Position numbers and translations under genes: made by a program. A model generated the notes under the pieces. It had not been told where the DNA came from. It was given only the letters and a program-made list of their open reading frames with translations, and searched no databases. DNA of 63,703 nt, filler included, from Olpidium bornovanus S191 (lineage: Eukaryota; Fungi; Olpidiomycota), in NCBI GenBank assembly GCA_017911155.1. It is 27 parts of 27 records of this genome, joined end to end, with 100 filler letters (N's around TTAATTAATTAA, not from the genome) between each part and the next. Parts side by side here need not be neighbours in the genome. Positions count along the whole stretch, not along the records: positions 1 to 4,146 come from JAEFCI010005067.1; 26 more parts are not named here. The stretch is one strand, 5' to 3'. Position 1 is the stretch's first letter, and every line of letters begins with the position of its first letter. Positions 1-63,703 of this stretch are shown here, piece by piece.

Positions 1-272
1 CATGGACAGCGCTATTATTGTGTTTTTTTTCTTTTTCGTTCTTTTACTTGCCAATCCCGACTGGGCCAGGAACGAGTTGGCTGATATTGAGAAAAATGCG
101 GAATTCACCTCCTTGCGGCGGTGGAGGCCGGCATCACTTTTGAGGGAAAACATTGTCTGGGAACTCTTGCCCCGCGAACCCCGGCGAATCTGAACCCCCG
201 ATCAACGATCCGTTGCAGAAAATCAAAATCCCACTGTTGTGTGTTGGTTCGTCGCCCTAAATTCCCGGTAAA

Positions 273-455
273 ATGAAGGTCGCCGTCATCATCGGCCTTG
301 CCGTCGCCATTCTCGCCGAGGTCGCCTGCGCGGAGCCCAACCCCGATCCTGCCCCGGCTCCCGCCCCGGAGCCTTTCCCTTCCGGCGGCTACTACGGGAA
401 GGGCAAGGGCTACGGCAAAAAAGGTTTTGGGAAGAAAGGTTTCGGCAAGAAATGA
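273..455 (+). CDS. Small secreted Gly/Lys-rich cationic prepro-peptide (60 aa)
   Basis: Clean ATG..TGA ORF. Hydrophobic signal MKVAVIIGLAVAILAEVACA, X-Pro spacer EPNPDPAPAPAPEPFP, and C-terminal SGGYYGKGKGYGKKGFGKKGFGKK. Third codon positions are C/G-rich, as in the real genes of this window. Confidence 0.8.
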   Translation: MKVAVIIGLAVAILAEVACAEPNPDPAPAPAPEPFPSGGYYGKGKGYGKKGFGKKGFGKK

Positions 456-1793
456 TTCTACGGCATTCTACGGCAAGAAGGGAAAGGGCAAGGGTTTCTA
501 CTGAGTTGCGCGTTTAAGAAGGCTATCGTTTCTACATTAGTGCACGGGATTTGTGTAGTATAGAGAGGGCTCCAGAAAATTTTTTTTATCTCTGGTGAGC
601 TTCGCCTGGAACTTTCTGTCTTCTGTTCTACGGCGAACCACGCCAAAAGCGGGAGGTGACAAACGTGGTTTGAGGCGAGTTAGAAAAGCGCAGCTGGTCG
701 TTTCGTTTGGCGCCAGTTGCTTCATACCGCTGCGCGTTTGATTGTGGGCTTGTAGCGGTCTCCGCTGTGAGGTTGGCGAAGTTGGCTTTATTTCTTTTAA
801 ACAACAACGTTTTGGGTTTCCCGTTGCGCACAACGAAATCAGACGATCCCTGATGCGCAGACCCCGATCTGAGGGCACGTCGTGACTTTGCCAGTCGCCA
901 GGGAAAGGGACGTTTTGCGGTTTGGAAAACTCACCGTTTTCTAGGTCGTCCATCTTCCGAAATGCGCCAAAATCGGCACAGGGGCGTTTTGGTCGGGTAG
1001 ACGCCGCGCAAGCGCAGGGGCGTACGTACCTCGTCCTCCCACGCAGATTTATTTTCGTAAGCAAAAACTTTTCTATTTACTTTCCAATTTAATTTCGGAT
1101 GTTGGAATTGACGCGCGCGCGGATACCGGCTTCACAGCTGTGCCCTTACAACCCATTTTTTCGTTTTTTTTTTTTCTTTTTCATTTTTTTCTTCTTTTTT
1201 TCTTTTTTCTTTTTTTCGATTTTTCTTCTTTTTTTTCGTTCTGGTTTTCGTCCTTTCGTTTTCTCTTTTGCCTTTCTTTTTTTTTCCTTTTTGCTCTTTT
1301 ATTTTTTCTTTTTCTCTTTCTCTTCTTTTCTTTTTCTGATGCTTTTTCCTGTTCTTTCGGTAAGCGCGCGTTCGCGAGCAAGCTTTTTTGTTGCGCAAAT
1401 GGCGGAGCGGCCACGACCGGACCACGTCGGCGCCGGCCAGAACAGGTTACCGCGAGAGCAGCAGCAACTCCGCTTGGGCCGAGCCTTTCTTCCTACGTGG
1501 TAAAAAGCAAGTTCCTTTCCAGGCAGTTCCAGCGCCGATCCCGGGATTATGTGCTGCAATTACAAACGTGTGCTGCACCGCCTTCCACCGCGCCCCCGTG
1601 CCAAGAACGGTTTGTTTGCCCGAGACGGCGACTTGCGGCGGTTTTGTCCGGCACGGGAAAATCGAATCCGCTCCTCAGCAAAAGGGGCGGGGTGGGGGAA
1701 GCAGGGGAGGGGGGGATAGTGGGCCGATTATTTTCAACTGGCTGCGCTCCACGGTCTGTAGTATGCCGCGGCGCCAATTAATACATATGACGC

Positions 1794-1867
1794 GGTCTCT
1801 TAGCTCAGTTGGTTAGAGCGTGGTGCTAATAACGCCAAGGTCACAGGTTCGACCTCTGTAGGGACCA
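1794..1867 (+). tRNA. tRNA-Ile (anticodon AAT, likely IAU)
   Basis: Acceptor GGTCTCT/AGGGACC + A; D arm with A box TAGCTCAGTTGG; anticodon stem TGGTG/CGCCA with loop CT-AAT-AA; T arm ACAGG-TTCGACC-TCTGT; followed by a TTTT terminator. Confidence 0.96.
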
Positions 1868-1920
1868 TTTTAATGACGTTAAGATTCCTGTGTATTTTAG
1901 TTTTTCTTTTGACAACATAT

Positions 1921-1961
1921 TAATAACGTTAAGGTTACAGGTTCGAACCCTGTACGGACCA
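1921..1961 (+). pseudogene. Duplicated 3' half of a tRNA-Ile (anticodon loop to discriminator)
   Basis: TAATAACGTTAAGGTTACAGGTTCGAACCCTGTACGGACCA aligns to 1827-1867, with a perfectly paired T stem (ACAGG/CCTGT). No D arm upstream. Confidence 0.8.
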
Positions 1962-3406
1962 TTTTAAACAGCCTTGTCCTGAACGGAAAGGAGAGATTTG
2001 CGCCGTCAACGGATCCGCGGAAGAAACCGTTCGCCGTCGAAGGAAGTTTCAAAGAGACCCAGAGGGGAAAGCATTCTTCTTCTTGTCTCTCGAGGGCAAA
2101 CCCGGCCCCCGAATTCCGGTGCCAACACGACCGTGTACGGCATCTCCTCCAACAGGTGATTCCACTTGTAGAACCGCGCGTCGATCGCCACCGAGCAGCA
2201 CACGACGCTTTTCCGGCAGCTCCAGCTCCGTGCTCCGCCTCACTTCGAAAGCCTTTAAAACGGTCATCTTCCCGCTTCGGGCTGCCGCTGTCCGACGACC
2301 TCGGACCCGCACCAGGCGAGGCGCCGGTGGAGGACGCCGCTTCTATCGGATTGCCAGCGCTGCAGGCAGCCGCGAGGGAGCGTTTGCGGCGACCGGCGAG
2401 TTGAAGCCGCCGTCGTGCACCGCGCAAGTTCGTCGTCCGAATGCACACTGCACGGCGTACCAGCACCGGAAGACGAGAGAGCGCACCTGCAGTCGTCTGG
2501 AAACCGATGCCAACCGTAGTAGAGGAAGAGGTGGAGGAGCCCGCAGCGACCGACGCCCCGTTGGCCCAGTTGGAGTTAGGCGGGAATGGTCTCGCCCGAG
2601 GAGGCCGCGGGCGGTGGGCGGTGACAGGATGCTTTTGGAGTGGTTACAGGGCGTCAAAACGTCCGCACAGCTCGATAAGCTTTACGTGGACAGGGGGCGT
2701 ACCACTGACAGCGACGACTGCTGGAAATTCCCCCTTTCGTCGGAAGTTTAGGGGAAACACACGGGACACACCCCTGTCTGCGGCACCCCAGACCAAAGTA
2801 AGGAGACAGTGGACGCGGACCGGGAAATGAGGACGTAGTGAGAGACATATATGCTAAATCTAGAATAGAAACGTAGAGTCATCTGGCCTCCAGCATTCCC
2901 ACAATCCTCCCAAGGAATATCTAATAGAAACCTCCAGGAGCATCGCTCCTTGCGACATAAGCCAAACTTCCATGATACTCAAATAGTTTACAAACATCTA
3001 CTGTACAAAAACCGTTGCGCTAATGTCCGAAGAACCGGCAGTCAACTGCAACAGCAGGCAACAAAAAATGGTCGATCTGCTTTGAATGTCTTCATCTAGA
3101 TGTGCAGGAGCTAGCGAAGAGGGAGATTGCTGCATGGCTGGAAAGGCACGCCGCTGGGATTGAGTTGTTTTCAAAGAGAATGGCTACAAAGCGAAAGGCT
3201 GTCTAGAGGGAGGACGAAGGCTATGATGATCTTGCAGTTCAAATCTGGAAGGAGAGCAACGCGTGCCGGGTATTTTCAAACGGAGGCTGCCAAACACCGC
3301 TGCTCACGCCGTGGCCTCTCCCTGTTTCCCCTCCAAAATAAAAAGAAAACAAAGGGATAAAAGAAGAGAAGCCACGTGATGTCAGAACCACTCAAAAAAG
3401 AACAAT

Positions 3407-3478
3407 TAGCAACGCCTAGTTTCGATCTAGGGACATTTGGGTTATGAGCCCAACGGACTGCCACTGTCCCACGTTGCT
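3407..3478 (-). tRNA. Initiator tRNA-Met (CAT)
   Basis: Reverse complement is AGCAACG TG GGAC AGTGGCA GTCC G TTGGG CTCATAA CCCAA ATGTC CCTAG ATCGAAA CTAGG CGTTGCT A. It has the A1:T72 pair, three G:C pairs in the anticodon stem and the ATCGAAA T loop, all eukaryotic initiator hallmarks. Confidence 0.97.
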
Positions 3479-4146
3479 CCTTTTGTTTTCGACAAACTGC
3501 CGTTTCTGTCCATTATAAAACACATTTAAAGGTTGGTTTCAGAAAGCCGTTGGCAAAAGGCAAGGGTGCGCTGGTCGTTAGCACACCCTAAATCACGTGA
3601 CTTCCTATAGTATATCCCGCGCCCACCGCCCCCCCTCCGCCCTCAACCGCCGTCGCGTCACCAGACGATCCATGGCGTGCCGCACCCATATCTCAAAGAT
3701 CACCCCGGCGATCACTGGGTAGAGCCAGAACAGGTGCGGCGCGTGCCGCGAGGGGAATTTCAGGAAGGGCAAACAGGTTCGGATCAAAATGATCATCCGC
3801 AACATCATGCGAGCTCCAGAACACTCTTTGAAGGCTCAACTTTCCCGCCTTTCCTGTCCGGCGGAACATTTGGTGGAAAGTTACCGGCGCAGTGTTTCAG
3901 ACACTACAGTTCGGAGGGGGCCCTGCTGGACAGCACCAGCAAATTCGACAACTGTGAGGGCCTGAGCGGTTATTCAGTCACTGGCGCGAGGTTACCTAGC
4001 CTGTTTGCGACTCGCTTAAAAAACCCATGAGAACTGCCCCTCCTAACTAATGGGGCCCCTCTTTCCGCGTGGGGTTCGCGTTCCTACTTTTTTGTTTACG
4101 GCGCTTCAGTCGTTCCACTCCCTGCGCCGCAAACGTGGTGCGCAGG

Positions 4147-4246
4147 NNNNNNNNNNNNNNNNNNNNNNNNNNNNNNNNNNNNNNNNNNNNTTAATTAATT
4201 AANNNNNNNNNNNNNNNNNNNNNNNNNNNNNNNNNNNNNNNNNNNN
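4147..4246. other. Artificial contig-joining spacer (first of 26): 44 N + TTAATTAATTAA + 44 N
   Basis: Identical 100-bp block with stops in all six frames. Spacers start at 4147, 6240, 7423, 9172, 11617, 15159, 17498, 19097, 20252, 21843, 23437, 24920, 26578, 29416, 33333, 36553, 39657, 42849, 44969, 47268, 49611, 54567, 57394, 59009, 61340 and 62530. Confidence 0.99.
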
Positions 4247-5411
4247 CATGGGCTTGCCCGGAATTTATCCAAAAACGGCCGGAAGATACAATGGGGTCAA
4301 CTTCGTCGTCGATCCTGGTGCACAGATGAGGGATGTGGACGCTGCCCAACAGGGCTCGCGATGGTCGGCCGGCTTTTGTGGCCCTGTTGTATGTCTAGCG
4401 AGCGCTTTGTCGGGGCGGGGCTGGAAGCGGGGCAGGGAAATGCCACCGATCTGAAAATTCCCCTCAGAAATGTGACCGGCGCTCGACTTTGACCTGGGTG
4501 CGGAAACGCAGGAAGCGGGCGGACGCGCATGCAAAACGTCGGTTCCCTCCAAGATAACCGACTCCGACAGCAGCCGCGGCCACTGAAGGTGCAGCTGCGC
4601 CTTAACTCGGATACCTAGGTCGGCTGTGTCCTAAAACTTCTTTCATCAGCTGCTGATATCAACGTACGCATCGGAACTCGGGTGCGGAGGTTGGGGACCC
4701 CAGAGAGATGAGTACTCTTTGGGACTTGTGTTGCGCATTTCCCCCCCCCCTCCCTCATATCCCTGCCGATGTGGAAGAGCGTGGGGCTAAGCCTCGATGA
4801 AAATCTCTGTGATGGCCTGCGGCTCGGCAATCTCCGAGTTGGAAAATGTCAGTAGTTATCCCCGGGAAAACCTGGTCCCCATGTTGCTCAGCAAGGGCAG
4901 TGTCAAAGTCGACGTTCATTTGCCGCATGTCCTGTCCCATGCAGGTGTCAAAGACCTGCGGAAGATCGTAGTCGTCGTTCGTCGTCGTCTTCCTCCGGGT
5001 TTCTTTGTCACGATAAATCACGTGACGAGCTATAACACTGCGAATTCTTCAGAAGGCATAAACGCCCGCAGACGCCCCTCTACCCCTCTTCGCGCCAAAA
5101 CGGAAACAAAAAAAAAAAAAATATTGCGCCGTCGGTGGACGCGGGTGGGCCGCGGCGGAGGGGGAGTGGCGGCCCGGCAAACGCGGTGAGAAGCGGGAAC
5201 AAGAAAGGCGGATCTGCCGCCGGGCCGCGGCGACCCTTGCAACGCTGTTCACTCTCCCTGCGGCCGTCGCAGAAGTTCTCGCCAGGCTCCAGTTTCCGAC
5301 GTTGTTGGTGCTGCGCCCCGGGGCACGGAGGTCTCGTGCAAGAAGCACGTTGCGGCCGTGTGCGTGGCCCTGCGCGGCGCGCCGGAGGGGCGCGGCTTCT
5401 TCGGTGCTATC

Positions 5412-6138
5412 ATGCACTCGCTAAGCTCCACAAAGGCCGCCGCCGCTTCCCGTGCGAAAGTGGCGGCTGTGCCGCGACCGCCGGACGCCACCGACCCGCT
5501 GACACAGCTGCGAAAACTTCAGCAGCAGCAGCAGCAGCAGCAGGGGCTGGGGTTGGGGCTGGGGCAGCGCGCACAGCAGCACCTTCAGCGACGTCTGCGG
5601 AGTCTACGTGACCGGGGGAGCTCGAAGGCCCCGTCGCAGCCGCGGCCGTTGGAACTGCTCTCTGTGGCCGGAAGGAAGACGGTTTGGGAGGAGCCAAAAC
5701 CTTCCGGCGCTTGCCGGTGGGTTGACGAGTTCGAGAAGTTGAACGAGGTTGGGAAGGGGGCGTACGGAGTTGTATAGTAAGTGTGCCCTTCGCGCTTCCA
5801 AGTAGACACAGGCGTCGGGCAGAACGCGGGCGCTCCGGCGGGAATATGACGAAGTTGACGGCCACGGCCACCGGCAACGCGTCTGTTTTGGTCGGCTTCG
5901 ACACCGCCTCCGCGTGCCGACGCGACGCCAAAGCCGCGCTCGCGACACGAAAGACGGGACGGTCGTGGCTCTGAAGAAAGTCATTTTCGACCAGGAGCAG
6001 GAGGGCTACCCCATGACGAGCCTCCGAGAGATAATGCTATTGTCTGAGTTGCGTCACGAGAACGTCGTGACCGTCCTGGACGTGGTGGTTGGACGCAACC
6101 TGCGCGACTTTTTCGTAGTCATGGAATACTGCGAGCAC
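5412..6138 (+). CDS. CDK10/CDK11-like cyclin-dependent kinase, 5' part (3'-truncated by contig end)
   Basis: Exon 5412-5776, GT..AG intron 5777-5933, exon 5934-6138. Joined: [39 protein letters not shown]...GYPMTSLREIMLL...HENVV...VVVGRNLRDFFVVMEYCEH. The PxTSLRE helix and VVVG.N motif fit the CDK10/11 family. Confidence 0.88.
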
Positions 6139-7522
6139 GTACGTCACAAAAGTGTTTACCCCGCCCTTCTGAGATTCGGGGCCCCGCTTGAAGCGTGCGG
6201 CGGACTAATAACGCGTTCCGAACTACCCGCTCGTGTTAGNNNNNNNNNNNNNNNNNNNNNNNNNNNNNNNNNNNNNNNNNNNNTTAATTAATTAANNNNN
6301 NNNNNNNNNNNNNNNNNNNNNNNNNNNNNNNNNNNNNNNCATGATGCCCTTCAAAGAGGAGAACGTTGGAGCTCACGAAGCCTATTTTGACCGTGCCCAG
6401 AAACATAGAACAACCAAGTCCTATTAGATATCATCGTCTCCCGTCCAGAAGGGAGGAAAAATAATTTTCGTCAAGGCACTTTTCTAAGGTCGAACGACGA
6501 TTCGCCCCAACGTTTTCTCGACCGCATCCTTTCCCAAGAGTAAAGAAATATCCCCATTCTGCGCCGCCGCCTGCGTTCGCCAAGACCGTTATTTTCGGAC
6601 GCCATCGGATCACGCTCTGCCTTTCGTGGGCAGCAACTGATTCGTGGCCCGCGAAATTTCTACAGCGCGAGAAACTTGCCGCAGATACAATGTCTGCTGC
6701 TTGTTTTTTTCCTTTTGATTTTTACAGCGCATCCGCTGTCGGGGATCCCGGCACGAGAGAACCGGCAGCGTTTTGATGGACAAAAAAAGGAAAAAGAGGG
6801 AGAAAACGGAAAAAATAAAAATCAAAAATAAAAAAGGAAAAAAAAAGAAAAACGAAAAAAAGAAGGAAAAGAACGAAAAAAAAAAACGAAACCGTATTAT
6901 ACCACGCCTTTTCCCTTTCCACCGTTTCGTACCATCTCCCGATAATCTGTCTCGGTGACTTCTTCCGCTTCGCATTTTCGCATATTTCCCTACCAAATTC
7001 TCTTTCTCCATTATTTTTTGTTTGCTTTTTTTTTTCCTCCGACGAGGCCGTGCGCATTTTTTCCGCTTAATTGTAGGGGAGGGATCCGGTTTGACGCGGT
7101 AAACCATCTCCGCAAAGGTATATTCGCTAGGCCAAAATCCCCTCTTCGCCACCCAGCACGAATGGTACCTGTCCGAAGGTCGAGTCTTTCACAGGCAAAT
7201 AGAGTTGGTTACCGGCGATCGACCGGCTCTGCGCATCTGTGCTTGCGGTTTCTTGTTCTCCTCCCCATCCCCCGCCCCCGTTCGACCTCCGCGAACCCCC
7301 TCCCCACTACTCGACATCGGGCATTTAGTCGGCAGAACCATAGAGCAATGGGAGAAAGAGAATCAAGTATCGCCGAGGCCGAAGGCCACATGCATTCGCT
7401 GTAGATAAAAAAAAAAAAAAAGNNNNNNNNNNNNNNNNNNNNNNNNNNNNNNNNNNNNNNNNNNNNTTAATTAATTAANNNNNNNNNNNNNNNNNNNNNN
7501 NNNNNNNNNNNNNNNNNNNNNN

Positions 7523-7617
<95 letters not shown>
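7523..7617. repeat. Poly-G tract at contig edge
   Basis: About 95 nt of near-pure G. A matching poly-C tract lies at ~42720-42838. Lengths are probably unreliable. Confidence 0.9.
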
Positions 7618-7813
7618 CGGGAACGCCCGGGCACGCGCAAGTGCGCGCGCTCGCGCGTGTGCGGGAGTGGTATAATCAGGGCGCGGGCGCGCGCGGATGA
7701 TGCGGGGGAGGGAGATAAAAAGGATGAGTGGGGGGGGGGAAGGGGAAAGGAAAGAGCTAGGGGGGGGGGAAAGGGGGAAGGGGGAAGAGAGAGAGAGAGA
7801 GAGAGGGATGGCG

Positions 7814-7986
7814 GTGGGCGTAGCAGGGGGACGAAAAAAAAAAAAAATAAGAAACTTGCGTTCGCTTTCTCGAAAAGCAAAAGGCGAAAAAGCAAAGGGG
7901 TGGGGCGTAGCAGGGGGACGAAAAAAAAAAAATAAGAAACTTGCGTTCGCTTTCTCGAAAAGCAAAGGGCGAAAAAGCAAAGGGGG
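7814..7986 (+). repeat. Tandem duplication of ~86 bp, 2 copies
   Basis: GGGCGTAGCAGGGGGACGA(n)TAAGAAACTTGCGTTCGCTTTCTCGAAAAGCAAA.GGCGAAAAAGCAAAGGGG occurs at ~7814 and ~7900. Confidence 0.85.
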
Positions 7987-8207
7987 GGGAGGGCGGGATT
8001 TTTTCTTTTTCCTTTTCCACCTTCGTCGCTGCGCCCGATTGAAAGGGCGGGGGCCGGCCGGCGGGTCGTTTTTTCTTTTCCGCGCGCGTGCGCCCGCGAC
8101 TTTTCGCTTTCTCTGTCTCTCGCTCTCTCTCTTTTTCTCCCGCTCTTTCGCTTTCTTTTTATTTTTTTTTTGTTTTTTCTTTTTGTTTTTTTTTTTTTTT
8201 TTGCCCT

Positions 8208-8982
8208 TTAGTCCTCGATCCGGCTGTCCTCGTCGACGCAGTGCATTGGGAACACGCCGCGCGTCATTCCCCGGGAGATGTTCACGGCGGAGCACCAGCC
8301 GTCGTCAAACCTTGACGAGGCGAAGTTGGGCAGGGCGGGTGTGGGAAGGGAAGGGGAGAGTGTGAAGAAATGAGCCGCCGGGCCGGTGGGGGGAGGGTGG
8401 CAATCACTTCTAGAAAAAAAAAAAAAACTTACTCCTGGAAGATCTCCACGATGTCTCCCGGCTGGATGACGATCTCGTCGTCCAGGGTCGGGGTGTAGGT
8501 GGAAATGACCAAATACTTTCCGAGCGAGCCCTCGATGTTCGGCGGCCCGGGCATCGGCGGGGCCGGCGACGAGAGGCCGTGGGCGTACGACATGCGCGAG
8601 CCGGCGCCGAACTGCGACGACGTCCGCTGCGACACCGTGCCGCCCCCGACGGCGACCTGAGCGGGGACGGAGAGGCCGCCGCCGCTGCCGATGGTCCCGG
8701 CGGGGGAGCCGGGGCCGCCCGGGCTCTGGGGCGCCGACGACATCTCCTTGTAACTCGGCATCGGGTCCTCGATGCTGACATTTTGCTTCTTCTTGCCCCC
8801 CGCCGCCGCCGCCCCCGCTGCCGCCTTCCGCCGCCGGATGAAGAAGAAGACGGCCGCGGGGATCGCCAGCACGAGGAAGGCGCCGATTCCGAACACGGCG
8901 GCCTTGGGGAGGCCGAAGATGGTGCCGGAGAAGAAGGACGAAGGGGCGGCACCCGTCTCGTTCGCGACGTTGCCGGTGGGGC
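8208..8982 (-). CDS. Single-pass membrane protein with C-terminal SH3 domain (3' part)
   Basis: TM segment AAVFGIGAFLVLAIPAAVFFFI followed by RRRK. SH3 YLVISTYTPTLDDEIVIQPGDIVEIFQE|FDDGWCSAVN...GVFPMHCV is split by a GT-AG intron at 8311-8432. Stop at 8208-8210. Confidence 0.85.
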
Positions 8983-9883
8983 CTTGTTTTTTGGATTTTT
9001 ATTTTTATTTTTTGTTTTGTTTCGGAGGGCGGCGATTGTGCGGCCGGCCAGGGGCGGCGGCGGCGGCGTAAGGTGGGGAATGTCAGCGGAAAAAAGAAAA
9101 AAAAAAAAGCGAAAGAAAAAAAAAAAAAAAAGAGAAAAAAAAACAAAAAAAAAAAAAACACCCCCCCGGGANNNNNNNNNNNNNNNNNNNNNNNNNNNNN
9201 NNNNNNNNNNNNNNNTTAATTAATTAANNNNNNNNNNNNNNNNNNNNNNNNNNNNNNNNNNNNNNNNNNNNCATGACTACATTGCAAGATTGGCCGCGTC
9301 AGCGTTGACACGCCGTGTACCAACCTGCAGCAGGGTCAAAAATTGATGTTCCGGAAGGCAAAACGCTCTTTTCCGCGAAAGGCGGTTCACTGGGGCAAGA
9401 TCAGTGGTGATGGGCGAATGCTCGACGTTTTCCTTTTCTAATCTTGCTTGCCAGGTACCCGTGCAAATGGTGCAATTCTGGCGCAAATGGCTATCCCGTG
9501 GCCTACGCCAACTCCGCCTTCAAAACTTCAAAATTTTTTTGAAACTGATGCCCAAACAAGATTAATCGTGTTTGCCTAGTTCTAGCTATTAAGACGCATT
9601 CTGGAGAAAAATATTTGAGAATGCGAAATTTGATAAGGATTAGTAAATGTTCGTGTTTTCGCCGGAGCCGCGTCGATGCCGCGGAATAATTCTCAGGCGT
9701 ACGTGAACCATTCCAACAGACGATCCCCCTGCCAAACCTGTAGTCCCGCACGTGCCTAATCTGAGGGTCAACCTGGCTCTACGTCTGGGCTGGAGTGCAG
9801 CAAGGCGCAGCAAATAAACCAAAAATCAAAGCGGCTTCCGTATAATCTGAAAAAAAAAGAGGAGACGAAAAAATGGAGCGTCT

Positions 9884-11342
9884 TCACAGGAATATCAAGC
9901 ACTGCGCGGCCATCCGGGCGCGAAGGGTGAAAGTCGGACCGCGGTTCGGGTGACGGCGGTCTGCATCCCCGTCGTTCAAGACCACTTCTGCCTCCGACTC
10001 CTCCATGGCGAAAAGCGCCACGTTGTCGGAGTCCTGGTTGCAGACGAACAAGTACTGGCCGGTCGGGTCAAACGTAAAAAACCGGGGGGAGCGGCCGCCG
10101 GTGTGGAAAGATTTCACAAACGTCAGAGCGCCGGGGAAGCTCCGCGTCGACGTCGGGCCGTCCAGGCCGTCGACGGCGTAAACCGAGATGATGTCCGGCC
10201 CGCGAGTGGGTACCAATAGGTAGCGAGCGACCGTCGGCGGTAATCTGGACTTCGGCTGCAGTTCCGAATGACTGCCCTTTCTCCTCGCCGTCGGGGCCGA
10301 GCGGAATGGTCGAGACCACCTGCCTAACAAAGCTGGCGGGGCTCAAGTGTTCAGGCGCCGTAAAAGCGCTGCCGAAATTGGAGATCACGATTTCGCTTCT
10401 AGCGCAGAAGCGTACAACTATAACGGTGCAAGCAAGTTCGCCGACGCAGTATGCCACGTCGGGGACGTTCGGCTGCAGGATCAGGTGTCGCGGGCCCGAT
10501 CCGGCCGGAATGCTAACGAACGGGACCGCTGCGTGCGGTGACAGTTGGCCGGTCTCTCGGTCGAACGTGAACTGGGCAGACATCTCAGGTAAAAAACGGT
10601 GACGCAAGCGTTCCCGCGTCGCTGAACGGTTTCCCGGAAGAACGACCGAAGTCGAGCGCACTGGGAAGTGTCACCTGCAGGATTTTGTCGGTGCCAAGGT
10701 CGGGCACAAGGAGAGAGTTTTTCCCGGCGTCCTCGGCAGCAGCTGGTCGGACCCAGTAGGCCTGGTTTGAGTGGGACGGGACCTGCCTTTCGGTCAGAGG
10801 CCCGGCGGGCTGCCCCAGGTGGCCGGCGTGCGCTGGGGGCTTGTCCGCCAGCTCCCCGGTCGCGTGGTCGGCCTCGAACACGGAGCAGCCTCCCGCGCCG
10901 TAGTGACGGCTAGCCAGCCGCCGCAGGGTGACAGCGCGACGGAACAGGGCAGCGGCTCGCCGGACGGGACGACGCCCAACACCTCCGCCCTGGAAAGCCT
11001 GCGGTCCGCAGCCGCCGCGGGCGTGCCGGCCAAGTCCGCCCGCACCGTAAGCGCAAGCGCCGCAACGCTCGCGGAGAGATCCAATGCGGCGTACACTACG
11101 GTTTTGCGGCCCTCCTCCGCGGCGGCGCTGGAGTTCGCGCCGCGTGACGTTGTTGACTGCGGGACGGCCTGCGGCGAGGCCGAACTCCGCGCGGCCGCGG
11201 CGACCAAGAAACTCGGGTTCTTTGCGCCGGCCGGCATCGTCTCGCCGCCTGCCGACACCGCGCCAGAGCGCGTGTCCAAATGGAAGAGGTGCAGAAAGGG
11301 CGCCGTCCCGCTTATTAGTAACGGAAGCGGCGGAGCCGCCAT
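9884..11342 (-). CDS. Seven-bladed beta-propeller lactonase (Pgl/YbhE / carboxy-muconate cyclase family), apparent frameshift near 10904
   Basis: Family motifs KNPSFL, VPSGEPLPCSVAL, SHSNQ, VPDLGTDKI, GSGPRHL, AAEVQITADGR and GGRSPRFFTFDPTGQYLFVCNQDSDNV lie across several exons. The frame breaks in the (A/T)NY motif. Confidence 0.85.
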
Positions 11343-12479
11343 CGCCCAGCAGATATCCTGGTGCTTGATCGACAGGCGGAAAAGCAGAGTAGATTTAGGG
11401 CCGTCTCCCGGAAAAGAGGTGCGCTCCCTTTGTTTGGGCGCGCGCAATTCACAAAGAGGCTGCGTTTGAGAGCGAGCAGGCGGACGTGGCGTGGATCCAA
11501 CCCCGGTTCTCCACCAGAGTTTGTATTTGTGCGGGGGAAAGGTTGGGCTGCGGGTTGCGGGGGGGATTTTTTTTTTTTTTTTTTTTTTTATCAGCCTCGC
11601 GGGGCGGACACACCCCNNNNNNNNNNNNNNNNNNNNNNNNNNNNNNNNNNNNNNNNNNNNTTAATTAATTAANNNNNNNNNNNNNNNNNNNNNNNNNNNN
11701 NNNNNNNNNNNNNNNNCATGGGCGATGGCGCACGCAGTGAGGCGGGCTGTCGAAAATAAAGGGGGAGGCTGAGCAGCACGAGCACTGCGCACACCAAAAG
11801 CCCCTGTTACCCCTTTGTAGAGTTTTTAGTTTCCCGTCATATAAAACAGGCCGGGAGTAGATAGCGGCGCAACGCCCCGAATACAAAACCTCGTCCTCAT
11901 CTTCTCCTTCGGCTTCCGGGAATCAACATAAGCCCCCCCCCAGGGTTCATTCACCTTTTCGCACTTTTGCTGCGCCTCCTTTCTCCGACGCACACCTCCC
12001 CTCCTTTCCTCCCCCCGCACCCCCCCTCCGGGAACATACCCCCTCCCGCGACCTCTCTCCCGCCCTCCCAGCGGGCGCATTCTCGCAGTTCTCTCGCACG
12101 TGACGATCGCCGGGGGGTGGGGCGTAGGCGTGTTCACCGTTCGTTTTTTTTTTTTTTTTTTTTCTTCTTCCCCAGTCAGCGTGCCGGAGCCTCAGAGCGG
12201 TTCCAGGTGTGATCAGAAGAGAGAGAGATTTCACGAAACCTGGGCTCCGGCTAGCCCGGTTCCCCGGATCGGAGCGAGCGTGGGGGGGTTTGGAAACAGC
12301 GCCAAGGGTTTTTATTTTTATTTTTATTTTTATTTTTATTTTTTCTTTTCCTCCGTCTTCCGGGGGGGTGGATCCCGACGAATCAAGCGTCGCGCGCGGT
12401 CTCGGGATTTCCGCGCGCGCGCGCGTGTGTGAGTGAGTGTGTGAGTGAGTGTGTGAGTGAGTGTGTGTGTGAGTGAGTG

Positions 12480-12670
12480 AGTGTCTGAGTGTGCGAGTGT
12501 GTGTGTGTGTGGGGGGGGGGGGGGTTGAGGGAGGGGGAAAAAAAAAAAAAAAAAGAAAAGAGCGGGGAAAAGGAAAGAAGACGCCGAGAACGGGAGAGAG
12601 AGAGAGCAGAGAGAGCAGAGAGAGAGAGAGAGAGAGACGGAGAGAGAGAGAGAGAGAGAGAAGCAGAGAG
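12480..12670. repeat. (GT/GAGT)n and (GA)n microsatellites upstream of SEC12
   Basis: Direct reading. Similar (CT)n tracts lie at ~16540-16620 and ~38772-38877. Confidence 0.85.
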
Positions 12671-12794
12671 AAAGACCAGAGAGACCAGAGCAACAGAAAG
12701 AGCGGCCGCCCGCCCACGCCGCACCGGTTGGAGCAGACACCGCGCCGCGCAGGCGAAAGAAGAAACGTCACCCCCAACTCCGAAAGAAAGAGGC

Positions 12795-15056
12795 ATGGCC
12801 GACGACAACACCGTCGTCGCGGGCTTCCCCGTGTACGCCCTGGCCTTCACGAAGGGCAGGCGGCTGCTGCTCGCCGGCGGAGGAGGCGCGGGGAGGTCGG
12901 GCGTCAAAAACAAGATTGTGCGTGTGTGCCACCCGCCTTCGATCCCCCCCCCCCCATGGTCCGGGCTTGCCGGCGTCTTCCCCCCCCCCCCCCCACCCCC
13001 CCCCCCCCGCCCCCCTGACGTCCTCACTCCGTGTCAATTGGCGCGCAGGTCCTGTACAAAGTCGACGAAGACGAGTGGAAGGAGCTTGCGGAACATGCGT
13101 TCTCGAACGAGGAAGACGCGCCCATGAGTCTGGCTGTCCATCCTGAAGTGCGTTGGCCGTCGCGGGCGTCGTGGGGAACGACCGGTGTGGGAGCAGAGCT
13201 GCTCACCAGGTTTTGTGGCGCTCCCGTGGAAACGGGGGCGGGGAATTTCTGTGTTTGCGGTTGGGGGTTTGGGGTTCGTGGTGGGGATGAAACGGTCTAG
13301 GACCCGAATGTCTTCGTTTGCGGAGCAAACAGTCTGGAAAGCGAGGTGGAGAAGGGCGAAAACAAGAACCTCCGGATATTTAAGATCAACGACGAAAAGT
13401 GTGTGACGTCCAGGGGGCGGCAGGTTCTGCCGTCCCGCATATTTATAAAGCAGCCGGCGCCGCCTCCATGGAGATCGCACGCGTGGGTCGGAGCGCGCGG
13501 CACGACGGTAGACTGAAGTACGAAATTGCGATGTACTCCAGGCTCTCCCAGTCCGACGCCGTCAAGACGATATCCAGCAAGACAGCGGACGACTATCAGG
13601 TACGGGTTTGCGGCTGCAAATGGTCCGGATAGTCCCCCGTGGCGGTGGATGTCTTGACGATCAGCACCAAAGTTCGATAACCCTCGTGAGCGTCAAACAG
13701 AAAGCTGTGGCCTTCTCACCTAACGGGAAGCTGATCGCAACGGGGAGTTCAAACGGGGAGGTGCGGTCAGCTCGGATGCGTGTGCTTTATGCCGAGGATC
13801 GCACTTTCCATTGTCCCGACGCAGCTGACAATGGTCGCTTTTCTAGTTGGCAGTCCTTAAATACCCTTCGCTGAAGAACGCCTTCCCGACCTCGAAGTTT
13901 GGCGAGGAAGAGATCTATGATTTGGATTTCAGTCCAGACAGCGACCGCGTAGGTGGACCCGGGGTGGTTTTCTTCCGGGCTCCGACGACGAATGAGGCGC
14001 TCTAAGCGTGCTAAAGGACTCTTTTGTCACGCCTCTATTGATGTGCGTAGATAGCCGTCCTCTCGGACTCGAGCGTAAGGATCCTGCTGGTTGACGGAGG
14101 AAACGAATTCCAAGCAATCCAGAAACCGACCCTGAACAAGAGGATCGAATGCAAGTTCCGCTGCCTAAGGTGCGCCGCCTCTCCGACGGGCTTCCTGGCG
14201 GTGCCTCATGACCAAGCGGCTTGATACCGCTTTCCGCGCCCGCGTTCTGTCGATCGAGCAGATACGGCAGAGGGGAAAGTGAGCGATATCTCATGACGGT
14301 GGTCAACGCAGCGGACCGCAGGAGGGGGTTTATTTGCAAGTGGGACACGGCGACCTGGACTCTCGCCGCCAAGGCGGCCGTGTCGAAGAGAGCAATCACC
14401 GCGCTTTGCGTCAGCTCCAACGGCCAACTCCTCGGCTTCGGGTCCCAGGATTTGAGCGTAGGCGTCGTCGACGCGGCCACGCTGCGGGTAAGCCTTGTTT
14501 ATGCGGCCGCCCCGCCCGGCCAGAAGTTGGCACCTGTTTTCTCACACCGCGCTTCCCGCCTTGTTGTGCATCCCGTCTTCCTCTCCGAGCCCAGCTGCTG
14601 AAAACGTATCAAGAAGTCCACGGCCTGCCTCCGACGGTCGTCAGCTTCGACGAGGAAGCCCAGAACCTGGTGTCCGCTTCGGCTGATACCACGTTCCGCA
14701 TGACGGAGCTCCCGGAGAAGTACCCCTCAGGTTCGCGGATGCTTTCAGTCGGGTGGCCGTTTTTTATTTTTAGCACCAGGCGCAAAGCCGCGGCAAAGCG
14801 ACTATCCGATTTTTTCCGGGCCCTCACACCCCGGCCCCCCTTCCGCCGCAACCCAGGTTTATTCACCGCCCTGCCCTCCGTCAACTACCTCATTCTCGTT
14901 GTGCTAGCGCTCCTGGTTCTCGGTCTGGGCGTGCACATCGAACATGAGGTCTCGAACGGCGCGACCCTGATTGACGTCGTGTCGTCCATCGCAGCCAAGT
15001 TTGAGGGCATCGGGAACGTCACCACCAGACCTTGGATCATGTCGGACGAGTTATAA
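12795..15056 (+). CDS. SEC12: Sec12/PREB, Sar1 guanine-nucleotide exchange factor (WD propeller, C-terminal TM), multi-exon, apparently complete
   Basis: N-terminal GFPVYAL...LLAGGGGAGRSGVKNKI (K-loop motif), EEDAPMSLAVHP, YQKAVAFSPNGKLIATG, IYDLDFSPD and ITALCVSSNGQLLGFGSQDLSV. TM YLILVVLALLVLGLGV. Ends in SDEL. Confidence 0.9.
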
Positions 15057-15258
15057 AAAAAAAGAAAGATTCGTTTTTTTCCAATTTTGATTCCTGCTGT
15101 ACGATTTAACTGTACATTTGTAGAATAGCCGAAACTGCATATCACGCAAAAAAAACAANNNNNNNNNNNNNNNNNNNNNNNNNNNNNNNNNNNNNNNNNN
15201 NNTTAATTAATTAANNNNNNNNNNNNNNNNNNNNNNNNNNNNNNNNNNNNNNNNNNNN

Positions 15259-16509
15259 CATGGCCTTCTGTTCGATTGTGTAGTTGATGCGGTTGGGGAT
15301 CTCGATCCGGGATCTCATCCAATCACACTCCTGCTTGTCTGGGATGTGGCAGTATTCAGTGCCGATCGAACCGCCTGTTCCCGTTCCGCGGGCAAACTGG
15401 TCAGAACGGAGCGGGAGGCGCTCGTTGAACAGGAAAAAACCAGACAAGAGGACAAAATACAGTAGATGTCTCGCAGGTTGCGCAGAATCTCCTGTAGTGT
15501 CATTTTGGTCACTCCCATCTCGGTGAAGCCGGGCAGCATCCCTGGGCCTAGGGTGAACTCCCGGCTTAGGTCCTTCTCGGTAAAGCCGTAGTGTTCCACT
15601 GTGAGCTCCGCAGGCAGGCCCGCCGGGACGTTGATCCCAAGAGGGTCCAAATTGGCGAGGTGATGACCTCGGACCTGGTAGGCCCTCACGAGGAGAGCCA
15701 CCTTGAGGTGACCGAGAACGTCTTCCGACGGCACCGCGCCGTCGTGCACGGCGTGGGGCGCGAAGCCTGGAGTCACCGCTCCGGGAACTAGGGTCGGTGG
15801 GGCCTAAACTTGGCGTAACGGAAGGTGGGGGGAACAGCGAGAGTGAGAACTGCGTCCCGCGCTCATCAGACGAAAAGCGAGGTCGGCGAAGCGGGAGAGC
15901 GTAACGGTGTCCCGCACGCACACGCGCACGCACACCATCTCGCTCTTACTCTCCTTCTGTCTCTCCCTCTTCTCCTCTGCCAATCACTCTCGCTCTCGCT
16001 CTTACTCTCACTCTCCCACTCTCCCAATCTCTCACTCTCTCACTCTCTCTCCCTCTCTCTCTGCTTCTCCCCTCTCCCTCTTCCTCTCTCGCACTCACCT
16101 GGTAAGCCTGCTGCGGGCTGGCCCCTTTCTTGAGGTTGCTAAAGTACGCTCGCCAGGAGACGTGCACGGATGACGGGTCTTCCAGCCAGGCGCGGTGCAT
16201 CTCCTCGATGTACGTGCTGTTCGTTCCCTGCAGGAAGGTTGTATCGAGCGAGGAGAGCGATCCGGCACACCGCCGAGGCGCCGAAAAGCCGGGCGAGACG
16301 ACGGCCGGTAGCGGTGCGGCGCCGGGGTAAGGCCGGCGGGGGGCAGCGCGGCGAAGAGGGGCGGCTGCTGCGGCGGCCGTGGTGCGCAGGCGGGCGAAAC
16401 GCTGGGTGAACAACGAACGCGGCGCGGCGGCGGCGGCGGCGGCGGCTACGGCGGGCGGGAAGCGCACGCGCGGGCGGCCGCCCGCGTGTGCAGCGCGAAA
16501 CCAGATCAT
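15259..16509 (-). CDS. KGD1: 2-oxoglutarate dehydrogenase E1, mitochondrial precursor, 5' part
   Basis: Arg/Ala-rich presequence, then TFLQGTNSTYIEEMHRAWLEDPSSVHVSWRAYF, LKVALLVRAYQVRGHHLANLDPL and YC|GSIGTEYCHI. Truncated at the spacer. Confidence 0.96.
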
Positions 16510-16544
16510 GACAACGACGGGGAGAATTCTCCTGGCTCCGTCTT

Positions 16545-16609
<65 letters not shown>

Positions 16610-16731
16610 GTCTCTCTTTGCGCAGCGGCGTTCGCCGGAAGGCGTTTTCTTTTTTTCGTTTTTTTTTTTTCGCAGTGCCTGCCTGACCCCGGCCGCGCCC
16701 GCGCCCGCAACCAGAAAAAAAGAAAAAAAGG

Positions 16732-16775
<44 letters not shown>

Positions 16776-17004
16776 ATTTTGGGGCCAGCTTACACACCCC
16801 CCCCCACACCCTCCCCCCACAAACCGGGGTAAAGGACGGCCCAGGAATCAAACGCGGAGACGAACAACAACACGAGGGAGAAAGGCCGGAAACTGCGCTG
16901 CTTCTTTTTCTCTTTTCCGCAGGCCCCGAGAACGTCCTTTTACACAGCCGATTCCCCCCGACATCACTCGGCATCATTAAGCATATGTCACCTGATGTCA
17001 CTAT

Positions 17005-17240
17005 GCGATGTCATCCGACACGGCGGGAGGTCGATATCGCGCTGTATCGCGTCGGGACACAACGCGTGCAGCAATGTCGCACAATGTCACGACGCGATGT
17101 CATCCAACACGTTGGGAGGTTGATATCGCGTTGTGTCGTGTCGGGACACACCGCACGCAGCGATGTCGCACAATGTCACAACGCGAGGTGGTACGACATG
17201 ATGGGAGGTTGATATCGCGTGGTGTCACATCAGGACGCAA
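17005..17240 (+). repeat. Imperfect 89-bp tandem repeat (~2.6 copies)
   Basis: Units start at 17005, 17094 and 17183 (GCGATGTCATCC.ACAC...GGGAGGT.GATATCGCG...GTCGGGACAC...ATGTCGCACAATGTCAC). Confidence 0.85.
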
Positions 17241-17597
17241 AGTGTGCAAATATGTCGCAAGATGTCATGACGTGATGAGATCCGACACGGGGAAGAGCGA
17301 TATTGCAAGGCATTGCGAATGCCGTTGCTTCATGCCCCAAAGTCATGTTATGCTGCTCATCTGCACCACATCCACCACATGCACAGCCACAATGTCTATT
17401 GTCATCAAAACTATCATCCCTGCCCCCACGTCGTTGTTTCATTGTCGTTCCATTGTCCCTCCCTAACTAGTACATTCTTGGTCTCATTCGGAGGTCCNNN
17501 NNNNNNNNNNNNNNNNNNNNNNNNNNNNNNNNNNNNNNNNNTTAATTAATTAANNNNNNNNNNNNNNNNNNNNNNNNNNNNNNNNNNNNNNNNNNNN

Positions 17598-17851
17598 CGG
17601 TCCCGACACCTCTGATGATCGACAACAACGGCGCCTTATCAATCATCAACTCAGGAACCTTGAATCGCCGCTCCCGTCATACGGAGATCAAGACTCTGTT
17701 GGTCCGCGATTCGTGTGCCCGTGGGAACATCGTCCCTATGCGCGTGGATTCGGCCGTCAACACGGCCGACGCCCTCACGAGGCGGCTTCCGGTTGCCCGT
17801 TACCAAGAGACCGTGGCCGAAATGGGACTTGTCTCCATTCGTCGCCCTTGA
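17598..17851 (+). mobile_element. Ty1/copia pol RNase H C-terminus
   Basis: IDNNGALSII...RRSRHTEIKTLLVRD...NTADALTRRL...MGL matches the copia RNase H consensus DN..A / R.KHI / N.AD.LTK.L. A purine tract AAAGGGGGGGG at 18101-18111 may be the PPT. Confidence 0.85.
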
Positions 17852-18261
17852 GAAGGTTTCCTCACCCGTTTACCTTGTGTTTTGCCTTGAGAAAAGGCAT
17901 TCTCTCCTTATTCCGTCGGACGTTGACGACGACGTTGTTTTTATCCTCTCTCTTTTATTCTCTATTTTTTTTTCTTCATCATTTTCATCATCCGTCGCTC
18001 CCTGATGCTCTTTCGCACTCTGAGAAGGTTTTTCCCCCTTTATTTCATATGTCTTTTCCTTCCTCATCCGCGAGAGCTCGTCCTGCACCGACCGCCTCTC
18101 AAAGGGGGGGGTTGACGGACTTTTCTGTGTTGGTCACGTGACTCTGATTTCGGGTGACCCCAGCCAAAAAGGGCTTCTCAAAACGCCTTTCCATAGTCGC
18201 TCTACCATACACAATAAAAGAAAACAAAATCAGACCGTACACCGCTGTCCTCAGAGCCGCT

Positions 18262-18550
18262 CAGCTCAGACCCAGGTGGTTCAGAGAGCTAGACAAGCTC
18301 TGGGGACCACACACGGTCGACCTTTTCTCAGGACCGCACAATGGGCAGGGCCGCCGGCGTTACAGTATAACGCCGGGTGATACAGAGGCACGGGGGCAAG
18401 ATGCCTTTCACCATCCATGACACAAAGAGAATGCCTGGGCCAATCCGCCCTTTGAAGACCAAGTCTTCTGGAGACTTTTAGATAAAGTCTTACTGGAGCA
18501 GGTCACCATGACAGTTTTGGTACCGCTGTCGGTGCCCAAAATGGCCTTTG
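18262..18550 (+). mobile_element. DIRS-type retrotransposon N6-adenine methyltransferase-like domain, degenerate
   Basis: QLRPRWFRELDKLWGPHTVDLFSGPHN...RYS...DAFHHP*HKENAWANPPF...LLDKVLLEQVTMTVLVP. The WGP..DLF, DAF..W and PPF pattern is typical of the DIRS MT domain. In-frame TGA at 18418-18420. Confidence 0.75.
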
Positions 18551-19196
18551 GCAGACATCGACCCCGGCTTCGATTGTTCTAGCTCCAAACCCGTTTTCTC
18601 TCAATTTCCCTTCGGTTTTGTCCCTTTTGCATCATTTTGCCCTTTGCACTTTTGCTCGTTTTGCAGTATTTCGCTCGCTTGCGCCCGTCGTTTACTTTTG
18701 CCCGCCGGGGTCACGTGCGGCGACGCCGTCCACTTGCTCAAAGTGTTTTGGTTTTGCTACCCCCTTTTCCTTTTTCTGCCCGACGCAAAAAAAAAACCCT
18801 CGACGTCGAACGCAACGAAAACCACCCCCTCCCAAAAAGACAAACTCTACCATAACCGATCCGTCCGCTTCGAAATAAACAAAGCCGTCGGGCTTGTTCG
18901 GGTGTCGTATTCCCCTTCGGTCCCGTTCAAGGGGAGGTGTCGGCCGCCGCTACGGGTCAAGCAGCGTCGGCTGCCCTCTGCTTTTCGTTTTCTCCTCTTT
19001 TCGCGCAGCGCCGGCTGCGGAGAAGTTCGAGGCCGCGTCGTAGAGCTATCGACGTCGGTCGGAGTGCGACACGCAAGCCCGCCTATCAACCGGATCNNNN
19101 NNNNNNNNNNNNNNNNNNNNNNNNNNNNNNNNNNNNNNNNTTAATTAATTAANNNNNNNNNNNNNNNNNNNNNNNNNNNNNNNNNNNNNNNNNNNN

Positions 19197-20030
19197 CATG
19201 CTCACCTTTAGTACCTTCTCTTGGCGTATGCATCCGTTGAAAACTTCGGTGATGAACGTCCGACTGGTCTCATCCGTAACCTTGGCGGGAATAAGTGCGG
19301 GAGGGATAAGGGAGGGGAATCAATTGATGCGGAGCCCCGGGATATGTCGGGTCGATGTCAGAAACAGGGGTTTCAGGCGGAGGTCTAGCAAACCTCGGTG
19401 CGTTTTGTCAGATGGAGAATTTTTTTTTCTTTTCTTCCCCCTTGGCCCCGCGTGTTTTTCCCGCGAGCGCACCTCGTGGCGGTTCAGGAACGACGTAAGC
19501 ATTTCTTCCTCGCTGCGGAACTGGACCTTGCAGTGCGGGTCCGTCACGCGCTCCTGCAGCACCCGAGAGTCCTGCTCCTCTTTGTCGCATTCCTCCGGCC
19601 GGCGGTCGGGGCCGCCGCCGCGGCGGTTGCGCCTCCGGCCGAACCGTTTCTCGATCGCGAAGAAGGTCAGGGGACTCGCGACGTCGGAGGGAGTCTCGAA
19701 CTCGGGGTGCTCGCTCAGCAGCGCCGCGGACTGCAGGAGGAGTTCCCGGCAGCTTCTCATGACAAAGCGGGGTTGCACGGAGAAGTCGGGCGGAGAGAAA
19801 ACGGGGGGAGTGGGATGTGGGGGGAGGAAGGGGAGGGGGAGGTTGTCGTGTTTGGGGGGGGGGCGGGAAACGCGAGATGACGATTTTGAAGGCGGGGGAA
19901 AGGCGCCCCGAGTGAGGGTCGGGCGGGGGGGGGGAAAGAGGGAAGTGGCCGAATTTCCCGGACAGGCCCGAAAGTCCAAAAGCTGCCCCAGACTCCACAT
20001 CGCCGCGTGTGCCAGACAACGAATTTGCGT
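19197..20030 (-). CDS. Hypothetical spliced protein fragment (unassigned)
   Basis: Protein-like blocks (AHTQIRCLAHAAMWSLGQLLDF; RFVMRSCRELLLQSAALLSEHPEFETPSDVASPLTFFAIEKRF; RTFITEVFNGCIRQEK) alternate with pyrimidine-rich intron-like spacers. Confidence 0.4.
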
Positions 20031-21035
20031 ATGTGCCCTAGGCGGATAGAATCCACCCCGTCCAATCCAATGCACGTCATCGCCCAGGCCCAGCATCGAA
20101 CACACGTACCCGCACGGCCAGTTTGAGGGCTTTAAGATAGCGTGATCCCGCTTTTGAAAACATCGCGTAAGTTGCCGATTTTATGATACCAATTTACGAC
20201 ACCCGCGGATATGCCCACAGAGTCAGGGAAAACAGCGATGCGCATTCATGCNNNNNNNNNNNNNNNNNNNNNNNNNNNNNNNNNNNNNNNNNNNNTTAAT
20301 TAATTAANNNNNNNNNNNNNNNNNNNNNNNNNNNNNNNNNNNNNNNNNNNNCATGACCCGGGACGCTACTATTGGACCGCCAGATCGACGGGTGAGAATC
20401 GAAATCCCTAACAAACAAAAAAAATGGGGAGGTGTTGAAACAAGGGGGACGGTGCCCGCGTGGCTCCTGCGGGAATCCTCCGTTCTCCCACTTTCCTCCC
20501 CCTGTAAACTCGCAACGCCGCTAAGGTATGAATAGGCCTGTATTCCGTAGAGATTCTACTGCGACCATATCTATACCTATCCTACCACTTTCCAAACAAA
20601 TCCAGTGTCAAGGCCTACCGGGTTCTGATTTTTCCCTTTGAACACCGACGGCGGCGACGATGACAGCACTGCCGCCGTCACCACTTACCCACGTACCCTC
20701 CGTCATTTCGGACCTATCCCATCCCCAGTGTCCTGCTGGACAGCGTTCGAACCACTTAGCGAGCGTTCTTCACGCTCAACGACCTTTGACGTCATCTCCG
20801 GACGCCTACTGGAGCTCCGCGCATCCCCGTCTGGAGTTCTTCCGGCTAACCACCGGCTCCATCGACTCACGGCGGCCCCCCCGGGAGTCTCGCTGCAGCC
20901 GCGAGGCTTCCCCCCGAGTCCGTCGCGTTCCACTCCCGCCGAAGCCGCGAGGCCTCCCCACGAGTCCGTCGCGTTCCACTTCCGCCGAAGCCGCGAGCCC
21001 TTAACCCTCCCCTGCGCGTCGAGCGGAACGACCCC

Positions 21036-21842
21036 ATGCCGCCGTCGCCGCCGACGTCCGGCAACCAGGGTGACCCGGCGAGTCTCCCGGCGTTGGAGGA
21101 CAACCTTGGCCTTGTCACGGACCAGCAACAGGCCATCTGCGAGCTTCAAGAAGCCATCGCCCTCCAGGCGCGACAGGTGGCGGCCACCCGCCGCCTTGTC
21201 CGCGAGGGCGTCAACGAAGACGCAAACGCCATGTACAACACTGCATGTGCCGGCCTGCGCGCGCTTGAAAGCGACCTTGTTCGCGCAAAAGACCTGGAAA
21301 AGTATGTCCGCAGCCAACAACCGGCAGACGCCGACACCCAGTTGGCACGCACCCCAGAGGTTCTGATCCTGAGGTGACGCATGCGAATAACCGTGTCCCC
21401 CGGGACATGCCGCGGTTCAATTACCAGGCGGATGACCTCTGTGTGTTTTATGATTGCTTCAAGGTCACACTGGCTGCCAAATGCCCTGGACTTCGACCAT
21501 CATTGGCGGCGCCTCCTACCGCTGTGTCTGGGACCACTCCTCGCCGACTGGATCCGCCGAGAGGTCCCCGATCGCCTCACGTGGCACCTTGCCAAGAACG
21601 CCATTGCCCGCAATCTCATCCACCTGTCCGCTCAGCAGGCCCGCCTGCGTGAACTTCTTGAGATGAAGTTCAAAGAGAAGGACCGGGCTGTGTTGACAGC
21701 ACCGCCGAATGCGATACGTTTCTGTTCACGCTACCTCCCGCTCTACAAACTCGTATATACGACTACCGTCAGGCCCGGGCACCCCCCGGTCAGCCTTTGC
21801 TTCAATACAACTTCCTTGCCGACGTTGTCCGCAACGTCATGA
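21036..21842 (+). mobile_element. Degenerate LTR-retrotransposon gag (Ty3/gypsy-like)
   Basis: Coiled-coil segment, then DMPRFNYQADDLCVFYDCFKVTL and (frameshifted) WRRLLPLCLGPLLADWI...TWHLAKNAI, a capsid-like P.F...F..F / W....W pattern. Stop and frameshift present. Confidence 0.5.
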
Positions 21843-24081
21843 NNNNNNNNNNNNNNNNNNNNNNNNNNNNNNNNNNNNNNNNNNNNTTAATTAATTAANN
21901 NNNNNNNNNNNNNNNNNNNNNNNNNNNNNNNNNNNNNNNNNNATGTGGAAAGATACGCCGCTGTTAAGCAGCCAATTTTCCGTGTGAACGGCGTCATTCA
22001 CCAAGAGGACCCCCTCCCCCGTCTCCAGCTCCAATTTGTTGTCAATTCATATTTGGCCACATGAGCCTCACCTTTCTCAGCTTTCTGGGCTTTGCCGGAT
22101 CTTTATTTTTTTTCGTTTGTCGGCCGCCGTTCGCCTCCCTCCCTTGATTGTCAGATTCGTCAGCACCGGATGGCTTTTTCATTGCGCGGCGAAATGACCC
22201 TCCTCGGGCAGTTATGGCAGCGCATGGAGGACGTTATTTTGTCACGGCGACCAAATTTGCCGGTGTCATTCTTCTTAGACTCTAGGATGATCAGGGCTCC
22301 AGTATATTGCTCAGCTCACACCCGGCGCGTCTAAGATTGGCCTCTCGAAAGACTGCCACTATCTCACTGGATGAAGGGTTTGACTATGGAGCGTTTAAGC
22401 CGTATGGGGCGGGGATGAGCCGTTTTGCATTATTCGTATACATATCTACACGACTCCTCGTTGCAAATAGGCCCGGAGTGTCGCGCCGGCATCACCCCCG
22501 ATTCGCAGTTTGTCGCTACTGCTCTTAGGAATTTTGTGTCGACCACCAACATTATGGTACCGGACCCAGGCACACGCATGGTCCGGCCGAGGTCGGGGTT
22601 CAAAGCCAGCTTATGGTTGGTCAAGTTCGTAACCAGTGCGGGGGAATAGTCGAGGGCCAGCCGCGGTCTTCCTTGCGTCGCGCGGCTCGCTGAGCATCCA
22701 GAGCAATTCGCCGCCAGGAAAAGCGTCGTCCGGTTCGTTTTCCGTCGAGTAGCAGAGCAGCACAATATTTGCGTGCAGCTGCCAGAAGTGCAACTGAAAA
22801 AACCCCTCTCTGGCATGGCAAAATTGCTGCCCAAACAGCGATGGATTTCCACTGCGCGTCCCAGATAATGGTAGTAATGTCGGCTAGCATGCGGACAGAT
22901 TGCAGGAAGGGCGACGGTGCCGCACCTGCCGTTGGGAGGACAACCGGCAGAAAAGACGGGACGGATGATGGAAAGTGTTTTCGTATGACACGACTCGGGA
23001 AAACTGTTATGCCCGCTAACACCTATGAGGGGAAGGGGGGGGGGATTCGGATGCATAATCGAACACTTGCACAGCGCGGTTTTAGCTCATGGTGTAGTGC
23101 GATCAATCATCTTTTTGAATTGTTAACCGGATGCGATGTCGTTTGATTGGGCGGACTTCATCGACGCGTTCTTTTGGTGCGGCCGTGCGGGTCGCCCCGA
23201 GTTCCAAGGATGGGGCGCCCGCGTACCGCGCCCACGTGGGGGCTAAAGACTGAAATGCTGGGTGAGCCCGTTAGGGTAAAACCCAGTGTCTGGCGTGAAA
23301 ACGTCTGTCCATCCGTCATCGAGCTCAGCCAATCAGAACGTTCCGCCCTCCCCCCCGCCCCCCGCTTCCGGGTGCTGGGTGAGGGCTCCCGCCGCCCCGG
23401 GTTCCGAAATCGATGCAAAAAGTGCGAAAAAGCAGCNNNNNNNNNNNNNNNNNNNNNNNNNNNNNNNNNNNNNNNNNNNNTTAATTAATTAANNNNNNNN
23501 NNNNNNNNNNNNNNNNNNNNNNNNNNNNNNNNNNNNCATGAACATATCATCGGGGCCGTACCACCGCCTCCTAGTATCGAAAGGGTCCGCCGTGTTGCTT
23601 TGGCGCCCAGATGCCGAGGCTTCGTTGCCGGACAAGGCCAGGACCGAAACATCTTTGCGGCAGCTGCCCAACCCCGGGAAAGCGAGGGGCAGTTGCTGGA
23701 GCAGGCACCCAAGGCTGTCTGCTGAGCTGCGTGCCAAAAGTTTGGAGCGGAGAACTGCTCTACAAAAAAAAAAAAAAAAAGCCGGCGAGGCAGGTTGCCT
23801 GCTGTCCGGTTTCCGATCCGGAAGTTGACCGTCGTTGGCAGCCCGAGTGGCGGAACTGCTCGCCACGACCTGTTGCAGACACCAGAGACCAGAGATCTAG
23901 GTCGAGAAAGGGGAAAAGAGGCCTCTTCCGAGAGAATTTGCGCGAAAGGCGAGAAGCAAGGCAGAGAAATGCACAAAGTGTCATAAACAAAATCTATTTG
24001 CTACGGGCAAACAATTTAAAACGTGAGTTGCGTGTTCTTTCAGACAACCGGGAATCCAATCGGACGTCCACAAAACCAGGT

Positions 24082-24919
24082 CTAGATCGCCTTCTTCCCG
24101 GGGTCCTCTTTAAGGTCTATGGTCTGGTTGACTACAAAAGTCGTGGCAACCCTGTTTGCCTTCCCTTCGCCGGTCTCGGCCCACACAGTGTCCTTGTCGA
24201 CGCAAAAGTAGCCGACCCGGACAAATTGGAAGTGGTAGGCCTCGGGGTCCGCCCGGTGCTCCTGGTGGTCGCGTATCCACGTCGCCAGGCCAACTTCCGC
24301 GATAGCGGTTTGGATGATGACGAGGCTGTGAGGGTTGACGTCCGACAAAAAGCCTCCGGGCACGGCCGTCTTGTCCTGCGGGTTGGCGTGCATGAACAGC
24401 GGGTTGTACAGCCGCACCTCGTCAATGCGGACCGGCGAGCCGAGCGACGGGGCGTCGGCTACCCACTGTATGTACGTCTTCGGTTTCTGATGGTCGCCCG
24501 AATTCTCGTAGCGGCACACCAGGCGGGCCACCTTCCCGGACGAGTCCTTCTCGATGCGGAGCAGGGTGATCGGGTGCGGCACGCTGAGCAGGCCGACCGA
24601 CTTTCCAGGGGCGAGGCGGAAGTAGTTTTGGTCGTCGGATGTCTCGCGGAAGTCGGAGGCGTCGATGTATAACCGCGACGTGAACGGGACGCGATGGCTG
24701 CCCGCGGCCGGGTCGCGCGGCTTGTTGGGGAGCTCAACAGTTTCCAGGTGGTCCGCGGGGAGGTTCTCCAGCACAACCAGCACGGGGTCCATGACGGCCA
24801 TGATCCGGGGCGCCCTTTCGTTCAGAACGTCACGAACGTGGTTGTCCAACCGTGCCACGTCGGTGATGGTTGTCGCCGTGGTGACGCCCACCTCGCGCAC
24901 GAAGTTGTTGATCGCCTCA
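24082..24919 (-). CDS. GLN4: Glutaminyl-tRNA synthetase, C-terminal anticodon-binding domains (5'-truncated)
   Basis: EAINNFVREVGVT, APRIMAVMDP, HRVPFTSRLYIDASDFRE, YFRLAPGKSVGL, KPKTYIQWV, EVRLYNPLF and FQFVRVGYFCVDKD. Confidence 0.96.
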
Positions 24920-25019
24920 NNNNNNNNNNNNNNNNNNNNNNNNNNNNNNNNNNNNNNNNNNNNTTAATTAATTAANNNNNNNNNNNNNNNNNNNNNNNNN
25001 NNNNNNNNNNNNNNNNNNN

Positions 25020-25612
25020 AGCAAGCGCCTGCGTTGATTGGATGGCGTGTAATGCGAGAAGCAGCATTAAATCCGTTCGAAATCTGATCTGCGTTGAAAT
25101 TCCAGGTTGTCCAAGACGCTCACGCCAAGTGGTGATCATGTTCGGAACAACCGTCATCGAAGTCAAGTGAGATTCCATCTGCGCCGCTGGGGTCGCGTAA
25201 ATGAGATAGAGACCATTTCCCAATGTGTTCAATTCCAACAATCTTTTTATTTTTTGTTCAACTATCTGCAGTATCTCTTTTCCGTTGGCCAAGGCCGAGG
25301 AAATGTGATAGCCATTGGCTCCAAGATCTCGGAGAGAGAGCAGGTTGCGGACGCCGTCAGGTGCTTGAATTGCAGTCAAGATCCGGAGGGTAGTTCCATT
25401 GGGTAAGATAATCACTGCTGCTCCCAGCCTAGAGCGGAATGCAGATGTACAGACAAAGTGGTCAGCTCCTGGGATACCCAATGAAGCATGGTATGCGAAT
25501 TGAAGAACGCTTCATCCTTAAGAGTGCTATGCGTTGTTTCACAATCAATCAGGACAGGAATTTTTCCGGCCTTGGTAGTCATAGACTTACCAAAGGTCTT
25601 GTCAGAGCTCAG
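25020..25612 (-). mobile_element. Ty1/copia protease to GAG-pre-integrase region, degenerate
   Basis: VLIDCETTHSTLKDEAFF (protease D-S/T-G/A motif), GAAVIILPNGT, RNLLSLRDLGANGYHI, GLY and WRERLGQPG (= WH.RLGHP). Frameshifted. Confidence 0.85.
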
Positions 25613-26829
25613 TGACGGCGGAGAGGCGATGTGGCGACGAGCTCGGCGAAAGGGCGATGGTGCGCACGGCGGACGAACGACGGCAAGTGGCGGCCGAACG
25701 ACGGCGAGTGGGCAAACGGCGAGCTCGGCGACGGCGACGGCGACGGGGCGAGCTCGCAGGGATGGCGAGCGGCGAAGGCGCGAGCTCGACGGAGAAGGTG
25801 AAGATGACGATTGCGCCAGGAGGAGCGCAGTGGGTTTCGGAAGACGGCGCGCGGCAACCGAAAGCGGCGTGCAGGCGCTTCTCGAAGGAGAGCCGCGACG
25901 GCGGAAGCGCGCGGCGGCGGGGTCTCGAGTTCTCGGCGCGAAGCGAAGCAAGCGGTGAGCGCAGGCGAGCAGAAGTGGCGGCAAGCGCAGAGAAAAGCGG
26001 CGAAGGCAGCAGCCGAAGGAAAACGCAGCGAGAGTTGCTGGATTGTTTTCGCGGGAAAAACGCAGCGGCGAGCTTGGTGCTCGGGCAGCGGCAACGGGCG
26101 GCGCTAAGCGAAGCAAAGACGCCGGCTGTGCGCGGTAGAGGCGCGACGGCAAGAGAGCTTTGGTGCTGGGGCGGCGGCGAGCGCTTCTCCGTTGAGAGCG
26201 CAAAGCTACGGGCGCCGGGCAAAGGTGCGGGCGCCGGCAATGGTGCGGGGGCCGGCAATGGTGCGGGCGCCGTGAGAGCCTTTGGTGCTGATAACGTGTT
26301 GCGGTTTTATTGTGTTTTGTTTATTTTTGGTTCGGGTCTGCGTTTCTCTTCGATGTATCGCAACAATTTTGAACGCCTCAAAAGCCCCGAAGGCATTTTG
26401 CCTGTCAACAGAGGAAGAGGCGATCCCTCGAGGATGAGGCCCCGGTCCATTAAGCTCATGATCACGATGCGGGTTATTTCGCCGATGTACTGCTTGTCGC
26501 GAAGAAAGCGTTGGCCGTAACATTCAAACCGGCAACAAATAACGAACTTCTCCCTATCCCGAAACTTAATCTTACCTNNNNNNNNNNNNNNNNNNNNNNN
26601 NNNNNNNNNNNNNNNNNNNNNTTAATTAATTAANNNNNNNNNNNNNNNNNNNNNNNNNNNNNNNNNNNNNNNNNNNNGTTAGACGACCATATTGGCGGAG
26701 ACTAGGAATTTGCGGGGGGGAAGAAAAGAAATAACACCGTTACTTCGTTTTCTGATTTTTTTTTTATTTATCCGCTAATGTTCATCTCAACCACATGTAG
26801 CCGACCGAGAAACGGCTGTACCTCGTTCG

Positions 26830-29130
26830 GCAGCGGTTCCACAAAGATAAACGCGTCCTTCATCACGCCCCGCACGGCCCTTGCGAAGCGGTTAACAAAC
26901 GGCAGATAGAAGTCCTGCTCGAACACGTAGGGCTCCCCAGTGGCCGGATCACGGTAGAAGTAATCCGGTTTCAAGACGACGGGACGCCCCTGGGCGTCCA
27001 GGTCCCACACGCCATGTGCGCGCCAAACGCACCTGGAGGTCTGGGAGTCCGTGTATGTCGGGTTGGGCAGCCACGCAAAATGCCTCTCCGAGTTCATGGT
27101 CCGCATGCGCGCTTTACGCGAGGGAAACGGCCACGATTTGACCCGCACTTCCACCTCCTGCGGGATTGCGTCGCCCAGCGCGAAGGACTGAAGAGCCGAA
27201 GGCGAGTCGCCCAGCGCCAAGTTCTTCAACAGGTCAAATTGCATCATGCTCGGAAGACCAATGTAGCCCTGGCTGTTGCACCCCTCCCCCCAACCCCCAA
27301 AAACAAATAGATCAAAGAACATTTAGGAGCATGGTGATTTTCGTGGGCTTAAGCACGCGCAGTCACCTTCGCAACCGCAAAATTGACGTTGGGACATACT
27401 GGGGCTCGTTCATAACTTCAAACCCAACAACTACATCTAGCTTCTCCTGGACTATCCGCCTCGCGAGGTGGCAATAGCAGTCCACATAGTGGCGCTGTAG
27501 GAATTCTTGTGCAGACTCTCCCAAGTATTTGAGTTTTGGCGCAAACGTGGATCCCGCCCAGAACACTGTGAACATCGTGGCACTGGCCAGTTTCTGCAGT
27601 GGAGAAGGCATCAGCTCTTACGCAACCTTTTGTTACGGGGCCCAAAACTGTTCCGCACATACGGTGTAGTTTGTAGGCCTGCGTCAATGGTTGAAAGAAA
27701 TCAGAATTCGGAGCGCCGCCCGGGACAAAACCTCGTCAGTTAACTTCGGCGACTCCGATCCCTAACCCGGTCCCCCCACAGAAACCTAGTGACAATGGAA
27801 AGACGTCCGTACCATAGGAACAAATTCTCCTCACCAGCGGAAAACTCCAGGTTGTGCACGTAGGCTGCGCCCGTCTCCTTGAAGTGGTGGAGGTCGAGGT
27901 TCGCAACTTCGAAAGTCCACCCCGGCGCACCTGTTCGGCGTGGACGACGTTGTGAGGAAACGCCGCCGGTGAAACAATTAGCAGCGGGACAACGACGACA
28001 GAGGCCGTAGAAAAGACAAAAAAAGCAAAATTTTCGCCTTTGTAGTTCGCAGGGGCGCACGTGCACAGACACCAGTTTTAGATGCTCACCGCTGCCCCCG
28101 GAAAACCGCGACCACAGGTCCTGGTGCGGGTCGATGAAACAGCGCAGGCCAAACTCAGACATCTTCTTCAGGATTTCGATCAGGAAGTCTATGTACTCCT
28201 CGTCATATATGCCACTTTTCCCCACCACGGCAATGTTTCGCGGCGAGGCGTCAGCGTGCGGCAGCGACAGGACGCACCGCACCAGGCGCCCGGAAGCTTG
28301 GGGTAGAACGCCTACTCACGGGCCCTTGGCTTCCAGCGCCTCCCACGGGACCAGTAAGCGCACTGACCGCGAGCGAGGTGTATTGTCAGCGCACGTTCAC
28401 GACGTTTGGTCTGGCCGTTCTGTGACGTCGGTTCACTCGCTTCGTTCTTCGAAGTGCAGCGTACCAATACGTCCGTACCGCCCCCCGAGACCCGCGGCCC
28501 ATCCCTCCGCGTCCCATGCCTCTTCCCCTTTCTTCTTCCGTCTTGTGACCCACCAAAGGTAAGTCCCCACGTCCGCAGCCGCCCGAGGTGCTCGTCGATC
28601 TCGTCAAGCGGGAAAGGCCTCCCGACGAACGACACATCCCGGTGGTGGAAAAACCGGTCGGCGATGTGAGACGAGAGGTTGTTCGGACGGGTGGGGAGTT
28701 TCGAGTTTCCCCCGAGGTTGACGCCGCGGAGGAGCAGGGTGCGGCCGTAGCGGTCTTTGAACCCGCGGCCGCAGATGTGAATGCCGGAGTACCAGTCGTG
28801 CGCGGCGGCCGGTTTTCCTCTCCGCCCGCGCCACCGCGGTCCCCCGAGCCGGTCGGCCCCCTCCGGCTGCCCGCTTGCATCCGCAACGCCATTCGGCTTC
28901 GCGCGGCGGTGCGGCGACCCGGGCGAAAGCGGAGGCGAAACGTTTTCGTCGCCGGCGGGCGCCGCGGGGCCCGCCTCGCGCGGGGAAAGCGGCGGCGGCG
29001 GCGGCGGCGGCGGCGGCAAGCCCGACTGTTTTGCCGGCGCCCGGTCCAGACGCAGCGGCGACGAGACCAGCAAGCCGGCTTTTCGGGCTTTCGCGCTTTG
29101 GCCGGACGTCTCGGCAACTCCCACCTGCAT
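26830..29130 (-). CDS. GH5 endoglycoceramidase-related protein (EGCrP/Egh1-like glucosylceramidase or sterylglucosidase), 3'-truncated
   Basis: [93 protein letters not shown] and GFEVMNEP (acid/base Glu). Confidence 0.93.
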
Positions 29131-29515
29131 GTCAGGTCGAGCCGAAAACGGGCTTTTTTTTTTTTTTTTTTTTTTTTTTTGCCTTTCGCCGTTCGCCTTT
29201 CTTCTCGGGCCCTCCCCCCCTTTGCCGCGCTGCTTCCTGCCCACACGCAGAAGAGCTGGCGGAGAGGGACCACAAATAAAGAAAAAAAAAAAAGGAAAAA
29301 AAAAAAAAAAACGGGGTCGGGCGCGCAAGGCGGCGGCAAACGCCCAAACAGCAGACGCGCGGAGAGGCGACGGCGTTCGTCTCCGCTTTCCTCTGCTTTT
29401 TTTATTTTTTTTTCANNNNNNNNNNNNNNNNNNNNNNNNNNNNNNNNNNNNNNNNNNNNTTAATTAATTAANNNNNNNNNNNNNNNNNNNNNNNNNNNNN
29501 NNNNNNNNNNNNNNN

Positions 29516-32422
29516 CATGTACTGTACGATGTAGGAGCGCTGCCCCTCATACGGCGTGATGATGCCGACCTGAGACGGCTGCACGCCAGCCTTGAGAAGA
29601 CGAGTGACGACCTTCTCGCAGTCTTACATAAAGAAAAAGAAAAAAAAACTGTCGTCAGCCGAACTGGCGCCGCGCAAAAAAAAAAATCAGTAACCGGTTT
29701 GAAAGACAGCTTACTCGTCGCCTCAGCTCGGTTAAGGTAGGATGTTCCCGACGACGAAATCTCCTCCTGACCGAGGTTGGAATGGAACATCATGGGCGTC
29801 TCCGGCATGGGCCAGGGGAAGTCAATATGTTTTCGGATGCGCTCGTGCGTGGTCACGCCGTTCTGCAAAGTGCCCTCGTAGAACATGTTGGAGGGGAACG
29901 TGGAAAGGCACGGGTGCATGCGGTACTGAACTTCCAGCCGAATGGGACGGATGCCCAAGATGACGAGGCGCTCGAACAGGCTCTGCGACAGACCGGCGCG
30001 CGCGGCCTTTTTGTTCATGATGACGGGGCCGAGCTGCTGGTGGTCACCGATGAGCACGCACTGCTTCGCCCCGAGCACCAGAGGGATCATGCACTCGGGT
30101 TCCGCGGCCTGCGTGGCCTCATCCACGAGCACGGTTCGGAACTGAAACTTGCTCAGCCGGCTGTCCCCGGCGCCCACGCACGTGCAGGTGATCACGTCCG
30201 CGTGCGCGAGAATCTCCTGCTCGCACGCACGTTTCAGGGACTTGTACCTGGTTTCGTCGGCGGAGCTCAGCTCCCCTTGCTCGGCCTTCAGCCGGATGAG
30301 CTTCTGCAGGTCAGGGTGGGTGTCGTTGTTCTCCACCTGCTCGTGCAGAGTCAAAAAGCCAATCGGCGAATCCAGCGCTTCTCGCGACTTTGCGGTAATC
30401 CGCACGACCTTGAGCCCCGTCTTATGGATCTTTTCCGTGAGCTGATCTACGGCAACGTTCGACGGCGCGCACACCAGCACCTGGCCCATGTTCGCCTTCG
30501 CCAGGTGGTACACAACCGACGCGGACGTCACCGTCTTCCCCGTCCCGGGCGGGCCCTGAATCAACGAAAGAGGCCGCTGCAACACCGATTTGACCGCGTA
30601 CACCTGGGAATGGTTCAGCTCCGGCAAGCCAGGCGCCGAGAACCGCTTTGGCATCGGCGTACGGAAGATTTGCGGCTCCACATCATGGCCGAGCAGCCGG
30701 TGGTAAATGTAACCGCTGACGGACGTCTCATCCACCGCAAATGTTCTCATTGCGTTCTGCATGCGGTCAAACGAGGTTGGCTTCCAAACGAAGTCCACGG
30801 AGAAATTCACCGTGCACTCGGTCGGCGCGTCAAAGCGACGCAGTTCTAGTCCGACTTCGTCGCTCACGCCTGGCGGGCAAACAAGGCAGAAAAAGTGAGG
30901 AAACGTCGGGTGGAGGTAGGCGGATCCGTGACAGCGTGCAAGGCAAGAAACTCGAAAACTGCCGGGTAACGTACTGTTCGGAACCTTGATGACGTGGCCG
31001 TCGCAATCCCAATCACGGTGGAGTTCACCGCGATACTTTAACTTGAGTTCGTCGCCAACAGCAAGCTTTACCTCTCCCAGCTCGAGCCGCGGGAGATTAA
31101 ACCACGCGATCCTCTTCTGGTTGAGACCGACATCCCAGCGGACCATCACGTCCTCCTGCGTCTGCGACTCCTTCAGCTTACGGTCGTAGTCCGCTTCGAG
31201 TTTGACAAGAGGGCCGAAGATGTTCTGGTACTGGTACGCGTCTTCGTACCGCAGCAGGACCGGTTGCGGGGCGTCGTCGACGCCCGGCCTCTCCAGGTCG
31301 TCGAGGGACGCCTCGCTGTTCTCCTTCCAGAGCTCCTCGAGCTTGTTGATCTGGTGGGAGGAAATCTGCCTGGCACGTTGGTTTTCTGTCGCGGTGGGCA
31401 CTTTGACCAGCCAGGGCAGGAAAGAGCGGTCGCTGATGAGAGGCAGCCACTGCGACGTGTCCCAGTTCAGATCCTTGGAAGAAGGCATGCTGGCGCACGG
31501 TTGCCGGCAGAGGAGCACCACGACCGTGTCGGACTTTGCGGGGATGAAGCCGAGCAGGAACACGTTCCTGCACCCGCAGTTATAACACTCCAGTGCCGCG
31601 TCGCCGATGGGGGACTCCGCGTGCAGCACGACCTCCTTGTGCTTCGCGCGCACCAAGTGCGTGACGATGTGCGAACCGGATGTGTTTCCGCGGGAATTGC
31701 AGAACCACTTCTGGCATGTCACGCATTTGGCCACCGTGGAGGGATTGTGAATGCCGCAATACCTTTCCGGTTATGGGAAAACAGTAAAAAAAAAGGAAGA
31801 AGACGAGCGCGGAGCACGTCAGCGCTATGCGCCGCGCACGCTCCCCGCTCGAAATGGGCGGACGCGGTTGGCCGAGGGGGGTGGGGGGGGGGGGGGGGGG
31901 AGGCGCAGAGGGCGGAACTCACTTGCACGCGTGCGCCGGAGCTTCCCTGCCGTGAAAAGAGTGGTCGCCGTCGTTGTCGTCTTCCGTCTCCTCGAACGCC
32001 AGGCGGCCGAACTCGGCGGCGCCCGGGGCGCCGTTCCCGTTGGTGAGGGCGGGCTGACCTCCGAGCGAGAGCGAGGTCGCCACCGACACCGCCAGGTCAT
32101 GGTCCAGCTGGGCGGCTGCGGAGGCGGCGGCGGCGGCGGTCGGGCCAAGCACGCCGTACCTGCCGGCGGCAGCGGCGGCAGAGGGACCCGGGGTGAAGTG
32201 CAGCTGCGAGGAGGAGTGCTGCGAGGCGCCGGTGAACAGGGAGTGGTCGTCGTAGTCGTACTGCGACCCCTGCGAGTCGCCGGTGAAGTCGAGAAAGCTG
32301 AAGTCCGCGGGGTCGTGCTGGGCCGCGGGACCCGCGGCGGCGCCGGCGCCGGCGTGGTAGCGGCCGGCGGCCCGGTCGGCGGGGATGCCGGGAAACGCGC
32401 GTCCTCCTCCGTTGCTCGCCAT
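29516..32422 (-). CDS. UPF1: Upf1/Nam7 nonsense-mediated decay RNA helicase, 3'-truncated
   Basis: CH domain (ACKYCGIHNP...[18 protein letters not shown]; [16 protein letters not shown]), Walker [15 protein letters not shown] motif, GDHQQLGP and LEVQYRMHP. Confidence 0.98.
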
Positions 32423-32519
32423 CGAACCTCGTTTGTGAGCGGGCGGTTTTTTTTTTTGTGCCCCTGCCGTTCCTTCCTCCCCTCCTCTCCGCCTCTGTTG
32501 GATCCGAGGGAAGGGAAAG

Positions 32520-32562
<43 letters not shown>

Positions 32563-33631
32563 AAAAAAAAAGGGGGAGCCGCAGCACCAGGGTGAAAAAG
32601 AGAAACTCCTTCCTCCTTCTTTCCTTGGCGGCGTACTCCAGGGGAAAGGAGACCTGGGCGATACCCCGCATAAAACGGGCCACGTAACCATGGCGGCGCC
32701 GTTCCCGTAGCCACGATACAGAAGAGTCTTCTCTGCTTTACGCCTCGCCCCGCCGTATTTTTTTCCCGGTTCTACAGGTTGCGACAGTTTTGACACGAAC
32801 CTCCCCTTTCCCGAATTTTGCTTTCCAGACCACAACTTCCCCCCGAAGCCAAACGTGAAAAAAAAAAACGAAAAACTCGCCAGATTGACCAGTAGCGTGG
32901 CCCGATTGCAGGCGGGATCCCTCCGCCTCGAGAGCTGCTCGCAGACACCGCGATCCCTTTCCGATCCTGACACGCGCTGCGCGTAGCCCCCCGGGGTGCC
33001 TGCGGTCGCCGCAACGAGGCTGCTGGGCGCGGTGTCCGGCGAACGGGGCGAGGGGAGAGCGGAGAGGGCAGGGGCCTTCGTCTCTTCGCTCCGGAAACGC
33101 AACATTGCAAAGCGGCCGCGACCGGCGTTTCGATTTTTTTTTTTTTTTTTTTTTCCTTCGCAGATTCGGAATGGTTTGCGGCGGAGGCCTCGATGAACCC
33201 GGGAAGCGTGGTAGCACACGCAGAATTTGCATCCGATTTCGAGGAGATATTGCGGGTGTCCCGCTTTTGCCCCGCCGGCACCTCCTTGCCTCCCAGCCCG
33301 GAACAGTACTGGGTTTCAAACTTTTGAACATGNNNNNNNNNNNNNNNNNNNNNNNNNNNNNNNNNNNNNNNNNNNNTTAATTAATTAANNNNNNNNNNNN
33401 NNNNNNNNNNNNNNNNNNNNNNNNNNNNNNNNCAGCGAAAAGAATGTTTCACTTTTCGTTTATAGACACCGCAATCTTCGCGCTCGGGAATGCCGAGATC
33501 CAATTTCGCCGCCGAGTATCCCGCGCAGTCGCATCCCCATTCTGCCCGGCATGAGCATACTCGCCTCCCCAAAATTTTATACTTGAGGTCGAAGCCTCCA
33601 GATAAGTCTGGGCGCGCCCGTTTTTTTGACA

Positions 33632-35209
33632 TCACACTCCGCTAAACCCCATGCGAGCCGTCTCGACCAGTTTGATCCAGATCCGCGCCAGTACGTTGCG
33701 GCCAGCGGGTTTTCGCAATAACACGAGCAGCAGCAGGCCCAGGACGAACACGCCCAGAGCGGTCGACGCCACCTCGCCGCACGCCGCGTTCCGGCACGTG
33801 TGCAGAAACGCCTTCGCGAGTTCCGCCAGGGACCTCGGTCGACTGGGCCGCAACGCCGGGTTTGCGGACTTCCGGCACGTCGACGGCGATTTTCCGTTTG
33901 CCCTGTTCGCCGCCGAGACATTTTCCAAACCCTTCCGGGTCCCCGGTCGCGGTGATCTGCTTCCTCCTGCGGAGCCGGAGTCGGAGCGGGACGCTTGCGG
34001 AAGCTCCGGGAGGAGCAAGTTCGGGTCGGGATCCTCAGCCGCCAGCGGGGCCCTCGCCCTAGCCGCCGATCGGGCTCTCCTCCTCTTTGATCTCCGGCTG
34101 TCGGCTTCCGTCCGTTCCGTGTGCTTCTTCTCCATCTCGTCGAGAACATTTTGGTAAAGCTTTTATTACACTACCAGTTTCAGGAAAACATCTGTCGCCG
34201 CGCTCTCCATTTGCTTTGGGTAAGCACAACAAAAAAAAAAGAAAACTGGCGGCCCGTCTTACCAGCAGCCTGTCCTTTGGCAGCAGGTCGTTATACGCAA
34301 GGAATTGTCTCGCCCCGCTCCAGTCGCCCAGAGGGGGAAGTACGTGGAGGACGTACAGCTCCACGAGGCGTTCGTAATCCCTGCGCGCTGCGGTGTCTTC
34401 GGCGGTCCCGCTCGCGGACGAAGCTCGTATTCGCTCCACCGCAGATTCCGGTAATGACGCGAGCCATAACTCCGCCACTGACCGCGCGGCGGCCGGGACG
34501 CGTTGCTTTAGGCACAGGGCGACGCTTTTTGAGAGAGCGGTGCGATGCGGGGTTGGCGTGGGGAGAGGGTTGGGTTGGGTTGGGGGGGAGGGGGGAATAA
34601 TGGGCCGCCGTAATTAGCGGTGTGGCGTCAACCACGTCGGAAAACCGACCAAGCGCCGGGGTTCCGTCACAGGGAAGAGAAGCACCCCCCGCAGGGCGCC
34701 GCCGGCTGCCCCTCTCTTTCTCGCTCTGTCTTTCTCTCTCTCGTTCGCTCGCTCGCGCTACTCATTTACCACGCCACCACGACGTCTTCGTCCACCTCGC
34801 CGGGTACGCCGTTGTACCCAGCGACGACGCAGGTCCAAACGTCCGCCAGCTCTTCCGCCGCTGCCCTTCTGAGGCCTTCCGCGGCCGCTCCGTCGTCCCG
34901 GCCAACCTCCTCCTCGTCCTCGCCGGCCGCGGCCTCGGAGGCGGCGATCATATCGCGCGTCTTCCGGAACGACGGCGTGTACGACAGCGCCGCGAGGTAG
35001 ACGACCCAGAGCTGCGCGATGTGGTGCCGCGCGGCGGCGTCCGCGGCGCGCAGCCCCGGCGTCGACGACGCCCAGCCGAGCGCTCGCTGGCACGCGGCGG
35101 CGGCCTCCTGCGGCCGCGCGAGGAGCAGGTCCTGCTTGGCGGAGCGGCACGCGTCGCGCAGCGTTCGCGCGGTGGCCTCCGCCGCCAGCTGCAGGGACGC
35201 CGTCGTCAT
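33632..35209 (-). CDS. Pex26-like tail-anchored peroxin (multi-exon)
   Basis: Helical N-terminus; YERLVELYVLHVLPPLGDWSGARQFLAYN; C-terminal TM ALGVFVLGLLLLVLL followed by WIKLVETARMG. This matches my recollection of fungal Pex26 C-termini. Confidence 0.65.
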
Positions 35210-47267: not shown

Positions 47268-48634
47268 NNNNNNNNNNNNNNNNNNNNNNNNNNNNNNNNN
47301 NNNNNNNNNNNTTAATTAATTAANNNNNNNNNNNNNNNNNNNNNNNNNNNNNNNNNNNNNNNNNNNNAAAAAAAAAAAAAAAGAAAAAAAACGTGAAAAA
47401 GAAAGAAAGAGCAAAAGAAACCCACAAACCTGCCCGGGAGAGAGAAAAAAAAAAAAAGGAAGAAACGGGCGCTGACCCTCTTTCACGCACGCTCTCCGCG
47501 CGCGCCTTAAAAAACCAAAGAAAAAAAAAAAAAGTTCGCGCGCGCGCCGGAACGGCGCACAACTGCCACCCTCCCCGCCCCGTTTCCCCTCGTCCGCCTC
47601 ATTTTCCTTTCCCTTCCCCTCCTTTCTCCCCTCGTCGCCCTCTTCTTTTCTCTTTTCCATCCCCGGCGCGCCATCACACCCCCCCCCTCCCCCCCACCAC
47701 TACCCACCATTTCCTCGTCCGCCGCCACCGGCCAAAGCAAACAAACCAAAACGCCGCGAGCTGGTGTCCCGTTCCGCTGGCGCTTGCGGTAGGCACGCGC
47801 ACAAGAACCCGGCAAGAATGCTCGCGCCCGCGCCCGCGCGCGGTTTCCGGTCTCCTCTTTCCTGCTTCGTTTCCCTCTCCTTCTCCTACCGTTTCCCTCC
47901 GTGATCGTTTTTCCGGCCCACCACGCTTCCCCCCACCCCTTCCCTTTCGCGTGTTTCGAGCGTGTTCGCGCGCTTTTCCGCCGCTGCCGGACTGACTTGC
48001 ATCTTAAAGTAGCGCGCAGCTGGGAGGGGGGGTGGGGAGAGAGAAGTTCCCTCCAGGGCAACTCAAACTTGCGTCTTGCTTCCCGCGTCGCCACACCCCG
48101 TCTTTCCTCAGCTGGCGGCCGCCAAAGTGTAGCGGCCAGCAGCCACCGATTCGACGGTTGACTCCGGTGAAGTAGGCGGACATCAACTCTTGCAGCAGAG
48201 GGGACAGCGTTTCAACTTCCAAAAACGGCGACCGGGGGACTAACCGTGGTTGTAAGTGCTTGGCGCGCCGGTTTTTGCCGCCTACCTATCGCCGCGTTTC
48301 TGCGGTCGCCGTTTTCCCTGCGTCTTAATCCGCCACTCATGCCAACCATCACCGCTGCGTCGGCTTGACCCGTACACTCCCAATTTTCGCCGGCGTCGTG
48401 TTGTTTGGCTGCAAACTGCTTGGCTCAGCATGGGACCTCCCTCTGTCGCGGCGGTGGCGTTCCAGTTTCAACCGAATTCCGTGTCGTCGGTTATCACGGA
48501 ACCTCGAGGCGCCACATTTCTCGACGCAGTGTCCCTCGCATCCCTGGGGATTACTTCACCTCTGATCAAGGCCGAAATGTCTCCGTCGCCGCGCGTTGAT
48601 GGCCCCGCCGCGAAAGCCGTCGCCAGGCAGCCGC

Positions 48635-48724
48635 CGGCACACGTCCACCAGGACGGAGACGCCACTCCAGAGAATCCGGCGGCACACGTCCACCAGGACG
48701 GAGACGCCACTCCAGAGAATCCGG
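48635..48724 (+). repeat. 45-bp perfect tandem repeat, 2 copies
   Basis: CGGCACACGTCCACCAGGACGGAGACGCCACTCCAGAGAATCCGG twice, in frame within ORF 48256-48798 (AHVHQDGDATPENPA x2). Confidence 0.9.
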
Positions 48725-50796
48725 CGGCGGTGACCACGGTGAGGAGGACGGGTTGCCCGCGGGTTGGGCTGGACGTCTGTTGCCTGCAACTTACGTGAGG
48801 CACGCGTGTGCGTAGTCGACAACGAACAACACCCTTGGCGCGTCCCAGCCTTCAAACTCTGGTTCTCCGCAGCCGGCCGGTTACCACTGCACCCCAGCCA
48901 AGAAATGCAAGACCGTTCGATTCTCAGTTGCCAAGGAGATATTCGACGGACATTGCGTTACGCCCCCTCCGTCCGAGGATTTTGATGCTGACGATGGAGG
49001 CAGTATGTCCTCTCCTGCACATATTTCGAACTGCACCGGCGCGTGCGTTGAGCTTCAGTCGGCTCTTTTGGAACGCCTTTCGATTGCGGATGGGCCTTTT
49101 CCGGACGCGATTCATCGCCTCCGCGTTCCAACGTTGTGAGCCAAGATACCCGTGGGCCGTCGGAATTTCCCCGCGTGGCTACTTACGTCTGGCCTCCCTT
49201 CCAATTGCAGTTCTGCGAAGATCGAGGTTCCTAGCACGTTGGACGGTCCAATTTACCAACGGCGGGCGACCGCCAGTTTCGGCTCTCTCGCCCCTGCCAT
49301 GCTTCCAGACTGCGCCGTCCACTCCCAGATAAGCGCATTCTTCACGCACGGGGATGAGAAGGAACAGTCAGGTACGTAATTCTAGTCAGTCGAGCCTTAC
49401 TAACTTGAAGTGCTTACGCGTCCAGTTGTATCTGTAGCTACCGAAGCCGATCGGTTTCTTCCATCTGGGAATACGAATGTATTATTTACTCATGTACTTC
49501 AAGGGAACGGTTTCCCTATGGTACGTCGGACTTAAAACGAAAAGTGGAACGTCCACTTTCTTTTGCGTTTCCTTTCGGAGCAACGATAATAATTGCACCG
49601 TTTCATTTGCNNNNNNNNNNNNNNNNNNNNNNNNNNNNNNNNNNNNNNNNNNNNTTAATTAATTAANNNNNNNNNNNNNNNNNNNNNNNNNNNNNNNNNN
49701 NNNNNNNNNNCATGCCAAGGAGGTTTCTCACGTCGAGCGGTTTCTCTCCCGCTGGTCGATTTGCGGGCTGTCAATTGGCGTCCCCGTCGGTGGGGGGAAG
49801 AGGGCTGAAAAACGGAGACAGGAGAGCCAAGGGAAGACGCGCATTCAAAAATGCGCCGTAAATTTCTATACGGGTTCTAGGCCTATTTTGTATGGCGGAA
49901 GTGTGTTTGGATTACAGGGGCCGGAAAGGGGAAGACGATTCACGCGCATAATAATAGTTATAATAAAAATTATAAATTCAATAGTAATAGAATATTTAAT
50001 AATAATAATATCAATGACATCAATAATATATTGCATCCGGACCTCCGTTTTTCCACAAAGGAGGTGAGGGGCACACCATTTTCCGTAGTCCAGCGTTCGG
50101 CCGAGCGCACTGCATCAAAACTGGCAATCGTCGTCGCGCCTTACGGGACTATGCATTGCCGGAGGCAATACCGTCGAATTCCCTGCCTTCAAGCGAGCCC
50201 GTCCTGGCTCGTTCGACCGATATCATGCAGTGTTACGTCCGGTCCCAATGTCCTTAGAGCCCACTGGCCACCACCATGGAAGTCTTCGACGGTGAACTCG
50301 TCTCATTTCGCTCGTCTCAAAATGCGCTGCCCGTGTGAGGACAGCCGGTCCATCTAACCCTGGAATGCGGCCCACCGGGAACACTTTTTTTTTTTTTTTT
50401 TTTTTTTTTTTTGCGGTTGGCCAAAATTCAAAAGGTGCCCGCACTGTAACCAGCGGACCCTGGTTAAACATTATTGAATAAGCAAGAGGATTTTCCGACC
50501 TGACCCATCGTAGAATTTTTGGTAAGAGCCGGTGCATAAAACGTGAGGAAAGCAAAATGTTACCACAAGCAGCGCGTCGGAACGCACTTTGGACTAAAAA
50601 ACGACCGAACGGGCGGAACACAGTCTCTCTGCAGAAAAAAAAACGAAGGATAACGAGCAGGTCGAAGTGATGCGTAGGTGCTAAAAAAGCGACTAGGTGA
50701 TGTGAGGGTGACCAACCGAAACCACAAAAAAAATGAATAAATAAACCATTGATACGCCGATATCCTTTTCTTGGAGTTTGGAGCGCCTGGCCAGCA

Positions 50797-52725
50797 TCAA
50801 AAAAAGCCGCCGTCAGCGAGCAGCTCGGCCGCTTCGGCGGAAGCGCCGCCGCCCAGGTCGTCAGAACTGGGGGAAGGCTCGGTCGCCGGTGCCGCGACGT
50901 CCCCGGTCTCCGTGCCTCCCTCGGCGTTCGGGATCTCGGGAGGAACGGCCCCGGTGCTCGGCAGGGGCGCCTCAATAATCTCGCCCTCGCCGCCAACGAC
51001 GGAATCTCCTGCGCCGTCATCCGTCGTTTCTTCCGGCGGCGCGGAAAGTAAAGGTTGTGCGGTGTCCCCCCCCGCGGTCTCGTCGGTCTGGCTTTCGCCG
51101 ATGTCCGGTACAGCGGCACGCGTCTGCGTGGCATCCGAGCTTGCAGACGGTTGGATTCCTGTGATCTCTCCCGCCGCGGCGACGCCGGTCGAGTTTGCGC
51201 CAGAATCCCTTTCGGCGGCAGTTGTTGCCGGCGCCGCCGTGCTCGCATCGGGCGGACTTTCCTCCGACACCGAGCCCGCTCCGTCACTGTTGTCGTCGAC
51301 TCTGCTCAGCTCGTAGTATACGTCTCCGGCGGGCTGTATGACCACCGGCGGATCGTTCGGAGCCGCGGCTTTGGTCGTATAAGTGGGGGCATCGGACGTC
51401 GAGGTGACGGTGACCGCATCGGAAGGATTTCGAGAAGTCGGTGATTCGGCGTCGCCGTCGGGCACAGCGGACGTGGACATGTCGCCGGTATCGACCCCGT
51501 CGCAGGGAATCCCGTCCGCGCACTCTCCTTCTAACTCGTAGAATTCGTCTTCGAAAACGGGCGTTGTGGCTGGCGGGGTGCTCGAAGATGCGGCTTCCGT
51601 TGTGTTGGCGGAGTCATCAGCCGTCGAGGTGACGGTGGCAGGATCGAAATGATCGAAAGAGGCGGACGATTCGATGTCGTCGCCCGGCGTAACCAACGTG
51701 GGCATGCCGACGGCGTCGACGGCGTCGCAGGGGGTTCCCGCCGCGCACTCTCCAACCTGCTCGTAATATAGATCACCAGCGGACCCCGCCATCGCCGGGT
51801 CGCTCGGGGTCTCGGCTTCTGGCAAAAAAGCGGGGTCGCCAGAGGCCGAAGCGGATGTTGCGGCAACGTCATTAGGATCGAAAAAGACGGGTGTTGATTC
51901 GACGTCGCTGTCCGACGCAGCGGGCGCGGACACGCCGCCGGCGTCGACTCCGTCGCACGTGATCCCGGTTGCACACCCTCCGACGGAACTCGACGCCGTC
52001 GCGCTCGAGGCCACGGAATCGTCCGCGGTCATCGACGCCAAGGAGAATTCCGTGGCTTGGGGACTGTCGCTAGACGCGGATAGCGTGTTTGCGCTCCGGA
52101 TCGTGTGCGGTCCAGGGTAAGGCGGGGAGGCTAACGTTGCGGTCTCAGACGCTGTTGCGAGGGCCTTTACAAAATCAAATAGGGAGAAATATTTTTCTGC
52201 TGCTTTACATTTTCGCGAAGAAGGGAATGAAGCGAAGGAGGACCGCGGTCGAAAAAGACAAAAATAGAAAACCACTCTCACTTGGAATGGGGTGTCCAGG
52301 AGGTCCTGCTGCTGCTGCTCCGGCGGCGCCGAGCTTTCCTCCGGCGCCTGCCCGGCCTTCCCGGCGAGCGGCGCGTCCGGTGCAATTTCGTCCCCGACGT
52401 TCACGATCTTATCGAGCAGCACGGCGTCGTCGGCGCCCGGCGGTTCCCCCGGCGGTGCCCCGCCGGAGTGGGGGGGACCGCGGCGGCCCGCCGCCGGGAG
52501 AACGGCGGCGACCGAAGCGCCGACGGCGAGCAGGGCGACGGCGAAAAGGAGGGCGCGGACCCGCGGGTGCGCGCCGCCCCAACGCAGTCCGCCGAAGGGC
52601 CGCTTTTCTTCGAGCAGGAACGGGGCCCGGTCTCCGCACCTCGCGTGGTACGCGTCTACGCGTCCGGCGGAGGACCGACTCTGCTGCTGGAGCAGCTCGT
52701 AGTCGTCCGGGTTCCGGGAGGTCAT
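50797..52725 (-). CDS. Type II membrane protein with acidic Ser/Thr/Ala/Asp-rich ectodomain and Cys-pair repeats
   Basis: 642-codon ORF with a short cytosolic N-terminus and TM LLFAVALLAVGASVAAVL. Probable intron near 52170-52281. Three CxxGxxCDxVD repeats. Confidence 0.75.
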   Translation of the reverse strand: MTSRNPDDYELLQQQSRSSAGRVDAYHARCGDRAPFLLEEKRPFGGLRWGGAHPRVRALLFAVALLAVGASVAAVLPAAGRRGPPHSGGAPPGEPPGADDAVLLDKIVNVGDEIAPDAPLAGKAGQAPEESSAPPEQQQQDLLDTPFQVRVVFYFCLFRPRSSFASFPSSRKCKAAEKYFSLFDFVKALATASETATLASPPYPGPHTIRSANTLSASSDSPQATEFSLASMTADDSVASSATASSSVGGCATGITCDGVDAGGVSAPAASDSDVESTPVFFDPNDVAATSASASGDPAFLPEAETPSDPAMAGSAGDLYYEQVGECAAGTPCDAVDAVGMPTLVTPGDDIESSASFDHFDPATVTSTADDSANTTEAASSSTPPATTPVFEDEFYELEGECADGIPCDGVDTGDMSTSAVPDGDAESPTSRNPSDAVTVTSTSDAPTYTTKAAAPNDPPVVIQPAGDVYYELSRVDDNSDGAGSVSEESPPDASTAAPATTAAERDSGANSTGVAAAGEITGIQPSASSDATQTRAAVPDIGESQTDETAGGDTAQPLLSAPPEETTDDGAGDSVVGGEGEIIEAPLPSTGAVPPEIPNAEGGTETGDVAAPATEPSPSSDDLGGGASAEAAELLADGGFF

Positions 52726-52904
52726 GGCTTTCCGAATGGGACGCGGGAAATTACGTTAAGGGTAAGGTAAGGCGGGGGAGGCCGCGGTGGAGGACGCAGC
52801 AAGTGCTTTTCCGCGCCTTGTCTAGAAAAGAGGGGGGGGGGGGTATGGGTAAGTTTCTTGTCTACGATCTAGAGGCGCGTCCGCCCGCGCCGGCGGCCGC
52901 GAGG

Positions 52905-52949
<45 letters not shown>

Positions 52950-53192
52950 CCCCCCCCCGTTTTTTTTTTTTTTTTTTTGGGGGGGGGGGGGGGGAAGAGG
53001 TTTTTTTTTTTTTTTTTTTTTTTTTCGCACCGCTACAATTCGCGCGCGCGCGGGGGCGAGGAGAGCAAACGCATATTGCGCGCGCGCGGCCAGTAAGAAG
53101 AACCCATTTCCGCTCTGCACGTGATCAAGCCTTCCTCCCGCCGTGCCGCGGGCGCCGGGGAAGCGCGTTGTTATGGACCAGCGCACATGATA

Positions 53193-53238
53193 TCACGTGA
53201 CCATTCCACAAATGTTTGTGCGCCTGCAGTCACGTGAC
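53193..53238. promoter_or_regulatory. Two TCACGTGAC E-box palindromes upstream of the type II membrane protein gene
   Basis: TCACGTGAC at 53193 and GTCACGTGAC at 53229. The same motif occurs at 3593, 5018 and 18134. Confidence 0.45.
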
Positions 53239-53467
53239 GTTGCCTGACCTCCCCCCTTTTCACCGAACCGTGTCCTCTCAGAACACAAGCATCCCCTCCA
53301 GCAGCCCCGCAGGGCTCGGCCCTCCCAGCTCTCGAGGCCGTCTCTCGCAGTCGACATGAATAGAACCCATACAATTATTATTCACCGCCCAAAGTGCCTT
53401 AGAAAATCGGCGGCCGGCTATATTCTTATGTCTGCATAAACAGAAAAAAATACAACTCCAAAACCAT

Positions 53468-54566
53468 TGCTACGCCTCGGCGAGGTTTTCTCCCTCGGAG
53501 ATAGCATGCCAGGGTTACCCCGTGGTATGGCCCGCCGTTATGTCGCATAACAGCATAGATAGCTTCCCCAAAAAGTTATGTCGCATAACAGCATAGATAG
53601 CTTCTTCCCCCCGCACCGCTCTTCGCCCGTCAACAACCGCACACACACAAAATAAACAACGGGTTATGAGCCCAACGGACTCACGTCCGTAGCTCCCGAG
53701 CACAACCATCTCCGTCTTTCGCGCAGCCCGGCCAGAAGCGCGGGAAGCGCGCGAAGCGCAGTCCGGCGGGAAGGGCGGGAAGGGCGGGAAGCACGCGGCG
53801 CGCCGCGGAACGAGGCACGAGACGCGTAACACAGCCCGACCTCATCATGGACGAGCGAGTTGACGCAAAACCGCACTCGGCTGGACGGCTCATCATAAGC
53901 CAGCTCAACGAGACAAACTGGGTCTCATGGAAGGAGGACATGCGGGCTGTCTTTCTGAGGAAGAGTCTGTGGGCACACGGCACAGGTCGTGAGGCGCGAC
54001 CTACGGGGCCCAACGAGGCAGCGGTACGCACATGGGAACGCCAAGACGGGGAAGTGTACCTACATGTGGGAAGCTTGTATAAGCATCTTTAAAAGGGGAC
54101 GGAGACCTCTAAGAAAGCTTGGGACGCGCTGAGTCTTCATTTCAAAAGCGTGGGGTCCAGCGCCAGACTGAGACTGAAGAAGCCTTTATACAACACAGAG
54201 ACGGGCAATGACGAGACCTTCGACCTATACGCGCGCGTGTGAAGGACCAAGTGCAGACACTACTCGACCTGGGAGAGGCGAACGACTGGGAGCGCGAGAC
54301 CAGGGACGTCCTTCTGATGGGGCGTCTCCCTTTCCTCGGAACCGCGATCGACGCCCTCGAAAGCAGCACAAGGAAAGACTCAAGGGACGGCAAATGGCAC
54401 CGGCCATCCCTGGGGGAAACAATATCATTCCTGCGAGAGGCGGACCAGAGGAGGGGCATGTCGGAGAAACCCGGGTCGGGAAGTGGGAACGATCGAGCGG
54501 TGATCGTTTGACGCGATCGTAACGAGGAGCGTGAATGACCCAGACGCGATTGAAACGAGGGGCATG
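53468..54566 (+). mobile_element. 5' end of a Ty1/copia element: putative LTR, tRNA-iMet PBS (53661-53681) and degenerate gag from 53847
   Basis: AAACAAC|GGGTTATGAGCCCAACGGACT. gag LNETNWVSWKEDMRAVFLRKSLW...SKKAWDAL...RLRLKK matches the copia gag N.W...M...L..K.LW / A...W..L pattern. A 30-bp direct repeat lies at 53537 and 53575. The LTR start is uncertain. Confidence 0.85.
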
Positions 54567-55815
54567 NNNNNNNNNNNNNNNNNNNNNNNNNNNNNNNNNN
54601 NNNNNNNNNNTTAATTAATTAANNNNNNNNNNNNNNNNNNNNNNNNNNNNNNNNNNNNNNNNNNNNCATGATTTATTTTTTTTTCGCTTGGCCGAGGCGG
54701 GCCGCGGGGAGGGAAGGTGGGGGATGGGACGGGGAAGGGGTGGAAAAGCTCTCGGCGTTCGTGGGGATCTTTTGGGAAAGGGACGGAAAAATCTGTGCCT
54801 TCTCGCTTTTTCGCGATCCTGCGACGCGCGCCGCGCAAATGAGAGGGATGCCCGTTCGGGGCCCTGCGGGGGTGGCGAGGGAAGGGGAGGGAGTGAGTCT
54901 GCGTTTTTGCCTCTAAAAAATAATTGTGAGATTTATGGCCTGAAATTTTCCGGCGGTCCAAAATTTCCGCGGGCATCGGTAATTTTTTTTCAAACGCGAG
55001 CAAAAAAAAAAAAATTTCCGGTACCCCCCCGACCACCCCGCACCCCCTAGCCGTGCCAGTCCGCCCCGCCCGCCCCCAAACCGCCTCTGCTCGAGCACAA
55101 CGCGCCGCCTGCGCTTTTCCGGGAGTCTGTGCTTCCTGAGCGGCGCCCCCGACCCCAGCCGCCGGCGAGCCGGAGCCCTCTCCTCCGTTCTGCTACCCCC
55201 TTTTCCCCCTGGCGTGTAACGGCCTGGAGGACGAAAGCGCGGGGAACGGAAGAGGGAGGGGAAGAGGGCGGGGGGGGGTGGGGGGGGGGAGCTTGCTAGG
55301 CGGGATGAGACGAAAGAAATCTGATAATTGCCAGAAAAATTCAAATGGAGCACAAGAGGCGCGAGCGGCTTATGTACCCGAACCGGCCGTGCACAGTTCA
55401 CGCAAAGGCTTCCCACCCCCCGACTGCTGTCAACCGATGTTCAAAACAACTGGATTTTCTGGAATGCGGTTTTGATATGCATATGTGTTGGGAAATCCGC
55501 ACTTCCAACGACAACGCGCGCATCCTCTGCAAGGCCGGCCGCGCGTTTCAAATATGTCGTTTGTTGATTTCGCCACTGAGACCTGAAAAAAAGAAGCATT
55601 CTGTCCAAAAACTGGCGCTGCCGGCCGGCGGAGCTAGACCGCAACGGCACCCGCGAAATCGACACACCTCGCTTGGCGCTCTCAGAGCGCGCGCACGACG
55701 TAGTGACCAGGGTGTTCCGCCGGTTGCGCCGAGAAAAATTAGCAAGCTTGAGGTAGGAGAGAGCTTGGAGGGGGAGGGGCGTAAAAAAAAAGATGTTTTG
55801 AAGAAATCCGGCCTT

Positions 55816-57272
<1,457 letters not shown>

Positions 57273-57315
57273 TCAGAGTCCCCGGGCGAGTTTTTTCCGG
57301 GCTGGGCGCGACGGT

Positions 57316-57347
<32 letters not shown>

Positions 57348-57803
57348 TCACCCCCGGTTAAGGTTTGTAAAAGCGCACAGCACTAACTAACGGNNNNNNN
57401 NNNNNNNNNNNNNNNNNNNNNNNNNNNNNNNNNNNNNTTAATTAATTAANNNNNNNNNNNNNNNNNNNNNNNNNNNNNNNNNNNNNNNNNNNNCATGAGT
57501 TGGATACACAAAGCCCCTTTGGAAATGAATCTTCCACGGGTACGGCCGGCCGTCGCACTCGGCGGGAACGGAAGCCCAATTCGGAATAGGTATCGGGGGG
57601 GCAGGCGGAGCCGGGGGCGGCGGAGGTGGCGGGGCTCGACTTCTCGGCTGTTGAGAATTCGGCTGTTGTCCTGGTACAGGAACCGCGGGAACCGAAGCGT
57701 TAACACCTTGCTTTCGCTCGAGCGAGGGCGTCGGGACGTGCTGCCGGTCGCCGCCGCCGCCGCCTCCTGACTCCCCTGAGAGCAGAATCGCGGTGACAAC
57801 GCA

Positions 57804-58724
57804 TCAAGAGATATTTGTATACGAAGCGATCCGACTATTCGAGAAGACGTCGTTTTTACCTGCGAAGTGGCCGCTCTGGGTTTTCGCCAGCAACAATCTG
57901 CGCTTTTTCAGTGCATTCGCGAGCGGGTTATCTGTCATCTCTTCATCTCCGACTTCAGCCCCAACAGGGACCAGAGGAGTTGGGCTCGACTCTTGAAGGC
58001 CTGACGGCAAGTTTGTCTGGAATGCCGAGGCTGAGGCGGTTTGGGGCGGCAGTGCCGGTGAAGCCGCCCTGGGTGCAGACCCTCGAGATCGTGCTTTTGA
58101 AGCCGGATCGGACACAGAGAGAAATGGTGAAGCGGTGGTTTGGACCTCAGGGCGGGTGGTCTCATTCGTCACGCCCGCGGGGGGCGCGGGTGCCCTGTTT
58201 CGTGATCCTGCTGGCGAAGCTACGGATTGTACGGGCCCCGCGGGGGCTGGTGCTCGCGCTTTTGGTGAAGCGGGTAAGCGCGGTGCAACTGAATCCGACA
58301 GGTGTCCATTCGCGCCCTTCGTGGACGCAGGGCCCGGAGATGTTGAGCCCGGGGGAAGAGGAGCGCGAGTCCTTGCCACTGTCGGGGAGCTCGGAACAGG
58401 CGGTTCTGAATGTGACGGAGCAAGCCCTCGAGTTTTTATCGGTGCTAAAGAGTGCGGCGAAACTACGATTGATCGAGAAAAAAACCGTCGATTATTTAGA
58501 CCTTTCCTCAATCGCGTTGCCCAATAATCTCGTCGATGGGACAAATTACCGGCTGACTGTTGCGGCGAAGCGGGTGCGGGATCCAACACAGCAGGAGAAT
58601 CTGAAGGAGCCGGCGCCTGTGGCGCTCGAGCTCGCAATTGTGGCGTCAGAGTCTCTGGGACAGGCAAAGCTGGCAGGTGGCAAATTCGTGAAAACGACGA
58701 CGACGAGAGTCGGGTTGGAAGCAT
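57804..58724 (-). CDS. Hypothetical Pro/Ser/Ala-rich protein fragment
   Basis: A long low-complexity ORF with no recognisable domain. An equally long ORF runs on the opposite strand, so coding status is uncertain. Confidence 0.3.
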   Translation of the reverse strand: MLPTRLSSSSFSRICHLPALPVPETLTPQLRARAPQAPAPSDSPAVLDPAPASPQQSAGNLSHRRDYWATRLRKGLNNRRFFSRSIVVSPHSLAPIKTRGLAPSHSEPPVPSSPTVARTRAPLPPGSTSPGPASTKGANGHLSDSVAPRLPASPKARAPAPAGPVQSVASPAGSRNRAPAPPAGVTNETTRPEVQTTASPFLSVSDPASKARSRGSAPRAASPALPPQTASASAFQTNLPSGLQESSPTPLVPVGAEVGDEEMTDNPLANALKKRRLLLAKTQSGHFAGKNDVFSNSRIASYTNIS

Positions 58725-59986
58725 CTTTGTATTTACGAGTCCCGGTGATTCGTAGTTTTACTCATACCTCCAGTGGCTTGCTCCTGCGGAGCCTGACTTA
58801 TCGTTGCCTTGCTGTTACGTATTGCTCCCGCGAGCTCGCTCTCATGTGATACGGGGTTTGCTCTGATCGCTCGCCCATCGGGTAGTGTCATGCCAGCCAA
58901 GACCGGCTGGATGTCTGGTGCTGCCGACACATCTGCAAATGGCGGAAGCGGTCGGATCGATTTTTGAAATGGCAGAGAAGACGGCCGCAGAGTTTGTTTT
59001 TCAAAATGNNNNNNNNNNNNNNNNNNNNNNNNNNNNNNNNNNNNNNNNNNNNTTAATTAATTAANNNNNNNNNNNNNNNNNNNNNNNNNNNNNNNNNNNN
59101 NNNNNNNNCATGAGCGGGCCAGCGATGCTGCTGTGGAATCTTGCGGTCGCTGTGGTGGGGACCGCGTTCTTGTTGCCCTTCGCCTTCTTCTTCCCGTTCT
59201 CGGCCTGATCCTCCTCCCCCAAAGATATCGCGGATGCCTTCCGCGTTCTCGCCGTCGGCCTTGGCATTGTCGCCCCCAGCGCAGTTCCCGCCGCCAGCAC
59301 AGTTATGCGCACTGCCGCGGCAGCAGGTGTTCGCTCCCGCTCCCGGTACTCCGCCTTGTTGGTTGTACTGCCGTTGCGGTTGTTGGCAGCGACCTTCCGT
59401 CTCGCCGAGAACTCGGTGCAGGTCGCCGTCGCGCAAATAGCCGCCGGCGCCGATTTTCGTCGGCTCCAGGGGCGCGGGCAGCGTCATTATTCCCTGGGAC
59501 GAGAAATCCCCGTCCCCCCCCGGCGCCTGGGCACTCGCCCGCTCCTTCCCCCCTTAACCCCCCTTCTCCCCTCCCCTTTCGTGCGCAACCCCTGCGTCTG
59601 TTCTTTTTCTCCTCTGGTCCCGGGTGCCCTTGCACCAAGGCGGACGGGAAGCGTTCGTTTTCGCCGACGGCCCGGCCGGCCCAGGGGTCTCTTGGCGTTG
59701 TGCACTTCGGCCGGGGCGTACGGCGGGGTAAGGGAGGAGGGGAAGAGGGAGCAAGCCGGGAGGGGGCCCCGGAGGGAGGTCGGGGTTTTCCCGAGAACCC
59801 GGGGACCTGGGAGCGGGGGCGGGTGGGGCCGTCGCCCCTGCGCCTTCCGCCCAGCGCCAGGAAAGGGGCGCGAGGCGGCTTTTCTGGGGGGGGAAAAGGG
59901 GAAGAGAAAATGCGGGGGGCTCCGCGATCAAAGATCTCCGCAGAATCGTCCGATTGGGCCTCGGCACCCTCAATTCCTCCCCCCCC

Positions 59987-60021
<35 letters not shown>

Positions 60022-61514
60022 CGCCCTTTCTCGGTGACGACACACAAACAAACTTGAGGAGACGGGGCGTGCGGAGGGGTGGGAGGGGCAAAAATATATA
60101 TAAATATATAAAATGGAAATACAAAACGTGACCAAGTTTATGGAAATAATGCAAATGCCTAAACAGCAATATATCTTTGTTATTCAGTTTGTCCCTGAAA
60201 AGCGACTCTTGCGGGCGAACTCGAGAACTCGCGAACGCCGACCAAAACGCGGTATGAAAGGAAAAGTGACCCTTTCCCGGCCCCAATTGGCTCACCCGCA
60301 GCGCGCGCCCCGGAGCCTCGCCGCAGTGCGAGGGACCGACTTCTTTTCGTCGTTCGCGTGCTCCACCAACGTAATCCATATACGTCCGGCCGGCAGGAGG
60401 ACGCCGGCGGCGGCTCCTAGTGCCGGGGGGCGCCTGCCCAACAGACGTGAAGACAGCAATTGTCCATGTGGTTGTGACGACCCGTTGCGAGCTCCCCGGC
60501 TCTCGGTGTAGGCGAGTTGCCCCCCTGTGCTGTTTTACGCCGTGGACGATGTGACCGCGATGATAAAGTGGAGCAACGTTGAGGCGACCTCAACAGGACA
60601 CGCGGCGACTGAGCAGCAGCTACCGTTAAAACCTGTCAAGATTTGCAGGTGTAGCAAACCGAGAATTCCATTCCGCGTTTCCCTCGAGTTTTGCACTTTT
60701 TCCGGTTGTACCTCGAGCAGCGAAAACGCCGGAACCCGAGTTTCTCTGCGCCGGTGCTGGTTGCATGCTTTCGTTGCCTGCGACAGACTACCCGGGTCCT
60801 TTGCTTCGCGAAGACCTGAAAGCCGCCACAGTTGAAGAGGCTCTCCGTGGGAGCGATGTTGAGACCAACCGCGTCCGCGGTGCCCCTGGCACTGAGTGGG
60901 CCTCAACCTCTGAGCGTCTGAGCGACCTCACCGGCCACACAACATCTGTGTGAGTGCATCTGATCTCAGGCTGCCACAATGCCGGCAGGAGATACCCTAC
61001 CAGGCATTTGTGTCGTCCACTTTCCCGGTACGCGCGAGTGTTTTCCACTATGCGAGGGGACACTTGCATGCTGGGGACACGTAATTACCACGGTGGCATA
61101 CGTTAGCGCTCCTAGCTTCAATCCACTACCGGCCAAGTACCGGTCTTTGGCGGTCCAATCACCTGGCCCCTAGACCATACTTTGGATGCCCGACATACCG
61201 CTACCTAACTAATACCACCACAGGGTCCCTCAGAATCAGGTTCCAACGACCCTCAGACTCTGATCCCTCCACGTGGGCCATCACCAGGAATCACCAGTCA
61301 CACGGCAGTTTGGATCACTCTCGACACTCACGCGCATGCNNNNNNNNNNNNNNNNNNNNNNNNNNNNNNNNNNNNNNNNNNNNTTAATTAATTAANNNNN
61401 NNNNNNNNNNNNNNNNNNNNNNNNNNNNNNNNNNNNNNNCAACGGAGAAAAAAGAAAAGACGGAAAAAAGAAGGAAGAGAAATCCTGCCCTCCCTCCAAA
61501 CACAAACGTCTTGC

Positions 61515-62529
61515 TCAAGACCGCGACCGGCACACCGCGCGGTGTTCCGGCCAGCGCATGCGCTGGCATTCAGTCCCGCAGTACCGCGCGGTTCTGCAGC
61601 GCCCGCAGGTCAGAAGCTTCTCCGCCGTCGTCCCGCAGCCTTCGCAGCGGGCTGCTCCGTTTCGGCAGCGCCCGCCGCCTGCTCCGCCCGGACCGACCTC
61701 CGGAGCCTCCTGCGCGGCAGAACCGACGTGCTCAAAGTCGGCCGCGTCCGCGGCGTCGATCATCAGCCCGAAACCGGCGCGGTAGAACCGCGCGGCCGTC
61801 TGCCCGCGGCGTCCACCGACGACGGCGGGATCGACGTTCTTACCCGCCGCGCATTCGCAGCAGGTCGGCTCCTCCGCTGCCCGCGCGTCGTAAGTCGACG
61901 CGGGGACGGCGCCGCGGCAGCGGCGGCGACGGTAGTCGCAGCCGGCGCCGTGGTCGTACCCGTACCGGACGCGCTCGACCGCCGCGGGGAGCAGCCGCCG
62001 CCACAGTTCGAGCTCCGCCGCGCTCAGCTTGATTTCCACCACGTCCGGGGCAGTCCGCAGCAGCTCCCTCAGGTCGGGCGCCGCGTCCGGCGACTGCGGG
62101 CAGACAAACGTGTCGAGCATCAGGCTGTTTGCGGCCTCGTCGACCCTGAGCGCGTTGAGGTAGATGACGATCCTGGTCGCGACGCCTTTCCCGGGGGTCC
62201 GCTCGCCGAGGCAAAACCAGCGGCGCGACGCGTACGGAGACCATTTCCCGCCGAGGTTGGCGCCGACGACAAGTTGAAGCGTGTCTTTTACACAGGCCAG
62301 GGTCGACGGCGTCTCCGAGGCGCCGCGCAGCTGCGCGTGCTCCAGCTTTTCGAACGGGAAGGGCGGCAGCCGGCGCCCCGGCGGGTTTTCGAGCGTTTTC
62401 AGCGTCGGCATGGAGGGCAGGTAGCGGTACGGCAGATTGGGGGTGTGCAAGCCGGTCCCGGCTGCCTGAATCGTGAATTGCGGCATTTGGTCGGAGGCGG
62501 AGGAGCCTCGCGCGGGCGGCACCAGGAGA
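61515..62529 (-). CDS. Fungal MYND zinc-finger protein, C-terminal part
   Basis: CEGCGTTAEKLLTCGRCRTARYCGTECQRMRWPEHRAVC is a canonical MYND finger. An upstream H...C.Y...CCEC cluster is typical of uncharacterised fungal MYND proteins. Confidence 0.88.
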
Positions 62530-62629
62530 NNNNNNNNNNNNNNNNNNNNNNNNNNNNNNNNNNNNNNNNNNNNTTAATTAATTAANNNNNNNNNNNNNNN
62601 NNNNNNNNNNNNNNNNNNNNNNNNNNNNN

Positions 62630-63454
62630 CATTCCTTGGAAGACGTTGGTCAACTTCTGGCTCCGGCGCTTCAAGCTCTGATAGATATCATCGTACTCCT
62701 TGTTATACAGGTCGTAGCTGGGGTCTCCAATCTGGGGCGGGTTGGTCATGTCGAAGAAAAACGACATCCGCTCGGACTTGCCTTGGTGGACGACGACGGC
62801 GGCGATGGTCTCGTTCGGGTACGCCGGCGGCAGCGGCTCGAACGCGAGAAAAGGGACGGCGGCCTGCCGGTCAACGACCAGGGCGGGGCTGTGCCGGAGG
62901 CCCAAGGTCGACATGCTTTCCGACGTCACCGCGACGATTTGCGGGCCGATGCCGGCCTCGCCGAGCACGGCCTGCGGGAACCAGCGCAGCCGCTGGTCGA
63001 CGCCGGGCTCGCAGCAGTCGGGGGCGGCGTCGTCGGCGGGGCGCACGCCGAACTCGGACCGCGGGTCGGCGCCAAAGGAGACCCTCCTGACGCCGAAGTC
63101 GGCCTCGAACTCCTCCAGCTGCCGCCACTGCTCGTTCGTCAGGGCGAGGCCGCCGGCGCAGAACACCACGACGCCAAAGAAGGGCTTGCCGATTGCCATG
63201 CGGAGCGTGAGACGGCCTGGGAAGCCGGCCCGCGGCACCCTGAACTCCGTCCGCCGGATGCCATAAAAGTCCAAGGCGTCCCGCACAACCTCGCAGGCGC
63301 TCCCCTCCGCGTCGTCGGACGTGAACAGGGCCGCCCGGTGCGGCAGGTTTGCGGAAGGCCCGCCGCGCCGGACGTAAGCGGCCGACAACGCGCCGGCCCA
63401 GAACACGGCCAAAACGAGCGCGAAACTCAGCTGCGGGGCCGGCGAGGGCTTCAT
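62630..63454 (-). CDS. Secreted Agd3-like carbohydrate deacetylase, N-terminal domains (3'-truncated)
   Basis: Signal peptide; QWRQLEEFEADFGVRRV, EFGV...DCCEPGVDQ, STLGLRHSPA and ETIAAVVVHQGKSERMSFF resemble the N-terminal region of Aspergillus Agd3. The catalytic DD motif is not in the window. Confidence 0.6.
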
Positions 63455-63497
63455 TGCTGCGAGGTGGAGATGTCGCCTCTCCGCCCCTCTTTCCGGA

Positions 63498-63536
<39 letters not shown>

Positions 63537-63703
63537 TTCCCCGGCGGGGCCCCCCCTGGGCCCCCAACCCCGGCGCGAGCCCCCGCACCGAAAAAAAAAA
63601 AAAAAACGACGGCAAAAAGAAAAACAAAACATCGCGGGTTCGCGTGTGATTTGTCGGCGTATGGGTTGATTGTTTGCCATGGAACAAAAAAACAATTAAA
63701 AAA

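Follow-up and report, generated by a model that had tools for sequence, protein, structure and literature searches.

The venom peptides of aculeate Hymenoptera, melittin among them, are made with anionic, repetitive propeptides that are read off by DPP-4, and the aculeatoxin family is reported to have no relatives outside the Aculeata (PMC6135544). In fungi, STE13 accepts XA or XP repeats and is present in nearly all of 250 proteomes, and Kex2 cuts KK 'to a lesser extent' (PMC6339444). The leaders of Yarrowia AEP and LIP2 consist of a signal followed by 2-10 XA/XP dipeptides, which are taken off by an aminopeptidase; the motif that describes them runs MK, x7-15, (XA/XP)2-10, a pro-region of x10-120 and KR (PMC5959983). 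Basic, highly repetitive proteins of limited amino-acid diversity are known from tubeworm cement, where they are represented by Pc-1, -2, -4 and -5 (PMC4275877).

We describe here an open reading frame (ORF) of the fungus Olpidium bornovanus S191, at positions 273-455 (+) of a window of 63,703 nucleotides, in which 27 parts of the assembly GCA_017911155.1 are joined by filler; all positions below count along this window. A sequence-only reading had likened the ORF to the hymenopteran precursors, and the X-Pro/X-Ala spacer on which that likeness was built is indeed known from DPP-4-processed promelittin and other aculeate venom precursors (PMC6135544), with XA/XP accepted by Ste13-type enzymes as well (PMC6339444). 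The same reading held that no characterised fungal family is like it, which is correct for the cargo and incorrect for the leader, given those of Yarrowia AEP and LIP2 (PMC5959983). What is new is an unprecedented cargo behind a ladder-type leader in an early-diverging fungus; the leader type itself is known in fungi. Parasites commonly have small secreted peptides without relatives, and very little has been described of what Olpidium secretes.

Results

The ORF comprises 60 codons, from an ATG to a TGA at 453-455 (+), and no other letter is found at this stop in the crossing contigs of two sequencing runs, X1 and X2. These runs are labelled 'RNA?' and 'DNA?', respectively, the label of X1 being an automatic guess. 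Retranslation gave exactly the protein reported earlier, with a 20-residue signal, eight X-Pro dipeptides and a 24-residue tail of S, G, K, Y and F. The ATG lies in the context AAAATGAAG, with an A at -3, and an in-frame stop at 258 precedes the ORF by 15 nt. GC3 is 0.75 vs 0.63 for GC overall, and the gene caller returned this 60-codon ORF as the sole gene on the 4146-nt contig JAEFCI010005067.1. Positions 195-272 (+) form a probable 5' untranslated leader, judging from the stop at 258, the ATG context and a 154-nt X1 contig that covers exactly 195-348; the boundary at 195 is the end of that contig and not a mapped transcription start.

Residues 1-20 (273-332, +) have the features of a signal peptide in their translation and hydropathy: Lys2, an uncharged V3-A15, a mean Kyte-Doolittle value of 2.26, and A18-C19-A20 before E21. 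By the -3/-1 rule, which is a rule-of-thumb reading, the best cleavage site is after A20 (A-C-A / E), and this predicted cut is the one that places the following ladder in X-Pro register. The ladder itself, residues 21-36 (333-380, +), reads EP-NP-DP-AP-AP-AP-EP-FP and carries a charge of -3.2 with three acidic residues. It is the only X-Pro run longer than three in the six frames of the 4146-nt piece. The longest run in 2000 shuffles of those 4146 nt was five, vs the eight observed, and when the residues at positions 21-60 were shuffled 200,000 times, eight consecutive X-Pro dipeptides never came up.

Residues 37-60 (381-452, +) make up a polycationic tail of 10 G, 8 K, 3 Y, 2 F and 1 S, with zero acidic residues, a charge of about +7.4 at pH 7 and a pI of 10.2. 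Within it, Tandem Repeats Finder detects a 15-nt in-frame tandem repeat with a GFGKK unit in 2.7 copies at 413-452 (+), which also appears as repeat family D1 (405-457). The ESM Atlas holds the exact ORF sequence with a predicted model of pLDDT 0.42 and pTM 0.27, and the peptide is predicted to be disordered. It had been suggested that the product might be membrane-active like melittin. The tail speaks against this, with 42% G beside 33% K and 21% aromatic residues, a helical hydrophobic moment of 0.02 that falls below 99% of its own shuffles, and the low pLDDT of the Atlas model. Since it has no helical amphipathicity, the cargo would not be a melittin-like pore former.

Taken together, the ORF, the shuffles and the split of charge between ladder and tail bear out the proposed design of signal, acidic X-Pro ladder and polycationic cargo, and we regard ORF 273-455 as very probably a real gene of this architecture.

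S191 DNA was taken from non-axenic zoospores washed off cucumber roots, and contigs were kept by tetranucleotide binning and similarity filters, the authors' term for the result being 'highly likely' Olpidium (PMC7865070). The contig JAEFCI010005067.1 belongs in all likelihood to Olpidium bornovanus, and the origin in an early-diverging fungus that had been assumed agrees with the Olpidium bornovanus S191 record. A search for taxon-informative neighbours with Pfam and the Atlas gave nothing convincing for the ORFs at 2006-2203 (-) and 3605-3808 (-), and three further ORFs of the contig had no Pfam match. Besides ORF 273-455, the contig carries only two eukaryote-type tRNA genes. The tRNA-Ile(AAT) gene at 1794-1867 (+) is followed, some 50 nt on, by a decayed second copy at about 1917-1968 (+), whose 3' part, anticodon loop included, is nearly identical through to the TTTTAA trailer and whose 5' half is unrecognisable; it looks like a dead tandem tRNA-Ile duplicate. 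The tRNA-Met(CAT) gene lies at 3407-3478 (-) and scores 60.5 bits in Rfam.

Other parts of the contig may be described briefly. No convincing protein-coding gene was found in 1900-4146, where Pfam and the Atlas were without matches, and where either strand has long ORFs, at 1897-2830, their Arg/Ala/Pro-rich composition is what a GC of 0.60-0.66 would lead one to expect. Between the peptide gene and the tRNA genes, 1156-1357 is a 200-nt T-/CT-rich stretch of low complexity (GC about 0.31, AT skew -0.7), which an X1 contig reaches after skipping about 80 nt of the window (1057-1136). Upstream of the gene, short low-depth X1 and X2 contigs match at 68-120, 91-188 and 159-243 and then diverge into unlike sequence, and a loose motif (…CAATACCAAAG) recurs at several places (68-243). 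This pattern suggests a dispersed repeat, or an upstream region that is rearranged in other strains.

The locus is present in X1 and X2 contigs at 93-99% identity. X2 contributes one contig, on 217-594, at a flat depth of 8.9. X1 contributes three kinds: the 154-nt contig on 195-348, at depth 134, differs from the window at 262 and 263 only; one of 775 nt runs colinear with 319-1056 (depth 22.7, about 93% likeness); and several short ones on 313-429 have a summed depth of 1267-3385. Contig depth is a poor gauge of expression, and the uneven depth of X1 (23 on the flank, then 134 and 1267-3385), vs the flat depth of X2, is of the kind that fits RNA. Since the 775-nt contig is colinear and without a joint, no intron lies within 319-1056. 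An intron extending the ORF was considered and rejected on this ground and for want of a plausible donor near the ORF end. The same contig marks 505-1056 (+) as a non-coding downstream stretch, possibly a 3' UTR.

Compared with S191, the 775-nt contig has three substitutions and no indels in the 137 nt of coding sequence that it covers (319-455), and 26 substitutions with six indels in the roughly 600 nt past the stop; the fewer changes in the coding part than in the flank are mild evidence of coding constraint. One of the three coding differences, at 350, is silent, and the other two alter the protein: T381C turns Ser37 to Pro and A433G turns Lys54 to Arg. The C at 381, and with it Pro37, occurs in all four contigs that cover the position, three from X1 and one from X2.

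Loose ends of contigs also yield copies related to the gene. One, in X1, has an in-frame 9-nt gap inside the signal (loose end at 293). In another the E-P of the ladder passes directly, and in frame, into W-K-K-G-Y-G, and a further copy at depth 1200 goes on, again in frame, as G-Y-G-F-G. Deep short contigs of this kind keep the frame, the ladder and the aromatic-G-K tail. We read the loose-end copies as paralogues, on the grounds that they are about 100 times as deep as the flank and that their own flanks do not match the window. The related copies suggest an expressed gene family; they could alternatively be divergent alleles of mixed strains. Of the words sampled from 195-505, 23-39% occur in four 'RNA?' runs that belong to a single study. 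A 6% sample of two large raw RNA runs from 2026 with the same species label gave 0 reads; this zero carries no weight, and the label may be the host plant's, as many big 2026 RNA-seq studies stand under it. We take ORF 273-455 to be a single-exon, probably transcribed gene, and probably one copy in a small, lineage-restricted prepropeptide family.

The region behind the stop holds traces of further coding sequence. A perfect 10-nt tandem duplication at 455-474 (+), made of 455-464 and 465-474, was picked up by Tandem Repeats Finder and by the repeat families; comparison with X1 and X2 places it in the S191 assembly alone, the X1 contig on 319-1056 and the X2 contig on 217-594 both being 10 nt shorter at 455. 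At 466-504 (+) follow 12 codons for F, Y, G and K only and then a TGA (502-504). The chance of 12 such codons in succession is about 3e-10, and the stretch matches 389-415 of the ORF itself at 74% identity (repeat family D2), which argues that it is tail-type coding sequence rather than random 3' flank. It would be a remnant of a longer form of the gene or of a segmental duplication. In the S191 window the frame of this relic differs from that of the ORF; in the X1 and X2 contigs, whose sole difference within the relic is T495C, silent in that frame, it equals the ORF frame and still stands behind the TGA. As S191, X1 and X2 all keep the TGA and the 60-codon frame, a 60-codon product is encoded in all three. 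The S191 copy appears to be short for its family, ending as it does at a TGA behind which remnants of tail codons lie. Readthrough of the stop has no support in the S191 assembly, in which the relic is out of frame, and could still apply to other strains.

Searches for relatives were made in several large libraries. A word-indexed search of 5.8 billion proteins returned no candidate relative of ORF 273-455. An exhaustive HMMER search of 1.84 billion representatives returned two matches only, P0001 and P0002, both of which we rejected as giant S/G/Y/T-rich proteins aligned on Pro-rich linkers. The one locus from the JGI metagenome scan, L002 (387-437, from metagenome contig JAEEGL013901635.1), was likewise rejected: its likeness to the ladder, in a PDPAPEPNPDP linker within an unrelated 463-residue ORF, is by chance. 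Pfam had no match to the ORF, a PDB sequence search gave chance matches only, the exact ORF sequence is absent from a 15-billion-protein cluster collection, and a text search for the tail motifs found no paper. Feature neighbours in the Atlas, which score 0.60-0.72 and are leads only, include arthropod small proteins, apidaecin, cuticle proteins and nematode peptide clusters. No homologue emerged from the word index, HMMER, the JGI metagenomes, Pfam, the PDB or the Atlas, which agrees with the sequence-only reading. This absence is weak evidence for a true restriction of the gene to its lineage, as small ORFs often go unpredicted and the ORF is itself missing from the cluster collection.

With promelittin and the aculeatoxins the locus shares the order of signal, repetitive anionic pro-piece of X-Pro/X-Ala type and short cationic cargo and, it seems, membership of a gene family whose leader is conserved while the cargo varies. 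The anionic X-Pro propeptide is, of the traits that mark an aculeatoxin, the one that we find here; sequence relatedness is absent by HMMER, and in place of an amphipathic helical lytic cargo there is one that is Gly-rich, disordered and without an amphipathic helix. The Olpidium ladder, moreover, is all X-Pro and has 16 residues only, and the peptide would lack C-terminal amidation, as fungi are without the amidating enzyme PAM, which also disposes of the amidated products that had been offered as an alternative. By analogy, the ORF would work like a promelittin/aculeatoxin precursor, and it is no member of that family.

The Yarrowia AEP (XPR2) and LIP2 leaders have in common with the ORF an MK-start signal that passes directly into XA/XP dipeptides; in the fungal precedents these are taken off along the secretory pathway by a dipeptidyl aminopeptidase (PMC5959983; PMC6339444). 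The ORF begins as their motif does, with MK and eight X-Pro dipeptides, but 18 residues stand between the two, three more than the motif limit. The Yarrowia leaders continue to a KR-ended pro-region and a folded enzyme, whereas the Olpidium ladder abuts a 24-residue cargo, with no KR and no folded domain. Since an XA/XP stretch in fungi is also a plain secretion-leader element, the ladder is no argument for a toxic cargo.

In composition the cargo is like the glycine-rich cationic antimicrobial peptides of arthropods, nematodes and plants, such as the acanthoscurrins, the ctenidins, the nematode NLP/CNC peptides and the shepherins. These are small, secreted and disordered, with Gly at about 40-60% and aromatic and basic residues scattered between. 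The Olpidium tail has the composition of the class (Gly at about 40% or more, a net positive charge and aromatic residues), which is a functional class and not a homologous family. It differs in showing no homology, in an unusually high lysine density of 33% and in having no His, Arg or Leu. The likeness of the cargo to these peptides, as to basic cement proteins, goes no further than composition.

Discussion

We propose that the 20-residue signal leads the peptide into the ER, where it would be cut after A-C-A, and that a dipeptidyl aminopeptidase of the Ste13/DPP-IV type would then remove the exposed X-Pro run stepwise, two residues at a time. The trimming step is drawn by analogy with the Yarrowia AEP/LIP2 leaders, alpha-factor and promelittin, and we give it an even chance. 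Until the ladder is removed, its three acidic residues would partly offset the charge of the cargo. The product would be a 24-residue, glycine-rich, disordered polycation of about +8, whose lysine charge and aromatic residues (Y/F/W) could engage polyanionic surfaces outside the fungus. Our best reading of the product is a putative non-helical polycation acting on anionic envelopes or walls; the explanation as a whole, from gene and family to product, we hold at somewhat less than an even chance.

Where trimming would end may depend on the strain. DPP-IV-type enzymes are not known to cut behind an X-Pro pair when the next residue is Pro. In the S191 copy, all eight P1' residues of the ladder are other than Pro, which would let trimming proceed as far as Ser37. 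In the X1 and X2 contigs Pro37 would end it one step earlier, and the predicted product there starts F-P-P-G-G. The claim of the sequence-only reading that trimming stops exactly at SGG may therefore hold for S191, by analogy with the known enzymes, and would fail for X1 and X2, given Pro37 in each covering contig.

As to function, we tentatively suggest, at about one chance in three, a glycine-rich, host-defence-type antimicrobial peptide directed against rhizosphere microbes. The suggestion draws on the small size of the peptide, on a pro-piece whose acidity counters the positive charge of the cargo, on the freedom with which Y, F and W replace one another and on the precedent of ladder precursors for bioactive peptides. 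On the other side, nearly any +8 peptide with aromatic residues kills bacteria in low salt.

The same composition, basic pI, short repeats and disorder would also suit a wet adhesive or wall-binding peptide, whose tail would bind the negatively charged pectic root wall or the cyst coat by charge and cation-pi contacts and help the wall-less zoospore to stick and encyst under water. In this it would be like the cement of tubeworms (PMC4275877) and the foot of mussels, with their small, basic and repetitive proteins, and it is in water that Olpidium zoospores have to take hold of roots (PMC7865070). Like Pc-1, Pc-2, mfp-3 and mfp-5, the peptide is basic, repetitive, dominated by Gly, Lys and aromatic residues and presumably secreted for underwater work; but at 24 residues it is shorter than known adhesive proteins, an X-Pro pro-piece occurs in no known adhesive precursor, and the DOPA chemistry on which those proteins rely needs Tyr, where some Olpidium units have Phe in its place and a related copy has Trp. 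We consider an adhesive role unlikely. A host-directed effector seems to us less likely again: here the polycation would enter the cytoplasm of the host, where nucleic acids, acidic lipids or the nucleus would be its binding partners. The thallus does live inside the root cell, and small, secreted, lineage-restricted and family-encoded proteins, of which this would be one, are typical of effector candidates in obligate biotrophs. The K-rich clusters may resemble nuclear targeting signals, and the X1 depth of 1267-3385 on 313-429 would fit as well, poor gauge of expression though depth is. The sequence is, however, of low complexity throughout, and Pfam, the Atlas and the PDB gave no known effector motif or fold.

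Two further explanations would leave the ORF with many products or with none of consequence. In the manner of the Kex2-processed repeat precursors (KEPs), cuts at KK might release several tiny peptides, with or without amidation. A signal (by the rule of thumb) and internal repeats (15 nt, 2.7 copies) that end in KK are present, and KK is a lesser Kex2 site (PMC6339444), yet KK pairs are all that the protein offers: it has no Arg, hence neither KR nor RR between repeats, and Kex1 trimming of the repeat products would leave G-F-G tripeptides. In alpha-factor and the KEPs, moreover, Ste13 sites follow each Kex2 site, whereas the single XP run of the Olpidium protein follows the signal. We judge this fate very improbable, and with it the mini-peptides by KK cleavage of the earlier reading. 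A decaying or functionless copy, whether a truncated and drifting low-complexity member of its family or a young ORF without a role, we hold to be improbable to a lesser degree. The stop followed by a relic of tail codons, the 10-nt duplication in the S191 assembly and the lack of homologues in our searches would agree with decay, as would two protein-altering changes among the three coding differences between strains. On the other hand, all three sources share the stop and have an unbroken 60-codon frame, the coding sequence is without indels and has fewer substitutions than the flank, and contigs of 'RNA?' runs cover the ORF.

Should the peptide prove to be inert low-complexity sequence, it would be one more orphan small secreted protein. 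It is tempting to speculate, as a long shot, that a zoosporic fungus has independently evolved the precursor design of hymenopteran venom and antimicrobial peptides, in which a conserved signal and a dipeptidyl-aminopeptidase ladder precede a hypervariable cationic cargo, for an abundantly expressed family of Gly/Lys/aromatic peptides with which it shapes the microbiome of the root or glues the zoospore to it. If this were true, the locus would stand for a secreted peptide of a new fungal class, from a lineage at the base of the terrestrial fungi, and for a convergent precursor design between fungi and stinging insects. A polycationic ladder peptide could then show how a wall-less zoospore, or a thallus within the root, handles competing microbes or the root surface.
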